From the NCBI GenBank assembly GCA_015232855.1, contig JADFYW010000008.1, positions 761 through 64,760 on the forward strand: DNA of 64,000 nt. Reading direction: 5' to 3'. Position numbers and translations under genes: made by a program. A model generated the notes under the pieces. The model was not told the origin of the DNA. It was given only the letters and a program-made list of their open reading frames with translations, and did no database searches. The DNA is from Fibrobacteria bacterium (GTDB lineage Bacteria; Fibrobacterota; Fibrobacteria; UBA11236; JADFYW01). Every line of letters starts with the position of its first letter. Position 1 is the stretch's first letter. Below are positions 1-64,000 of this stretch, piece after piece.

Positions 1-2
1 AG

Positions 3-1139
3 AGTAAACTTTATGTTTGGGGAGCTTTGCTCCTTATGTACATCTCAGTGATAGCCGGTGCCTGGCTTCCGTTTAGTATTGAGACCATCTTGCCGTTTAA
101 TCCGGTTGTGAGCTGGACGGTTATTTTACTTATTTACGCATTTATTGCTTCAACACTTCCGGTCTGGCGTTTGCTTCAGCCCCGAGATTATATTAACGGG
201 TATCAACTCCTTGTGGCCATGGGTTTGTTGGCGGCAGGAGTAATCTTTGCTCATCCTGTTATTGTGGCACCGGCGCTTAATTTAAATCCTGAGGGTGCTC
301 CTCCTATTTTTCCTTTTCTCTTTATTACTATTGCGTGCGGCGCCCTTTCGGGTTTCCATTCGCTGGTGGGTTCGGGTACCACGGCCAAACAAATGAGTAA
401 TGAATCCCATGCCAAAGTGATAGGTTATGGCGGTATGCTTATGGAGGGGATGCTCGCTATTTTTGCTTTAATTGCTGTGGGGGCAGGTATCGGTTTAGCC
501 GCCGGTCATGGAGAACTCAGTGGCGTCGAGGCCTGGACGAAACATTATGCAAGCTGGGGCGCGGCCCAGGGGCTTGGCAGTAAAGTATCCGCTTTTGTTA
601 CGGGAAGTGCAAATATGTTAACGTTCCTGGGTATCAGTTTTACGGTGGGCACCGCAATTATGGGAGTGTTTGTCGCAAGTTTTGCCGGAACCACGTTGGA
701 CACCGCCACCCGGCTTCAACGATATGTTATTGCAGAATTGTCTGCCAGCATGAACATCAAATTTTTTACCGGAAAATATGCCGCCACTGGTCTTGCGGTG
801 GTGAGTGCGGGCTTACTTGCCCTCTGGGACGGGGAAGGAAAGGGCGGATTACTGCTCTGGCCTTTGTTTGGAGCTTCAAACCAGCTCCTTGGAACGCTGG
901 CTCTCCTGGTTATTACGGTTTATCTCGCAAAAAATAAAAAGCCGGTATTTATTACCCTGATACCTTTTTTGTTTATGCTGGTGGTTACTGGCTGGGCCAT
1001 GCTTTATCAACTTAAAGGCTTTATAGACAAAGGACAGATTCATCTGCTTACTATTGATTCCCTAATTATTATACTGGAAGTTTGGATGATAGTAGAAGCA
1101 GTGCTTGCCATGCGTAAATATAAAAAAAGTAAATCCTAA
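3..1139 (+). CDS. cstA: Carbon starvation protein A (CstA) peptide/pyruvate transporter, 5' end outside window
   Basis: Motifs LPVWRLLQPRDYIN, FPFLFITIACGALSGFH, GYGGMLMEG, TTLDTATRLQRY and LWPLFGASNQL; frame is open back to the window edge. Confidence 0.93.
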   Translation, partial: SKLYVWGALLLMYISVIAGAWLPFSIETILPFNPVVSWTVILLIYAFIASTLPVWRLLQPRDYINGYQLLVAMGLLAAGVIFAHPVIVAPALNLNPEGAPPIFPFLFITIACGALSGFHSLVGSGTTAKQMSNESHAKVIGYGGMLMEGMLAIFALIAVGAGIGLAAGHGELSGVEAWTKHYASWGAAQGLGSKVSAFVTGSANMLTFLGISFTVGTAIMGVFVASFAGTTLDTATRLQRYVIAELSASMNIKFFTGKYAATGLAVVSAGLLALWDGEGKGGLLLWPLFGASNQLLGTLALLVITVYLAKNKKPVFITLIPFLFMLVVTGWAMLYQLKGFIDKGQIHLLTIDSLIIILEVWMIVEAVLAMRKYKKSKS

Positions 1140-1258
1140 TATCTAATTTCGAAACCCTAAACCAAGTTTGACTCCGTAATGCAAAAACATGAAGAACAAG
1201 TAATTTTTCATACGAAGTCATATGTTATTTAGGATTTAGCATTTAGATATTAGGATTT
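1131..1258. repeat. REP-like palindromic element with 16-bp perfect inverted ends
   Basis: aaatcctaatatctaa (1131-1146) is the reverse complement of ttagatattaggattt (1243-1258); overlaps the cstA stop. Confidence 0.7.
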
Positions 1259-1297
1259 TGCCATAGTAATTTAGACTTCAAAAAAGAAAATATATAC

Positions 1298-3064
1298 ATG
1301 AAACACTTTCATAAAAGCCATGGTCATCATAAACTCAAACTCGCGGGCATCAAACGTTCTTTCAAAACCATTGTATTTCCCAGATGGAGGCTTCTTTTAC
1401 TGGGTCTTTTGCTTATTGTTGTTAATCGTTTTGCCAGTTTAGTACTGCCTGCAAGTACCAAGTATTTTATCGACCGAGTACTGGCTGAGCACAACATGGA
1501 GCTTTTAAAACAGCTCATGATTGGTGTTGGGGCCGCAGTTTGTATACAAGCGGTAAGTTCCTTTTTTCTTACCCGTCTCTTGAGCGTTGAAGCCTATCAT
1601 CTTATCTACCAGCTCAGACTTAAAGTACAAAAACATGTTATACGTCAACCCATAGCCTATTTTGACAATAACCGCTCCGGGGCCCTGGTTTCCCGTATTA
1701 TGAACGATGTGGAGGGAATAAGAAACCTGGTTGGCAGAGGATTGGTACAACTGGTAGGCGGATTTTTAACAGCGGGTGTGGCTCTGGTTTTACTCTTAAA
1801 AATTAACATTTTTTTGACGGCTATTTCTTTTTTGCCCGTTCTTTTATTCAGTGTGATATCTTTATTTGCCTTTTCCTACTTACGTCCTATCTTCCGGAAA
1901 CGCAGTGAAATATTAGCCGAAGTTACTGCCCGTCTTACCGAGTCATTAAATGGGATACGCATAGTCCGGGGGTTTAATGCAGAACGTCGTGAAGAAAAAA
2001 CCTTTAAAGAAGGGGCAAACAGGCTTTTTACCACCATTCGTAAAACCCTCACCGCCACCAGTTTTATCGTGAGTGCGGGAATTTTTGTGATTGGTGCCAC
2101 TTCTTTAACCATTATGGGCCTTGGAGGTATGTTAATCCTCAAGGGAGAAATGACGGTAGGTGACTTTGTTTCGTTTATTTTTTTGCTGGGGTTTTTAGTG
2201 GCCCCTATTTTACAGATAACCAATGTGGGTACCCAGCTGACTGAGGCTTTTGCCGGCCTGGACAGAATGGAAGAAGTGTTGACTTTGCCCCTGGAAGGGC
2301 AGGAACCTGAACGCATACATAGTCCGCATGCTATTAAAGGCGCCATTCGTTTTGATCAGGTCTCGTTTTCTTATGAAAAAGGCGAAGAGATTATTCATAA
2401 CCTGAGTCTTGAAATACTCTCTGGCAGTGTTACCGCTTTGGTAGGCTCTTCGGGCTCAGGGAAAACAACGATAGCGGGGCTTGCCGCTTCTTTTCTAAAA
2501 CCCACCAAAGGGATAATTTCCATTGATAATATGGATATATCTACCATAAAGCTAGAGTCCTACCGGAGCCGCCTGGGAGTGGTACTCCAGGATGACTTCC
2601 TTTTTGAGGGAACCATACGGGAGAACCTTCTGTTTACCCGGCCAAAGGTAAATGAAGAAACTTTGCTGGCAGCAGTAAAAGCGGCCCATATTGATGAATT
2701 TTCTGATGGGTTTGAAAAAGGCCTTGATACCATAATCGGCGAGCGGGGTGTAAAACTCTCGGGGGGGCAGCGCCAGCGAGTAGCTATTGGCAGGGCTCTA
2801 ATTGCAGACCCTTCGGTACTGATTTTAGATGAAGCCACCTCAAGTCTGGACTCAGAAAACGAAATGCTTATTCAGAAAAGTCTCGACTTTTTACTCAAAG
2901 GCAGGACCACCATTGTTATTGCTCACCGGTTAAGTACTATTAAACGAGCTGACCAGATACTTGTGGTTGAGGGCGGACGCGTTGTTGAAAAGGGGCGACA
3001 TGAGTTCCTTTTGCAAACAGGCGGCAGGTATCACGAATTGTATACGTTACAGGCTCGGATTTAG
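1298..3064 (+). CDS. ABC exporter, fused permease/ATP-binding (MsbA/MdlB-like)
   Basis: N-terminal TM domain; Walker A GSSGSGKT, signature LSGGQRQR, Walker B LILDEATSSLD, IAHRLST. Confidence 0.93.
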   Translation: MKHFHKSHGHHKLKLAGIKRSFKTIVFPRWRLLLLGLLLIVVNRFASLVLPASTKYFIDRVLAEHNMELLKQLMIGVGAAVCIQAVSSFFLTRLLSVEAYHLIYQLRLKVQKHVIRQPIAYFDNNRSGALVSRIMNDVEGIRNLVGRGLVQLVGGFLTAGVALVLLLKINIFLTAISFLPVLLFSVISLFAFSYLRPIFRKRSEILAEVTARLTESLNGIRIVRGFNAERREEKTFKEGANRLFTTIRKTLTATSFIVSAGIFVIGATSLTIMGLGGMLILKGEMTVGDFVSFIFLLGFLVAPILQITNVGTQLTEAFAGLDRMEEVLTLPLEGQEPERIHSPHAIKGAIRFDQVSFSYEKGEEIIHNLSLEILSGSVTALVGSSGSGKTTIAGLAASFLKPTKGIISIDNMDISTIKLESYRSRLGVVLQDDFLFEGTIRENLLFTRPKVNEETLLAAVKAAHIDEFSDGFEKGLDTIIGERGVKLSGGQRQRVAIGRALIADPSVLILDEATSSLDSENEMLIQKSLDFLLKGRTTIVIAHRLSTIKRADQILVVEGGRVVEKGRHEFLLQTGGRYHELYTLQARI

Positions 3065-4455
3065 CAGACACCTTGTTCCTTAAGGAACTCCGCAAATTCC
3101 ATATCGGTACCCAGGATATGGTCGGTGAGCCAGGAAACCAGAAAGCCGGAAACGCTGCCTGGAAATATATACTTTTTATCTTTATTTATATCCATTACCT
3201 GAGTGGTAAGGTCGTGATGTTTCGCCTTGTGTTCATTTTTTTTAGGATAAGCATATTTATCCATCAGTGCTTCTTCGTTATTAAAATGGATTACGGTGTA
3301 AGCCAAAAGCTTGTCAAAAAGGGGAGCTATCTGTTCTGCTCCCGTTCCAATTGCAAGGCCAGATTGAAAATCATTGATGATTTGAACAAGGGTCATATGT
3401 TCTTCATCAATACTCCCAATTCCTATACTCAATTTATCCGACCAGACGAGTAGTTCGGGACTAGTGTCGTCAGATTGTCCTGTGGAACCTTTTGCTTTAT
3501 CCATTACCAGAATCAACGACTCCCCTTTATTAAGGATAAGTTCCGGTGCAGGATTGGTGGTGGTTATACTATCACTGTTAAAATAACTTACAGCTGAAAC
3601 AGCACGGGTTTTTTCCAGTATCTCCTTAACAGAAGCGGAAGAAGAATTGTAATGTTTGTATACCTTAAAAAAGAAACCATGCACATCCCACTCTGAACTT
3701 TCTTCCGTTTCTTCAATAAATTTCTCATGTTTTTGTGCAATGAGACGTGCAATTTGTTCTCCTCCCAGGCGAAGGGGATAGACAATGGTATTTGCCCCGG
3801 CACGAAGCAGACGTTTTTCAATTTCAGGTCCGCTCCCCTGGGCAATGATGTTTATAGAAGCGTTAAGCTCCCGGGCAGCCATGGAGATAAAGAGTGATGT
3901 AGAATCATCGGGTATACTGACCACCACGCCCAGAGCATTTTCGATGCCTGCATCAATAAGGACCGCGTCCCGGGTGGCGTCTCCTTCAACCGTTGGAAAT
4001 CCTCGCTCTTCGGCTAAAGCCACATTAACTTTGTCTGATTCTATAACCACAAACGGAATATCTCTTTCATGGAGTTTTAAGCAGATGGTTCCACCTGTCC
4101 TCCCATGGCCACAGACAATATAGTGTTCTTTCATATGTTTTATTCGGCGTCCCATCTTACGTCTCCCATATATACCTGTTAATTCACCTTCAATAATAAT
4201 ACGGACCAGTTGGGTTGCAAAAGAAGCTGCTACACCTAATCCAAGAAAAATAATGACGATACTTAAAATGCGCCCGGCAGTGGACATTTCCCGAATTTCG
4301 CCATAACCCACAGTGGTGATACTAATTGCTACCATGTAGAAGGAATCAAATAGTGTCCAGTTATCTTCTATAAAATAATACCCAAGGGTTCCAAAAACGA
4401 ATATGGCGAGTACCGCAATTGAAATTTGAGCAAGGTTTTTTACGTAATTGTCCAT
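3061..4455 (-). CDS. 2-TM potassium channel with TrkA-N/RCK domain fused to C-terminal bacteriohemerythrin
   Basis: Filter TTVGYG; RCK HYIVCGHGRTG and GDAT; hemerythrin ligands IDEEH, HFNNEE, HKAKH, WLTDHILGTD. Confidence 0.88.
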   Translation of the reverse strand: MDNYVKNLAQISIAVLAIFVFGTLGYYFIEDNWTLFDSFYMVAISITTVGYGEIREMSTAGRILSIVIIFLGLGVAASFATQLVRIIIEGELTGIYGRRKMGRRIKHMKEHYIVCGHGRTGGTICLKLHERDIPFVVIESDKVNVALAEERGFPTVEGDATRDAVLIDAGIENALGVVVSIPDDSTSLFISMAARELNASINIIAQGSGPEIEKRLLRAGANTIVYPLRLGGEQIARLIAQKHEKFIEETEESSEWDVHGFFFKVYKHYNSSSASVKEILEKTRAVSAVSYFNSDSITTTNPAPELILNKGESLILVMDKAKGSTGQSDDTSPELLVWSDKLSIGIGSIDEEHMTLVQIINDFQSGLAIGTGAEQIAPLFDKLLAYTVIHFNNEEALMDKYAYPKKNEHKAKHHDLTTQVMDINKDKKYIFPGSVSGFLVSWLTDHILGTDMEFAEFLKEQGVC

Positions 4456-4648
4456 AATCAGTATTTGGTCCCACAGAAGTCAGGTTTGACTTTTTGTTTT
4501 TTACCAGTCTCTTAAAACCGTATGACTCTCAATTTTACTAATTACACCAGAGGTGTAACAAGCTGTTTTGTAGTGCTCTTTATTTTCATATTACGTATTT
4601 TACCTTAAAAAGTAAACTGGAAAGAGATTCCGGGAAAGTAGAGATGAA

Positions 4649-5311
4649 ATGAGATCGTATATTATGATAGTGAAGTTGGTTTTTATAATGGCCCTACTAT
4701 TTTCAATGAATAGTTGTTTGAAAGACAGCCCGGTAAGTGAAGAAGTGAGTGACGCGCAAAAAGTTACCGCATTAAAAAAGGTCACCCTTAGTTTTGATAG
4801 TCTCGGGTTTGAGATAGGAATGCCGGCAGGGGCCCTTTCCGGAAAATCCTTTTCTGAGTTAAGGACAGCTGACTCGGCGTTGTATAGTGACAAAAGTAAT
4901 TATACCATTACCTTTACCCTGAATATGACGGCTGACAACAGCGACAAAGACGCGCGAGACGCAAAATTTGATGGTATACTCGTAGAAATGGTTTTGGATA
5001 CGATATCATTATCACCTGTTGATATGGAGGCTACTGAGTTTGAGGTGGCCAGGGGGGAATCCCAACCAGTTGCAGTAGTAGGTGATATTAACGGAGAAAC
5101 CCACGGCCCTTCCATGAAGTATATTTTCCGCAGGACCGTTGATGGGAAAGACCTGGCAACAACACTATCCCTTTTTCTTAAGTACCAGGTCGGCGTATTG
5201 GCAGGAGATGTTGCCTTGCCTGACATTAAGAAAGACATTCCCACCAGAGCAACCCCGGAAATGAAGTCCTTCCTTTCCGGGTTACTTGATTCTGGAGTGT
5301 TGGACGGGTAA
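4649..5311 (+). CDS. Hypothetical lipoprotein
   Basis: 220-aa ORF with hydrophobic N-terminus and lipobox-like MNSC. Confidence 0.6.
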   Translation: MRSYIMIVKLVFIMALLFSMNSCLKDSPVSEEVSDAQKVTALKKVTLSFDSLGFEIGMPAGALSGKSFSELRTADSALYSDKSNYTITFTLNMTADNSDKDARDAKFDGILVEMVLDTISLSPVDMEATEFEVARGESQPVAVVGDINGETHGPSMKYIFRRTVDGKDLATTLSLFLKYQVGVLAGDVALPDIKKDIPTRATPEMKSFLSGLLDSGVLDG

Positions 5312-5469
5312 CAATATTTTATCAATGAAACGCCGCCAGTAAACTGGATACCTCTAGAAAAATACACTAATCAAAAAGGAGTTAATTCAACCCTAGAATT
5401 TTTGCCTTCTAAAGGTTCATTTTTTTGTTCATTATATTAATAAGCAAATAATTTCCCGTGACTTTGCAC

Positions 5470-6168
5470 TTATTTTTCGATTTCAATCTTATCAGAATAA
5501 TACCATTCGAACATGTCCCGGCGAAGTTTGGCCATATAGGTTTTCTTTTCCATTTTACGTTTCAGGTTATAAAAAACAACTCCTTCCGCCATTTTATTTT
5601 CACCTTTATGGATCTTAAGGTAGAACAGAGAAAAAAGATAATCTTTAAACCATGCACTCCAGTTCTCAAAATTGCGTTCATGTTCATGAAAAGATTTGTA
5701 CCGGAGATGCTTAATGGCTTTGCTGAACGGATACCAGAGATGATAGTCGAGTTTATAGGGGTTTCCTTGCAGTTTTGGGCCTATTACTTCTCCGGCCTGT
5801 TCACCATTGGCTTCCACATACCCCTTATCAATTGCCCGGAACACCCCCTCTATTAAAAAGACCTTTCCTTTTAAAACTTGAAGTGGATCAATTACGTTTT
5901 TGCGGTTCTGAAAGGCCACCAGACGGCCATTTTCTGTTTTTAGTTTACAATTGCTTCCGTCAAGTTTTTCAGTACAGATAGTGTCCTCATCTTCAAAAAC
6001 CCATTCATATCCCGGGTTTATTTCATCGGTTACCAGGTAGACCTTCGGCTCCCTTAATTGCAGGCTACGCCCGTATTTCCGCCATTGATCCTTGTTAACT
6101 TTGTAGGTCTTACGGATATACGGACATTCTATTTTAGGAAAATCGCTAAGTATAGGTTGTTCAGACAT
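5470..6168 (-). CDS. ATP-dependent RNA ligase, RLIG1/C12orf29 (DUF5565)-like
   Basis: Nucleotidyltransferase motif I TEKLDGSN, GEVIGPKLQGNPY, EGVVF, MAKLR; AGGAGG RBS before the MSEQ start at 6168. Confidence 0.75.
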   Translation of the reverse strand: MSEQPILSDFPKIECPYIRKTYKVNKDQWRKYGRSLQLREPKVYLVTDEINPGYEWVFEDEDTICTEKLDGSNCKLKTENGRLVAFQNRKNVIDPLQVLKGKVFLIEGVFRAIDKGYVEANGEQAGEVIGPKLQGNPYKLDYHLWYPFSKAIKHLRYKSFHEHERNFENWSAWFKDYLFSLFYLKIHKGENKMAEGVVFYNLKRKMEKKTYMAKLRRDMFEWYYSDKIEIEK

Positions 6169-6288
6169 AAGAAACCTCCTCATTTCTAATATATATTTTT
6201 ACACATTAGAAAAATCACTCATATTATTCTGGATATCAGTCCTTAAAAATTATTTGGGGGCGACTCTGTGCGATATTTTTTTAACAAC

Positions 6289-7068
6289 TCAACAGCTGGC
6301 CGCCAAAAGCATTTTATGGACCATCGGTTCTATTACCGCGGTGTATGGTTCCGGGTTCTTGGCCCATATACCTCGCATGATGTTTACCGAATGCTCAGGC
6401 AGGGGATAAAGATTTTCGGAGCTTTTATGAGTATAGGGCAACTCCAGGGTGACCATGCTAGGTCGGTTCGTTTTGTTATATTTTAAATCATAGCCGCACC
6501 AACTGCCAAGAGAGCCCGGAGGATTGTCGGAGGTTCCTGTGTGGGGGTCACGTTGTTTATAACGAAAAAAAGCCCGTTCAGATGGTGAAAGGCTCGAAAA
6601 CATCTTTTGAGCCAGAGGAAAACTCTGTTTTCCGTCGGCGTCAATTTCAGATAAGGCCCAGTGCAGACTGATTATCCGGGACGGTTCATTGTTCCTGATA
6701 AAATCGTAAATGGATTTTGATTCAGGTTCAGACAGCGGGGCAGTTCCCGGGTTCTCTTCACTATGGGACGTCCATTTAAAAGGAAAGTTCCTGTTTATAT
6801 CCACCCCTCGCGCATTATACCGGGAGTTTTTTTCATAGGCATCTGGACTTAACAAAGGAATAATGCATACCGGGTTTGTGAGCTGGCCAGATTCCAAAAA
6901 CCGTTTATGAAAGTTCTGAAGGAATTTTACACTTGCCCGTTCATCCCCGTGAGTACCACCAATAAGTAAAGTGTGGCCGGTTGGGGCCTTATGAATGAAA
7001 TCAAAATTTGCATAGGCAGTTATTTCACGGTGCTGTAAAGATTGGCCGATAACTTGGGAGTATACCAT
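6289..7068 (-). CDS. mpaA: Murein tripeptide amidase MpaA (M14 zinc carboxypeptidase)
   Basis: GGTHGDE, RYNARGVDINRNFP, SEPE, ISLH, PPGSLGSW, TLELP; adjacent to a dipeptide epimerase. Confidence 0.8.
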   Translation of the reverse strand: MVYSQVIGQSLQHREITAYANFDFIHKAPTGHTLLIGGTHGDERASVKFLQNFHKRFLESGQLTNPVCIIPLLSPDAYEKNSRYNARGVDINRNFPFKWTSHSEENPGTAPLSEPESKSIYDFIRNNEPSRIISLHWALSEIDADGKQSFPLAQKMFSSLSPSERAFFRYKQRDPHTGTSDNPPGSLGSWCGYDLKYNKTNRPSMVTLELPYTHKSSENLYPLPEHSVNIMRGIWAKNPEPYTAVIEPMVHKMLLAASC

Positions 7069-7137
7069 AAGACAAAAACAAAGATATGTTTCTCAGCCGA
7101 TTGAATCCACATTTTTGATATCAAGACTCCCAACTAA

Positions 7138-8190
7138 ATGTATTTTTTGGATATGGATATGCGTGTTTTCACCCAGGAACTTGAGCCCAAAGTACCCTTC
7201 CGGATAGCACGGGGAACAAAGCATTATGTAGAGAATGTTTTTGTTGAATTACGGCATGCAGGTATCACCGCCTACGGCGAGGCATCTCCCAACCGGTTTT
7301 ACGGAGAAACGGCAAAGCAAGTCAAAGAAAAACTTGGGTCTGTTAAATCTGCTCTCTCTAATCTTTCCATCAATTCCCCGACTGATATAAAAGACCACTG
7401 GAAGGCATCCTGGGAATACCTGGCTCCTTCCCGGGCAGCTCAATGTGCACTTGACCTTGCTCTTTGGGACTTGCTGGGAAAAAAAAAGGATGAAAGTGTT
7501 TCCCGGTTACTCTGGAACGAGCCGGCACATGCTCTTACCACATCGTGCACTTTGGGTATCTGTGAAGAAAATGAATGGCCCGCACGAATTGCTGAGATAA
7601 AAGACTTTCCTATTATAAAAATTAAAATGGGGAGTCCGTCAGACTTCCCGTTCCTGGAATATATCCGTTCACAAACAAACGCAAGACTCTGGGTGGATGC
7701 AAACTGTGCCTGGCAAGCAGAGGAAATATCAGAGGTTCTCAGACAACTTCACGCCCAAAATGTGGAGATGGTAGAACAACCACTGCCACCGGCGGAAGAT
7801 AATGCAATGTCGGCAATTTTACAACTCTCACCTCTACCCGTGATTGCAGATGAGAGCTGTAAAATTATTTCAGATGTGGAAGGGCTTCATGGCCGGTTTT
7901 CAGGCATAAACATAAAACTGGTAAAATGCGGGGGAATCACTCCAGCTCTTGAAATGATTAAACTGGCCCGTAGGGCGGGTCTTCAGGTCATGACGGGTTG
8001 CATGTTAGAAACAAATTTGCTGATAGCTGCCGGGCTGGCGATAGCTCAAAAAGCAGATTATGTTGACCTTGATGGAAGTTGGCTTTTAAAAGAAAGTTTG
8101 TTTGAGGGTGTTGTATTTAATAAAGGGGAGTTATCCCTATGTAACCGTAGTGGCCTGGGAGTGAGTACAACGGGGATGTATGATAACTAG
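7138..8190 (+). CDS. L-Ala-D/L-Glu dipeptide epimerase (enolase superfamily, YcjG/YkfB-like)
   Basis: PFRIARG, KIK, VDAN, EQP, ADES, NIKLVKCGG, GCMLE, VDLDG. Confidence 0.88.
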   Translation: MYFLDMDMRVFTQELEPKVPFRIARGTKHYVENVFVELRHAGITAYGEASPNRFYGETAKQVKEKLGSVKSALSNLSINSPTDIKDHWKASWEYLAPSRAAQCALDLALWDLLGKKKDESVSRLLWNEPAHALTTSCTLGICEENEWPARIAEIKDFPIIKIKMGSPSDFPFLEYIRSQTNARLWVDANCAWQAEEISEVLRQLHAQNVEMVEQPLPPAEDNAMSAILQLSPLPVIADESCKIISDVEGLHGRFSGINIKLVKCGGITPALEMIKLARRAGLQVMTGCMLETNLLIAAGLAIAQKADYVDLDGSWLLKESLFEGVVFNKGELSLCNRSGLGVSTTGMYDN

Positions 8191-8439
8191 ATTCTGTTCA
8201 AAACCAACCCCTTTCACCGCAAAGTCGCAAAGGACGCAAAGTTTACGCAAAGAAGAAAGGGAAGTTATTTTTTTAATCACATACATATCAATAGGTTACA
8301 TTACAATTTATTTTTAATACCCTTTGCGAAACCTCTGCGGTCACCTTTCCAGCAGTCCTGCTTTCGGTGACACTCTCCGCATCGTGCGGATCGTTCTTTG
8401 CGCCTTTGCGGTGAGTTTTTTACTTTTGAACAGAATCTA
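8188..8439. mobile_element. MITE/REP-like element with 16-bp terminal inverted repeats and internal CGCAAAG repeats
   Basis: tagattctgttcaaaa (8188-8203) / ttttgaacagaatcta (8424-8439); internal tcaccgcaaag...ctttgcggtga; taactaga occurs at both ends. Confidence 0.7.
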
Positions 8440-8462
8440 ACTAGAGAATTACGCTAGGTTTA

Positions 8463-9074
8463 TTATTTTTTCCCAAATTTAATAATAAGGTTTATGGATG
8501 TGGTTGAAAACCCATTCCCAAAAAAAGTAAATTCCCAATCCGCTGATTTTTTGTTCCACTCTTTGCTCAGAGTTCGTAAATGATAGTTTCCCTCAAACCC
8601 AAAAAAGCCCAGGATGCTGATTCTTTTAAATAATTCCAGTTCGGGTCTTAATCCAATTTTCCAGCCAATAGCAGATTCATTGGTATTCTTCACATAACTG
8701 TTAAGGGTGTCTATGTGACCATTCTCAATCTCTACTTCGAGATTCTTCGTTTTAATGAATTGATAATTCATGGCAATGAACGGATTAATATAAAAGGCCG
8801 TCTTTTCCCCAGTGTAAACCATTTTTTCAAATAATAAGTTGGCCTGGCAATAATAACTTGCACTTTCAGAATTACGTTCTGAATAATCAAGCAATTGATA
8901 TTGATAAAGAGAAGGGCGTTCAGAAAGAGATACCATACAATTCAAACCAAGAATAACTTTTTGAGATGGCTGAAACTCAACAAGTATTCCTTCACTTGTT
9001 CCCAACCATCCAATCCCAACATAACTGAAAGATAAAGAACACATCATAGTTATGAGTATAAAATATTTGTACAT
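8463..9074 (-). CDS. Hypothetical exported protein, probable small outer-membrane beta-barrel
   Basis: Signal peptide; alternating aromatic/Gly strands; near-terminal Phe. Confidence 0.5.
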   Translation of the reverse strand: MYKYFILITMMCSLSFSYVGIGWLGTSEGILVEFQPSQKVILGLNCMVSLSERPSLYQYQLLDYSERNSESASYYCQANLLFEKMVYTGEKTAFYINPFIAMNYQFIKTKNLEVEIENGHIDTLNSYVKNTNESAIGWKIGLRPELELFKRISILGFFGFEGNYHLRTLSKEWNKKSADWEFTFFGNGFSTTSINLIIKFGKK

Positions 9075-9082
9075 AGCTAACC

Positions 9083-9535
9083 TTATTTTAGAGTTTTCCT
9101 GGGACCGTCTATAACATAATTCGGATAATTATGGATTTCAGAAACAGACCATGAATCGGAAATAAGAATATTGATGTTTGGCTTAAAGTCAATTAATCTT
9201 GTATAAAAATTATTGGAATATATTTGAAGTGTTTTACTGGTGTCAGAATATACCACAATGTTTATGTATACATAAGAGTCCATTATTGTAGTTTTACTCG
9301 TATTAGTCAGCTTACCCGTAAAGTAAATCCTGGGCGTTGAATTTGTATCAACATAGAGCGTATCAAAGGTGAGCACTACCGAGTCATTAATAAGAGTATT
9401 AACTGATTGAGACGACATATTTGGACTTATTATTGCGTCCAATTCATCATCTGATGGATTAGTGAAATCAGTTGGAAAATTATCGGTTCCACATCCGATT
9501 AATAATAAGATAAACAGGCAAATTAATTTCTTCAT
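9083..9535 (-). CDS. Hypothetical lipoprotein
   Basis: MKKLICLFILLLIGC lipobox. Confidence 0.65.
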   Translation of the reverse strand: MKKLICLFILLLIGCGTDNFPTDFTNPSDDELDAIISPNMSSQSVNTLINDSVVLTFDTLYVDTNSTPRIYFTGKLTNTSKTTIMDSYVYINIVVYSDTSKTLQIYSNNFYTRLIDFKPNINILISDSWSVSEIHNYPNYVIDGPRKTLK

Positions 9536-9852
9536 AGTAAGTTCCTAAATCGCTGGTCAATAGTTGGGGATTTCATTTTAAGAAACCTCCATTTTTAAAA
9601 TTAATTAAATATTTTCAGAAAAATATATTTTTCGTTTTTAACTGATTTCTATGGTTTTTTCTTGCTTGTAAAGAGCCGAAGAAATTTTAAAGTTCATCAA
9701 TTCTTTTAAGAAAAAAAGTGGTGAAGATGAGGGAAATTCACCAGTACTATTTTCCTTTTTCAACACGAATTTCCACAATTTTTTCTTAAAATGAAAAAAT
9801 CTGGGACGTTTGGAGAAAGTGGCAAAATTTCAGCTAAATTTGATAAAACGAG

Positions 9853-9948
9853 ATTATTGGGGCGTAAAACTGGCAGAACTTCACATTATTGGGGCGAATA
9901 ATTGGCGAAAGTTCACATTATTGGGGTGAATAACTGGCGAAAAAGGTG
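9853..9948 (+). repeat. Three imperfect 32-bp tandem repeats upstream of AAA ATPase
   Basis: attattggggcgtaaaactggcagaacttcac / attattggggcgaataattggcgaaagttcac / attattggggtgaataactggcgaaaaaggtg. Confidence 0.85.
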
Positions 9949-9969
9949 AAGATAATATATAATAGGTTT

Positions 9970-11283
9970 ATGGAAAGGAATATATACAGGCGATTATTAA
10001 GCTGGAAAAGGGATAAAAAGCGGAAGCCGTTAATTTTGAAAGGGGCAAGGCAGACGGGCAAAACTTATTTGCTAAAGAAATTTGGAACTCAGGAGTATAA
10101 AGACTGTCATTACTTCAATTTTGAAGAAACTCCAGAAATAAAAGATCTCTTTATTAATAATTTAAAGCCTGAACACCTCTTACCCAATCTTGAACTTTAT
10201 TCTAAAAAAAAGATACATGCTAAGACTGATCTCATTATCTTCGATGAGATTCAGTCTTGTGACGGAGCATTAACATCTCTTAAATATTTTAATGAAAATG
10301 CGCATAACTACCATATTGCCGCTGCGGGTTCACTCTTAGGTCTTAAGCTCTCAAAAGGTTCGTCATTTCCTGTGGGGAAGGTTAATCTTTTTAATATATA
10401 TCCTTTAACATTCTCTGAATTTTTATCAGCAATTGGTGAACAGCAATATCTGATTTTTATTCAAGAGCTTAGTTCGAAAACAAATAGTTCAGAAGTATTT
10501 CATAAGCATCTCATTGAATATTTACGTTGTTACTATTTTACCGGAGGCATGCCGGAGGTTGTAAAAGAATATCGGGACTCCAAAGATTTAGCGGTATGTC
10601 GAAACATTCAAAAAGAAATTCTTACAACCTATGAACTTGATTTTGCCAAGCATGCAAAGACAATAGAAATTCCCAAAATTTCATTGTTGTGGGAATCTGT
10701 TCCCGGGCATTTATCCCGGGAAAATAAAAAATTTGTTTTTTCTTCTGTGAAAAAGAGTGCTCGGGCGCGAGACTATGAAAGCTCGCTTCAGTGGCTTATG
10801 GATGCGGGCTTGATATACAAAACCTATGCAACGGAGCGTGCCCGAGGGCCGCTTCAGGCAAATCTTAAAAAAGATATTTTTAAGATTTATCATTTGGATG
10901 TTGGTTTACTTGGCGCTATGGTAAATATGAGCTCAGATATTTTATTACAAAAGAATATGCTGTTCAATACCTATCATGGCGCTTTTGTGGAAAATTATGT
11001 GGCTACGCATTTAAAAGCGATTAGAGAAGAAACTTTAATTTATTGGAAAAGTGAGGGGAAAAAGGCTGAAGTAGATTTCCTCATTGAAAATAATGGGCAT
11101 ATATATCCTCTAGAAGTGAAAGCAGGTATTAATACAAAAAGTAAGAGTTTGAAATCATTTAGTACACAATTTCACCCCCCTAAACTTCTGAGAATAAGTT
11201 TGCTTCCACTTCATGTCGGTAATAACATTCTTAACATACCCCTCTATGCGTTACCAGAATTAGAACGGTTGATGCATCTTTGA
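9970..11283 (+). CDS. AAA_14 ATPase with DUF4143 C-terminal domain
   Basis: KPLILKGARQTGKT, IFDEIQ, AAGSLLG, FPVGKV, TGGMPE, EVDF...PLEVKAG; ATG at 9970 preferred over GTG at 9946. Confidence 0.88.
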   Translation: MERNIYRRLLSWKRDKKRKPLILKGARQTGKTYLLKKFGTQEYKDCHYFNFEETPEIKDLFINNLKPEHLLPNLELYSKKKIHAKTDLIIFDEIQSCDGALTSLKYFNENAHNYHIAAAGSLLGLKLSKGSSFPVGKVNLFNIYPLTFSEFLSAIGEQQYLIFIQELSSKTNSSEVFHKHLIEYLRCYYFTGGMPEVVKEYRDSKDLAVCRNIQKEILTTYELDFAKHAKTIEIPKISLLWESVPGHLSRENKKFVFSSVKKSARARDYESSLQWLMDAGLIYKTYATERARGPLQANLKKDIFKIYHLDVGLLGAMVNMSSDILLQKNMLFNTYHGAFVENYVATHLKAIREETLIYWKSEGKKAEVDFLIENNGHIYPLEVKAGINTKSKSLKSFSTQFHPPKLLRISLLPLHVGNNILNIPLYALPELERLMHL

Positions 11284-11741
11284 ATTGAAACTTGCAAAAT
11301 GTTCGTTAAAGTTTTCTTTAAAGGAATCAGCACTTTCGGTCTTTATTAATAATTACCATTACGGATTACTCATGATACGATTTCTTGGCATTAAGTCCTT
11401 AAAAGATATACCCCTAATATGTGGCGCTCCTTTCAGAAAAATGAAAACATATTTTGTATGTTCAGCATGTAACACCAGGGTCCTTGGCCATGCCTCTGAA
11501 TATCAGCATAAAACATGTGAATGCGGTGGTGAGTTTAAAGAGGATTTTAAGGTTAGTTGAGAACATTCAATTACCATCAGCTCAGATAATCCCGATTAAT
11601 ACGCCAGCCAACAGAGCTAAAGACCATCATCCCGACAAAAATACAGAATTTGTTCATGTTTTACCCCTTCGTTGCTAAAGTATAAGGGTGCGGCTCTTTT
11701 GAAACGATGGGAAATTGAAAATAAACTTGAAACAATACACT

Positions 11742-11863
11742 TGTCATTCTCCGGCTTGACCGGGGAATCCACCTTTGATGAAACAAAACTTGCTTTATAT
11801 GAGAAAAGGAGAAACAATCTATATAACTCGGGATGGATTGCCCTGTCAAGCAGGGCAATGACA
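11742..11863. repeat. REP-like double-hairpin palindromic element
   Basis: tgtcattctccggcttgaccggggaatcca ... tggattgccctgtcaagcagggcaatgaca; two inverted units, each an imperfect hairpin. Confidence 0.8.
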
Positions 11864-12140
11864 TTGTAATAGCATTTTTATGTATTTTTAAAGTATTAAC
11901 ATCGTTTGAAAAGAGTCGCACCCAAAGTATAATAGGAAAGAAACGACTCACCCTTCTTTTTCATTATATGTGAATCTATAAAACCGGCATTGGACAGCAG
12001 GCTCACAACTTCATTTTGTGAATAAGTAGTAAATGGTTTGAGTAAAGTATGTGCTTAAATGTTTATCCCTCTATGCGTAACCTTTGTGTCAAAAAGGTTA
12101 ATATTGAACAGAACTAATTTAAAAAAAAGAAATATTTGTA

Positions 12141-12169
12141 TTGAAATAATAAACATTTGATGGTATACT
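12141..12169 (+). promoter_or_regulatory. Sigma70 promoter of the tRNA leader
   Basis: TTGAAA (12141-12146), 17-nt spacer, TATACT (12164-12169) with extended -10 TG and AT-rich upstream; predicted +1 near the A of ATG 12176. Confidence 0.75.
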
Positions 12170-12175
12170 TATGTT

Positions 12176-12226
12176 ATGTTTAAAATTAATCAAAATCAAT
12201 GTTGTAGGCATAGATCACTGATGTAG
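12176..12226 (+). CDS. Putative attenuator leader peptide MFKINQNQCCRHRSLM (probably leaderless)
   Basis: ATG 7 nt after the -10 box; CAA-AAT-CAA-TGT-TGT cluster matches the downstream tRNAs; stop codon lies in the 5' arm of the antiterminator. Confidence 0.6.
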   Translation: MFKINQNQCCRHRSLM

Positions 12227-12249
12227 CTCTGTTATATTGATTTTCAATG

Positions 12250-12280
12250 AGACCCAGCTACTTAGCTGGGTCTTTTTTTT
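12250..12280 (+). terminator. Intrinsic terminator (attenuator) upstream of the tRNA genes
   Basis: agacccagct-actt-agctgggtct 10-bp stem followed by a T run. Confidence 0.88.
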
Positions 12281-12334
12281 GTCCAAATTTTAGCGAATCA
12301 ATTTACCTATAAATTGATGTTTAGAAGTAGTACT

Positions 12335-12406
12335 GATCGAGTATCCAAGTGGTTAAGGAGATGGTCTGCAAAACCCTTATCGTGGGTTCGAATCCCACCT
12401 CGATCT
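12335..12406 (+). tRNA. tRNA-Cys (GCA)
   Basis: Acceptor gatcgag/ctcgatc, anticodon loop ctGCAaa, T arm gtggg-ttcgaat-cccac, U73; one anticodon-stem mismatch; no encoded CCA. Confidence 0.88.
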
Positions 12407-12408
12407 CT

Positions 12409-12483
12409 TCCCGGTTCGTCCAATAGGCAGGACATCAGATTTTGATTCTGGAAATGGTGGTTCGAACCCATCACTGGCAGCCA
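12409..12483 (+). tRNA. tRNA-Gln (TTG)
   Basis: D arm gtcc/ggac, anticodon loop ttTTGat, T arm ggtgg-ttcgaac-ccatc, G73 plus CCA; C2:C71 acceptor mismatch. Confidence 0.83.
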
Positions 12484-12651
12484 ACAACCAATAACCCAGA
12501 GGGGGCAGCGGAGAAACGTTGCCAAAGAACTCGCAAAGGGAATTGATACTAAATTAAAATGTAAAACAAGAAAAAAATATTTCTATTATTCTGCAGAGTA
12601 ACAGGAATTTATTGTGAAAGTCATCCTCATCTTCCGTAAAAAGGTACAACA

Positions 12652-13077
12652 TTGATACATATTTCTCCCTGTGGCTGGTACTGTTTCACATGCAACAACA
12701 ATGGATGGATTCTAAAAGAAACCCAGGATAAAACTACCATACGCAGCAATGACAAGACCAGTGTCATCGAACTCCTTGGTGCCAGAAAATCAACAGCACC
12801 TGTCAACGATGAGGTTCAAGAGTTTCAAGAGGATTTTTTGAAACAGGAAAGAATTCTTCCATTCAAAACCATAGTTTCAGAAAATACTTTTAGGGTTAAA
12901 TACTATGTGACAAAAGGAACTGATATGGATAAACGTTCCTGGATTATCAGTCATGCTTTCTGGGATAATTACTGTGTGCTTATAACATTTCATGGATTAC
13001 AAACAAAACATTCTAATCCCCGGATGCAGTTATTTTATGATATTTTGAGTTCACTTCAACCGTTGGTGAACTGCTGA
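12652..13077 (+). CDS. Hypothetical protein (weak resemblance to DUF3805-like proteins)
   Basis: 141-aa ORF with TTG start; ISPxGW N-terminus. Confidence 0.45.
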   Translation: MIHISPCGWYCFTCNNNGWILKETQDKTTIRSNDKTSVIELLGARKSTAPVNDEVQEFQEDFLKQERILPFKTIVSENTFRVKYYVTKGTDMDKRSWIISHAFWDNYCVLITFHGLQTKHSNPRMQLFYDILSSLQPLVNC

Positions 13078-13154
13078 TAATCAATAGCAGAGTACATCGT
13101 ATTGGTTTCAATTTTCTTTTCTCAACATATTATTCCTTCTTTTGCAAGAAAAAA

Positions 13155-14258
13155 TTATAATTTTCGAAATAGCCAATTTTTCAGAAGTAAATCTTGTATA
13201 TGATATACGTTAGTTTTATCTACAATACCGGCCGTCAATAGAGCATCAGCAGCTTTTTTCACTTGAGATGCGGTTTGGAGTTGCACCCCTTGAATGTTTT
13301 CTGCACTAAATATGTTTACGCCACCACATTTTAAAATAAGCTTCATAACCTTTTTTTGATTCAGTGTTAAAGAATCCCAGAGAGTTTGAAATTCACCTTC
13401 ATGCCTTTGGATTAATAATTCCAGAATAACATTGATATCGATAGCTTGAGGATCTTTTTTCTCCCATAAATGAAACAAAAATCTTTGCACATACATAGGG
13501 TGACATTCACACGCATCAATAATTGATGATATGAATTCTTCTTCTAACGGTGTTCCCTTTGGTCCAAACATTTCTTTGACCCATTTGAGATAATGTTTCT
13601 TTTCTATGTCCAGCAATTCATAAGGTTCCGCCTGCCGATAAAAGGCCTGATTATTTTCCGAAAACATCCGTAAAAGGATATGGCGCTTACTTCCGGAAAA
13701 TACATAGGAGGTGTTATCATGTATCTGGATAATTCTTCTTAACCTCTTTTCAAAATCAGGTTCCGCATAATCAGCCACTTCCTGAAACTCATCAAAAACG
13801 ACACAAAGGTCTTTCTTTTTTGAAAGTGTGTATATAGCCGAAAAGGCCTCATCAAGGAATTTTTCTTTCTGAGAAGGGATGAAGTTGGGACTAATTGTTG
13901 GAGTAGCAGTGGTTGGATCCATGGACACGGTTAAACTTAAGGAAGTGAACGTTCCTTTAAGCAGTTTAAAAAGCCTGTCCAGATTCAATTCAAGCTGTTT
14001 TAATGCTTTAAAAATAGCGGAGATAAAATCTGTCTCTGATATAGTCCCATAGAGATCCACATACAGGAACTTTCGTTGATTTTTAAGTTTCTCAGCCGTT
14101 TTAAGAAGTAAAGAGGACTTTCCCATTCTACGATTAGAATAGAGCACTACATTCTGATTGCCTAAGATATAGACCGACAGGTCTTTTAGTTCTTTTTTAC
14201 GATTGCAGAAGGCTTTTCCACTCACAATCTTTGTATACGAAAAGGGGTTTGTTTCCAT
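13155..14258 (-). CDS. Archaeal-type AAA ATPase (ATPase_2) with C-terminal winged helix
   Basis: NPF...FCNRKKEL, degenerate Walker A SNRRMGKSS, VFDEFQE, YVFSGS. Confidence 0.82.
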   Translation of the reverse strand: METNPFSYTKIVSGKAFCNRKKELKDLSVYILGNQNVVLYSNRRMGKSSLLLKTAEKLKNQRKFLYVDLYGTISETDFISAIFKALKQLELNLDRLFKLLKGTFTSLSLTVSMDPTTATPTISPNFIPSQKEKFLDEAFSAIYTLSKKKDLCVVFDEFQEVADYAEPDFEKRLRRIIQIHDNTSYVFSGSKRHILLRMFSENNQAFYRQAEPYELLDIEKKHYLKWVKEMFGPKGTPLEEEFISSIIDACECHPMYVQRFLFHLWEKKDPQAIDINVILELLIQRHEGEFQTLWDSLTLNQKKVMKLILKCGGVNIFSAENIQGVQLQTASQVKKAADALLTAGIVDKTNVYHIQDLLLKNWLFRKL

Positions 14259-14388
14259 ATTTCACCTCAGGTATAACACTATATGGGTATATTATATTAT
14301 ACTTTAGGTGTATTGGCAAGAATATAATTTGATTGTGAACACTCTGATACGCTTAAGTTTATTATAAGCACATCTGATTAGAACTCAT

Positions 14389-15987
14389 TCAGGAGATATG
14401 AGCATAGTGAGTTATAATATCTTCAACCTCAGCTTCAATATCCTTTTCGTTCCAGCCTAAAATTGGTGCGACTTTGTCGGCGATTGCTTTGAGCGATTCG
14501 CGGCCCAGTTGCTGTAGGATAATTAAGGGTATACGTCTGCGTACAAGATCTCTCAAATGAACAACCATTTCGTGCGTGGCACAATATACGAGTTCCGCCT
14601 GACAAAAGGGGAGGCCCTTGAGGATGGGGCGGGAGAGTTCAGGGGAAGTCCTTATCAGGTTGAATATTTTGTGTATTTTTTGCCCATAGCGAAAGATGGT
14701 CCAGATGGCCATTTCTGCAGGAAGCCCCAGATCAACGGCTTCTTCCAGCATCTGACTTTTCCACAGTTCATATTCAATATCAGGGCTCCACGGGAAAGGA
14801 GTCACTTGTGTAGGGTGGGGTTCGTTGGGGATGGCTCCCAGTAATTCACAGGCCCTATCCACAATAAGCTGACTATCGGCTCGGGCAGAGGTCAATTTAC
14901 CCCCGATGGGCATAAGAAGCCCGGGTTGAGAATCATTCAACGACCACTCACGCGTAACCTCAGAAGGAGAAGCGCCCTCGATGTTCCTTAAAGAACGGAG
15001 ACCCGCAAACGCCCCACATACATCTGATCGGTCCCATGTAATACTATCGAACACCCGGTTAGCTCCGGCCAACAGGTAATCAATATCTTCGCGGGTTACA
15101 GATACCTTGTCGGGGTCGCCAGGATAATCGGTATCCGTGGTACCAAGCAGGGTTTTACCATACCAGGGAATCATGAAAAATATGCGATTATCACTTTCAT
15201 TAATTATAAGAAAAGCGTGAGAAGTTGGAAGGGGTGGCATCAATAGATGTACTCCCTTGTTGAGCCGGGTAAGGGGAGGACCATCCGGGTCCTTCAAAAG
15301 TGATTCGTTCCAGGGCCCGGCGCAATTAATGGTGACCTTTGCCTGTATGTTAATACTGGCACCATCTACTCCATCTTTAATTACCGCGCCTGTTACCGTG
15401 TCGCCTTCATACAACAAAGATTCTGCACTGGCATAATTAACCGCAACCGCTCCCGCTTTCCGGGCACCGGAGACGAGCTCCAGTACCAGCCGGGCATCAT
15501 CGGTCTGACAGTCTCCATAGGTGAATCCGGCACGTATGTTGGTATTATTAATAAAAGGATAAGCACCGGTAAACCGGGATCGCCCCAGAAAGCGATGAGA
15601 ATCAACGGGCTGTCCATGTCCTGCTAACCAGTCATAGAGAATAAGTCCCAGCTTCATCTGCCTGGGGCCCACCCGTGATCCCCGGAAAAGCGGCACAGCC
15701 AGCTGAAGAGGTAAAACCCGGTGGGGGCCAAGTTCTGCGAGTAGTTTTCGCTCTGCCAGGGCTTTTTTAACCAGACCAAATTTCATTTGTTCCAGATAAC
15801 GGAGCCCGCCATGGATAAGTTTGGATGAGGCCATTGATGTGCCTGATCCCCAATCACCTTTATCTACCAGTACGGTGTTTAAACCACGCAATGCGGCATC
15901 GTAGGCGGTCCATGCTCCATAGATACCGCCACCTATTACAAGGACATCTATAGATTCGCCGCTAAGTTGTTTAAAATTGCGTTCCAT
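14389..15987 (-). CDS. glpD: FAD-dependent glycerol-3-phosphate dehydrogenase
   Basis: GGGIYG, GTSMASSKLIHGGLRYLEQ, DDARL, GTTD, GGKLT; start coupled to the glpQ stop (TAATG). Confidence 0.9.
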   Translation of the reverse strand: MERNFKQLSGESIDVLVIGGGIYGAWTAYDAALRGLNTVLVDKGDWGSGTSMASSKLIHGGLRYLEQMKFGLVKKALAERKLLAELGPHRVLPLQLAVPLFRGSRVGPRQMKLGLILYDWLAGHGQPVDSHRFLGRSRFTGAYPFINNTNIRAGFTYGDCQTDDARLVLELVSGARKAGAVAVNYASAESLLYEGDTVTGAVIKDGVDGASINIQAKVTINCAGPWNESLLKDPDGPPLTRLNKGVHLLMPPLPTSHAFLIINESDNRIFFMIPWYGKTLLGTTDTDYPGDPDKVSVTREDIDYLLAGANRVFDSITWDRSDVCGAFAGLRSLRNIEGASPSEVTREWSLNDSQPGLLMPIGGKLTSARADSQLIVDRACELLGAIPNEPHPTQVTPFPWSPDIEYELWKSQMLEEAVDLGLPAEMAIWTIFRYGQKIHKIFNLIRTSPELSRPILKGLPFCQAELVYCATHEMVVHLRDLVRRRIPLIILQQLGRESLKAIADKVAPILGWNEKDIEAEVEDIITHYAHIS

Positions 15988-16757
15988 TATACTATTCCCT
16001 TTTCCTTGAACCAGGTAAAAAGCCATTTGGGATCATCTGTCATCACCACGTCCATTTCGGTTTTTAAAGCGAGTTTCACCTGCTTTGGTGTATTGCAGGT
16101 ATAGGTAAGCGCCTTCTTCCCTATTGCATGAATGGCGTTAACAAAACCCAGGGTGAGACGATTGATGTTGGTACAAACTCCCCAGAGAAAGTCAGATTGG
16201 TTGAGACTTTCTTCTGAAAGTTGAGAGGGTGAGACGATGTTTAACACATAGCGCCAGTCGGATTCAAGGGAATGAGCAAGCTCAAGCACTTTCTTATCAA
16301 AAGATAGTATATGAATTTTTCGCTTATTTCCTTGTTGATTATCCAGAGCGCCCCGTAAAAGTGAAGTAGTGATACGTGTTAAAATTTCGGAAGTCCCCAT
16401 GTTACGATCCCAACCACGGGACTTAATCTCTACATACAAGTCTGTCTTATCAAAAAGCAAGTCCAGGGTTTCTTGCAGGGTAAGAATTTTTTCGCCGGTA
16501 AAAGAAGTATCATACCATTTACCAAAGTCTTTATTCAGTAGTTCTTCATAGGTATAATCTTTTATCCGGTCGCGTTTTCGAGTTACTTTCCAGATAGTAC
16601 GATCATGATAAATTACCGGAATTTTATCCCGGGTGAGCTGTACATCCAATTCAATACCGTTTATAGGATAGGTAAGTGCTTTATTGAAGGCAGAAGCGGT
16701 ATTTTCCGGCGTTTCTCTTTTGGCGCCACGATGGGATACAATAACTGGTAGGCTCAT
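15987..16757 (-). CDS. glpQ: Glycerophosphodiester phosphodiesterase
   Basis: SHRGA, PENT, ELDVQLTRD, HD, EIK, TD.P; glp context. Confidence 0.85.
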   Translation of the reverse strand: MSLPVIVSHRGAKRETPENTASAFNKALTYPINGIELDVQLTRDKIPVIYHDRTIWKVTRKRDRIKDYTYEELLNKDFGKWYDTSFTGEKILTLQETLDLLFDKTDLYVEIKSRGWDRNMGTSEILTRITTSLLRGALDNQQGNKRKIHILSFDKKVLELAHSLESDWRYVLNIVSPSQLSEESLNQSDFLWGVCTNINRLTLGFVNAIHAIGKKALTYTCNTPKQVKLALKTEMDVVMTDDPKWLFTWFKEKGIV

Positions 16758-16949
16758 GTTTTAGTACCGTAATTCGTATTTTTTTTTGTATGTAAAGCAA
16801 TAGACATAAATGATTATACCACAAATTTCTAAAAAAATCCAGTTTCAAAATGAGGGGCTAAAAGGTGGAGCTTTTTATGAAAAACCTTTAAAAATACCGA
16901 AAAACGTGCGTTTTTGGAGAAAAGAAAAAACTTGTGTACTGTTAAAAAA

Positions 16950-18398
16950 TTAGAGTATTACCTGGTTTACAGCGTTTTTCCATCCCTTTAAGAGCTGTTC
17001 CCGGGATTTTTTGGCCATTTCGGGCCTGAATACCTTTTCGTATGATTTATGATGGCTTAACTCTTCACTTGTTTTCCAGAGGCCTGTTTTTAACCCTGCC
17101 AGGTATGCTGAACCAAGAGAAGTTGATTCTATAACCTCGGGTCGTAAGACCGGACGTCCAATGATATCGGCCTGGAACTGCATAAGAAAATTATTGGCCA
17201 CCGCTCCGCCGTCAACCGCAAGCTGATTAATTTCAGTACCGGATTCTTCTTCCATAACAGACAACACGTCCCAGGTTTGATAAGCCATTGCTTCAAGGGC
17301 TGCCCGTATAACATGGTTTCTGTTTGCTCCCCGGGTAAGGCCGGTGAGAATCCCCCGGGCCTCCATGTTCCAATAGGGGGCACCAAGCCCGGCAAAGGCA
17401 GGTACCAAATATACTCCGTTGTTATCATCTACAGATAGAGCGGCTTCTTCGCTGTCGGAAGCATTATTTAAAATTTTGAGTTCATCCCTTAGCCACTGAA
17501 TGGCAGCCCCTGCAATAAAAATTGAACCTTCCAGGGCATAACAGGGCTTGCCTTCTCCGTCCGCCGCCAGGGTAGTTATCAGTCCTTTATTTGATAGAAC
17601 GGCCTCAGACCCGGTATTCATCATCAAAAAACACCCGGTACCGTAGGTGTTTTTAACTTCTCCGGGATTAAAACAGGCCTGGCCAAAGAGGGCCCCCTGC
17701 TGATCACCGACAACGCCCAAAACCGGTACACCCTTGATTACGGGTATGGTCTCAACAACTCCGTAATCATCCATGGAATTCCTGACTTCGGGCAGGATAA
17801 ACCTGGGAACCCCAAGCAACGTACAAAGTTCATCATCCCAGGTTTTATCAATAATGTTAAAAAGCATAGTACGAGAGGCATTGGTATAATCAGTAGCATG
17901 GGTTCTTCCACCGGTAAGTTTCCATATAAGCCAGGTGTCAATAGTCCCAAAAAGAAGATTTTCCGTTTTTAGTCCTTCTACTTGTTCCAGTATCCATTTA
18001 GCTTTAGTCCCACTAAAGTAAGCGTCCACCGGGAGCCCGGTCTTCTGTCTGATAAGTTCGCTGTGGGAACTTAAACTATTACAAATATCCGCTGTTCGCC
18101 GACACTGCCATACAATTGCATTATAGACAGGTTTCCCTGTTGTTTTGTCCCAGATAACAACGGTTTCCCGCTGGTTAGTGATACCCACTGCCCCTATCGG
18201 GTCCGTAGCTCCGTTACAAACTTCTTCAACCGTATCCATAGTTGTCTGCCAGATTTCCATAGGGTCATGTTCGACCCATCCCGGTTTAGGATATATCTGA
18301 GTAAATTCCCGATAAGCCTTTTTAAAGGGTTTCCCGTTTTTATCATACAGGATGGTAGTAGTTCCGGTAGTACCTTGATCAATAGCAAGAATAAGCAT
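16950..18398 (-). CDS. glpK: Glycerol kinase
   Basis: IDQGTTG, GITNQRET, AIVWQCRR, TDYTNASRT, KNTYGTGCF, VPAFAGLGAPYW, VDGG. Confidence 0.96.
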   Translation of the reverse strand: MLILAIDQGTTGTTTILYDKNGKPFKKAYREFTQIYPKPGWVEHDPMEIWQTTMDTVEEVCNGATDPIGAVGITNQRETVVIWDKTTGKPVYNAIVWQCRRTADICNSLSSHSELIRQKTGLPVDAYFSGTKAKWILEQVEGLKTENLLFGTIDTWLIWKLTGGRTHATDYTNASRTMLFNIIDKTWDDELCTLLGVPRFILPEVRNSMDDYGVVETIPVIKGVPVLGVVGDQQGALFGQACFNPGEVKNTYGTGCFLMMNTGSEAVLSNKGLITTLAADGEGKPCYALEGSIFIAGAAIQWLRDELKILNNASDSEEAALSVDDNNGVYLVPAFAGLGAPYWNMEARGILTGLTRGANRNHVIRAALEAMAYQTWDVLSVMEEESGTEINQLAVDGGAVANNFLMQFQADIIGRPVLRPEVIESTSLGSAYLAGLKTGLWKTSEELSHHKSYEKVFRPEMAKKSREQLLKGWKNAVNQVIL

Positions 18399-18689
18399 AG
18401 CAATCCTCTGCTGGGTAAGTTTTAAGTGTTTCTTTTAAACTAAAAATTAATCGGCGTTTAGATTTCACCAAAAGTGCAAAATGTCTGTTTCGTGAAGTCT
18501 TAGCAGAGAAAATTTTGGTTCACCAAATGTGCATTTTGTCGATTTGGTGCGACTTTGAAAGGGCCTTTTTAAGCATAAAAAGGAAGGATTGTTTTAAACG
18601 CTTAAAAAAGTACTGAAATACTCAATTTTTTTTAACTTTTGCAGAACTTTTTTTCTAAAAGTTTTGAAAATAATTTATGTGGGTTTTAA

Positions 18690-20327
18690 ATGAATGAAGT
18701 AAATCAAACCTGTGAGACACAACTTACAGATACCAGAGATGATTCTGGATTAGCAAATACGTTAATACATAGGATTTCTGAACTGGCACCCTGCGGGGAG
18801 GACCCCAAGTATACACCGGAATTTGAATCTATAAAAGCTGAAATTGAAAAATCAACCGGTGCTGATTACAATATAATCCGTGATAATGCAGATTCAATTC
18901 TGACAAACAATGCAAAGGATATCCGTGTATTCAACTTTTATTTATTGGCCTCTGTTAAGACAGAAGGGTTTTCTCGATTTGCCGATATATTAGGCGCTTT
19001 TCATTTTTTTCTTGAGCAACATTTTGATATTATTCACCCACAACGTCCCGTTGCTCGTATCAATGCTTTTAAATGGTTGAACCAGGAAAAGGTAATAGCT
19101 CTTTTATCTCAAGGGTCGGTTTCTCGTGAACATCATGACGTTTTAAAAAAAGGGCTTGATTCACTTAACAAGATTAAAGAAATCATAAACAACAGATTTC
19201 CGGATTCTCCCCCTTCCATCAAAGGAGTATTAAAACTGGTGGAGGCCTGGGTTTCTGAATCACAACCTGAAGAAAAACCTCTAGCCACAGTGCAAGCAAC
19301 TCCTCCTTCCTCTCCTCCGCCCCCAGCTGCAGTCTCCACCGTGGTTTCTGCCATTCCAGGCGCGGGAGACCAATTAACCGGGGGAATTGAAGATAAAAGT
19401 GCAGCCAAAATTCTCTTGCAAAAGACAGCTCAGTTTTATCTGGAACAAGAAACCCATAATCCACTGAGTTACACCATTATGCGTGCGCTAAAGTGGCAGG
19501 AGATCGCCAAATCACCTGTGGTTGAAAATGGACGATTAAAAATACCAGGACCAAATACTCAGATGATTTCTTTTTATCCAAATCTGGTTGAAACAAAAAA
19601 TTGGATGGATATTGTAAAGAAGGGAGAGTCAGCTTTTACCCGTCCAGGTATGCATTTTTGGCTGGATTTGCAATTTTATATTTGCCTGGCTTTTAAAAAC
19701 CTTGGAGAAGAGTATTCTTTTTGTCAGTCAGTGATTGAACGGGAATTGTTGGCGCTAATCTTACGGGTACCTTCATTATTGGAAATTCAATTTCAAGATG
19801 GGACCCCACTCGCATCTTCACAAACTTTAAGCTGGATTGAGTCAATCCAGGCTGGCTCATCTTCAACAGGTGAGGAAAGTAGCAGTCCAAAGGAAACATC
19901 GGAATTTCTTGAAGGGAAATCTCAAGCCGTAACATTGGCAAATGAAGGAAAATATGCGGAAGCGATTCAATTAATCCAGAAAATCCCCCATTCTGGTGAA
20001 ATTAAGACCATTATGGAAAAGCAATTTATTCTTGCGGAGCTTTCTTATATGACCGGAGAAAACGACATTGCAGAATCTCTTATTGAAGATATCCAGAATA
20101 GCACAAAAAATTTATCAGTTGGAGTTTGGGATTCTGCCTTTTATAAACCGGTTTTAAACCTTAGTATTAAGGTTTGCAAGTCACTATTAGATAAACTTGA
20201 TGCAAAAAACAGTGCACCGGAAAGGCGTCAGGAGCTTATTTCAAAAATAAAAGAGAGCCATAAAAAGTTAAGTTGCTTAGATCCCGTTTTTGCGAAAACA
20301 TCAATTAATTTAAACATGGTAAAATAA
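18690..20327 (+). CDS. tssA: Type VI secretion protein TssA (ImpA_N + VasJ-like)
   Basis: GEDPKYTPEFESIKAEI, KDIRV, HPQRP..R.NA..W, Pro-rich linker, FWLDLQ, FQDGTPLAS; directly upstream of tssBC. Confidence 0.85.
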   Translation: MNEVNQTCETQLTDTRDDSGLANTLIHRISELAPCGEDPKYTPEFESIKAEIEKSTGADYNIIRDNADSILTNNAKDIRVFNFYLLASVKTEGFSRFADILGAFHFFLEQHFDIIHPQRPVARINAFKWLNQEKVIALLSQGSVSREHHDVLKKGLDSLNKIKEIINNRFPDSPPSIKGVLKLVEAWVSESQPEEKPLATVQATPPSSPPPPAAVSTVVSAIPGAGDQLTGGIEDKSAAKILLQKTAQFYLEQETHNPLSYTIMRALKWQEIAKSPVVENGRLKIPGPNTQMISFYPNLVETKNWMDIVKKGESAFTRPGMHFWLDLQFYICLAFKNLGEEYSFCQSVIERELLALILRVPSLLEIQFQDGTPLASSQTLSWIESIQAGSSSTGEESSSPKETSEFLEGKSQAVTLANEGKYAEAIQLIQKIPHSGEIKTIMEKQFILAELSYMTGENDIAESLIEDIQNSTKNLSVGVWDSAFYKPVLNLSIKVCKSLLDKLDAKNSAPERRQELISKIKESHKKLSCLDPVFAKTSINLNMVK

Positions 20328-20379
20328 TAATTACCTTTTTGCCAGATAATCATAGAACCATTTAATAAGAGGAAAATTT

Positions 20380-20889
20380 ATGTCCAGCAGTTATCAGTCC
20401 GAAATTCCCCCTGCACGGGTAAATATTCAACTGAGTGTTGATAAAGGTGGCGCTCAAAAAAAGATTGAACTTCCGATGAAAAACCTTGTAATGGGAGATT
20501 TTACCTTAAAACAGGAAAAGGCAAGAGTTTCAGAAAGAGAAAAAATCAATATTAATGCCAGTAACTTTGATAAAGTTATGGAATCGATGGACCTGAGTCT
20601 TGATACAAATGTGACTAATAAACTTAATGACCAGGCCGGAGACATAAAAGTAAACCTTAAATTTAAAGATATGAAATCTTTTAAGCCCGTTGAAATTGCT
20701 AAGCAAATTCCCGCTCTTACTAATCTCATGGCAGCAAGAAATCTTATTAAAGATCTTGGTTCTAACCTTCTTGATAATCGGGAATTCCGTAAACGAATGG
20801 AAGCTATTCTGAAAGATAAATCAGCTATGGAAAGCTTAAAAGAAGAACTGGAAAAGGTTGCTCCGCTTATGGAAGACGCTTCCGCCTAA
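20380..20889 (+). CDS. tssB: T6SS contractile sheath small subunit
   Basis: YQSEIPPARVNI, KKIELP..LVMGDF, F..MKSF.P..IA.QIP. Confidence 0.93.
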   Translation: MSSSYQSEIPPARVNIQLSVDKGGAQKKIELPMKNLVMGDFTLKQEKARVSEREKININASNFDKVMESMDLSLDTNVTNKLNDQAGDIKVNLKFKDMKSFKPVEIAKQIPALTNLMAARNLIKDLGSNLLDNREFRKRMEAILKDKSAMESLKEELEKVAPLMEDASA

Positions 20890-20932
20890 TACTGAAATTA
20901 ATTTAAGGATTTATATAAAAGAGGAAAACACA

Positions 20933-22417
20933 ATGTCAGAAGCAAAAGGATTACAATATATTTACGAGACCATGGAGCTTGAAATTCCACAAGGAGAAGT
21001 GGATATTTCACAATATAAAGATGTTGATGCTCTTTCTGAGCACAGTGCTAATGAGAGAATGGGTGCTGCCCTTAGGGTGTTTGTTCAATCGGTTTTAGAC
21101 TCATCAGTTTCCATTGATAAAATTGATAAAGCAGCAATAGACGCTCAAATAGCTTTGATTGATGAAAAAATTTCGCAACAGCTGGATGAAATTATTCATA
21201 ATGCAGAGTTCCAAAAACTGGAAAGCGCATGGCGGGGATTGAAATTTCTTGTTGATCGTACCGACTTTAGAAAAAACGCTAAAATTGAAATGCTCAATGT
21301 ATCTAAAGAAGATTTGTTGGAAGATTTTGAAGACTCCCCTGAAACAATTCAATCAGCTTTATATAAGCATGTATACATGAGTGAATATGATACTCCAGGT
21401 GGCGAACCGCTAACTGCTCTTGTTGCTAATTATGAATTTGATTCATCTGCACAGGACATCAGTTTGCTACAGGATATTTCAAAGGTAGCTGCGTCGGCTC
21501 ATTGCCCTTTTATAGGTGCAGTTGGCGCTAAATTTTTTGCAAAAGAAGATGTCAGGGACTTGCCACAGATTGAAGACCTTGAAAATTATATGGACCGGGC
21601 AGAATACTTAAAATGGAAAGGGTTCCGTGAAACTGAAGACGCCCGTTATGTAGGGCTTACCCTTCCCCGGTTTTTGTTACGTTCACCTTATGGGGATGAT
21701 AACAAAGTGAAAGAATTTAACTATGTCGAACAAGTGACAGGCGAAGATCATGCGAAATACTTGTGGGGTAATGCTGCGTTTTCGTTTGCAGCTAATATGA
21801 CACGTTCTTTTCAGGATAATGGTTGGTGTGTGCAAATAAGAGGCCCGGAAGCCGGGGGTAAGGTTGAAGATTTACCCATTCATGTATTTGATGTGGGCCG
21901 TGGAAATCAAACAAAAATTCCTACAGAAATTCTTATACCCGAGACCAGGGAATTTGAATTTTCTAATCAGGGCTTCATTCCTCTCAGTTATTATAAAAAC
22001 AGCAATTACGCCTGTTTCTTTTCTGCGAATTCTACTCAGAAGCCACAAGAATACAGTGATCCCGCTGTTACCGCAAATATGCGCATAAATTCACGCCTCC
22101 CTTATATTTTCCTGACATCACGTCTGGCGCATTATCTTAAAGTTTTGCAAAGAGAAAATATTGGCGCAACAAAAAGTGCCAGTCATTTGGAGGCGGAACT
22201 TAATAAATGGATCAAAGGGCTGGTCACAGAAATGAAAGATCCGGATCCAGAACTTGCAGCAACACATCCTTTGAGTGCAGCTGAAGTGGTGGTATCTGAA
22301 AACGAAGATAACCCCGGATTCTTCAGAGTTGCCATGTCGGTAACACCTCATTTCCAGGTTGAAGGGATTGATGTTAATCTCTCTCTTGTTTCACAAATGC
22401 CAAAATCAAAAGAGTAA
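20933..22417 (+). CDS. tssC: T6SS contractile sheath large subunit
   Basis: FQKLESAWRGL, EYDTPGGEP, AHCPF, YLWGNAAF, IRGPEAGG, RLPYIF, PHFQVEG; GAGG RBS before ATG 20933. Confidence 0.95.
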   Translation: MSEAKGLQYIYETMELEIPQGEVDISQYKDVDALSEHSANERMGAALRVFVQSVLDSSVSIDKIDKAAIDAQIALIDEKISQQLDEIIHNAEFQKLESAWRGLKFLVDRTDFRKNAKIEMLNVSKEDLLEDFEDSPETIQSALYKHVYMSEYDTPGGEPLTALVANYEFDSSAQDISLLQDISKVAASAHCPFIGAVGAKFFAKEDVRDLPQIEDLENYMDRAEYLKWKGFRETEDARYVGLTLPRFLLRSPYGDDNKVKEFNYVEQVTGEDHAKYLWGNAAFSFAANMTRSFQDNGWCVQIRGPEAGGKVEDLPIHVFDVGRGNQTKIPTEILIPETREFEFSNQGFIPLSYYKNSNYACFFSANSTQKPQEYSDPAVTANMRINSRLPYIFLTSRLAHYLKVLQRENIGATKSASHLEAELNKWIKGLVTEMKDPDPELAATHPLSAAEVVVSENEDNPGFFRVAMSVTPHFQVEGIDVNLSLVSQMPKSKE

Positions 22418-22454
22418 GTAACAAACGTATAATTTATTTTAAGGAGAAACTAAC

Positions 22455-22922
22455 ATGGCAATACCTGCATATATGTTTATTGATGGCATCCCCGGTTCTG
22501 TTCAAGTTGCCGGTCGGGAAAGCAGCATAGAAATTTTAGAATTTGATCATAGCGTTTATATGCCTATTGATAGAGACGATGGTACTATTAGTGGTACACG
22601 TAAGCATGGCGCTATTACCATCCATAAAGCTTATGACAAATCTTCTGCTGAGCTTTATAAAAAGGTTTGTAAAGGTGAAACTATTCCTAAAATAGAGATC
22701 AAATGGTTTGAGATTACCTCAGCCGGCGAAGAAGAAGAATATTTCTTTCATGTTTTAGAGAATTGCAAAATTTCTTCAGTTCGTTCTTATATGCATAATA
22801 TCAAGGATATTACTAAAGAGAATTTTGTTCATCAGGAAGAAGTATCTATTCGTTATGAAAAGATTACCTGGCGCTTCAAAGAAGGTAATATCCAGCATAC
22901 GGACCTTTGGAATATCAGATAA
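22455..22922 (+). CDS. hcp: T6SS inner tube protein Hcp (TssD)
   Basis: MAIPAYM, GSV, GTRKH, K..DKSS..LY, E.VSIRYEKITW; AAGGAG RBS. Confidence 0.93.
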   Translation: MAIPAYMFIDGIPGSVQVAGRESSIEILEFDHSVYMPIDRDDGTISGTRKHGAITIHKAYDKSSAELYKKVCKGETIPKIEIKWFEITSAGEEEEYFFHVLENCKISSVRSYMHNIKDITKENFVHQEEVSIRYEKITWRFKEGNIQHTDLWNIR

Positions 22923-22990
22923 TTAGTTCTTGTTCAGAACTAACTCTTTTCACCGCAAAGGCGCAAAGGACGCAGAGAATCCGCAAAGAG
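22923..22990 (+). repeat. Partial copy of the CGCAAAG REP-like element between hcp and tssE
   Basis: ttagttcttgttcagaactaactcttttcaccgcaaaggcgcaaaggacgcagag resembles 8188-8250. Confidence 0.7.
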
Positions 22991-23028
22991 TAATAATAAA
23001 CACACATGATGTAACACAAGGTGCGGTG

Positions 23029-23445
23029 ATGCGAACAAGCCTCTTTGAACGATTAATTAATAAAGAAGTGGTCAGCTCTCCTTCGGGAGAGCTGATTGAA
23101 CCAGCCGATATGGCACGCTCTATTGCTGAGCACCTGACTCGTTTGTTTAATACCCGGCAGGGAACCTTGCCTCATCTTCCGGTGTATGGCCTGCCTGATA
23201 CGGCCCATATGGTGCGGAGTATGCCAGGGAGTTATCGTTCTTTTCAGGAGAGTGTTGAACAAAGTGTTTCTCAATTTGAGCCCCGAATTAATCGGTTCTC
23301 AATTGTCTCTCTGCCATTTCGTCCCCATGATTCCAAAATATGTTTAGAGATACATGCTCAGGTGTTGGGGGAAGTGGCTATACGCCTAGCCGTAAGTTGT
23401 GAACATACAGGTGAAGTATCGGTTAAAAGATTAACAGCCAACTAG
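23029..23445 (+). CDS. tssE: T6SS baseplate subunit TssE (gp25-like)
   Basis: SLFERL, SIAEHLTRLFNTRQG, YGLPD, FEPRI. Confidence 0.88.
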   Translation: MRTSLFERLINKEVVSSPSGELIEPADMARSIAEHLTRLFNTRQGTLPHLPVYGLPDTAHMVRSMPGSYRSFQESVEQSVSQFEPRINRFSIVSLPFRPHDSKICLEIHAQVLGEVAIRLAVSCEHTGEVSVKRLTAN

Positions 23446-23515
23446 CACAATGTTAGTTCGCCTTCAGGAATAATAAAACTCACTGCAAAGAATTCGCATA
23501 GAAGAAGGGAATATT

Positions 23516-24238
23516 ATGCAGAAACGTACCTTTTTAGTGACTGGTGCCAGTAAAGGTATCGGCAATGCCACAGCAAAAATCCTCGGTGCCCAGGGCCACA
23601 CCGTTATTGGGCTTGCCCGCACCGCTCCCACTGAACCTTTAAGCGGAGAGTTCGTGGCTGTTGATTTACTTGATAGAAAGCTTTTAAAAGAGGTGCTTGC
23701 TGATATGAGTTCAAAGTACAAGCTCGATGGTATATTTAATAATGTGGGACTGGTTAATCCTGAACCGGCTGAAGAGATTACAGAGGAACATTTAAACAAC
23801 TGTTATCATGTGAATGTAAGTGTGGCCCTTCAATGTGTACAGGCGGCTCTCCCCAATATGAAAGAACAAAAATGGGGACGTATAGTAAATACCGGCAGTC
23901 TTACGGTAGTTGGGGTTCCCTTCCGGGGGAGTTATGCTGCCGCGAAGACGGCATTGGTGAGCCTTGCCCGCACCTGGGCGCTGGAATTTGCACAGTATAA
24001 TATCACGGCCAATACTATTTCTCCCGGCCCCATTGAAACAGAGCTTTTTAATACTAATAATCCTCCGGGCTCTGAAAGCAGACAACGTTATATAGATGGC
24101 ATTCCTCTAAGGCGAACGGGGACGCCGGAAGAAGTAGGAGAGGCGGTTTCTTTTTTGATGTCAGACAAAGGGGCGTTTATAACCGGGCAAAATATTTTTG
24201 TAGATGGTGGATCGAGTATTGGAAAATCATTGATTTAA
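23516..24238 (+). CDS. Short-chain dehydrogenase/reductase
   Basis: TGASKGIG, NNVG, YAAAK, PGPIET, VDGG. Confidence 0.92.
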   Translation: MQKRTFLVTGASKGIGNATAKILGAQGHTVIGLARTAPTEPLSGEFVAVDLLDRKLLKEVLADMSSKYKLDGIFNNVGLVNPEPAEEITEEHLNNCYHVNVSVALQCVQAALPNMKEQKWGRIVNTGSLTVVGVPFRGSYAAAKTALVSLARTWALEFAQYNITANTISPGPIETELFNTNNPPGSESRQRYIDGIPLRRTGTPEEVGEAVSFLMSDKGAFITGQNIFVDGGSSIGKSLI

Positions 24239-24329
24239 TTTGGACTGTTTGCTGGTAGGCTTATCAAGAAGTGAAGTAAAAAGAGGAGACAAGAGGAACA
24301 AGGGATTTTCCCTGCTCACGTCGAGACTA

Positions 24330-24542
24330 AAATGGATATGATGAAACAAATGAAGCCAAAAAGTGAACATTGGGACAAAATGTTCCTGGGAACCGATGAC
24401 CCATTTACTATTGCTTTGCAGGCAAGGGTTTGTTATGTTGATTAAAATGTACAAAGTGAATAAAATTGAAGAGCCCGATGCGGTTGTTTAGTATGTTGGG
24501 TTCAACAGCGGGTCAGACAGGCAACTGGCGTTCTACGCTGAC
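24330..24542 (+). mobile_element. Degenerate group II intron 3' remnant (domains V-VI, decayed maturase tail)
   Basis: DV-like hairpin gAGCccgatgcgg...gtatgttgggttc (24471-24503), then DVI-like ggcaactggcgttctacgctgac; 5' boundary approximate. Confidence 0.6.
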
Positions 24543-24562
24543 ACCCACAAAATCAAGAGGGT

Positions 24563-25525
24563 ATGCCAATGGGTAAAATAAAGCGAGTTCTTTTTATTGG
24601 AAGTAAGCATTTAGGGCTTGAAGCGCTTAAGAAGATGTATTCGCTTTCACCTGATAGCTTGATCGGCATTTTAACCATTGATGATTCCAATGATACCCGA
24701 AGCGTACTTAATGATTTTCAACATTTTTCTAATCAAAATGCACTTATTTTGCATGCTGCAAAGAATAGAAAGGAATCTGAAAAGATACTACTTGAATCGA
24801 AACCTGATTTATGCATTGTCGTTGGATGGTATTGGTTGATCGGAAAGGAGGCCTTAGACTCTGTACCGTATGGCCTTATTGGAGTACATAACTCATTGCT
24901 TCCTAAATATCGTGGAGGCGCACCGTTAATTTGGCCCATCATAAATAATGAAAAGAAAGTTGGAATTTCTTTTTTTTCCATCACTCAAAGAATGGATGAA
25001 GGAAATATTTGGGCACAGGGAAGTGTAAGTGTAGGCGAACAAGATTATATTTCAGATATTCTCAAGAAACTTGATGAGAAAATCATTCAAGTATTGCAAG
25101 ATAATTACCTGCAAATATTAGACAGCAAAATTACGCCAGTGGAACAAGAACATGAATTAGCAACTTACTGTGCACAAAGATTCCCAGGTGATGGTAATAT
25201 TAACTGGAATAAATCAGCCAGAGATATTTACAACTTCATTCGTGCACAATCGACCCCTTACCCAGGTGCCTTTACCTATTTTGGTTCTCAAGAATTAAAA
25301 ATTTGGAGAGCTAGGATTTTTGATAAAACATACTATGGAACACCAGGACAAGTAGCAAGAATTTCCAGCGATGGTGTATATGTTATTTGCGGTGACCATA
25401 AGGCGATAATATTAGAAGAAGTTGAATTAGGTGGAAAAAGAGGTAATGCTGTTGAATTTATTAAATCTATTAAAGGTAGGATGTGTAGCATCATTGCCGC
25501 CAGTATTACTGATAAGAAAATTTAG
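24563..25525 (+). CDS. Formyltransferase (Fmt/ArnA-N fold; probably not the housekeeping Fmt)
   Basis: HNSLLPKYRGGAP, MDEGNI, INW, IRAQSTPYPGAF. Confidence 0.82.
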   Translation: MPMGKIKRVLFIGSKHLGLEALKKMYSLSPDSLIGILTIDDSNDTRSVLNDFQHFSNQNALILHAAKNRKESEKILLESKPDLCIVVGWYWLIGKEALDSVPYGLIGVHNSLLPKYRGGAPLIWPIINNEKKVGISFFSITQRMDEGNIWAQGSVSVGEQDYISDILKKLDEKIIQVLQDNYLQILDSKITPVEQEHELATYCAQRFPGDGNINWNKSARDIYNFIRAQSTPYPGAFTYFGSQELKIWRARIFDKTYYGTPGQVARISSDGVYVICGDHKAIILEEVELGGKRGNAVEFIKSIKGRMCSIIAASITDKKI

Positions 25526-25739
25526 AACGGTTCCTGCCGGTGCCGGTGAGGTGAATTTTGGATTCCGATGTATCCGTCCGCTGTAAAAGATAGCGGAAAA
25601 ATAAGCTCTAGCGGATTTTACCAGGCTCAGTAGCTGAACTTTGCGTAGTAATCCAATGACCAGACCAAGTCGCAGATTACTTACGAAAGAATGGGTACCG
25701 CAGAACAATTTTAATTCAAAATAAGAAGTAATAAATTTA

Positions 25740-25964
25740 ATGATAGATGGTAATCAATTTTCAGAAGAGAGTTTTTTAAAACTGGCAAGTTACCGAATGC
25801 CTTTTGGTAAATATGCCAATAGGTTATTATTAGAGATCCCAGAAGAATATTTTATCTGGTTCTCTCACAAAGGGTTTCCTAAAGGTGAGTTAGGGCAATT
25901 TATGGCCATGATGTTAGAAATAAAAGCAAATGGCCTTGAATACTTATTTGATCCATTGAAATAG
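25740..25964 (+). CDS. DUF3820 family small protein
   Basis: MPFGKY, L.EIPEEY..WF..KGFPKGELG, EIKANGL. Confidence 0.85.
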   Translation: MIDGNQFSEESFLKLASYRMPFGKYANRLLLEIPEEYFIWFSHKGFPKGELGQFMAMMLEIKANGLEYLFDPLK

Positions 25965-25993
25965 AAAAAAACTCTTAACCCACCCCCAGGCTC

Positions 25994-26863
25994 CTATGAC
26001 TTAATTTTCACATTCAGGAGTTTGATAATATCTTTAGGGGCGCCGGCAGTAAATGCGCGGCCAATAGGCATAGGATTTTCCGGATTTATGGAAATGGTTA
26101 TCTTTTTAGGATCCTTCATAAAAGATTTTATTTCCAGCAAAGCATTTTTGATGAACTCATCTTCTTCTTTTTCGATTTGCTTTTCGATATTTTGAATACC
26201 CTCATCTTTTATTTGTGCCACCGTTTTCTTTTGGTTTTTGGCCATGAGTACCATAAGCCGTTCTATTAATGAATCATCGTTGAATCCTATTTTAGCGTTA
26301 TGAAGAATGAACTTTGGATAGGTGCCAAGAGCGTCTTTCATTTTTTCCGGACTCAGGTCTACGTTACCCAGTTTTAAGCTGATATCCAAATGCCCTGCAT
26401 TCTGGGCTCCCATTTTTAACTTCTCAATATTTATTTCTTTGGCTTTTTTATCGTAATGATACTTGGTAGCAAAATCAAAAGTGAGGTTTTCGTCATACCC
26501 CAGTTCTTTCATCCTTCCTGAATCTTTTCCCACCCTCTTCTCAGCATATTTTACACCTTTGCAGGAAATGTCCAAAAAAGAAGGGACTTTAGAATCTTTG
26601 TCTATATCAGAAATTATGATTTCTTTGATATTTACTTTCTCTTTTGTCTTGGCTGGCGTAACGACTACGTTGGAGAGGCGTACACTTTGGTTGAGGAGAT
26701 TAACATTTACACTTTCATACTCAACTTCCGCATGTTTAGCCAGACCGACTAACGCTTTGTCAATTTTTTCTCCGGCTAAACCTGAGGCGTACTTCTGGGC
26801 ACCAATATATCCACCAACCAAAATAGCTACCAGAGTTAACCCAATAATTGTCATCTTTTTCAT
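25994..26863 (-). CDS. Hypothetical membrane-anchored periplasmic protein
   Basis: 289-aa ORF with N-terminal TM; AGGAG RBS. Confidence 0.65.
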   Translation of the reverse strand: MKKMTIIGLTLVAILVGGYIGAQKYASGLAGEKIDKALVGLAKHAEVEYESVNVNLLNQSVRLSNVVVTPAKTKEKVNIKEIIISDIDKDSKVPSFLDISCKGVKYAEKRVGKDSGRMKELGYDENLTFDFATKYHYDKKAKEINIEKLKMGAQNAGHLDISLKLGNVDLSPEKMKDALGTYPKFILHNAKIGFNDDSLIERLMVLMAKNQKKTVAQIKDEGIQNIEKQIEKEEDEFIKNALLEIKSFMKDPKKITISINPENPMPIGRAFTAGAPKDIIKLLNVKIKS

Positions 26864-27245
26864 GTATATACTCCTTTTTGTAATGTTCGATTGTAAATGC
26901 TACAAATATCGATATTACTCATTGCTATTTTTAAATCCTATTGATAATCAAAGCTCAAAGATAGATATTAAAATCAACTTAACCAGTATGAAGCGAAATT
27001 TTAATTTATCATAACTCTGCATTCTGGAAAACCACAAAACCTGTTATTATCATTTATTACGCCATTTACGTCTTTTTTAAACCCTTTATTAATAAATAAC
27101 GTTTAAAATGTAGAAAATAATATTATTTTCAGGTTCTGGAAAATAAAATGATAAATTATTTTTGCAATGCATATTTCCGGGCCATAAAAATATTTAGGAT
27201 TCATAGATAAATAAACTCATAACGGCCTCTACAGGAGCGTAGAAA

Positions 27246-28520
27246 ATGAATACCAAAAAATTACAATTATTTATTTCAACTATCTATATACTATCTTCTT
27301 TTGCTTTTAATCAAGTATCCCCATGTGTAGATTATTCCTGTGATAGTCTGGTCGTTAGAACAATATTGGACAGCAGTTTAGAAAATGAAAAAGCGGTCAG
27401 CCAGGTTACAGACACTATAAATGGAAGAATCACTATGGTAAATATAGTGCATTCGGGGCTCACTTCTTTGCCTAAAGAAATTGGTAAGCTTACCGCTTTA
27501 AAAGAATTACTTCTAACTGATAATAAATTGACCAATCTGCCAAAAGAAATTAATGCCCTTACTTCATTGCAACGTTTACAACTTAAAGGTAATCAGTTTA
27601 AAAGCTTACCGAACGTAATATTTGAACTCGTTGAACTGGTAAATTTGAATCTCGATCAAAATCAACTTACGAGTTTACCACCTGATATTAGTAAGCTAAC
27701 ACAATTGGCCATATTCAACGTGAATGATAACCTGCTGATAAACATCCCTATAGAATTAGGCAACATGACTTTATTAAAAAGTTTGGGCATTAAAGGTAAC
27801 AAACTAACAAGCTTTCCTATTCAAATAACCAATCTCACGGAATTAAATGTATTGGCTCTTTCAGGAAATAATTTAAACACCATTCCTGCTTCAATTGGTA
27901 ACCTCACTAAACTGACGTCTTTGAGCTTCTGGGATTGTCAGCTTACAAGTATACCTGTTGAATTAAGCAGCCTTATACTATTAAATCTATTAAATTTAAA
28001 TGACAATCAATTGAACTCAATTCCAACTGAAATAGTTACAATGCCAAATTTATATAGTTTGGGTGTAAGAAATAACTTCCTCACAAGTTTACCACCTGAA
28101 ATAATAAAAAGAGAATTCTCCATATTAGTTGAAGGTAATCGTTTATGCAGTTTGCCAGATTCCATTGTTGCCTGGCTTGATAGTAATACCTTTGTGGATT
28201 CATCTACTACTTGGTTTGAAACCCAAAGACTGGATGGTTCAACTTATTGTGATGGTACTGGCAATGAATTACCCGTACTCAAGCCAAACGATGAGTTAAA
28301 CATCCTTAATACACCTTTCAAAAAACAAATTACCTTTATCTTTTCCACTCATAAAAAGCTCAGTCTCTTTATTTATAACACCCAAGGTAAACTTGTTAAT
28401 AAATCGGAGAATGTCGTTAATTCTGCAATATGGAATACCACTAATCAGAATTCTGGAGTGTATTACCTAAAGGCAATTAGAGACCAGAAGCAAATTAATC
28501 GAAAATTTGTTGTAAAGTAA
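27246..28520 (+). CDS. Secreted leucine-rich-repeat protein with T9SS-like C-terminal sorting domain
   Basis: About 10 LxxLxLxxNxLxxLP repeats; C-terminal IYNTQGKLV...SGVYYL...KFVVK. Confidence 0.85.
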   Translation: MNTKKLQLFISTIYILSSFAFNQVSPCVDYSCDSLVVRTILDSSLENEKAVSQVTDTINGRITMVNIVHSGLTSLPKEIGKLTALKELLLTDNKLTNLPKEINALTSLQRLQLKGNQFKSLPNVIFELVELVNLNLDQNQLTSLPPDISKLTQLAIFNVNDNLLINIPIELGNMTLLKSLGIKGNKLTSFPIQITNLTELNVLALSGNNLNTIPASIGNLTKLTSLSFWDCQLTSIPVELSSLILLNLLNLNDNQLNSIPTEIVTMPNLYSLGVRNNFLTSLPPEIIKREFSILVEGNRLCSLPDSIVAWLDSNTFVDSSTTWFETQRLDGSTYCDGTGNELPVLKPNDELNILNTPFKKQITFIFSTHKKLSLFIYNTQGKLVNKSENVVNSAIWNTTNQNSGVYYLKAIRDQKQINRKFVVK

Positions 28521-28587
28521 AGATATCAAGATTGATTCAGAATAATGTTTAAAAAAACAGTATAGACCATAATATGTTAAGAGATAA

Positions 28588-29688
28588 ATGGAGAATTTTA
28601 TGTTTCTGAAAAATACCCTCATACTTTGCGGAGTTTTGCTTACCTTATTTTCCAATACCTATGGAAGCTCTGAAGCCGCTAGCACCTTTGATGTTACCTT
28701 CGATATGTATTCCGGACAACCCAATCCCGTGTGCACCCTTACAGACTCCCTCTCCATTTCTCTTCTTAAGCATCGTATTGATTCTTACCGTATTTATTCC
28801 TTTTCTCATACGGGATGCCCTGAACCACTTACCGGCTCCGGATATCGAGGCATTCAAATGGTGCATAATGAAATACCGATAAGCGTTTCCAACGGCACGA
28901 TAACCATACTCCATGGTCCTTTTTGTGATTATCGCAGTGAATTAGAACAAATGGCTGTCCGTTTCTGTAAGTCAGAAACTTTTGGCACCCAAACAGATAT
29001 AATGCAGATGGTTCCAGAAACTCTTTACCGCGACTTCACCACTGACGGTTTATTTACCATTGAACAACCCTCAGGATCATTTTTTGTCGATTTCTCCTTG
29101 CTAGGCACAGGCTACCATTATTTGTCAGTTGGTCAGGATTCAGTACGAGGTTTTGATATTGTATTTTCGCTTGGTTCCGGGGTACGATACCTGTTTCAGG
29201 CCCCTCATGGTATGGCCGACATGGGTAATAACCAAGACTTTCCTGTCATTTCAGACATAAGGATTGCTACTGAAAAAACTGATTCCCTACTCAAACAATC
29301 CCGAGCCGCTTTTGACTCTTTGCATTTAGTGCCGCCCGACACCGGCTATCAGGAAAATTTTGGTCTGACTGAAGAGTTGACACCGGGACGTATGTTTGTC
29401 ATTAAGACGGAGGAAAAGGCCTATGTTGCAGTTATCTTTATTGGTTTCTATATCGGCGGCGTAGATAGGTACCACTTTTATTATTCCTATACCACCGACG
29501 GAATTTTCCGAAAAAACGGAGGACAGTCGGGTACTACACATATGCACCGTGAATTGTTTCGGGAAAAAAATAATGCGAACATGGGGTCTCAGGGGAGATC
29601 TTCTGAACATGGTGATAGCTATAATGTCAGAGGTCAAAAGCTTCAGGATGCATCGTGCAAATTTCGCGAAGTAATTATGGTTCCTTAG
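28588..29688 (+). CDS. Hypothetical secreted protein
   Basis: Signal peptide; YSGQPNP motif; C-terminal YNVRGQK. Confidence 0.6.
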   Translation: MENFMFLKNTLILCGVLLTLFSNTYGSSEAASTFDVTFDMYSGQPNPVCTLTDSLSISLLKHRIDSYRIYSFSHTGCPEPLTGSGYRGIQMVHNEIPISVSNGTITILHGPFCDYRSELEQMAVRFCKSETFGTQTDIMQMVPETLYRDFTTDGLFTIEQPSGSFFVDFSLLGTGYHYLSVGQDSVRGFDIVFSLGSGVRYLFQAPHGMADMGNNQDFPVISDIRIATEKTDSLLKQSRAAFDSLHLVPPDTGYQENFGLTEELTPGRMFVIKTEEKAYVAVIFIGFYIGGVDRYHFYYSYTTDGIFRKNGGQSGTTHMHRELFREKNNANMGSQGRSSEHGDSYNVRGQKLQDASCKFREVIMVP

Positions 29689-30103
29689 TAGTTTCTCGAA
29701 TTTGCTTGAAGCTAGGTTTACCGGTTCTTCAACTACCTTGTTGTGACTTTTACCAGCTTATTATCAAGCGTACTCATCTCAAAAATAGCTTTTTCAAGTC
29801 ATTTTTACCCATTTTTCCAATACTCCAACCATTATCCACAAACCTCACTTCGAGCCAGGTCGAGAAGTTCTGGGGAGCCATATTAAAAAGGTACTATCTG
29901 GTATTTATCGGTATTCAATTGAAATATTTGACCCTAAAAAAGGGGTATTCCTCTTTAAAAAAGGCCAAAAACTTCTTTTTTATTTAATAATTTTTCAAGT
30001 TTTTATATTCTTTGGTAAGAATATGTGATCCTTATCACAGATACACGCGTTGAAATAAAATATTTTAAGTGGCAAGAGCGATTTTTTTAAATTTGGGAAT
30101 TTT

Positions 30104-33100
30104 ATGAAAAGATATCTTTCTTTCGTACTTATAGGGATAATGACCATTACCCTTTTTAACTGCTTTTTAGATTCAACAAAAAGCAATGTGGACCAAACCG
30201 AGCCACCAATACCCGGCACAACCGGCTCTATCACCGGAATGGTGTCTAATGAACTGGGAAGTGCGTTAAGGGGAGTATCAATTAGTGCTCAGGGCCCAAA
30301 TGCCCGGTATTCTGCATTCAGTGACCAGATGGGGTCCTATTCCTTTTTAGATATTCCAGGGGGGATCTATACGATAACCTTTAAAAAATATGGCTTTTCA
30401 GATGGAGCGTCACAATCTATAACCATTATCACGGGCGATACCGTTATTGCCCAGGGAAGTGTACTCCAGAGCAATTTAATTACCATAAGGGGTCGTGTTA
30501 TCATACCCGGACTGGCAAAACAGGGAGCCCGTTCGGCTCAAAAAGGCATAGGGATCGCTTTACCAAAACAATCCATTTCAACACAAACTGACAGTACTGG
30601 TACCTTCATTCTTGAAAATGTTGACCCCACCACCACCGAAAATATTGTTGCCGCAAAGAGTGGTTCAGGATGGGGTGACAAAACAGTAACACTCCTACCG
30701 GGTAAGGATACTGTTGAGGTGGAAATAACTCTTAATAAAGAAGGTGGTTCTATACAGGGAACGGTAGTAGGAATTGCCGATAAGCCATTACCCAATGTTC
30801 TGGTCGAGGCTATTGGGGGCGGAGTTTCAGCCATTACGGACAGTGGAGGAAATTATCATTTAGCTAATGTTCCAAGCGGAGTCCCCATAGAGGTGGTAAG
30901 CGTGGAAAATACGAGCATTTCCGGGTTGATGGTGGATGAAGGCAGCCAGTTGGATGGGGTGGAACTTACACCTCAGGATACCATAGAACAAAACGGCATT
31001 AGTGTTTCAAGTAGTGAGTATGTTGTCCCTGATACGGGAACCGTTACTCTCAGAGCTGATGTAAATCTAATGAACCGTTCCGGGTCGGAGAAGGTTTCCA
31101 TGTTTATCTGGGATATGGATGGTGATGGTATATATGAAACCGACGCCTCTGTTCCCACCGTTTCTTTAAATGAGGCGGGAAACAAATCTGTTTCTTATGG
31201 GGTGGTTACCGAATCTGGAGACAGTATAAAAGGAGCCCAAATTGAAGTAAAGCGTGAACCGTCAATACCTGTTATCAAATTGGGGCAAGAGGTTATAGTG
31301 GATATAATCCCCCAGGAATTAACCAATTTGCCTGGAAATGCGACTTGTCTTTCAGGTGGCATCGTAAGCTATCAATGGGATTTTAACGGCGACGGAATTT
31401 TAGATTGGAAGAGACGTGATGGAGGAAAAGTAAAATACCGTTATTACAGAGCCGGTACCTATAAAGCTATGTTCCTGGTTATTTCATCTTCCGGCCAGCG
31501 TGATTCTGCATATATCGTCATAACGGTGAAGGACGTACCTCCCGCCTCATTACTCTCAGATGAAGTAGCTCAGCCTGAACTCATTAGCCCTCTCAGTGGA
31601 GACTTTGTAGGTACAGACGTGTTATTGCGCTGGACCAATGTGGGCGCAGAAAGCTACAGCGTTATTATGGACGAAAGTACCCCTCCGTCTACTATATTAA
31701 GCAATGGCATTACTGCCGACTATTTATATGTAACCGGTCTCACTCCCGGGATGACCTATTACCTGAAAATTATAGCCCATAAAGGTTTAAATTCAGCCGA
31801 ATCGTTTTGTACAAAAATTATTGCCAGCATATCCAGTAACACCGCTCCTCATTTTCTGACCCTACCAGAAGCAATGTTGTCTACTGTGGTTTCTGGTAAT
31901 GAGTACCGTGATACCGTCCAGGCAACTGATGCTGAAAACGATATTCTGCAAATCAGCTTTTTGGATAGCGTCGCAGGTATGACTATTAATAATGGTATCT
32001 TAAGCTGGACCCCCGGATCTGCCGATACCGGTGTCCATTCAGTTTCTCTGGTAGCAGATGATGCCAAAGGGGGGCGAGACACCCTGACCTGGTCTGTTAG
32101 AGTGATTAATTCAAGCGATGCATCCCTTTTATCCCTTGGAGTTTCTGCAGGTACACTTTCTCCCGAATTTTCTTCTGCAACTGCTACCTATTCTGTTTAC
32201 GTTGGTAATGAACAGGGGTCACTATTTATCAGTCCTGTGGTTTCTCACCCCGAAGCAAAAGTATTTGTCAATAGCATTACGGTTCCGTACGGCGATTCTA
32301 CAGAAATTTCTCTTTCTATAGGGAGTAATCTCGTTACTATTGATGTAACTGCTGCGGATGGGGTAAGCACAAAACGCTATACCGTCACCATAACCAGACT
32401 TGGGGCTGATAATGCCGTCCTGGCTGGTCTTTCATTATCAGCAGGGATGTTAACTCCTCGTTTTCAGCCAGACAGCATTTACTATTCAGCAGTAGTAGTA
32501 AATGAAATCGACAGCATAGCGATTCTTCCTACAGCGGGAGACATTAACGCCTCCATTACCGTTAATGGAGTGGAGGTGCAATCTGGGACTTTGTCGGCAT
32601 TGTTGCCTCTGAATGTAGGAAGCAATAGGATCAGTGTTAAGGTAACCGCCCAGAATCAGACAAGCAGCAATACCTATAGTATTAGCATCACCAGGCAGGG
32701 AAACTCTAATGCCTACCTCTCTGGTATCGCGATAGCCCCTGAGTCTCTGACGCCCCAATTCAATCCGACCGTACTTTCCTATTCGGCTGCCCTTAAATAT
32801 ACTGATTCTCTATTAAGGGTTGTTCCCACAGCTGTCTCCCCAAAAACAACCATTTCGGTAAATAACGATACCGTGATTTCCGGCACATCATCATTACATA
32901 TTCCTTTGGCTGTAGGCGATAATCTGATAAATGTTATTACCACTGCAGAAGACGGTATGACCAGGCTGACTTATTACCTGGTCATTACTCGTGAAGCTGA
33001 GCCGAATATTAATTTATCAGCACTTGTTTCTTCTACGGGAAACTGGACACCGGATTTTAATGGAAGCAGCGAACTCTATACGGTTACTGTTTCCAGCAGT

Positions 33101-35092
33101 ATATCTCGTATTACCTTTACACCCACAGCTTTGGATTCCACTGCCACGATTACTGTCGGTTCCCAAACGGTGAGCTCCGGAACGAGCTCAGACTCAATTA
33201 ACCTTATTACAGGTAATAATACCGTAAATATTGTTGTAACCGCAGAGAATGGGGTTACTAAAAAAACATATACCATTACGGTAAGGAGATTATCAAACTC
33301 AGCTACTCTTAACGCTCTTACCTCTTCCGGTGGGACTTTGTCACCAAACTTTAATTCTATCAACACATCGTATGTTTTTGCGGTCTCGAATAGTACTTCT
33401 AACGTTACCTTTACCCCTACAGCAACAGATTCAAATGCAACGATTACTGTAAACGGGGACACCGTGATTTCGGGCAACGAGTCCAATCCCGTAAATTTAA
33501 TCGTGGGAAACAATCCCATCCCGGTTGTTGTCACAGCTGAAGATGGAATTACTATCAGGACTTATACGGTTACCATAGACAGAGCGCCCAGTACTGATGC
33601 TACCTTATCTAACCTTATTGTTTCAAAAGGGTCCCTTTCTCCTGTATTTAGTTCCGATGAACCTAAATACATTGATTCTATACCCTGGTATGAATCTTAC
33701 ATAGCCTTCACTCCAACGGCTTCCCATGCCCAGGCAAAAATTAAGATCGAAAATCAAGATGTTGTCTCCGGAGAGATGTCAGACTCGATTAATATTAATA
33801 AAGGAGGTCCCGTTCCCATAACAATCATCGTTACCGCCGAAGATGGTGTGACCTTAAAAGAATATGTGGTTATGGTAACTCCATTTAATTTGCCTCCAGA
33901 AATTACAGGAATGCAAAATGTTTCCATTGATTTCCGAGAGCCTTTTGAAAACATAAATCTTGATGATTATGTAGCGGACCCCGATCATCACGATAGCACT
34001 CTAATTTGGGAAGTTGATACTATTATTACGGATAACAATGGCTTTACGCCATTAGAAGTAACCATAGGATCTCCTTTGCATAACACCTCATTTAGTATAC
34101 CAACAGGAGCTGACTGGTATGGATCCAATACTATTCGTTTTTCTGCACGAGACCCTCGTGGTGGCAGAGATACCGCAAGTGTTATCTATTCTATGTCTGG
34201 CTGGAAGTCTTATAGTCAACATATTTCCAGTAATATACAGACTATTGCTTTTCCAAGTCCGGACACCGGATTTTTCATAGCCCTTGACGAGGAAATTATT
34301 TTCCGCACCATTGATCAGGGAAAAAACTGGAGTCCTATCCATTTTAAGGATGCTGGTGCATCTCTCTATGATATGTATTTTCTCAATAAATCTATCGGTT
34401 GGGCTTCGGGAAGTAATGGACAAGTATTACGAACCAGCGATGCTGGTGAAACCTGGAATTCTCCTACCACTACAAATAATCTGGCAACTTATTACGGTGT
34501 TCATTTTTCCGATGCAACTAATGGCTGGGTAGCAGGAATAAAAGGCGGAATCACGGTGCTTCCCTGTGTTGCGAAAACAACTAATGCTGGACTTACCTGG
34601 ACAGAAACAACTACTCCTGGCACACCGCTTAACACGGTTCATAGTTTCTCAACTGACGAAGCTTTAGTTGCGGGAAATGATGGTAACATTTACCGGACCG
34701 TTAACGGAGGTGCGTCATGGACAACAGTACATACCGGAACCGAAAGTATCTATTCCATGTTTTTTATCGACTCTAAAAATGGTTGGGCCGGTGCGGCACA
34801 TTCAGTTTATCGTACTACTGACGGAGGCCTGAACTGGACTGCATCTACTTTGGCTCCTGTCCAATACATATATCAAGTAAAGTCTGTACACTTTGTAAAT
34901 AATCAGCTTGGATGGGCCATAGGTCATGGTCAGGTGCCTGGTGTTTACAAGACCATCGATGGCGGGGTAACCTGGACAGAAATCCCAAGTAATTATTCTA
35001 TAAATTATGCGTTCTCCATTGTGGGCTTTGGTACTCACGAAGCAATAATCGCTAATGGTACTGATGTAAACAGATACGGACCTAATCCATAG
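30104..35092 (+). CDS. Large surface lipoprotein: carboxypeptidase-regulatory-like, PKD, cadherin-like beta-sandwich repeats, YCF48/BNR propeller
   Basis: Lipobox FNC; YQWDFNGDG; six LS.L....G.L.P.F...VTA.DG...Y repeats; repeated T.DGG.TW. Confidence 0.85.
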   Translation: MKRYLSFVLIGIMTITLFNCFLDSTKSNVDQTEPPIPGTTGSITGMVSNELGSALRGVSISAQGPNARYSAFSDQMGSYSFLDIPGGIYTITFKKYGFSDGASQSITIITGDTVIAQGSVLQSNLITIRGRVIIPGLAKQGARSAQKGIGIALPKQSISTQTDSTGTFILENVDPTTTENIVAAKSGSGWGDKTVTLLPGKDTVEVEITLNKEGGSIQGTVVGIADKPLPNVLVEAIGGGVSAITDSGGNYHLANVPSGVPIEVVSVENTSISGLMVDEGSQLDGVELTPQDTIEQNGISVSSSEYVVPDTGTVTLRADVNLMNRSGSEKVSMFIWDMDGDGIYETDASVPTVSLNEAGNKSVSYGVVTESGDSIKGAQIEVKREPSIPVIKLGQEVIVDIIPQELTNLPGNATCLSGGIVSYQWDFNGDGILDWKRRDGGKVKYRYYRAGTYKAMFLVISSSGQRDSAYIVITVKDVPPASLLSDEVAQPELISPLSGDFVGTDVLLRWTNVGAESYSVIMDESTPPSTILSNGITADYLYVTGLTPGMTYYLKIIAHKGLNSAESFCTKIIASISSNTAPHFLTLPEAMLSTVVSGNEYRDTVQATDAENDILQISFLDSVAGMTINNGILSWTPGSADTGVHSVSLVADDAKGGRDTLTWSVRVINSSDASLLSLGVSAGTLSPEFSSATATYSVYVGNEQGSLFISPVVSHPEAKVFVNSITVPYGDSTEISLSIGSNLVTIDVTAADGVSTKRYTVTITRLGADNAVLAGLSLSAGMLTPRFQPDSIYYSAVVVNEIDSIAILPTAGDINASITVNGVEVQSGTLSALLPLNVGSNRISVKVTAQNQTSSNTYSISITRQGNSNAYLSGIAIAPESLTPQFNPTVLSYSAALKYTDSLLRVVPTAVSPKTTISVNNDTVISGTSSLHIPLAVGDNLINVITTAEDGMTRLTYYLVITREAEPNINLSALVSSTGNWTPDFNGSSELYTVTVSSSISRITFTPTALDSTATITVGSQTVSSGTSSDSINLITGNNTVNIVVTAENGVTKKTYTITVRRLSNSATLNALTSSGGTLSPNFNSINTSYVFAVSNSTSNVTFTPTATDSNATITVNGDTVISGNESNPVNLIVGNNPIPVVVTAEDGITIRTYTVTIDRAPSTDATLSNLIVSKGSLSPVFSSDEPKYIDSIPWYESYIAFTPTASHAQAKIKIENQDVVSGEMSDSININKGGPVPITIIVTAEDGVTLKEYVVMVTPFNLPPEITGMQNVSIDFREPFENINLDDYVADPDHHDSTLIWEVDTIITDNNGFTPLEVTIGSPLHNTSFSIPTGADWYGSNTIRFSARDPRGGRDTASVIYSMSGWKSYSQHISSNIQTIAFPSPDTGFFIALDEEIIFRTIDQGKNWSPIHFKDAGASLYDMYFLNKSIGWASGSNGQVLRTSDAGETWNSPTTTNNLATYYGVHFSDATNGWVAGIKGGITVLPCVAKTTNAGLTWTETTTPGTPLNTVHSFSTDEALVAGNDGNIYRTVNGGASWTTVHTGTESIYSMFFIDSKNGWAGAAHSVYRTTDGGLNWTASTLAPVQYIYQVKSVHFVNNQLGWAIGHGQVPGVYKTIDGGVTWTEIPSNYSINYAFSIVGFGTHEAIIANGTDVNRYGPNP

Positions 35093-35237
35093 TTTTTAAA
35101 ATGTCCCAACAGCTTAGGATTGTACGATGTTAGCGTAAAGGTGTTGGAAAGGTGCAGTGATTGGGATGTTGAAGACTATTATGCAAGCAGCCCCGCAAAG
35201 GCCCTACTTGGTCATTTTAGCTTTTGTCATTTAATCT

Positions 35238-36065
35238 TTGAAAATGAATTCCTTAAAAAAACCACACCTAACGATTCTTATCGCCACATGGAATAGAACA
35301 GAACTTCTTCGTAAGAGATCGCTGCCATCTCTAAGAAAACAATCCTTTGCACCTTCACGAGTTATTTTAGTAGATAACTCCGAAAAGAAATTTCATATTC
35401 AGAATCAACAAATATTTGAAAAGTGCATACCATCAGAGTGGAACCCAGTATACATTAAAAATAGTTGCCATCAGGGGAATGCTTTTTCATGGAACATGGG
35501 ATTAGAGTGGATCAGAAATAATACTCCTGAAACATGGGTGGCAATTCTTGATGATGACGATCTGTGGGAGCCCAATCACCTTGAACTATGCATTAATGCC
35601 GTTGAAACAAACCTGGATTGTGTTATTTCTGGTATCCAAACAGTGTTAGATGGAACACTACTCAAACCGAAAAACATTGACCAATTTACAGTTTCAGACT
35701 TTTTAAGTGGAAATCCGGGGTGGGAAGGTTCAAATACTTTTTTGAGATATACAGCGTTTGAAGAAGTCGGTTTTTTTGACGAAGACTTATCCTGCACGCA
35801 TGATCGAGACTTGGCTATCAGGTTACTTTCCAACTCCAAATTTAAGTATAAGATTGTACCGAAGATAACGGTTAAACACTTTATTGAAACGAACAGATTA
35901 TCATTGACAATCAGTCCTAAGAAAAAAGTTGGCATGATTCAATTCTGGAATAAGCATAATTCTAAAATGACCACTTTAAATAAGGAAGCCTTTCTTAAGA
36001 GAGCAAAAGATTTGTTTAACCTGGATAAAGAATTGTTTGAAGAGTATGTCATTAGCGAAATTTAA
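35238..36065 (+). CDS. Glycosyltransferase family 2
   Basis: ILIATWNR, ILVDNS, AILDDDDLW, GFFDE, HDRDL. Confidence 0.85.
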   Translation: MKMNSLKKPHLTILIATWNRTELLRKRSLPSLRKQSFAPSRVILVDNSEKKFHIQNQQIFEKCIPSEWNPVYIKNSCHQGNAFSWNMGLEWIRNNTPETWVAILDDDDLWEPNHLELCINAVETNLDCVISGIQTVLDGTLLKPKNIDQFTVSDFLSGNPGWEGSNTFLRYTAFEEVGFFDEDLSCTHDRDLAIRLLSNSKFKYKIVPKITVKHFIETNRLSLTISPKKKVGMIQFWNKHNSKMTTLNKEAFLKRAKDLFNLDKELFEEYVISEI

Positions 36066-39000
36066 AGATCATTTATCCGGGCACAAACTGCATTATAACT
36101 CAGAAAATGTATTTAATGCTGAAATCGTTGTTTCTGTTGCCATGAAAAATGCTAGGCAATCCATTAGACAATGCCTTCTCTCAATTTTAAATCAGCAAAA
36201 GGTAAGTGACATTGCAATATTTCTTCTTGATGATAGTTCCGAAGATAAATGGGATGAAAAGATTATCGATCTTTTACGTTCACCACAATTAGTCTTATAT
36301 CAGTGTCATGAAGGAAAAATAACCAGAATTAGAAATCTTCAATTAAAACTAGCCAAAGAAATTTTCCCTCTTTGTCGATGGTTTGGTAGGTTGGATGCTG
36401 ATGATCAACTAGCACATAGATATTCCATTTTTGAAACCCTTGAACCGGTTTTAAACAAAAAAACACCTTTTAAATGGGTATTAGCAGGAAATACATTAAA
36501 GCTAGACGGAAAATTATTGAAGAGAAGAAACTTTCCATCAGAAAGCCTCTTAACAAGGAAGGGGTTGCTAAAGGTTACATTTGAAATGAGCCATGGGATT
36601 CCTGAAGCTGAGTTACCCTCTTGTAATCTTTGGTTACATAAAGAATTGAATGTTACCTATCCTTCGGTTCTAAGTGGTGAGGATCATTGGTTAGTCGCCT
36701 TTCTTTTGTTTTATAAATCAAATATTGGCCTGCTTCGAACAACAACAACTTATGCATGTTATAATCTTGAAGGAATCGCGACAACAAATGCCAGGCAGTC
36801 AAATAGTTTTTTGTATTCGCGACAACTGTTACATAACAGTGTGTTAAACTGGCTTAATACTCATAATAATAACGGGAAAGAATTCGTTTTGGGCTGGGGA
36901 AAAGAATCCATTGTTTATAAAAAATGTGATTATATCTTTAAAATTTTCAATGAAGGAATTTTAACTGAAAAACAAGTAGACTGGTTGAAAGTAAACCTGA
37001 GGTCACCTTACTTCCCCGTTCCAACTTGGAAGAAAGAGAACCATCATTGGATTGCAAAATACACTTTTCAAGAAATGAAGCCTTTGGAAACACTTTCTCA
37101 AAAGGCAATCAGCAGGTTTATTCAATATTGCTTGAATCATAATATCGTATGTCTTGACTTTGCCGATTACAACTGCGGAAGCGTGAATGGAGAAGTATTT
37201 TATTTCGATATAGGCAGAGATATTCAATCATTTAAAATAACCTATTTCCGGGATATGTGCGCACGAATCTATGTGTTATTTATTCTTAAGTGGACTCATT
37301 ATGAACTAAAAAAAAACACGAAACGTTTTCGTGATAATGAAGAGGCGTTAAAGAATATTCCTGGTTTTGAGGAGTTTTATAAAAAAGAATTAACCTTATG
37401 GATAAGCAGTCAACAAAAAAATGAGCACCTGCCTCTTCTTACTAATCAGGTAAAACGATCTGACAAGGTTAGTCTTCTGATTAAGTCCTGTGCTATGGAC
37501 GCCCCTACTTTCGAAATTCAAATACATCACATTTTAGAGCAATTGTGTGAAACCCAAAGATATTTTGAATTAATTTTATTGATCGATTCCCGTAGACAAA
37601 ATTTTTTAAGGGAACACAATAGTGGTAACTATGACAAGGTTGTTAAAATATCTCAAAATTTATTACGTGAAGGAAAAATTGATAGACTTTTAATTGCCCC
37701 TGATTCTCAAGATAAGCAGCTTGTAGAAAAAGTGTATAAACATTGGTTTGGCGTTCATTCAAAACAAACACATACCTTTAAAGGGGTTCCTATATTTTCT
37801 CAACTTTGGGCATTTGAACAAGTACATACCCGATATGTATTGCAACTTGATTGCGATGTAATGATTTGCCGTCGAAACCAGAAGCATGATTATCTTCATG
37901 ATATGTTAACCGTAATTCAGGAAGAATCTGTGCTCTCTGTCGGGTTCAATATTCCTCACTCTATTGATTCAAAATTTATCGATTATCATTCTCCTTATGG
38001 CGGTTTCACTCCTGAGGTAAGATTTGGATTATTGGATTTGGAACGGATAAAATCCAAGAGACCTTTTCCGAATACTACCCATGAAGGATTTTTAACAAAA
38101 ACCTGGTATCGTTCCATTGAGCAGTTCCAAAAACAAAATGGTTTGAAAAGTTTGCGCGGAGGAAGTTCTGAAAGCTATTACATTCATCCTCCAAACCTAT
38201 ATAAAAATGATATCTTTTATTATTTGAGACTAATGGATCTTGTCGAGCAGGACCAACTTCCAGAAATTCAGTATGGTAAGTGGGACATTATAGGTTCTCT
38301 AAACGATTGGAAATATCCCTCTAGGAACGAAGAATTGATTGTTCTTATCATGGGAAGAAATACTAACCGCTATCAACAGGAGCGATGTTTAAATTCCCTT
38401 TTTGCCCAACGCTTTAATGGATGGGGGGCCATCATAGTAGATGATGCTTCTGCACAAAAATCGCAAATACATTTGATTAATTTAATATCTCAATACAAAA
38501 AACAAGTCACTTTGGTAAATAGAAAAACTAGATATGGAAAAGCAAAAAATGAGTGGGAATTACTCAACGAAATATGCATAAATCCAGAATCGCAAATCAT
38601 TATTTTGGATATGGATGATTGTTTCATTCATAGCCGGGTTTTGGATCGAATTTATATTGAGTATAAAAAAGGATATGAAATTATCCTTGGGGGGATGTTT
38701 CGTTCGGATAAACCAATTAAACGTTATAAAGTACGTTTCGATGATGTAAATAAACCGGATGCGGGAAATATTTGGATTCATTTGCGAAGCTTTCGTTTCT
38801 GTCTTTTCTCAAGGTTAACAACAGAGAATTTGAAGATTGATGGAAAGTGGGCTGCATTTTGTGACGACTTCGCAATGATGATTCCCATGGTAAAACAAGC
38901 ATCGCAGCATATCATGATAGAGGAATACCTCTACTTACATGAAAGAAGCACTCCAAACACCAAAACAACCAGGCACATCAAAGACAAGGAAATATTTCAT

Positions 39001-39792
39001 TTCACTAAAAGCAAATCAAGAGCGTTTAAAAAGAGAGCTACTCGTTATTTCCCAAATTTAAAAAAAATAGAAATTGATATAACCTATGTTTGTAACTTGA
39101 GGTGTTCTGGCTGTGATCGTTCCTGTACTCAAGCTCCGGCTAATTTAAATATGCCCATTCAAATGATTGAGGAATTTATTTTTCAAACAGAAGAAAAAGG
39201 TATTCAATGGGAGAGTGTTCATGTCTTAGGAGGGGAGCCTACTTTACATCCAAATTTTTTCGAAATTATTCGTTTCCTTGATAAATGGTTCACAAAAAAT
39301 TCTCCAACTACTGAACTTAAAGTTATTAGTAATGGCTACAGCCAAAATAGTAGAGATATCTTAAGTCTAATCCCTGAAAACTGGCATCATTTTAAATCTT
39401 TTAAAAACTCAAATAATCCTCTGTATTTTGAACCTTTTAATACTGCCCCAATAGATTTACCCGTTTGGAAAAAGGAGGATTTCTCGAAAGGATGTTGGAT
39501 TTCCCAATTCTGTGGGATTGGACTTACTCCTCAAGGATATTTTCCATGTGCGGTGTCAGGTGGCATAGAACGAATTTTTAGACTTGGAAAAGGATTAACG
39601 AATCTACCGCAAAGTGGAGAAATATTCAAAAGTATGTTCCCTTTTTATTGCCGCTTCTGCGGTCATTTTTTCCAAGATCAATATTATCCTCGCACGGAAC
39701 GAAAAATCATTGGTGTTGATATCGCGAATATTTCTCATTCTTGGAAAGAAGCCTATTCTTTCTGGAGAGAGAAAGGGCCTATTGTATCTTAA
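36046..39792 (+). CDS. Multidomain GT-A / kinase-like / GT-A / GT2 / radical SAM fusion
   Basis: LDDSS...RLDADD; LGWGKESIVYK...KIF...D...N...FDIGRD; LQLDCD; IVDDAS...LDMDD; CNLRCSGC, GGEPTLHP, Cys-rich tail; overlaps the upstream GT2. Confidence 0.8.
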   Translation: MSLAKFKDHLSGHKLHYNSENVFNAEIVVSVAMKNARQSIRQCLLSILNQQKVSDIAIFLLDDSSEDKWDEKIIDLLRSPQLVLYQCHEGKITRIRNLQLKLAKEIFPLCRWFGRLDADDQLAHRYSIFETLEPVLNKKTPFKWVLAGNTLKLDGKLLKRRNFPSESLLTRKGLLKVTFEMSHGIPEAELPSCNLWLHKELNVTYPSVLSGEDHWLVAFLLFYKSNIGLLRTTTTYACYNLEGIATTNARQSNSFLYSRQLLHNSVLNWLNTHNNNGKEFVLGWGKESIVYKKCDYIFKIFNEGILTEKQVDWLKVNLRSPYFPVPTWKKENHHWIAKYTFQEMKPLETLSQKAISRFIQYCLNHNIVCLDFADYNCGSVNGEVFYFDIGRDIQSFKITYFRDMCARIYVLFILKWTHYELKKNTKRFRDNEEALKNIPGFEEFYKKELTLWISSQQKNEHLPLLTNQVKRSDKVSLLIKSCAMDAPTFEIQIHHILEQLCETQRYFELILLIDSRRQNFLREHNSGNYDKVVKISQNLLREGKIDRLLIAPDSQDKQLVEKVYKHWFGVHSKQTHTFKGVPIFSQLWAFEQVHTRYVLQLDCDVMICRRNQKHDYLHDMLTVIQEESVLSVGFNIPHSIDSKFIDYHSPYGGFTPEVRFGLLDLERIKSKRPFPNTTHEGFLTKTWYRSIEQFQKQNGLKSLRGGSSESYYIHPPNLYKNDIFYYLRLMDLVEQDQLPEIQYGKWDIIGSLNDWKYPSRNEELIVLIMGRNTNRYQQERCLNSLFAQRFNGWGAIIVDDASAQKSQIHLINLISQYKKQVTLVNRKTRYGKAKNEWELLNEICINPESQIIILDMDDCFIHSRVLDRIYIEYKKGYEIILGGMFRSDKPIKRYKVRFDDVNKPDAGNIWIHLRSFRFCLFSRLTTENLKIDGKWAAFCDDFAMMIPMVKQASQHIMIEEYLYLHERSTPNTKTTRHIKDKEIFHFTKSKSRAFKKRATRYFPNLKKIEIDITYVCNLRCSGCDRSCTQAPANLNMPIQMIEEFIFQTEEKGIQWESVHVLGGEPTLHPNFFEIIRFLDKWFTKNSPTTELKVISNGYSQNSRDILSLIPENWHHFKSFKNSNNPLYFEPFNTAPIDLPVWKKEDFSKGCWISQFCGIGLTPQGYFPCAVSGGIERIFRLGKGLTNLPQSGEIFKSMFPFYCRFCGHFFQDQYYPRTERKIIGVDIANISHSWKEAYSFWREKGPIVS

Positions 39793-39901
39793 CAGGGCTG
39801 TGAGGCAAGAGAGTTTATTGAAACTCATGAGATTGCGTCACTCCCTGTTGATGTTAACAACTTTCATATTTAATTTACTCATTGTAATTGAAAAGATTAA
39901 C

Positions 39902-41314
39902 TTATTCTTTAACCCTTTTCAGATTCACAATATAGAGACCGTTGGGAATATTGTTTTTTAATAACGAAAGTCTCTTGCTCTCAGCACGGTTATGTTTTAC
40001 CAAAACCTTCCCGTTGAGATCTCTTATAGTCACATTATAACTACCAGATGATGGAATAGAAAGTACACCGTTTTCAATCATTTGCAGCTGATTTAATGAA
40101 TTTTTATTCGTATTTTTAATAGGGGAGACGGTAGTTATTTCCCTTTCGGTCATAAGTTTACGAAGGTATAAGTCATTTCCATTGCGAAATAAAATAATTA
40201 CACCGCGCCCAGGTATATCAGCAACTGATGGGCCCGTACGAAAACAAGTCTGCATTTCGTCTCCTTCACTGTAAATCCGTTGTAAAGAAGCATTCCAGGC
40301 ATTATTTTCATGTACATAATAATAGGCATTACTATCACCTGAATTCATTCCGACAACGACAACGGCTCCTGTGGCATCGTCAAATGTAAGATTCGGGTGA
40401 ATATTATTTTCTGTGAAACGAACCGAATTAGGAAAGTCTCCCATGTACTGGGCAGAGTCAAAGCTCTGCATATCGTTACTAATAGCAGTCCAGATACCTG
40501 CCGGACCGGGATACTCCATACGTACACCGCCGGTGGCAGCTATACGGCCATCAGCGCTGAGTGCAAAATTATGCCCTTCATGAAGAAAAGTGCTTATTGC
40601 CAGGGCATTGGCACAGGTTCCCCCGGTAAAGTCTTCACCAACTTCAGCAGGACCTGCAATGCAGGGGTTTACTTCCATATTGTAGTACATCAGGTAAAAC
40701 TTCCCGTTGAGTTCCCTCACTTTGGGAGCGCCTTCATGATTGGATTGGGGTACAATCTTGAGATCGCCCCATACGCCGTCTTTACTTCGCCAGCGATAAA
40801 AAGCGTTTTCTGTGTCTGTAGAACCCACAACCCAATGACAAACCAGCACATTTCCCGCAGAGTCAACAGCAACATCACAGTGAAAGGCCCTTCTTACGTT
40901 TATTTCATCTGCATCAACAATCTTTTCGGGTGTGATCCAGTTATCATCTTTTTTTGTAGTATACCAGGATGTTTTGGCCCCTGAGGCAATGCCTATTTGG
41001 TAGACAACATGAGGTGTACCATCATACCCAACACTCATTCTGGCTTCCCATACATTTTGATCGGTTGAAAACGTTTCTTCTGGCCCCAGACTATCTGGTG
41101 CCGGCCCCATACGGTATTTGCAACCTGAGTATATTACATGGATAGCGCCATTAGCCTCTACATCTACCCAACCTTGCGCGTGAGCTTGTGGGCCTTCTTC
41201 CGTAGAGTAAGATGGGATACCATGGGCGACGAGGTAGGCTTGTTCCAGTGTTGCCGCCAATAAAGGAATAATGGCTGACAAACAGATTATCGATATTTTC
41301 CGCAAGGTGTACAT
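39902..41314 (-). CDS. Secreted beta-propeller-like protein with T9SS-like C-terminal tail
   Basis: Signal peptide; D..G..HVVY repeats; IRDLNGKVL...NGLYIV. Confidence 0.65.
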   Translation of the reverse strand: MYTLRKISIICLSAIIPLLAATLEQAYLVAHGIPSYSTEEGPQAHAQGWVDVEANGAIHVIYSGCKYRMGPAPDSLGPEETFSTDQNVWEARMSVGYDGTPHVVYQIGIASGAKTSWYTTKKDDNWITPEKIVDADEINVRRAFHCDVAVDSAGNVLVCHWVVGSTDTENAFYRWRSKDGVWGDLKIVPQSNHEGAPKVRELNGKFYLMYYNMEVNPCIAGPAEVGEDFTGGTCANALAISTFLHEGHNFALSADGRIAATGGVRMEYPGPAGIWTAISNDMQSFDSAQYMGDFPNSVRFTENNIHPNLTFDDATGAVVVVGMNSGDSNAYYYVHENNAWNASLQRIYSEGDEMQTCFRTGPSVADIPGRGVIILFRNGNDLYLRKLMTEREITTVSPIKNTNKNSLNQLQMIENGVLSIPSSGSYNVTIRDLNGKVLVKHNRAESKRLSLLKNNIPNGLYIVNLKRVKE

Positions 41315-41607
41315 AGTTTTACCGGGTTATGTTGAAAATGATTTGTAGTTCTTTTTTAAGCTAACGAATAGAAATTTTGATTTTTTGTCCATCGCACATC
41401 CAATCTAATTCTATGCACAAAACCCGGCAAAACTATTTGGGTTTTCCTAAAATTCTTCTTCCCAGTTGGTAATTCCTGAGCATGAGGATACATTTTCTAA
41501 TAATTTGTGAATAATTGAACATATTAGAAGAGGTATGATTTATATTAAGTATATTTTGGTGAAATAAGCTGTGGAATTCTACCTATTAAATGGTTTAGAG
41601 GGGGAAT

Positions 41608-41889
41608 ATGAAAATTATCAACAATTCTATTCTAAGGAAATATTTTCTTTTATTTACTCTTATTTTGTTTACCAGTAGTTGGGGAAAAGCTGTTATCATG
41701 CAACCCCGTATTTATTTTGCCGATTCGTCCTGGAATGAAATCACAAATCTAACCGGGCACGAAGACAGTCTATCCACAAGAAAGTATGAGTTAATTTTGG
41801 AACATGGAAAAAATATTCCAAAAGGTGTATATGCATTTATCCTTTCCATGAACGACGTACAATATCACACCCTTGTACATATTCAATAA
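41608..41889 (+). CDS. Small exported hypothetical protein
   Basis: GGGGG RBS, signal peptide, TAATG coupling to the next ORF. Confidence 0.55.
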   Translation: MKIINNSILRKYFLLFTLILFTSSWGKAVIMQPRIYFADSSWNEITNLTGHEDSLSTRKYELILEHGKNIPKGVYAFILSMNDVQYHTLVHIQ

Positions 41890-42668
41890 TGCCTGGTGAT
41901 AAAAACATGCTGCTTAAATTACTTTTAGGTACCGGATGTACCTTAATCGTTTTCATGATTTATAGCTGCAAAATAACATCTAGTTATGCGTCATATGAAA
42001 ACGTTTACCAATCTGATAATTTTATCGTTTATTATGATGATGAAATATTTTCCGAAAAAGAAGTCATCAGATTTACTGTAAAAAAAGAACGGATGCTGAC
42101 AATTATCACTTCTACTTTGGAAGAAAATATTTCAGAAAAAATCGTTACTAATCTCATTAATGGATGTTGTGGAGGTTATACGAGAAGCAGTACCGGAGAA
42201 ATCTATGAGTACCCTGATTACGTGCCTTATGATAAGGGCCATGAGATTGTACACGCGGTAGTACATAAAACTTTAGATCGTTCTCTCTTTGGGTTTTTTC
42301 GGGAAGGAATGGCGGAAGCATTAGAAGTGCATCCCGACCAGTCCAATGCTATTGAGCGCTTTTTCAAAAGCTATGCAAGTACAATTGATAACCTGTATTT
42401 TGACAAGCAAAAAAGCAGTGAGTATCAGTCTATCTATGACGAGATAGTGAAATACGAGTTTGACTATAGTTATTTCAGTTATATGAGAGCCGGCGCTTTT
42501 GTTCAGTACCTTATCAATGAGGTGGGAACAGATACATTTAAAACCTTCTATAATCAAACAGCAACCTATAGAAGTCAGGATGAATTCAACACAATATTTA
42601 GTGATGCTTTTGGGAAGTCCCTCGAGACAATGGAAAATGAATTCATCCGAAAGTATTCTCTCTATTAA
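41889..42668 (+). CDS. Lipoprotein with HExxH gluzincin (peptidase MA-like) domain
   Basis: YSC lipobox; HEIVH...FREGMAE; Y..AGAFVQYL. Confidence 0.75.
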   Translation: MPGDKNMLLKLLLGTGCTLIVFMIYSCKITSSYASYENVYQSDNFIVYYDDEIFSEKEVIRFTVKKERMLTIITSTLEENISEKIVTNLINGCCGGYTRSSTGEIYEYPDYVPYDKGHEIVHAVVHKTLDRSLFGFFREGMAEALEVHPDQSNAIERFFKSYASTIDNLYFDKQKSSEYQSIYDEIVKYEFDYSYFSYMRAGAFVQYLINEVGTDTFKTFYNQTATYRSQDEFNTIFSDAFGKSLETMENEFIRKYSLY

Positions 42669-42691
42669 TTAGTGCAATAAAAAGGCCGATT

Positions 42692-44668
42692 ATGAAAATA
42701 AAATTATTACATCATTCAGTAAAAAAGAAACTTTTACTGTTGTGTTTATTTATTTTAGTGTTATTGTATACTGCTTGCAATGACCAGGTATCATTGAATC
42801 TACCTGATAACGAGGAGTATTCAACGGTGACTGGATATGTCACACCAACGGGAGTTTCCGGAACGGTATATCTGTTTGAAACAGGAGTTATTGATTCTGC
42901 GGAATTGGACGATGAGACAGGCTATTTTTCTTTTGATAGTATACCCTATGGTTCTTATTACATACGGGTAAAGGCTGATGATTATGCCGAATATAACAAA
43001 TACCTTTCCATAAACTCCCGAACAACGGTTATGAGTACCATTATGCTGGACAAAATTTCAGGTTTGATAAGTCGCCAATGGCCTACTGAAAATACCGAAT
43101 TAAACCAAACATTCATGGCAGATAATGACTATGACATCGGGGATTCAACCGTGAGTTTTAAAATTTATTTTAACAAAAAAATGGATGAACCAAGCATTAT
43201 CAAAGCTTTTACTTCATCGCCCTCACAAAATAACCTGGGAATCAAATTAACCTATGAAACAGAAAATAATAATAATTTCTTAAAAATTTCCGTTCCCATA
43301 CTAAATCTTTTTCATAATGCCGAGGTTTCTTTTTCCCTGGGAAAAGATGCAAAGGATGTATTCGGTAATAATCTAGATAACGCTTATACGATGGTTTTTC
43401 CCGTTGATACATCCTATCTGGCACAGATACAGACAGATCTCATTATAAGGCAAGTAAATCCCCAGCATGATGCTGTTTCAGTTAGTCCATCAAAAACAAT
43501 AACCGTATATTTTCATAAAAAAATGGTAGAAAAGAATGTGGAAAACGCCTTTTTTATAAAACCAGAAAAGCCGGCCAACTTCTTTTGGAACACAGGCTCT
43601 AGCGGAGCAACAAGTGTTGAAATTAAATTTGCTACTCCTCTGGTAAGCGCTACATCATATACCTATGGATTTAAGGCGGGTATTTGTTCAAAAGATTCGT
43701 TGTGCACGAGTGAAGATCTTTCCTATTCTTTTCAAACGACTTCTATCCAATTATCCAACTATAAACCTTATAGCGGAGTCCCAGACTTCCCCCTTGATTC
43801 CGTTTTTTATTACCGATTTACCGCAACAATGGATCTGGAAAAATTCAAGGAATCCTTTCATATTTCGCCAGAAGTTGATTCCCTGGATTTTGAATATTAT
43901 AGCTATTATACTACGACCATCCATGTATATCATTCTTTGCTTGAAGAAAATAAAGCGTATACCATCACCATTGATTCATCATGCCTGGGAGTGACGGGCG
44001 ACAATCCAGGAATTTACCTGCAGCAGAAGTTTACCACCGGAGGCTCAGTAATGGGGACTCAGCAGCAGGAAAATGAAATCCGAGTATCGCCTTCTGATAG
44101 TACTGATTATATTAATACAGGTAGTTATATAACTATAGCTTTTCCAGATAGTATGAACATCAATTCAGTACTAGAGCATTACCATCTCGAACCCTATGTG
44201 CCAGCCCAGCTTAGCTGGCAATACTATTCAGAAGATCACCAGTTAAGGATAACTCCAGTGCAGCGGTTAAAGGCGAATACCCTTTATACTATAACCCTGG
44301 ACCGGGGCTATAAAAATATTCAGGGGGATTCTTTTGACACTTTTACGGCCTATGTAAAAACGTACCCGCTTTCTCTCCAGGAATTTTTACCACAGACCGG
44401 TCGCATAAATATTGATGTTGACAAAAACTTATCCTATGAATTTTCTTCGGCAATAGACTCTCTTTCTTTTGCAGAAAATTTTGTTATTGAACCAGAACCC
44501 GATTCGTTAAGGTTTGTTTTTGACAGTTACGAAAAGGAGGTCACCGTCAGGCATTCCTCTTTTGATAGAGAAACAACTTATAAAGTTACCCTTGGCCAGG
44601 GAATTACTGACCTTTACGGTGCTCCTCTCTATAAAAGTTATTCACTTGAATTTACTACCATGAAATGA
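42692..44668 (+). CDS. Ig-like (Big_5-type) repeat lipoprotein
   Basis: TAC lipobox; repeated P......I.F...M.....F.I.P......Y...L.......FTT modules. Confidence 0.75.
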   Translation: MKIKLLHHSVKKKLLLLCLFILVLLYTACNDQVSLNLPDNEEYSTVTGYVTPTGVSGTVYLFETGVIDSAELDDETGYFSFDSIPYGSYYIRVKADDYAEYNKYLSINSRTTVMSTIMLDKISGLISRQWPTENTELNQTFMADNDYDIGDSTVSFKIYFNKKMDEPSIIKAFTSSPSQNNLGIKLTYETENNNNFLKISVPILNLFHNAEVSFSLGKDAKDVFGNNLDNAYTMVFPVDTSYLAQIQTDLIIRQVNPQHDAVSVSPSKTITVYFHKKMVEKNVENAFFIKPEKPANFFWNTGSSGATSVEIKFATPLVSATSYTYGFKAGICSKDSLCTSEDLSYSFQTTSIQLSNYKPYSGVPDFPLDSVFYYRFTATMDLEKFKESFHISPEVDSLDFEYYSYYTTTIHVYHSLLEENKAYTITIDSSCLGVTGDNPGIYLQQKFTTGGSVMGTQQQENEIRVSPSDSTDYINTGSYITIAFPDSMNINSVLEHYHLEPYVPAQLSWQYYSEDHQLRITPVQRLKANTLYTITLDRGYKNIQGDSFDTFTAYVKTYPLSLQEFLPQTGRINIDVDKNLSYEFSSAIDSLSFAENFVIEPEPDSLRFVFDSYEKEVTVRHSSFDRETTYKVTLGQGITDLYGAPLYKSYSLEFTTMK

Positions 44669-44675
44669 TTTCTTT

Positions 44676-46067
44676 TTGATGAAAAAACCCGTTTCATTTT
44701 TTTCCGTTACCATAATGGTAATACTGAGCTGGATATACCATGGGTTTACAGCTGGTGAACTTGTGTCCCCTGTCTTTAAGGCAGCGGTTTCGGAGGAAAG
44801 TGCTTCCTGGGGCAGCATGGAACTGCAGTATGGTTTTATAGATATTGAAAAATTTTCGCTCATCGCCTCGATTGATCAGATACCTGTTCACACTGGAATT
44901 CTTTCCTATTACAGCACGACGAGCTACTGGAAAAATCAGCCGTTTGACCTTCCGCGTCAGGCACTTTTTTATTCACTTCCGGTAGGACAACATACCCTTT
45001 CCCTGGGTTTGGAATATAGTTATCAATATTCTGACTATAAATATTTTGGTGACCATGAATATTGTTATGACTGGGATGAAGGTGAGTGTGTGGATGATGT
45101 CCATTACCAATATTTAAATCAGGCTGATAACCGTATGAATCATTATGTACTGGAAGCAGGTGAAATGTGGCGCTTGAACAAAGTCAGTAGTTTGCTTGCT
45201 TCAGCCCGGGTAGGCTATAATCAACAGGCAGGCTTTTCATATTACGAAAATTATTATGCAGATGCTTCTGATGGCAAAATTCCCCATGGCACTGCTGAAT
45301 ACCGAAACTACAACGAAGGTGACTATGACATGGATTATCAGGTAAATCTGGGATATTGGAAAAAAAATATCTTTGGTTTGGAAAAGGGCTCATTGTTATG
45401 GCGGGTATCAGGTAACTATTCTCATTCTTATTATAAACCTGTTATACAGAGAGGTTTTGAACCCTATTATAATCCTTCTGACAATCAGAATCCAATAACG
45501 GTAAAATTTATTGGTTCTGATTCCAGAATGATGAAATTGGAAACAGAACTTGCCTACGGCGAGTCGTATTTCGAACGGGTCCCTTTAGACCGGCCGCTCC
45601 GAAAGGGATGGTTGAATACCTATTTGGCCATTCCGAGGTTTGGTATTCGCTTGGGAACAATTACCAGGGATTATGATCGTCCCACTATTATCCGCTGGCA
45701 GCGGGAAGACGGGTATTCCTGGGGATATACAGAACCAAAATCACATACTTTTTATCTGAATGCGGCCTTATTCGGGCATGTAAGATTGTATATGTTGAAA
45801 CATCTGTATATGGATATTGTGGTAAATTCAGAAAATCTTCTGCAATTTTTTCAGGATTACCGGATATACGAAGAAGATGCCATCGTTGATTGGCATATTG
45901 GGTATCAACAGGTTATTAAAAAAAAGATAATTTTTGATGTAGGTGTTTTGTTTACCAAAATGGAAATAGACGGCTGGAGTAACTCCCGATGGCAATCTCA
46001 GCCATCTTTTTCCCTTGATAATAAGCCTTTTGGTTACCTCTATCTAAAAGCAAGCCTGCTGAGATAA
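44676..46067 (+). CDS. Hypothetical exported protein, probable outer-membrane beta-barrel
   Basis: Signal peptide; Tyr/Gly-rich amphipathic strands. Confidence 0.55.
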   Translation: MMKKPVSFFSVTIMVILSWIYHGFTAGELVSPVFKAAVSEESASWGSMELQYGFIDIEKFSLIASIDQIPVHTGILSYYSTTSYWKNQPFDLPRQALFYSLPVGQHTLSLGLEYSYQYSDYKYFGDHEYCYDWDEGECVDDVHYQYLNQADNRMNHYVLEAGEMWRLNKVSSLLASARVGYNQQAGFSYYENYYADASDGKIPHGTAEYRNYNEGDYDMDYQVNLGYWKKNIFGLEKGSLLWRVSGNYSHSYYKPVIQRGFEPYYNPSDNQNPITVKFIGSDSRMMKLETELAYGESYFERVPLDRPLRKGWLNTYLAIPRFGIRLGTITRDYDRPTIIRWQREDGYSWGYTEPKSHTFYLNAALFGHVRLYMLKHLYMDIVVNSENLLQFFQDYRIYEEDAIVDWHIGYQQVIKKKIIFDVGVLFTKMEIDGWSNSRWQSQPSFSLDNKPFGYLYLKASLLR

Positions 46068-46093
46068 TTGTGAGATACGGGTTCAATTAACCT

Positions 46094-47839
46094 TTAAACA
46101 GGAAATTCCCGGTTCCAGTCTTCCCTATCATTGTCAGTCTTCTTTTTCTTATCCATGATGCTAATGTTCCGCACAAGCTTGGCAATGTTCCGGTACATGG
46201 TATGCAGATATTTAAAAGACTCAATCATGTCTGTTTCCAATTTGTATGCCTGCAGCCTGTTAGGCTCTTTTTGACATAATCTGACAGCGAGATGTTGACG
46301 GGCTTCTTTCAGTAAGGCATTGAATTCCTTCTTAGCGGTGAGCGCCTTTTCTGCTTTATATTCATCAGAAGACTCAATGGAATCTACGGCAAAATTTCCG
46401 GTTGAACATAATTTTTTGTGGATGGAATCCAGATAATCCAGAGTACCGGGGCTAACTATTACGTTCCCCTTCATACATTCTTCTGCATTATACAGAAGGT
46501 TATTTTCAATTATGTCGCCAATTCTCTCAAATACATTGGCTATGGCAAGGTAATGATACGCAAGCCGGGTTTGCCGCTCAGTGAGTTCTTCAGCAGAGAG
46601 CGTTCTCAGATAATCTACAATAGCCACATAAAGCTTGTCCGCATCTCCTTCCATGGCCTTGAGCTTTTGGATAAGCACCTTATTTTTACTTGTTATTGCC
46701 GCATAGGACCTTTGCATCATTTGCAATACCGATTGACCAAGCCGGGAAAGCTCTCTACGGGCGCTATCTAAAGCAAGTTCAGGCTGGCTAATAAAAATAG
46801 GGTCAAGGAATTGGGGCTCTACCAGCGCCTTTTTCTTTACAGGCTTAGAGGGGATAATCTTATCAACTAATTTTATAAATTGATTTGTAAATCCGAGGAA
46901 AAGAAAGGCATTCACCACATTAAAAATGGTATGTGCATTAGCAATCTGACGGGGCGTTTCTATTCCCAGTCTTGCCATACCTGTTAATCCCTCGGCCACA
47001 GGAGATATTTCACGAACGAGAGAGGCAAACGAAGATATAAAGGGCAGCCAGAGCAGTACGCCAACAACTTTAAATATAACATGAATTAAAGCTGCTTTTA
47101 CCGCTTCTCTCGGCTTACCGAGAGCCGCCAGCACAGCGGTAATACAGGTTCCTATATTTGAACCGAGTACGAGTGCAATACCTGCTTCCAGTGAAACAAA
47201 CCCCTGGTTTGCAAGCACAATAATGATACCAATAGTAGCGGATGAACTTTGTACGATAGCGGTGAAAATCGTAGCAATGAGTATCCCCATCAATGGATTC
47301 TGGAGATTACACATCAGTTCAATAAAAGGAGCAAATTCACGCAGAGGACTGGTACCATTACTCATTATCTGCATACCGAAAAAGATAAATCCCAGGCTCA
47401 TGAGGACAACAGCGTATTGTTTAAACCGTTCTTTCTTGATAACTATTTCCAGGAGAAACCCGGAAGCCAGCATTAAAAGCCCATACTTTGATATTTTAAA
47501 GGCAATGATCTGGGCAGTAATGGTCGTCCCGATGTTGGCGCCAAGTATAACACCTACAGACTGCGCCGCGGTCATGAGCCCGGCACTGATAAACCCCACC
47601 ATAAGCACCGTGGTAACGGAGGAGCTTTGAATAATAGCGGTAATTGCCGCTCCGGCAAGCATACCCGTAAACCGATTCTTGGTAAGTTGGGCAAGAATTG
47701 TTTTAATGCCGTTACCCGCTGCCGCCTTCAAGCCTTCGGTGAGTTTGTCCATGCCATATAAAAATAAGGCCAGCCCTCCGAAAAGTTCAATTATAATCTT
47801 TCCATATTCCAGGGTTGTAGGTGCGGTTGACGTATCCAT
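46094..47839 (-). CDS. Na+/phosphate cotransporter family protein with PhoU-like C-terminus
   Basis: GGLALFLYGM, two QSSS repeats, GANIGTT, GSNIGTC, ANAHTIFN, ERIGD. Confidence 0.92.
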   Translation of the reverse strand: MDTSTAPTTLEYGKIIIELFGGLALFLYGMDKLTEGLKAAAGNGIKTILAQLTKNRFTGMLAGAAITAIIQSSSVTTVLMVGFISAGLMTAAQSVGVILGANIGTTITAQIIAFKISKYGLLMLASGFLLEIVIKKERFKQYAVVLMSLGFIFFGMQIMSNGTSPLREFAPFIELMCNLQNPLMGILIATIFTAIVQSSSATIGIIIVLANQGFVSLEAGIALVLGSNIGTCITAVLAALGKPREAVKAALIHVIFKVVGVLLWLPFISSFASLVREISPVAEGLTGMARLGIETPRQIANAHTIFNVVNAFLFLGFTNQFIKLVDKIIPSKPVKKKALVEPQFLDPIFISQPELALDSARRELSRLGQSVLQMMQRSYAAITSKNKVLIQKLKAMEGDADKLYVAIVDYLRTLSAEELTERQTRLAYHYLAIANVFERIGDIIENNLLYNAEECMKGNVIVSPGTLDYLDSIHKKLCSTGNFAVDSIESSDEYKAEKALTAKKEFNALLKEARQHLAVRLCQKEPNRLQAYKLETDMIESFKYLHTMYRNIAKLVRNISIMDKKKKTDNDREDWNREFPV

Positions 47840-48178
47840 AAAAGGTTAATTCTGCTCCAATAAGTTAATATGCCTATTAACTATTATATTGTTTCTTCTC
47901 ATTGGATGGGTAGCTTTTTTTGAATGTAAAAATAATGGGAAATAGTAAACATATTGAGGTGTTTTGGAATTTAAGCCCCAAATTTGTTTGCGGTTTGCCG
48001 TTATTATCCAATCTTTTTGAAGTTTTTGAAAATCAAGGCAGAAAGTTACTTTGGCACCGTTCGTTGTCTAAAATTACATTTTTCATAAAACAAACTTTTA
48101 TTCGTTCTGAAGGAAAATTGTTATTTAAAAAATGTTTATATAGAAACATTACAAATACTGTGAATATTTAGTAATTTT

Positions 48179-48198
48179 ATAGTATCAAATGATACTAT
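48179..48198. promoter_or_regulatory. Perfect palindrome, candidate operator of the fic gene
   Basis: atagtatca-aa-tgatactat ending 16 nt before the TTG start. Confidence 0.5.
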
Positions 48199-48214
48199 CA
48201 TCACAGGATTAATT

Positions 48215-49183
48215 TTGTCCAAAAATAAACCTCCATATGAAATAACAAAAGAAATTTTGAGTCTTGTTTCTCAGGTAGCAGAAAAACTTGGTGAAATAAA
48301 TGCCGAATATCTCATTAGAAAGGCCCCGGAACTACGAAAAAAAAACCGTATCAAAACCATTCAATCGTCTCTTGAAATTGAAGGCAACACTTTATCTGTC
48401 GAACAGGTAGCTGCAATTTTTGAAAAAAAAAGAGTTGTCGGACCAAAAAAGGATATTATTGAAGTCGAAAATGCAATCAAAGTTTATGAAGAATTAGAGA
48501 GTTATAAATCCACTTCTCTGAGATCCTTTTGTAACGCTCACAAAACATTGTTATCAGGTTTATTGAATAACCCGGGAGTAATTCGTTCAAAAAATGTGGG
48601 AATTATTAAAGGTAATAAAATTGCGCATATCCCTCCTGATGGTTCAATTGTTAAAGGACTTCTAAAAGATTTATTCTTTTATTTAAAAGCAGACAAAGAA
48701 CCTTTATTGACTAAAAGTTGTGTGTTTCATTATGAGCTTGAATTTATTCATCCTTTTCTTGATGGAAACGGTCGGATGGGAAGGCTTTGGCAAACTGTAA
48801 TTTTAAATGAAAAATACCCGATATTTTCATTTTTACCTATTGAAACCGTAATTAAAAAAAGACAAAGGGAGTATTACAAAATATTAAGTTTATGCGATAA
48901 CACTGGACAATCAACTAAATTCATTGAATTTATGCTGGAAATAATAAGGGATGAATTGGTAAACATATCGGGAATCACTCAAAAAAAATCATTAACCAAT
49001 CGAGATAGGCTTGATATTGCTAAAAAGATTTTCAGCAATAAAATATTTTCCCGTAAAGATTACTTAATTGAATTTAAAGATATATCAGCTCCCACTGCAA
49101 GTCGTGATTTAAAATTTGCAGTTGAACATAAAATGGTCATAAAGAAAGGTGATAAACGAAATACTTGTTATTCATTCAAATAA
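48215..49183 (+). CDS. Fic family protein with C-terminal HTH
   Basis: SSLEIEGN inhibitory motif, HPFLDGNGRMGR, ISAPTASRDL. Confidence 0.92.
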   Translation: MSKNKPPYEITKEILSLVSQVAEKLGEINAEYLIRKAPELRKKNRIKTIQSSLEIEGNTLSVEQVAAIFEKKRVVGPKKDIIEVENAIKVYEELESYKSTSLRSFCNAHKTLLSGLLNNPGVIRSKNVGIIKGNKIAHIPPDGSIVKGLLKDLFFYLKADKEPLLTKSCVFHYELEFIHPFLDGNGRMGRLWQTVILNEKYPIFSFLPIETVIKKRQREYYKILSLCDNTGQSTKFIEFMLEIIRDELVNISGITQKKSLTNRDRLDIAKKIFSNKIFSRKDYLIEFKDISAPTASRDLKFAVEHKMVIKKGDKRNTCYSFK

Positions 49184-49260
49184 ATGAACATTACATCAAA
49201 TAACAACTACATGCACCAGGACGGGCTATGGCAGCGGATGATTAGAGATTGGAGATACAT

Positions 49261-49971
49261 ATGAAAACCATAGGGATAATTGGAGGCATAGGCCCGGAAT
49301 CAACCGTTGATTATTATAAAGAAATTATTAAAACATTTCAAACAACGTATTCCTATCTTGCTTATCCGGAAATTATTGTCTACAGCGTAAATATGAATGA
49401 ACTTATGCAGTTTGTTGAAACAAAGAATTGGTCCAATCTTTCCGAATTGCTCTTAGATAAAATTGGTTCTCTTCATAAAGCGGGTGCTGCTTTCGCTGCT
49501 ATTGCTTCAAACACACCGCATATTGTTTTTGATGAACTAAAAACAAAATCACCTCTACCTTTGCTGAGCATCGTTGAAGAAACCTGCAATAAAGCGGACG
49601 AAATGGGGTTGAAAAATGTTGGCTTGATGGGTACCAAACTCACCATGGAAGCGGAGTTTTATAAAAAGCCATTTTATTCAAAAGGGATATCTGTCGTAGT
49701 TCCTTCGGAAGAAGAACAACAATTAATCCATCATAAACTTTTCTCAGAAATTGAATTAGGGATCTTCAAAGATTCCACAAAAGAAGGGTTATTGGCAATT
49801 GCGAAAAGAATGGTAGAGAAAAATGGTATTGACTCTTTAATTTTGGGATGTACTGAATTGCCACTGATATTAACAGAGCCTCAATACAATATTCCTTTTT
49901 TGAACACAACGGCCATTCATTGTGAGAGTATCATAGCCCACTGTATTGAAGGGATGAATCCAGTTTGTTAG
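49261..49971 (+). CDS. Aspartate/glutamate racemase family protein
   Basis: MKTIGIIGGIGPEST..YY, ASNTPH, ILGCTELP. Confidence 0.9.
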   Translation: MKTIGIIGGIGPESTVDYYKEIIKTFQTTYSYLAYPEIIVYSVNMNELMQFVETKNWSNLSELLLDKIGSLHKAGAAFAAIASNTPHIVFDELKTKSPLPLLSIVEETCNKADEMGLKNVGLMGTKLTMEAEFYKKPFYSKGISVVVPSEEEQQLIHHKLFSEIELGIFKDSTKEGLLAIAKRMVEKNGIDSLILGCTELPLILTEPQYNIPFLNTTAIHCESIIAHCIEGMNPVC

Positions 49972-49997
49972 GTACTCTAAAATAAAAATTTATTGCC

Positions 49998-50288
49998 ATG
50001 CAAAACAAACTTCATAACACAAAACGCCTGCCTGTTGCAGGAGTTATGGGTTCGGGATCTCAGTCTTGGCAGGATAGAACCTCTCCTCTTGGAGTATGGC
50101 TTGCAGAGAATAGTTTTCATTTGCTCACCGGTGGTGGAAGCGGAGTGATGGAATCAGTAAGTAAGGCCTTTCATCAAGTTCCTGAACGCCGGGGAAATGT
50201 TATTGGCATTATCCCCTTTCGAAATCAAGTTAAATCCATACCTCAAAGCCAACAGCCCTATTCAAATAACGGTATTAACAGACAATAG
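49998..50288 (+). pseudogene. Truncated LOG/SLOG (molybdenum cofactor carrier-like) gene
   Basis: GVMGSG, LLTGGGSGVMESVSKAF, VIGIIP, then similarity ends abruptly near 50215. Confidence 0.65.
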
Positions 50289-51642
50289 GTTAACAGAGCG
50301 TGCAATACCTGATACTTATTGCAATGGCTGGCGACTTTACGGCGGTATTATCCGCCCGGTTTTACTTTGTTATAGGCCAAAAAACAGATTGGAACACGTA
50401 ACCATCAGAACTTTTCACATACAAGAAAATACTTTTGATCTTGCTTTTTCTTTTAAGCAAATCGGGAAAACTCCAGACCATTTATCTTTAGAAATTATCA
50501 CTCCAGAGGGCCAACCCTTTATAAGACATACTTTCAAATCCATAATTTCAGATTCTCTCTATAAGATACGTATACATAATACACATCCATGGACCCCTGA
50601 AACACCATATTTATATCAGATAAAATTAATTGCAAATTTTGATGGTAATTTATTCACCAAAGAATTTAAAAAAGGATTTATGCAAGTAACCACATCAAAA
50701 AACAATATTTTATTAAATGGAAAGCCTTATTACTTACGAGGAATAAGCACACATGAAGGAGTAGACAACAAAGGGCCTCTTTCAAACAAACAAGAAAAAC
50801 TTGCTGACTTTATTGATTTAAAACGCCTGAATGTGAACTTTCTACGAGTACCCCATTATCCCCAACCTGAATATGTTTATACCCTATGTGATAGTCTCGG
50901 CATATTAGTAATGGATGAAATACCGGCGTGGAAAACCAGTCCACGGTTTTTAGGCAGCAGGGACGGAAAATCTTTTGCAACAGAGTATTTATCAAAAATG
51001 ATCACCACTCATGGAAATTATACATCCGTTGCTTTATGGTCCTTTGGAAATGAATTTCATTCTTTTAGAAGTAATGTTTCAAATTATATCAAACACCTTT
51101 CTGCATATGCAAAACAAGCCGATTTACATTTTCGCCCATCTACTTACTGTAGTTATTTTTATCATTACGACAAAGCATACGAGTATGTGGATATTATATC
51201 TGTAAACGAATACTTTGGTTGGCATATAGGGGATCTTGAAATGTTGATTCCTATTTTAAAAAAAATCCAGAAGAAGTGGCCGGATAAGCCTCTTATCATT
51301 TCTGAAGTTGGTTGTTCGAGCCAAATGGGCCTGAGAAATGCTAAAGCAAAATTGGCCGGGAAAATAACCAGTATGTTAAAAAAGGATTACAGTGAAGATC
51401 ATCAAGCATTGTATTTGCGCTCACATTTGACAACATTATGGGATAACCGTGACCTCTGTCAGGGTACGGTCGTTTGGAATTATACGGATTATCATACCCC
51501 CCGTAAAAAATACCAAACAAAAGAAATGCCTCCATGGATATCAGGATTTGGACTTGTTAATCTCCAAAGAAAAAAGAAACTAGCCTATTGGGAAGTTCAA
51601 AAGATGTATGGCAAAATTAAAGATTTTGACCTCGGAGAATGA
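50197..51642 (+). pseudogene. GH2 beta-glucuronidase/galactosidase lacking its N-terminus
   Basis: YGGIIRPV, W.PETPYLY, LNGKP, HYPQ, GILVMDE, WSFGNE, IISEVG; begins at an internal PFEI motif with no signal peptide or clear start. Confidence 0.7.
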
Positions 51643-51964
51643 TATGAGTACGGCCTATTAAAAGGAAGGTATTTGCGGTTTAGATAGTTTTTTTTTCCAA
51701 AATTATTTGAAAAGTTTTCTCAAAGAATTTAAGAATTTGTGTTTCTTCTTACCAAGATAATAATCATAATTATTTTTTTAAGGAAAAAAGAAATATCGCC
51801 TACAATAACTCAAATTCCAAAATCATTAGCCATTTGTATTATATTTTTATGCAAAGTTTCTTCAAAAAAAGTATTTTTCATAGAAATTAGAGTCTAATAT
51901 TTTTAGTGTTCTGGTATTATAAATTAAAAACAAGCGTTCATTTATTTAACAATTAAGTAATATA

Positions 51965-54900
51965 ATGAGAAAATTCAATTTTTATAGAATAATTATATTT
52001 GTCTGTTTAGCAACAGTATTATCATTAAGCGTCTTCAACTGCAAACTCAGTGAGCTCTTTGGAGAGGAAAAAGAAGAGCGGAACTACATTGAAATAGATG
52101 ATTCTCAGCTTGATCCCCAAAAATATGATTCCCTAACCTTCATTGGCATAAACGAAAACAGTGATGATACCATATTGATATACACCTGGTATACGGGTGA
52201 TGATGTACCAGAAAAGCTTTTCTACCCTGATGAACTGAAAGGAAATTTTACCGTCATAACCATCGGCATGAAAGACGGAAAAATCGTAGGTGCCCAGTCA
52301 ACAACTATTGATATAGACAACCCAAATGACATAATAGATCCCATTGATATTGAAGAATTACTTAATAAGCCACCAAACGCCCCATCCGCGCCCATACCTG
52401 CACATGAATTCGGAAACAGAGATACGGTAATTACCCTTATTTGGAGTTGTTCTGACCCAGATTCTGGTAACGAGCTCAGTTACGTTGTTTTTTTAGGCAA
52501 ATCAAAAACTCCTGAGGATACACTCGAAAAGACGACTGATACCACAACAAAGGTTGATGGCCTGCAATTCGAAACAGACTATTACTGGCAGATAGCTGCA
52601 CTTGATGGTACCGACACCACCTTAAGTCAGGTCTGGAAGTTTACCACAAAAATTAAACCTTTACTACATATATCCAGTCCGGACAGCACGGAACAATTAC
52701 TGTCTGGAAGTATAGACACTATCAAATGGGAAACTACTGGAAACATTGAAAACATTAAAATTGAGTATTCAGCTGATAGCACAAACACATGGAAAGTAAT
52801 TGAAAGTACTTTCAAAAATGACAGTGGTTACTATGTCTGGACCGTTCCAGACACCAGTTCCAGCAACGCACAAATACGTATCAGTGACCTGTCCACTGAT
52901 GTTTTTGATGAAAGTGAAGTTTTTTCTATTATCCCCATTCCGAATACCATAACCGTAACATACCCCAATGACAGCAATGTTGTTTGGGAATCGGGACAGT
53001 CAAATACCATTACCTGGAATTCAACCGGGGACATTTCTTTTGTAAAGATAGATTATAACCTGGGCGATGAAAATTGGATGATGATATCCAAACAAACCCA
53101 AAATGATGGCTCTTATGAGTGGAACATTCCTGATTCTGTTTTATCAAAAAAGGTTACCCTCAGGGTCAGTTCTCTCAACGGAGAAGTATCTGATACTAAT
53201 GATAACATATTTGAGATAACTTCCCCACTCGTTGAAAAAGCTCTTGTTCTTTTAACTCCTAATGGGGGCGAAACTCTGCAGGTGGAAAGTTTCGTTAATA
53301 TAACATGGACCTCCAGTGGAGAAATACCAAAAATAAAATTGCAATACACTAATGGGGTTGATTGGTTCACAATATCAGACTCGACTGATAATGATAGTTC
53401 CTATAGATGGACTGTTCCTGATATTGAATCACAATCAGTCAAAATAAAGATCAGTGACTTAAGCGACAGTATCACAGATGAAAGCGATGCCACAATTTCC
53501 ATTACACACGCTGAAACACCTAAAACCATTACCCTGACCGTTCCTGATGGTAGGGAAGAATGGAAGGTTGGCAAGACCTATACACTTCGATGGGAAAATA
53601 CCGGAGAAATTAATAATGTCCAACTGGAGTACAACACAGGAACCGGATGGAACGTTATTACTGATTCCACAGAAAATCTTTTCTTTTATAAATGGACCGT
53701 CCCCAATGTGATAGCCGACAGTGTTCTTGTGCGGGTAATGGACCATTCAGGTAATGCTACTGACCAAAGTAATGAATCATTTACCATCGTGGGAAGCGAT
53801 AATACCCATTTAGAAGCACTTCAAATTTCAGCCGGTGAGCTTTCTCCAAAATTTGATTCTTCCGTAACGAGTTACAGCGTTTCAGTACCCAACACTGTTG
53901 CAAAATTCTCTGTAACACCAACGACCTTTGATAGTAACGCTACCATAACTATAGACGGTAAAACAATTAAAAACGGTATTGAATCTGATTCGGTCAACTT
54001 ATCGGTTGACATCAACCCCATTCTTATCAAAGTGACTGCTCAAGACGGAAAGGTAATCAGGACCTACGAAATTAATGTCACCAGACTCCGTTCCGGCAAT
54101 GCAAAACTTACTGAAATCACTCATTCTATTGGAAATCTTTCTCCGGTTTTTAACAAGGATTCCATGAACTATACGATATCCGTACCTTTCAGCATTCACT
54201 CCATTACGGTAGGGGCCAGTTCTGTGCATCCCAGTGCAGTTATTGGCTATACTTCTACGGGGAACATTTCTAATGAACACATAGCAGACCTCGAAGTTGG
54301 CACCACGTTAATCACCATCACTGTCACATCCGAAGATGCGAATACCATATTGGAGTATACCATTAAAATAACTCGTGCTCCCTCCGGTAATGCAGATCTG
54401 GTGGGAATCGGACTTTCAAGTGGAACACTTTCTCCCCAATTTAATCAGGACAGCATAACCTATACTGTAGATATTGCAAACAACATATCGAAACTTACCT
54501 TAATGCCAACGCTAGCAGATTCCAACGCCGTCGTCAGAGTTGCAGGGGCGCCCATCAACTTGCAGTCTGGAGTAGTTATCAACAATATTACCGTCGGAGG
54601 CGTCCACAGCCTCACCATGGAAATAACTGCACAGGATGGAACAACAAAGAACTATACCGTAAGTGCAAATCGGGCTCCTTCAGCCGATGCGGACCTTGCC
54701 AACATTGGTTTAACTCCATCAATTTCTTTAACCCCAGTCTTCCATAAAGACAGTAATATTTACCTCGTTTCCTATCCCTTTTCTATTACCACTACACATA
54801 TTACTGCCGAGCCAGCAGAAACAAATGCAACCGTTTTTATTGATAGTATTGAACAGCAGGCAGCCGATATTAGTTTGAGCGTAGGCGTAACAGCAGTCAC

Positions 54901-57127
54901 TGTCATGGTTACGGCACAAGACGGGACAACTCATAAATTCTATAATCTCGAGATTACCAGGCAACCAAACACCGATGCCTCGGTATCTGCCTTGGCATTC
55001 TCTGTAGGAAATTTAGACCCTGCATTCACTCCTGATGTATATAATTATACCCTTGAGATTACAAACGATACAACCTCTGTTACCCTAAACGCAACCTTGA
55101 ATGATTCTAATGCAACAATGGATCTGGGTGGTGTAACACTGCTATCAGGAGCCACCTCAAGCCCGGTAGATCTTAATGTTGGTGCTCAAGATGTTATTTT
55201 GAATACTTTGGCACAGGACGACACAACAACTTTGCGATATACGATAACTATTAACCGCCTTCCAAGCGAAAATGCTAATCTTGCCGGGCTTACTCTTTCG
55301 CCTGGTACTTTATCTCCTGGCTTTGGTGCCAGTACCATCAATTATACTGCAAATATTTCATATTCGGCTACTTCTGTTGACATTACAGCCACCTTTGCAG
55401 ATACTACAGCTACCATAGAGATTAATGGAAATACAGCTTCTTCTGGTGTGGCCTTCACTGTTTCTAACCTGTCTCTGTGGAACAATGTTATTCCCGTAAC
55501 GGTAACTGCACAAAAAACCGCAATCAAAAAAACTTACACTGTTACCGTATTCAGAGATCTTTGGACGGATACCTACCCGAACTCAGAAACCATTACCGGC
55601 TATACAGCAAGAACTATTGTTCGGTTAGATGGCCCCGGGAAAATATACATGGTGGCTCTTGTGGCGGGAAGCAATACCCCTACCAGTACACAGGTTATGA
55701 AAGGACAGGATGATCAGGGCAATTCACAGTATCCAAGCACTGATACACTTGAAATCGAGGCCGGAGTCACGTCTGCCCTTCAGGTAGAGGGTCTCGCCAT
55801 TACCACAAGCTATGATCTTTATCTGGTAGCCGAAGACGAAAACCTAAACCTTCAGCCCACCCCCATAATAAGAACGGTCACTACTAATAGTAAGAACCCA
55901 CCAACTATTCCCGTCCTCACAGCCCCTGCTCATAATGCAACAAAACAGGAGCTTTCACTACTTCTTAGCTGGCAGGGAGGTGATCTTGATGGAGATGATG
56001 TAATCTACACGGTATATCTTGATACGGTCAATCCACCTGAAAATATAGTAGCTTCCCCGCTTACTGCTGAAACCCATCAGGCAAACAATTTGTTTGCAGG
56101 CAAAGATTACTATTGGAAAATTCAGGCATTTGATGGGAGCGCTAGTATGGAAAGTGTGACTAACAAGTTTTCAACCAATAATTCTCCACATACGCCATCA
56201 ACCATCTATCCTTCTGATGGTGCCTTGGGCGTTGATACCGCTGCAGTCTTACAATGGAACGGAGGTGACATAGATGGTGATGCGGTTACTTATGAAGTTT
56301 TCTTGTCATCCTATACACCACCCGATCAGATGATAAAAAGTACAACTGCTACTACCCATACCACTTCAGGCCTGATTCTGGGCACAACCTATTACTGGTA
56401 TGTCAAAGCTGATGACGGTATTTCTACTGCAGTATCCAGCCCTGTCTGGACATTTACCTGCATGGGCACCTTTACTGATTCCAGGGACAATCATGTCTAT
56501 ACGTATACAGAAATAGGGACCCAAACCTGGATGGCTGAGAACCTGGCCTATCTGCCAAAAGTCGATGTCGAATCTTCCGGATCAAACGACTGGGAAGACA
56601 GCAGTTTTTATTATGTATACAATTATACTCCAACAGGTGCAGATGAGGCAGAAGAAATCACAAACGCCAAAGCTACTGTAAACTACCAAAACCGGGGAGT
56701 GTTGTATAACTGGCCCGCAGCTTTAAATGGTGAATCCCACAGTTCAAGTTCACCGAGCGGAGTGCAAGGTGTATGCCCAGATGGCTGGCACCTGCCAAGT
56801 GATGCTGAATACAAGACGCTTGAAATGTATCTTGGAATGACCCAAACTGTTGCGGATGGGACTGGAGATAGGGGAACCACAGAGGGTAAAATGCTAAAAG
56901 CAACTTCCTGGAGTGGAACCGACAACTACGGATTTTCTGCATTACCTTCCGGATACCGAGACTGGGGTGGCGGATTTCAAAATCTCAGTTCTAGTTTCGG
57001 ATTATGGACTGCGACTGGTAATGCATCTTCTGATCCTTATATGAGAATGCTCACTTCAGGTAATACAATCTTCCGCAGTATTTACAGCAACAGTTATGGT
57101 TATAGTATACGATGTGTCAAAAACTGA
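51965..57127 (+). CDS. Large surface lipoprotein with FN3-like, Ser/Thr-rich Ig and cadherin-like repeats and C-terminal FISUMP (Fib_succ_major) domain
   Basis: FNC lipobox; PNGGE...ITW repeats; six cadherin-like repeats; FTDSRD...IGTQTWMAENL...LYNW...QGVCPDGWHLPS...GFSALPSG...SIRCVK. Confidence 0.88.
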   Translation: MRKFNFYRIIIFVCLATVLSLSVFNCKLSELFGEEKEERNYIEIDDSQLDPQKYDSLTFIGINENSDDTILIYTWYTGDDVPEKLFYPDELKGNFTVITIGMKDGKIVGAQSTTIDIDNPNDIIDPIDIEELLNKPPNAPSAPIPAHEFGNRDTVITLIWSCSDPDSGNELSYVVFLGKSKTPEDTLEKTTDTTTKVDGLQFETDYYWQIAALDGTDTTLSQVWKFTTKIKPLLHISSPDSTEQLLSGSIDTIKWETTGNIENIKIEYSADSTNTWKVIESTFKNDSGYYVWTVPDTSSSNAQIRISDLSTDVFDESEVFSIIPIPNTITVTYPNDSNVVWESGQSNTITWNSTGDISFVKIDYNLGDENWMMISKQTQNDGSYEWNIPDSVLSKKVTLRVSSLNGEVSDTNDNIFEITSPLVEKALVLLTPNGGETLQVESFVNITWTSSGEIPKIKLQYTNGVDWFTISDSTDNDSSYRWTVPDIESQSVKIKISDLSDSITDESDATISITHAETPKTITLTVPDGREEWKVGKTYTLRWENTGEINNVQLEYNTGTGWNVITDSTENLFFYKWTVPNVIADSVLVRVMDHSGNATDQSNESFTIVGSDNTHLEALQISAGELSPKFDSSVTSYSVSVPNTVAKFSVTPTTFDSNATITIDGKTIKNGIESDSVNLSVDINPILIKVTAQDGKVIRTYEINVTRLRSGNAKLTEITHSIGNLSPVFNKDSMNYTISVPFSIHSITVGASSVHPSAVIGYTSTGNISNEHIADLEVGTTLITITVTSEDANTILEYTIKITRAPSGNADLVGIGLSSGTLSPQFNQDSITYTVDIANNISKLTLMPTLADSNAVVRVAGAPINLQSGVVINNITVGGVHSLTMEITAQDGTTKNYTVSANRAPSADADLANIGLTPSISLTPVFHKDSNIYLVSYPFSITTTHITAEPAETNATVFIDSIEQQAADISLSVGVTAVTVMVTAQDGTTHKFYNLEITRQPNTDASVSALAFSVGNLDPAFTPDVYNYTLEITNDTTSVTLNATLNDSNATMDLGGVTLLSGATSSPVDLNVGAQDVILNTLAQDDTTTLRYTITINRLPSENANLAGLTLSPGTLSPGFGASTINYTANISYSATSVDITATFADTTATIEINGNTASSGVAFTVSNLSLWNNVIPVTVTAQKTAIKKTYTVTVFRDLWTDTYPNSETITGYTARTIVRLDGPGKIYMVALVAGSNTPTSTQVMKGQDDQGNSQYPSTDTLEIEAGVTSALQVEGLAITTSYDLYLVAEDENLNLQPTPIIRTVTTNSKNPPTIPVLTAPAHNATKQELSLLLSWQGGDLDGDDVIYTVYLDTVNPPENIVASPLTAETHQANNLFAGKDYYWKIQAFDGSASMESVTNKFSTNNSPHTPSTIYPSDGALGVDTAAVLQWNGGDIDGDAVTYEVFLSSYTPPDQMIKSTTATTHTTSGLILGTTYYWYVKADDGISTAVSSPVWTFTCMGTFTDSRDNHVYTYTEIGTQTWMAENLAYLPKVDVESSGSNDWEDSSFYYVYNYTPTGADEAEEITNAKATVNYQNRGVLYNWPAALNGESHSSSSPSGVQGVCPDGWHLPSDAEYKTLEMYLGMTQTVADGTGDRGTTEGKMLKATSWSGTDNYGFSALPSGYRDWGGGFQNLSSSFGLWTATGNASSDPYMRMLTSGNTIFRSIYSNSYGYSIRCVKN

Positions 57128-57243
57128 TTTCATCTTCAGCAGTTAACTCATTCTCAAATTAAAAATGTGCCTTCTTTTTTCTGCTCCTTTTTTGAACCAG
57201 GGAACAGCCTACTGATAAAAGAGACCCTAACACAGGAATAAAT

Positions 57244-57390
57244 TTGAAAGTATCCGTATATATCGCAACAACACTTGATGGATTCATCGCAAGAGAAGAC
57301 GGCTCCCTGGACTGGTTGGAAGAAGCCAACACTCTTGTACCAGAAGGAGAGGATTTTGGATTTGTGCAGACTCTTTATAAGGTTAAATAA
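57244..57390 (+). pseudogene. N-terminal fragment of a RibD-C/dihydrofolate reductase family gene
   Basis: TTG-start KVSVYIATTLDGFIAREDGSLDWL...EDFGF, stop after 48 codons; CAGGA RBS. Confidence 0.75.
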
Positions 57391-57798
57391 ATGAGAGCTA
57401 TCTTTTTAACTCTTTTTGCGATTAACTGTTTTGGCAATCCATGCCAGGATACTACATACACAGAACTAAAAAGTGTTTCAAGGATTAATTTATCATCCGA
57501 TCAGTTTAAAGCACTATTTGTATTAGAAAAAGCTTGCTATTCATATAATGATTCTCTGATGAATGAAAATTTGAAATTAAATTTAGACGGTGAAGAATCA
57601 TGTAATGATTCATTGTTTTTATCGTTGAAACGAAAAAAATTGAATACCATGAATGAAAATGAAAAAAGACTTTATGCAAGAAGGAATAATATATGTGAAA
57701 AATATAAACGTAACAATTCACCATTGATGACAACATATTTAATAGTATCAATAATTTCGGGATTTACTCTAATTCTGGTTTTATTAACGAAACTCTGA
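57391..57798 (+). CDS. Hypothetical exported protein with two Cys-containing repeats and C-terminal TM
   Basis: PCQDTTY.ELK and SCNDSLF.SLK repeats. Confidence 0.55.
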   Translation: MRAIFLTLFAINCFGNPCQDTTYTELKSVSRINLSSDQFKALFVLEKACYSYNDSLMNENLKLNLDGEESCNDSLFLSLKRKKLNTMNENEKRLYARRNNICEKYKRNNSPLMTTYLIVSIISGFTLILVLLTKL

Positions 57799-58099
57799 AA
57801 AATGTTCTCGATAACATTCATGACAATGAGAACTTTTCAGGGATGCTTGGAATTAAGTTTGTGTTTTAAAAAACCAGTGAATAAGATTTTCCTCTCTCAC
57901 CAATTTAATCATTGAATTCTGAGTTGATAATTTAGCATAACTCGACATTTTGGAAAACCCCAGAAACTTTTAAATAGGCATTTTTACGCCTATAAAAGCT
58001 TATTTATCCCTTATTTATAATAATTACCGTTTAATAAATAGAAAATATGAGTTATTTTCAGAACCTGGTTATAATAATGTTACACAAAAAGGATTAATA

Positions 58100-58456
58100 A
58101 TGAAACAGATATATTTAACAATAGGCCTACTATGCTGTAGTAACCTTTTTATGACCTTTGCATGGTATGGACATCTTAAAAATCTCAACCATAAACCCTG
58201 GATTATTGCAGCTCTTATCAGTTGGGGAATAGCCTTATTCGAATATTTATTACAAGTACCAGCAAATAGGATTGGGCATCAGGTTATGAATGTTGGACAA
58301 CTAAAAATTATTCAAGAAATAATCACCCTGGCTGTCTTTGTGCCATTTTCAATCTTCTTTTTAAAAGAGAAAATTACCTATGATTATTTGTGGGCAGGAT
58401 TATGCTTACTCGGTGCAGTATTTTTTATGTTTAGATCTAAAATTGTTGGAATATAA
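58100..58456 (+). CDS. DMT superfamily small membrane protein (DUF486)
   Basis: SNLFMTFAWYGHLK, SWGIALFEY..QVPANRIG, QLKIIQEIITL. Confidence 0.9.
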   Translation: MKQIYLTIGLLCCSNLFMTFAWYGHLKNLNHKPWIIAALISWGIALFEYLLQVPANRIGHQVMNVGQLKIIQEIITLAVFVPFSIFFLKEKITYDYLWAGLCLLGAVFFMFRSKIVGI

Positions 58457-58545
58457 CAATCAACGGCACTGGATTCTGCTCGTTCTAAGCCCCTGAATTA
58501 ATATTGGATAAAACAATAATCGATAACAAAGAAATTCTGAAAAAT

Positions 58546-59163
58546 ATGCGAAGCTTTATTTTAATATTTGTAATTGTATCATGTTCTTTTAGTTCGCAGC
58601 ATTCTTTTGGATTATTGCACGGTTCATATCAAGATTTGAAAAATTATAAAACAACAGAATTTGGCATGGGGAAAATGTTTTACAATTTCAAATATTTTGG
58701 CATAGGGCTTCCATTATTAGTTCTCGATCACCAAAGAGTTGAAAATTCAGAACAACCCTTTTGGTCAGATAATGTCATTTTCCCTCTTTCTGGAATAACA
58801 ACAAGCCTTTTGCTTGGCGTTCCCAGTCAGTATTTAAAAAATGAGACAATGGTTAAAACCTCTTTAATTATTGGTGGAGCTATAGGCCTCATTGGTTTAG
58901 GGCCAAAAATATCAATGTATGGACATTTACCTGGTTTACCTTTAAAAGTATTTATAGGGAGTAACGGAAAATACTTTTTTGAAAAGGGTTTTGATGTTAT
59001 TTGGGACGGAAAACTGGGATTAGCATTATTTTTAAAACATGTTGGATTTGAAGGCTATGTATCACATAATATTTACAATTCAGTGTATAATGAAAAAAAA
59101 GAATTAAGTATTGGCGTCCAATTAATGATTCTTATGGATATGGACCATGCAATGTCTATATAA
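58546..59163 (+). CDS. Hypothetical exported/membrane protein
   Basis: ORF with signal peptide from ATG 58546. Confidence 0.5.
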   Translation: MRSFILIFVIVSCSFSSQHSFGLLHGSYQDLKNYKTTEFGMGKMFYNFKYFGIGLPLLVLDHQRVENSEQPFWSDNVIFPLSGITTSLLLGVPSQYLKNETMVKTSLIIGGAIGLIGLGPKISMYGHLPGLPLKVFIGSNGKYFFEKGFDVIWDGKLGLALFLKHVGFEGYVSHNIYNSVYNEKKELSIGVQLMILMDMDHAMSI

Positions 59164-59316
59164 AGATATCCGAAGACCTTAAAGAAATCGGCACATGAGT
59201 TAATATGAATACTTTATTTAGCAAAATCTCGATTCGATACACAGCACCAACTCGGTCCTTTGGAAATCGGCTTTTTATTGGGATGAACTTGGGCCAGGAG
59301 AAATTTATCCCGTTTG

Positions 59317-59414
59317 GAACACCGATTTATGATTTAAGAAGTGAAATAATGTTGCTTTGCATTATTTAAAAATGTGGCGCCGCCCAATTTTTCAAAAATC
59401 ATAAATCGGTGTTC
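59317..59414. repeat. 98-bp element with 19-bp perfect inverted ends and two internal hairpins
   Basis: gaacaccgatttatgattt (59317-59335) / aaatcataaatcggtgttc (59396-59414). Confidence 0.75.
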
Positions 59415-59645
59415 GATGTTCAATCCTTAGAATAGTATTAGAAGCTAAAGCCTTGCACTAAAGTGCAAAGTTTTAACTAGCGAATGGGACCAATAAATCT
59501 AGTTGGTCGATTACCTCAACAATAATTCAATTTCTTTATGGGAAAGCCTAGTTTATGTATACTATTTGTAGGAGAATTCAGAATTTTTTCTAAATTACAA
59601 GTACATCTAACTTACAATAAGTGCTAAATAAAAAATGGAGGCATT

Positions 59646-62600
59646 ATGAAAATTCTTACCCTGGCAATCTTACTTTTAAGTGGCTTGTTTTTGGCTTGCG
59701 ATGAAACCACTTCTACTTCAAATGATACGAGTGGCACCATTACCGTAACCGGAACGGTTGTTCCCAGTACGGCAATCGTTCAGTTTATTATGGGACAGGA
59801 TACAACTTCCATTGAAGTGAGTGATGGAGGTATGTTTTCAACTACCATAGCTCCTGGCAAAGGAAAATTTATAATCACCGCTGATAAACACAAAACCTAT
59901 TCAACCAGCCCCACCTATACGCTACCGGGTACTTATGATTTAGGTACTATCACCCTGAGCGATATTCCTTCTCCTCTTTCTTCCATAGTTAAAAACAATT
60001 CCTACACCCAGAATAACTATCTTTTTTACCTGAATTTCTCAGAAGAGATGACTCCAGATTCAAAAAGTGCTGTTTCAACCAATCCCGATATAACTGGCAG
60101 TCTGGTATGGACTAACAATTATACCCGCCTTTATTTCTACCCCATTCCATCTTATGCAGACACCACGGCTTTTACCGTAGCCATTAGCACATACGCCTCT
60201 ACCAAAAGCGGGGAAGCTCTTGATTTCACTTTCGAAGATACCTTCCAGCCCAATGAATTTTATCTCTCGGGTTCGTATCCTTCTAATGGAACAACTAATT
60301 TTTCGAGGACCAGTGAGGCCTATATTTCATTCTCCGTTCATATGTCAGACGAAAATCTTAATAAAGCAATTACTACCCCCCTTTCTCTCACCCTCAAAAC
60401 CCGGGTCGTCAACAATTACATCTATATCAGCCCCGAATCCGGGTTATGGCCCGCGGCTGAAAATTGTACACTGTCTATTAATGATACCCTTTACGCGAAA
60501 TCAGGGGCTCCCCTGAGCATTAAAAATTACCAGTGGGTTTTTACGACCTCTTCTGCCTCAACCCAGCAAAGCACAATTCCCAAGCCCTTGTCCTCCATTT
60601 ACAAAAATTATGGATATTCTCAGGATGAATATCTTTTTTATCTCAACTTTTCCGAAGAAATGACTTCAGAATCAAAAAATGCGGTTTCGACTGTTCCTGA
60701 TATCAATGGAAGCTATACCTGGACAGATAACAATACCAGACTCTACTTCTATCCCGTACCTTCTTTTATGGATACCACGAAGCTAACTGTTAAAATCGAT
60801 ATATCTGCGGTTTCCAAAGAAAATACCTCTCTTGAATTCCCCTATGAAGAATCCTTTACCGCAAATGACGCGAGAATAACCCGGGCTTATCCCACCACCC
60901 ATCAGTCAAATTTTTCGGTCACTTCTGAGGCCTATCTACAGTTTTCAGTAAGTATATCCGACTCAAATCTTCCCGGTGCGATAACACTCTCTCCGGATAG
61001 CAAACTCGAAACCAGGATAGAGGGAACATACCTCTACATCATGCCAAAAACGAGTGCCTGGCCTTCTGGCACAACCTGCACTCTTTCTCTGAAAGATACC
61101 CTGTACTCATTATCAGGAGTACCTATCTTTGTTGATGATTATAAATGGGACTTCACCACCAGAGACCAGGCTTCTTCATCTTCAAACCTTCCTGCACCGG
61201 TTTCAAGTATATACCAAAACTCCAGCTATTCATCTTACCAGTATCTTTTTTATATCCGCTTCACAGAAGAAATGGAAACCTCTTCTGAAGCCGGGGTCAC
61301 TCTTGACCCTTCAATAGACGGTAATTTTGTGTGGACCGAAAGTAATACAAGACTTTATTTTTATCCGGTGCCCTCTTATTTAGATACCACAGCCTTTACC
61401 CTCAAGCTTGATACCCAGATGATATCAAAAGAAAATACCCGACTGGAATTCCCCTATGAAATTACCTATGATGCCAGCGAACAACGCATTACCCGCTCCT
61501 ATCCCGACCACAACTCAGCGGATTTCTCCACTTCTCGTGAGGCCTATATCCAGTTTTCAACCGGTATGTCAGAAAATAATCTTCAAAACGCTATCCAGGT
61601 TTCACCTACTATTCCCTTAAATGTGAGGCTTGCAAATCAGTATATATATATCCTTCCCTCATCGGGAAACTGGGATCAGGGTACGACGTACACCCTCTCC
61701 CTGGCCGATACCGTGTATACGCTCGCTGGCTTACCAATTTACCTGAAGAACTATAGCTGGAGTTTTACCACCAATACTACCACATCTTCCTCTGGCACTT
61801 CTGGAATAGCAATCACCCCAGACAGCGGAGCCACAGACTTCAGCCTAACCGGCAATGTTTATGTACGCATTACCAATCAAAATATGTTCTCCATCAGCCA
61901 GATTAAAAACGGCTTCAGAGTCCTTGATGAAGAAGGGACCCTTGTCGGCGGCAGGTTTAATATGCAGTCCACCTACTTTTATTTTTATCCCAGTGGCTTA
62001 AAAATGGGGAAATGGTATGATATCAAAGTGTTTAATGTTGATTCAACGGGTACGGTTTTAGACACCATTGAACAGTCATCTTTCAGGACCGTTCCCTTCT
62101 CTCCCTCTACCATATATCCCACCCACCTTGCAACCCTGGAAAAATCTATCGACCCATTCAGGATTGAATTAAACGGACCAGTGGATAAGCTCTCTGTCAT
62201 TTCTTCCCTTGGCATTGCTCCTGAAACAGAATGTGAATATACGGTTTCAAGTGACAAACAGACGATAACCATTCTACCCTTTGCAGACGCCTGGGAAGCC
62301 GAGAAAACCTATACCCTCTCTGTGAACACCCTGGCACTTCTGTCTGCAGACGGAGACCCAATTGAAAAGATGGATACGCTCTATTCTTTTAACGCACCGA
62401 AAGTAAAGGTAATCGATCACAGTCCCCTGCATAATATTTTGCAGGTTGATACATTAGCACCGGTAACCCTCACTTTTAATACCATCATGGATACCGTGGT
62501 AACCAATTCCGCGTTCTCTCTTAAAGATTCTTCAGACAATGCATACAGTGGAGACCTCAGCTGGAACACCGACATGACCATTCTTACCTTCTCCCATAAC

Positions 62601-62720
62601 GGGACCAATAATTTTGAGAAGGGTATGATCTATACGGTAGCTGTGGACAGTACCGCCACAGACAGCTATAGCGTGAAAATGAAGGAGCCTTTTTCCATCC
62701 AATTTACCGTAAGAGAATAA
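59646..62720 (+). CDS. Ig-like (Big_5-type) repeat surface lipoprotein
   Basis: LAC lipobox; three tandem ~200-aa modules (YLFYLNFSEEM...RLYFYP.PS...EAY..FS) plus further Ig domains; GGAGG RBS. Confidence 0.82.
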   Translation: MKILTLAILLLSGLFLACDETTSTSNDTSGTITVTGTVVPSTAIVQFIMGQDTTSIEVSDGGMFSTTIAPGKGKFIITADKHKTYSTSPTYTLPGTYDLGTITLSDIPSPLSSIVKNNSYTQNNYLFYLNFSEEMTPDSKSAVSTNPDITGSLVWTNNYTRLYFYPIPSYADTTAFTVAISTYASTKSGEALDFTFEDTFQPNEFYLSGSYPSNGTTNFSRTSEAYISFSVHMSDENLNKAITTPLSLTLKTRVVNNYIYISPESGLWPAAENCTLSINDTLYAKSGAPLSIKNYQWVFTTSSASTQQSTIPKPLSSIYKNYGYSQDEYLFYLNFSEEMTSESKNAVSTVPDINGSYTWTDNNTRLYFYPVPSFMDTTKLTVKIDISAVSKENTSLEFPYEESFTANDARITRAYPTTHQSNFSVTSEAYLQFSVSISDSNLPGAITLSPDSKLETRIEGTYLYIMPKTSAWPSGTTCTLSLKDTLYSLSGVPIFVDDYKWDFTTRDQASSSSNLPAPVSSIYQNSSYSSYQYLFYIRFTEEMETSSEAGVTLDPSIDGNFVWTESNTRLYFYPVPSYLDTTAFTLKLDTQMISKENTRLEFPYEITYDASEQRITRSYPDHNSADFSTSREAYIQFSTGMSENNLQNAIQVSPTIPLNVRLANQYIYILPSSGNWDQGTTYTLSLADTVYTLAGLPIYLKNYSWSFTTNTTTSSSGTSGIAITPDSGATDFSLTGNVYVRITNQNMFSISQIKNGFRVLDEEGTLVGGRFNMQSTYFYFYPSGLKMGKWYDIKVFNVDSTGTVLDTIEQSSFRTVPFSPSTIYPTHLATLEKSIDPFRIELNGPVDKLSVISSLGIAPETECEYTVSSDKQTITILPFADAWEAEKTYTLSVNTLALLSADGDPIEKMDTLYSFNAPKVKVIDHSPLHNILQVDTLAPVTLTFNTIMDTVVTNSAFSLKDSSDNAYSGDLSWNTDMTILTFSHNGTNNFEKGMIYTVAVDSTATDSYSVKMKEPFSIQFTVRE

Positions 62721-62772
62721 TCGGTTAAAATGGCCTGAATTTTAACCAGGCCATGGTATGAAAAAATAAAAG

Positions 62773-62812
62773 AGAAGCGGTAAGTATTATTTTACTTATC
62801 GCTTCTTTTTTT
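62773..62812. terminator. Intrinsic terminator, probably bidirectional
   Basis: agaagcggtaagta...tacttatcgcttct stem flanked by A and T runs, between convergent genes. Confidence 0.75.
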
Positions 62813-62901
62813 AGGTACCCACTCACTTCCGTTAGCCATAACTATGATTTTTATTTTACTTTGCTTTTTGCTATCAGCCAAAAATGATAGCCCTTAACAT
62901 A

Positions 62902-63216
62902 TTATGCTACAAAAGAACAGCAATAATCCGTTATTTGTTTAATGTTCAAGCTAAACTTGGATTTAGCTGGTACTTCAAAAACGTCCCCACCTTTAAAAGG
63001 CTTCCATTCAGAATCTCCAGGAAGCATAACATCAAGGTCCCCGGAGATTATCTCCATAATTTCTTTAGCGTCCGTATTAAATTCGTACTTGCCAGGTAAC
63101 ATGATGCCAAGAGTTTTTTTGGACCCATCTTTAAATACAACCGTCCTGCTACTGACGTTTCCATCAAAATAAACGTTTGCTTTTTTTATTATTGTCACAT
63201 CTGTAAATTCGGACAT
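62902..63216 (-). CDS. ppnP: Pyrimidine/purine nucleoside phosphorylase (YaiE/DUF1255)
   Basis: [40 protein letters not shown]. Confidence 0.9.
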
Positions 63217-63364
63217 AGTATCTCCTTTTGCTAATAAGTGCTACTGGGCAATGATGCTTAAATTTCATACTTTCTTATAAGTATCAATATGAATTTCCCA
63301 TTCCTTCTATTCATTACAAAATAGTCAAATCTATTTAAAAAGGTAATTAACCAGGCAATCATAC

Positions 63365-63961
63365 ATGAAATTTTTCATTTCCCTATTACTCTGGCTAGTC
63401 GCAATACCCATTTTTTCGCAATCAAAAATTTCAATCGCATTGCAATCCTTTAACAACTTCCCCTCTTCTTACATAGACAGTATAAAAACAGGTATCGAAC
63501 AGAAATATGGCAAAGTGAAATTAATTGTCTTACCAAATAAAAAGCTTCCTACCTCTGCTTACTATAAACCGAGAAACCGTTACCGTGCGGAAAAAATATT
63601 GACCTTTCTTGATACCCTTGTGACCGGGGATACAAAGATTGTAGGGCTCACCACCCTCGATATATCAACCACTAATGGGAAATATAAGGACTGGGGAATC
63701 TTTGGTCTTGGAGAAATAAACGCTCGCCCCTGTGTGGTCTCAACCTTTCGCCTTAAAAAGAAGAATGTATCTTCTCGTCTCTTTATACAAAGACTTGTTA
63801 AAATTGTGAATCATGAACTAGGTCACACCTTTGGGTTTGAACATTGTCCGTTTTATAACTGCCTGATGGAAGACGCAAAAGGTACCATTAAAACAGTAGA
63901 TAAAAGTGATGGCAACTTTTGTAAAAAGTGCCGGATTCTATTAATGAATCATGTTTTTTAA
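63365..63961 (+). CDS. Archaemetzincin-like zinc protease (M54) with signal peptide
   Basis: WGIFGLG, VVSTFRL, HELGHTFGFEHC, CLM, FCKKC. Confidence 0.85.
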   Translation: MKFFISLLLWLVAIPIFSQSKISIALQSFNNFPSSYIDSIKTGIEQKYGKVKLIVLPNKKLPTSAYYKPRNRYRAEKILTFLDTLVTGDTKIVGLTTLDISTTNGKYKDWGIFGLGEINARPCVVSTFRLKKKNVSSRLFIQRLVKIVNHELGHTFGFEHCPFYNCLMEDAKGTIKTVDKSDGNFCKKCRILLMNHVF

Positions 63962-64000
63962 CCCTATTCCGATTTTTCGTTAACCACCTTCTCCACACCT

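What the first reader, a model, noticed from the sequence alone, without database searches (positions are those of the whole stretch)
12141..12483. Codon-sensing leader-peptide attenuator controlling tRNA-Cys and tRNA-Gln genes
Seen: promoter TTGAAA-N17-TATACT, with an ATG 7 nt downstream (12176), consistent with a leaderless uORF MFKINQNQCCRHRSLM*. Its codons CAA(12191), CAA(12197), TGT(12200) and TGT(12203) are the ones read by the two downstream tRNAs, Gln(UUG) and Cys(GCA). A strong terminator (12250-12280) lies between the uORF and the tRNAs. An alternative hairpin (gtagct 12223-28 with agctac 12256-61, attga 12236-40 with tcaat 12244-48) would sequester the terminator's 5' arm, and the TAG stop lies inside gtagct. 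Established: this is the geometry of trp/his-type ribosome-mediated attenuation, which normally controls biosynthetic or synthetase genes. Inference: a ribosome reaching the stop melts the antiterminator and transcription terminates, while stalling at the Gln/Cys codons (or the AGG/AGA Arg codons that follow) allows read-through. The result would be on-demand back-up tRNAs after tRNA depletion, for example anticodon-nuclease attack or translational stress. I do not know a described attenuator whose output is the cognate tRNA genes themselves.
Basis: partly seen in the sequence, partly recalled or inferred. Interest (0 to 1): 0.88.

Follow-up and report, generated by a model that had tools for sequence, protein, structure and literature searches.

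The report
Codon-sensing attenuator before spare tRNA genes
A short leader peptide rich in glutamine and cysteine codons, followed by a transcription terminator, appears to switch on an extra, divergent pair of tRNA-Cys and tRNA-Gln genes when ribosomes stall at those codons, which would be a way of regulating tRNA genes that has not been described.

Summary
The promoter, a leaderless 16-codon ORF (2 CAA, 2 TGT), a strong terminator, an alternative hairpin and tRNA-Cys(GCA)/tRNA-Gln(UUG) all lie at the stated coordinates.

Comparative evidence supports the interpretation.
- The same promoter-ATG-short ORF-terminator-tRNA cassette occurs in two other Fibrobacterota genomes and one metagenome contig.
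- The leaders have diverged to near-random identity. They keep the 5' ATG (4 of 4), the ORF (3 of 4) and a stop codon sitting on the antiterminator strand.
- The G031 cassette adds tRNA-Glu, and its leader carries three GAA codons.
- A separate Bacteroidota cassette (Cys-Gln-Tyr-His-Arg) has a leader whose codons 11-20 read Arg Arg Cys Gln His Ile Cys Tyr Gln Gln.

The cassette tRNAs are divergent second copies. Housekeeping copies exist in G016 and G296. In G000 only the Cys copy was found.

Three of six cassette loci lie beside RNA-repair genes: RtcB/RtcA, Thg1-like with a PNK-like kinase, and a metallophosphoesterase. The same genome carries a textbook leaderless leu attenuator before leuA.

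Nothing is shown experimentally. The metagenome copy is frame-shifted, the codon match is not strict, and the switch must be kinetic.

Verdict: probably a real ribosome-mediated attenuator of spare tRNA genes (about 0.7), a new variant of known kinds.

The parts
12141..12169 (+). Promoter: -35 TTGAAA, 17-nt spacer, TG-extended -10 TATACT
   Evidence: 10 of 12 matches. Other tRNA genes of this genome have the same type of promoter directly upstream. Homologous leaders have TTGCAT/TATTCT, TTGACA/TACCTT and TTGACA/TATAAT.
12176..12226 (+). Leaderless leader ORF MFKINQNQCCRHRSLM*. The ATG lies 6 nt after the -10.
   Evidence: An ATG 6-8 nt after the -10 occurs in 4 of 4 homologous leaders, against about 0.05-0.07 of shuffles each.
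12191..12205 (+). Regulatory codons CAA AAT CAA TGT TGT (Gln, Gln, Cys, Cys), cognate to the two downstream tRNAs
   Evidence: 4 of 15 sense codons are cognate against a trinucleotide background of 0.062, binomial P = 0.0115.
12192..12244 (+). Hairpin 1:2 (anti-antiterminator and likely pause hairpin). Its 5' strand is the regulatory codons.
   Evidence: minimum-energy and centroid fold. Equivalent hairpins occur in L037 and G016.
12223..12261 (+). Antiterminator (2:3). Its 5' strand GTAGCT contains the TAG stop and pairs with the last bases of the terminator's 5' arm and its loop.
   Evidence: It forms (-13.4 kcal/mol) when a ribosome is placed at the TGT codons and is lost (-0.1 kcal/mol) when the ribosome is placed at the stop.
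12249..12282 (+). Intrinsic terminator (3:4): 11-bp stem, 4-nt loop, T run
   Evidence: A terminator lies between leader ORF and tRNAs in all 4 homologous leaders and in L015/L016.
12283..12334 (+). Spacer with a small hairpin. No promoter-like site was found. It shares the motif AGCGAAT...GATGTTT.GAA with the G016 spacer.
   Evidence: Its function is unknown; it may be a processing site.
12335..12407 (+). Variant tRNA-Cys(GCA), with U73 and no encoded CCA
   Evidence: It is 65-66% identical to canonical Fibrobacterota tRNA-Cys (65% to this genome's own copy on C22) and 72-79% to the other cassette copies. 14 of 36 tRNA genes of this genome lack CCA, and a CCA-adding-enzyme family gene is present.
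12409..12483 (+). Variant tRNA-Gln(UUG), with U1-A72, G73 and a C2:C71 mismatch in the acceptor stem
   Evidence: (48.2 bits). The mismatch was read by eye from the sequence. It is 77-82% identical to the other cassette copies.

Best explanation
The region is a ribosome-mediated (leader-peptide) transcription attenuator that controls an accessory cassette of two divergent tRNA genes.

Proposed mechanism:
1. Transcription starts at or next to the A of ATG 12176, so the leader is translated as a leaderless mRNA.
2. If tRNA-Gln(UUG) and tRNA-Cys(GCA) decode normally, the ribosome runs to the TAG. There it covers the 5' strand of the antiterminator (12223-12228). The terminator (12249-12282) forms and the tRNA genes are not transcribed.
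3. If nothing translates the leader, hairpin 12192-12244 forms and again leaves the terminator free to form.
4. If the ribosome stalls at CAA/TGT (12191-12205) because usable Gln or Cys tRNA is short, hairpin 1:2 is blocked. The antiterminator captures the terminator's 5' arm and RNA polymerase reads into tRNA-Cys and tRNA-Gln.

The output is therefore a second, sequence-divergent copy of exactly the tRNAs whose shortage was sensed.

Shown: the sequence elements, the alternative folds, their conservation in relatives, and the redundancy of the tRNAs.
Inferred: the transcription start, translation of the leader, the kinetic competition between the two folds, and the physiological trigger.
For: (1) Anatomy at the stated coordinates.

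(2) Four homologous cassettes: the window, G016 (L002), G031 (L003/L174) and the metagenome contig L037.
- Their leaders are only 1-2 sd more alike than shuffled sequence.
- All 4 keep a sigma70-like promoter, an ATG 6-8 nt after the -10 and a terminator before the tRNAs.
- 3 of 4 keep an ORF of 16-17 codons ending in TAG at nt 49-54.

(3) Geometry. With the terminator's 3' arm not yet made, a ribosome placed at the Cys, Gln or Glu codons leaves an antiterminator that pairs the terminator's 5' arm (mean pairing probability 0.71-0.98; -9.9 to -20.6 kcal/mol). A ribosome placed at the stop removes it (0.31-0.69; -0.1 to -11.1 kcal/mol). This holds in 4 of 4 leaders. In G016 the switch also appears at equilibrium.

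(4) Codon match. Cognate codons are 4/15 (window), 3/15 (G016) and 5/16 (G031). Binomial P is 0.0115, 0.061 and 0.0085. G031 has tRNA-Glu(UUC) as first gene and GAA x3 in its leader, two of them forming region 1.

(5) Independent family. Bacteroidota genomes L015 (G296) and L016 have a TAnnTTTG promoter, an ATG, a 30-codon ORF and a terminator before Cys-Gln-Tyr-His-Arg. Codons 11-20 read Arg Arg Cys Gln His Ile Cys Tyr Gln Gln. 11 of 29 codons are cognate (P = 0.0048), and the mask-dependent antiterminator behaves the same way.

(6) In a blind scan of 48 short ORFs lying before terminator-preceded tRNA clusters in the loci I had fetched, the three best codon matches were L037, L016 and L015.

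(7) Redundancy.
- G016 has canonical tRNA-Cys and tRNA-Gln(UUG) elsewhere, among 46 distinct tRNAs.
- In G296 the only duplicated anticodons besides Met are the five of the cassette, among 44 tRNAs.
- G000 has a canonical tRNA-Cys.
- The variant tRNA-Cys type occurs in 3 of 296 Fibrobacterota genomes searched.

(8) No room for a separate promoter: 6 nt in G031 and 19 nt in L037 between terminator stem and first tRNA. None was found in the window spacer.

(9) Internal positive control. The same genome has a leaderless leader MMMAFSGKAAYFLLLKDF* (CTA CTA CTT) with an antiterminator 5 nt after its stop and a terminator before leuA (HMGL-like + LeuA_dimer).

(10) Negative controls. Housekeeping tRNA-Gln(UUG) genes examined (28 Fibrobacterota loci, read by eye) and 27 ordinary Cys or Gln loci in Bacteroidota (scripted scan: no terminator within 110 nt) have no such leader.

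(11) Precedent. Leaderless leader peptides that attenuate aminoacyl-tRNA synthetase and biosynthesis genes are reported in Deinococcus deserti (PMC4007540, passages read).
Against: - No expression data. No sequencing run holding this stretch was listed, so start site, termination and translation are untested.
- With the whole terminator present, the terminator wins at equilibrium in the window and in L037 in every ribosome state. The switch would have to be kinetic. By recall, the E. coli trp terminator is likewise the more stable of its alternative hairpins.
- In L037 the 5' ATG opens only a 4-codon ORF. The conserved Gln/Cys frame is offset by one base.
- The codon match is not strict. G031's leader has no Gln codon although the cassette has tRNA-Gln. 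L037's conserved frame has three GAA codons but no tRNA-Glu.
- In G031 the no-ribosome fold does not give the expected 1:2 hairpin.
- The CAATG stretch shared by three leaders is also the 5' strand of hairpin 1:2, so part of its conservation could be structural.
- The window's tRNA-Gln has a C2:C71 mismatch and the lowest tRNA score of the set (48.2 bits).
- Only 4 + 2 loci are known, and the statistical thresholds were chosen after seeing the data.
Confidence: 0.72

Rival explanations
1. The leader is a real terminator/antiterminator switch before the tRNA cassette, but it is not read by a ribosome. A protein, a small molecule or an RNA (for instance the tRNA itself, as in T-boxes) stabilises one of the two folds, and the short ORF is incidental.
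For: The alternative folds are conserved. The shared CAATG stretch is the 5' strand of hairpin 1:2. L037 lacks an intact ORF in the conserved frame yet keeps the structures.
Against: - The ATG sits 6-8 nt after the -10 in 4 of 4 leaders, against about 0.05-0.07 of shuffles each.
- The stop codon sits on the antiterminator's 5' strand in all four leaders.
- Codons 11-20 of the independent L015 leader name all five downstream tRNAs.
- Rfam finds nothing but the tRNAs.
- No T-box features: no UGG-type bulge opposite an NCCA end in the antiterminator (read from the sequence).
Confidence: 0.1
2. Coincidence of separate parts. The promoter, short ORF and terminator make a small independent transcript (a small RNA or micropeptide gene), or the terminator belongs to something upstream. 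The tRNAs would then be expressed by leak-through or from an unrecognised promoter.
For: The sequence is A+T-rich, so short ORFs and promoter-like hexamers are common (12 promoter-like sites against 10.6 expected in 3 kb). The window and G016 have a 52-60 nt spacer after the terminator with a shared motif of unknown role.
Against: The whole arrangement travels with the tRNA pair in four loci that share no other synteny. There is no room for a promoter in G031 and L037. Only 6 such promoter-ORF-terminator sites exist in 5.4 Mb. Cognate codons are enriched.
Confidence: 0.08
3. The family is a real attenuator-controlled cassette, but the copy in this window is decaying and no longer useful. It would be a relic of a horizontally acquired, phage-like tRNA pair.
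For: - C2:C71 mismatch in tRNA-Gln, and a two-base shorter Cys-Gln junction than in G016, without CCA.
- L037 shows that copies do decay: its frame is broken, its tRNA-Cys has C at position 33, and its tRNA-Gln has mismatches (read by eye).
- Distribution is sporadic (3 of 296 genomes).
- The T-arm type of the variant tRNA-Cys matches more than 119 viral-contig stretches, not all checked to be tRNA-Cys, and lone Cys-Gln pairs occur on viral contigs.
Against: Promoter, ORF, hairpins and terminator are all intact in the window. Both tRNAs score well above the Rfam threshold of 29 bits (59.7 and 48.2). Many tRNA genes of this genome lack CCA, and the CCA-adding-enzyme family is present.
Confidence: 0.1

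Closest known systems
Leader-peptide transcription attenuators of amino-acid operons (trp, his, leu, thr, pheA, ilv; established knowledge, recalled), including this genome's own leuA leader
   Same: A short ORF with clustered regulatory codons; hairpins 1:2, 2:3 and 3:4; an intrinsic terminator; and a stop codon placed so that a terminating ribosome blocks the antiterminator.
   Different: The regulated genes are tRNA genes, not biosynthetic enzymes. The signal sensed (slow decoding of Gln and Cys codons) is answered by making more of the decoder rather than more amino acid. Two to five different amino acids are sensed by one leader.
Leaderless leader peptides of Deinococcus deserti that attenuate aminoacyl-tRNA synthetase and biosynthesis genes, e.g. 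the cysS leader with two Cys (PMC4007540; passages read)
   Same: The leader peptide starts at the 5' end of the transcript without a Shine-Dalgarno sequence. Cys codons act as sensor. The output belongs to the translation apparatus.
   Different: The output there is a protein gene (a synthetase). None of the 14 leader peptides described there precedes a tRNA gene, as far as the passages I read show.
Inducible supernumerary tRNA operon (L-array, trn operon) of Anabaena sp. PCC 7120 (PMC8421152; abstract and sections 22 and 27 read)
   Same: Horizontally spread extra tRNA genes, silent under normal conditions and induced when translation is impaired. Their neighbourhoods are enriched in RNA-processing genes, and rtcB is co-regulated. 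The paper proposes a split of the tRNA set into a housekeeping and an inducible subset.
   Different: Control there is at the promoter, through tandem 9-nt repeats over the -10 and the start site (a putative repressor). The array is long (23 functional tRNAs) and responds to general translational stress. Here control is by a terminator and a leader peptide that names the specific tRNAs, and the cassettes hold 2-5 genes.
T-box riboswitches (established knowledge, recalled)
   Same: Terminator/antiterminator switches that respond to the state of one specific tRNA.
   Different: T-boxes bind uncharged tRNA directly through a specifier codon and a conserved T-box bulge, and they regulate synthetase, biosynthesis or transporter genes. 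No T-box features or Rfam match are present here.
Phage-encoded tRNAs that replace host tRNAs cleaved by defence nucleases (PMC10264068, PMC11555353, PMC12409363; search listing and abstracts only)
   Same: Divergent extra copies of particular tRNAs, thought to restore translation after tRNA cleavage. Cys-Gln pairs of a related type occur on viral contigs.
   Different: Those tRNAs are carried by the phage and expressed during infection. Here the cassette is chromosomal and self-regulated, and no nuclease has been identified.

Membership tests
Ribosome-mediated (leader-peptide) transcription attenuator | Short translatable ORF at the start of the transcript | tested here: met
   ATG 6 nt after the -10; 16 codons. 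Kept in 3 of 4 homologous leaders, with the ATG kept in 4 of 4. Translation itself is not shown.
Ribosome-mediated (leader-peptide) transcription attenuator | Clustered regulatory codons that match the regulated function | tested here: met
   CAA AAT CAA TGT TGT before tRNA-Gln(UUG) and tRNA-Cys(GCA), P = 0.0115. G016 has CAG CAA TGT. G031 has TGT and GAA x3 with tRNA-Glu added. L015 has Arg Arg Cys Gln His Ile Cys Tyr Gln Gln before Cys-Gln-Tyr-His-Arg. Exceptions: no Gln codon in G031, and GAA without tRNA-Glu in L037.
Ribosome-mediated (leader-peptide) transcription attenuator | Intrinsic terminator between the leader ORF and the regulated genes, with no promoter in between | tested here: met
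   Terminator at 12249-12282. No promoter-like site in 12190-12334. 6 and 19 nt between terminator stem and first tRNA in G031 and L037.
Ribosome-mediated (leader-peptide) transcription attenuator | Mutually exclusive antiterminator that a terminating ribosome blocks and a ribosome stalled at the regulatory codons allows | tested here: met
   Folding with masked ribosome footprints: 4 of 4 Fibrobacterota-type leaders and L015 behave as required before the 3' arm is made. At equilibrium only G016 switches.
Ribosome-mediated (leader-peptide) transcription attenuator | Read-through depends on translation of the leader and on the supply of charged cognate tRNA | not testable with these tools
   The organism is known only as an assembly from mixed DNA, and no RNA run was listed. 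This needs reporter or in-vitro assays.
T-box riboswitch | Stem I with specifier loop and the conserved T-box sequence in the antiterminator; match to the Rfam T-box model | tested here: not met
   Rfam at gathering thresholds finds only the tRNAs in the window and in L002, L003 and L037. No UGG-type bulge in the antiterminator (read from the sequence).
Inducible supernumerary tRNA set (as the Anabaena trn L-array) | tRNAs redundant with a housekeeping set and divergent from it | tested here: met
   G016: canonical tRNA-Cys and tRNA-Gln(UUG) elsewhere. G296: the five cassette anticodons are the only duplicated ones besides Met. G000: canonical tRNA-Cys present, canonical tRNA-Gln(UUG) not found in the 80%-complete assembly.
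Inducible supernumerary tRNA set (as the Anabaena trn L-array) | Silent normally, induced by impaired translation | not testable with these tools
   Inferred from the terminator and leader only.
Inducible supernumerary tRNA set (as the Anabaena trn L-array) | Control by tandem 9-nt repeats over the -10 and the start site; long array | tested here: not met
   No repeats over the promoter at 12141-12176. The cassette holds 2 genes. It works like that system in outcome but is not a member of the L-array type.

The most novel reading that the evidence does not exclude
Some bacteria of the Fibrobacterota-Bacteroidota group carry a small tRNA-damage response module. It holds spare tRNAs with divergent sequences that are kept silent behind a terminator. 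They are switched on only when ribosomes stall at their own codons in a leader peptide. The module sits physically beside RNA-repair enzymes: RtcB/RtcA, a Thg1-like 3'-5' polymerase with a PNK-like kinase, and a metallophosphoesterase. It would act as built-in immunity against tRNA-cleaving toxins or defence nucleases. The leader peptide would list which tRNAs the cell expects to lose: Cys and Gln here, plus Glu, or plus Tyr, His and Arg elsewhere.
Probability: 0.4. Interest if true: 0.92.

Novelty: new variant of a known kind. Interest (0 to 1): 0.85.

Why it matters
How bacteria regulate individual tRNA genes is largely unknown. The one detailed case I found is the Anabaena trn operon (PMC8421152). 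[quoted passage not shown]

An attenuator whose leader peptide names the tRNAs it controls would be a direct feedback loop from decoding speed to tRNA supply. It would extend the textbook attenuation mechanism from amino-acid supply to tRNA supply.

It would also give a testable handle on the idea that genomes keep a silent reserve of tRNAs for times of tRNA damage. The leader sequence predicts which tRNAs are at risk, and the neighbouring RNA-repair genes suggest what the damage is.

The design is compact: about 110 nt of leader, from start codon to the end of the terminator. It could be tested in reporter constructs and searched for systematically in all genomes.

Tried and rejected
- RNA evidence: the look-up of sequencing runs listed no run for window:11900-12700 (none was listed, which is not the same as none existing).
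- My first tRNA-Cys patterns were too strict. They found 2 of 39 and 4 of 39 genomes of the order and added nothing.
- BLAST with the G016 pair across 296 Fibrobacterota genomes mostly found ordinary tRNA-Gln(UUG) genes and missed G031. It served as a negative control only.
- The genome-contig scan for Cys-Gln tandems returned 7 stretches. Two (L015, L016) proved relevant only later. The others are long tRNA arrays or false matches.
- The metagenome scan returned 45 stretches, of which only L037 is a homologue. The rest are tRNA-Gln genes, mostly within long tRNA arrays and some alone.
- Viral contigs: several short ORFs before phage tRNA clusters looked suggestive, for example before Tyr-Glu-Asn, Ile-Cys-Thr, Leu(UAA) and Arg-Pro-Pro-Pro. 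None is significant after allowing for 48 ORFs tested. I do not count them as evidence.
- Defence-island idea: DUF4143 ATPases (PADLOC candidate PDC-S01) flank the cassette in the window and in G016. But G000 has about 14 such loci, several beside other tRNA genes, so the adjacency looks generic. I rejected it as evidence.
- No direct repeats suggesting an integration site were convincing.
- tblastn found no RtcB or RtcA in G000. A search for an ispE-linked canonical tRNA-Gln in G000 was inconclusive.
- The RNA-ligase-like ORF at 5470-6183 scores exactly at the Pfam cut-off and has no PDB or NCBIfam match. I treat it as a lead only.
- The 141-aa ORF after the tRNAs has a PsbP/DUF3805-like predicted fold with no evident link.
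- A search of 401 genomes of the order of G296 found no further cassette among the 29 loci examined.
- Literature: searches found no paper describing an attenuator or leader peptide before tRNA genes. The supplementary figures of PMC8421152 (S8, S9: array comparisons and promoter maps) were not available and might show leader features of L-arrays.
Full report
**What is in the window**

- A sigma70-like promoter: TTGAAA at 12141, 17 nt, then a TG-extended TATACT at 12164-12169.
- An ATG at 12176, six bases after the -10.
- The ORF MFKINQNQCCRHRSLM*, with CAA at 12191 and 12197, TGT at 12200 and 12203, and TAG at 12224.
- A strong intrinsic terminator: stem 12249-12274 followed by a T run. It is the only terminator-like site in 11000-14000.
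- tRNA-Cys(GCA) at 12335-12407 and tRNA-Gln(UUG) at 12409-12483.

The full leader folds into two hairpins (-34 kcal/mol, z = -5.15). One is the terminator. The other, 12192-12244, has the codons CAA AAT CAA TGT as its 5' strand. Its 5' strand contains the TAG. So the leader has the complete 1:2, 2:3, 3:4 layout of a classical attenuator.

**The organism**

The window lies in a 5.38-Mb, 350-contig, 80%-complete assembly with 40.7% G+C. A relative's contig is titled 'Fibrobacterota bacterium'.

Other tRNA genes of this genome have a promoter directly upstream and no leader (read by eye). The genome holds a second, canonical tRNA-Cys(GCA) on contig C22 and a tRNA-Gln(CUG) on C33. No other tRNA-Gln(UUG) was found. 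With 20% of the genome missing, that is not evidence of absence.

**Homologous cassettes**

The tRNA pair of the window is of an unusual type. A pattern for its tRNA-Cys matches 3 of 296 Fibrobacterota genomes: G000, G016 and G031. A metagenome scan added one more copy, L037.

The four copies resemble each other (tRNA-Cys 69-79% identity, tRNA-Gln 76-82%) more than they resemble host canonical or viral tRNAs. They sit in different gene neighbourhoods.

All four are preceded by a promoter, an ATG 6-8 nt after the -10, and a terminator. The leaders:
- Window: MFKINQNQCCRHRSLM*.
- G016: MNYSFANFQQCRGGHH* (CAG CAA TGT).
- G031: MKPRICTRNECMEEAMI* (TGT x2, GAA x3). Here the cassette is Glu(UUC)-Cys-Gln.
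- L037: the 5' ATG opens only four codons. A frame offset by one base reads ...KYQYQCNQEGHIM*, and its Cys codon lies one base short of the position it holds in G016 and G031.

L037 also has oddities in both tRNAs (C at position 33 of tRNA-Cys, mismatches in tRNA-Gln; read by eye). I take it to be a decaying or mis-assembled copy.

The four leaders are only 1-2 sd more alike than shuffled sequence. What they share is therefore best explained by selection. Shuffles give an ATG in the right place in 5-7% of trials each (4 of 4 observed). They give ATG plus an ORF of 13-19 codons plus 3 or more cognate codons in 0.04-0.13% of trials (3 of 4 observed) (thresholds chosen after the fact).

**Geometry**

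I folded each leader up to the terminator loop with a ribosome footprint masked.
- Ribosome at the Cys, Gln or Glu codons: an antiterminator forms that pairs the terminator's 5' arm (-9.9 to -20.6 kcal/mol; mean pairing probability 0.71-0.98).
- Ribosome at the stop: this structure is lost (-0.1 to -11.1 kcal/mol; 0.31-0.69).
- This holds in 4 of 4 leaders. In each, the 5' strand of the antiterminator begins within a few bases of the stop codon.

In G031, region 1 is ATG GAA GAA, and the same U-rich partner can pair with the terminator's 5' arm.

With the complete terminator present, only G016 switches at equilibrium. In the window and in L037 the terminator always wins. The decision must therefore be kinetic. 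By recall, the terminator hairpin of the E. coli trp leader is likewise more stable than its antiterminator.

There is no room for a separate tRNA promoter in G031 (6 nt) or L037 (19 nt). None was found in the window's spacer.

**An independent family**

This turned up two Bacteroidota genomes, L015 (G296) and L016.

Both have a Bacteroidota-type promoter (TAtcTTTG; the consensus is recalled), an ATG 8 nt later, a 30-codon ORF and a terminator about 71 nt before a tRNA cluster. In L015 the cluster is Cys-Gln-Tyr-His-Arg(ACG). Codons 11-20 of the leader read Arg Arg Cys Gln His Ile Cys Tyr Gln Gln. 11 of 29 codons are cognate (P = 0.0048).

The antiterminator's 5' strand lies inside the ORF downstream of these codons. 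It shows the same dependence on ribosome position.

Between L015 and L016, the ORF differs at three bases, two of them synonymous. The spacer after the terminator differs at about ten positions (read by eye).

When all 48 candidate ORFs were ranked by codon match, L037, L016 and L015 came first. The phage cases were not significant.

**The tRNAs are spares**

- G016 (97% complete) has 46 distinct tRNAs. They include a canonical tRNA-Cys and a canonical tRNA-Gln(UUG) behind an ispE-like gene, in addition to the cassette.
- G296 has 44 tRNAs. Besides Met, the only anticodons present twice are GCA, UUG, GUA, GUG and ACG, which are exactly the cassette. The cassette copies are very different from the housekeeping ones.
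- Ordinary tRNA-Gln and tRNA-Cys genes have no terminator-bearing leader. This holds for the 28 Fibrobacterota loci examined (read by eye) and for 27 Bacteroidota loci (scripted scan: no terminator within 110 nt).

**Context**

- In G031 an rtcB-rtcA RNA-repair operon is transcribed divergently from the leader.
- In L016 a Thg1-like protein and a small kinase related to polynucleotide kinases lie divergently upstream. A metallophosphoesterase follows the tRNAs.
- In G296 the same metallophosphoesterase follows the tRNAs. Fragments of an rtcB lie 5 kb upstream, together with a WYL-domain regulator and an SNF2/PLD helicase.
- In the window I found only a borderline RNA-ligase-like ORF 6 kb away.
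- DUF4143 ATPases flank the cassette, but they are common beside tRNA genes in this genome.

So three of six loci (G031, G296, L016) sit beside RNA-repair genes. This suggests, but does not show, that the trigger is tRNA damage.

**Internal control**

A genome-wide scan of G000 for promoter, leaderless short ORF and terminator gave 6 sites. One is the tRNA leader. Another is a textbook leu attenuator: MMMAFSGKAAYFLLLKDF* (CTA CTA CTT), an antiterminator strand 5 nt after the stop, a terminator, then a 2-isopropylmalate synthase gene. This organism therefore uses leaderless leader-peptide attenuation.

**What is known**

- Leader-peptide attenuation is textbook.
- Leaderless leader peptides are described in Deinococcus deserti before synthetase and biosynthesis genes (PMC4007540, passages read).
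- Silent, horizontally spread extra tRNA genes that are induced by translational stress and linked to rtcB are described in Anabaena (PMC8421152; abstract and sections 22 and 27 read). There, control is ascribed to promoter repeats and a putative repressor. The authors state that the mechanisms of differential tRNA gene regulation are largely unknown.
- Five full-text searches found no report of an attenuator or leader peptide before tRNA genes.

**Verdict**

- Most likely (about 0.72): a ribosome-mediated attenuator that turns on spare, divergent tRNA-Cys and tRNA-Gln genes when decoding of their codons slows.
- Main weaknesses: few loci, one broken copy, an imperfect codon match, thresholds chosen after the fact, a terminator that is thermodynamically dominant, and a mismatch in the window's tRNA-Gln.
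- Classification: a new variant of known kinds, namely attenuation and inducible supernumerary tRNAs.

Noticed in passing
G000 contig C309, locus L175 1863-2010 (minus strand): A textbook leucine attenuator. It has promoter TTGACA/TATCAT and a leaderless ORF MMMAFSGKAAYFLLLKDF* with CTA CTA CTT. The antiterminator GGAGTG:CACTCC starts 5 nt after the stop. A terminator follows, then a 2-isopropylmalate synthase gene (HMGL-like + LeuA_dimer).
   Followed up: yes
L016 1978-3185 (minus strand) and 4248-5003 (plus strand); L333 7466-8221: The Bacteroidota cassette is flanked by a Thg1-like protein and a 146-aa kinase related to polynucleotide kinases (divergent from the leader). A metallophosphoesterase follows the tRNAs directly. 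The same phosphoesterase follows the cassette in G296. Together they look like an RNA end-healing and repair set.
   Followed up: partly
L333 850-1813 (minus strand), G296: An RtcB-like gene split over two reading frames (profile positions 5-70 and 94-341) and lacking the C-terminal part. It lies 5 kb upstream of the tRNA cassette.
   Followed up: partly
window 5470-6183 (minus strand): A 237-aa ORF that matches Pfam RNA_ligase (PF09414) exactly at the cut-off (27 bits), with no PDB or NCBIfam match. It lies 6 kb from the tRNA leader.
   Followed up: partly
window 9853-9948: Three head-to-tail copies of a 32-nt unit (ATTATTGGGGCG...) that end at the GTG start (9946) of the DUF4143 ATPase ORF.
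   Followed up: no
G000 contigs C68, C116, C304, C306, C33, C339: About 14 DUF4143 AAA-ATPase loci (PADLOC candidate PDC-S01) occur in this genome. Several lie within a few hundred to a few thousand bases of tRNA genes, as if tRNA genes mark variable regions.
   Followed up: partly
window 11906-11933: The best promoter-like site of the region (TTGAAA, 16 nt, TATAAT; 11 of 12) stands about 240 nt upstream of the leader promoter, with no evident gene behind it.
   Followed up: no
window 11237-11255 / 12064-12082 and 11531-11548 / 12820-12837: Two short direct repeats (89% and 94% identical) bracket the cassette. The second pair lies in the 91-aa and 141-aa ORFs, which both encode an EF(K/Q)EDF motif. 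This may be a trace of a duplication around the insertion.
   Followed up: no
window 12283-12334 and the L002 spacer before tRNA-Cys: The spacer between terminator and tRNA-Cys shares AGCGAAT...GATGTTT.GAA and a small hairpin in the window and in G016. Its role is unknown; it may be a processing site.
   Followed up: no
viral contigs L158, L166, L170, L172 (IMG/VR): Lone tRNA-Cys/tRNA-Gln(UUG) pairs spaced 3 nt apart occur on viral contigs. The tRNA-Cys of L166 shares its variable loop and T arm with the G016 cassette copy. No leader is present there.
   Followed up: partly
window 18690-20327: A type VI secretion gene (ImpA_N + VasJ domains) lies 6 kb downstream of the cassette.
   Followed up: no
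L351 (G683) 141-633: Three tRNA-Cys(GCA) genes in tandem on a short Bacteroidota contig.
   Followed up: no
L075-L096 (Fibrobacter-like genomes): The housekeeping tRNA-Gln(UUG) sits after a conserved upstream gene that I take to be ispE, from its C-terminal motif and recalled synteny (not tested). Its promoter looks like the Bacteroidota type (TTTG ... TAnnTTTG).
   Followed up: no
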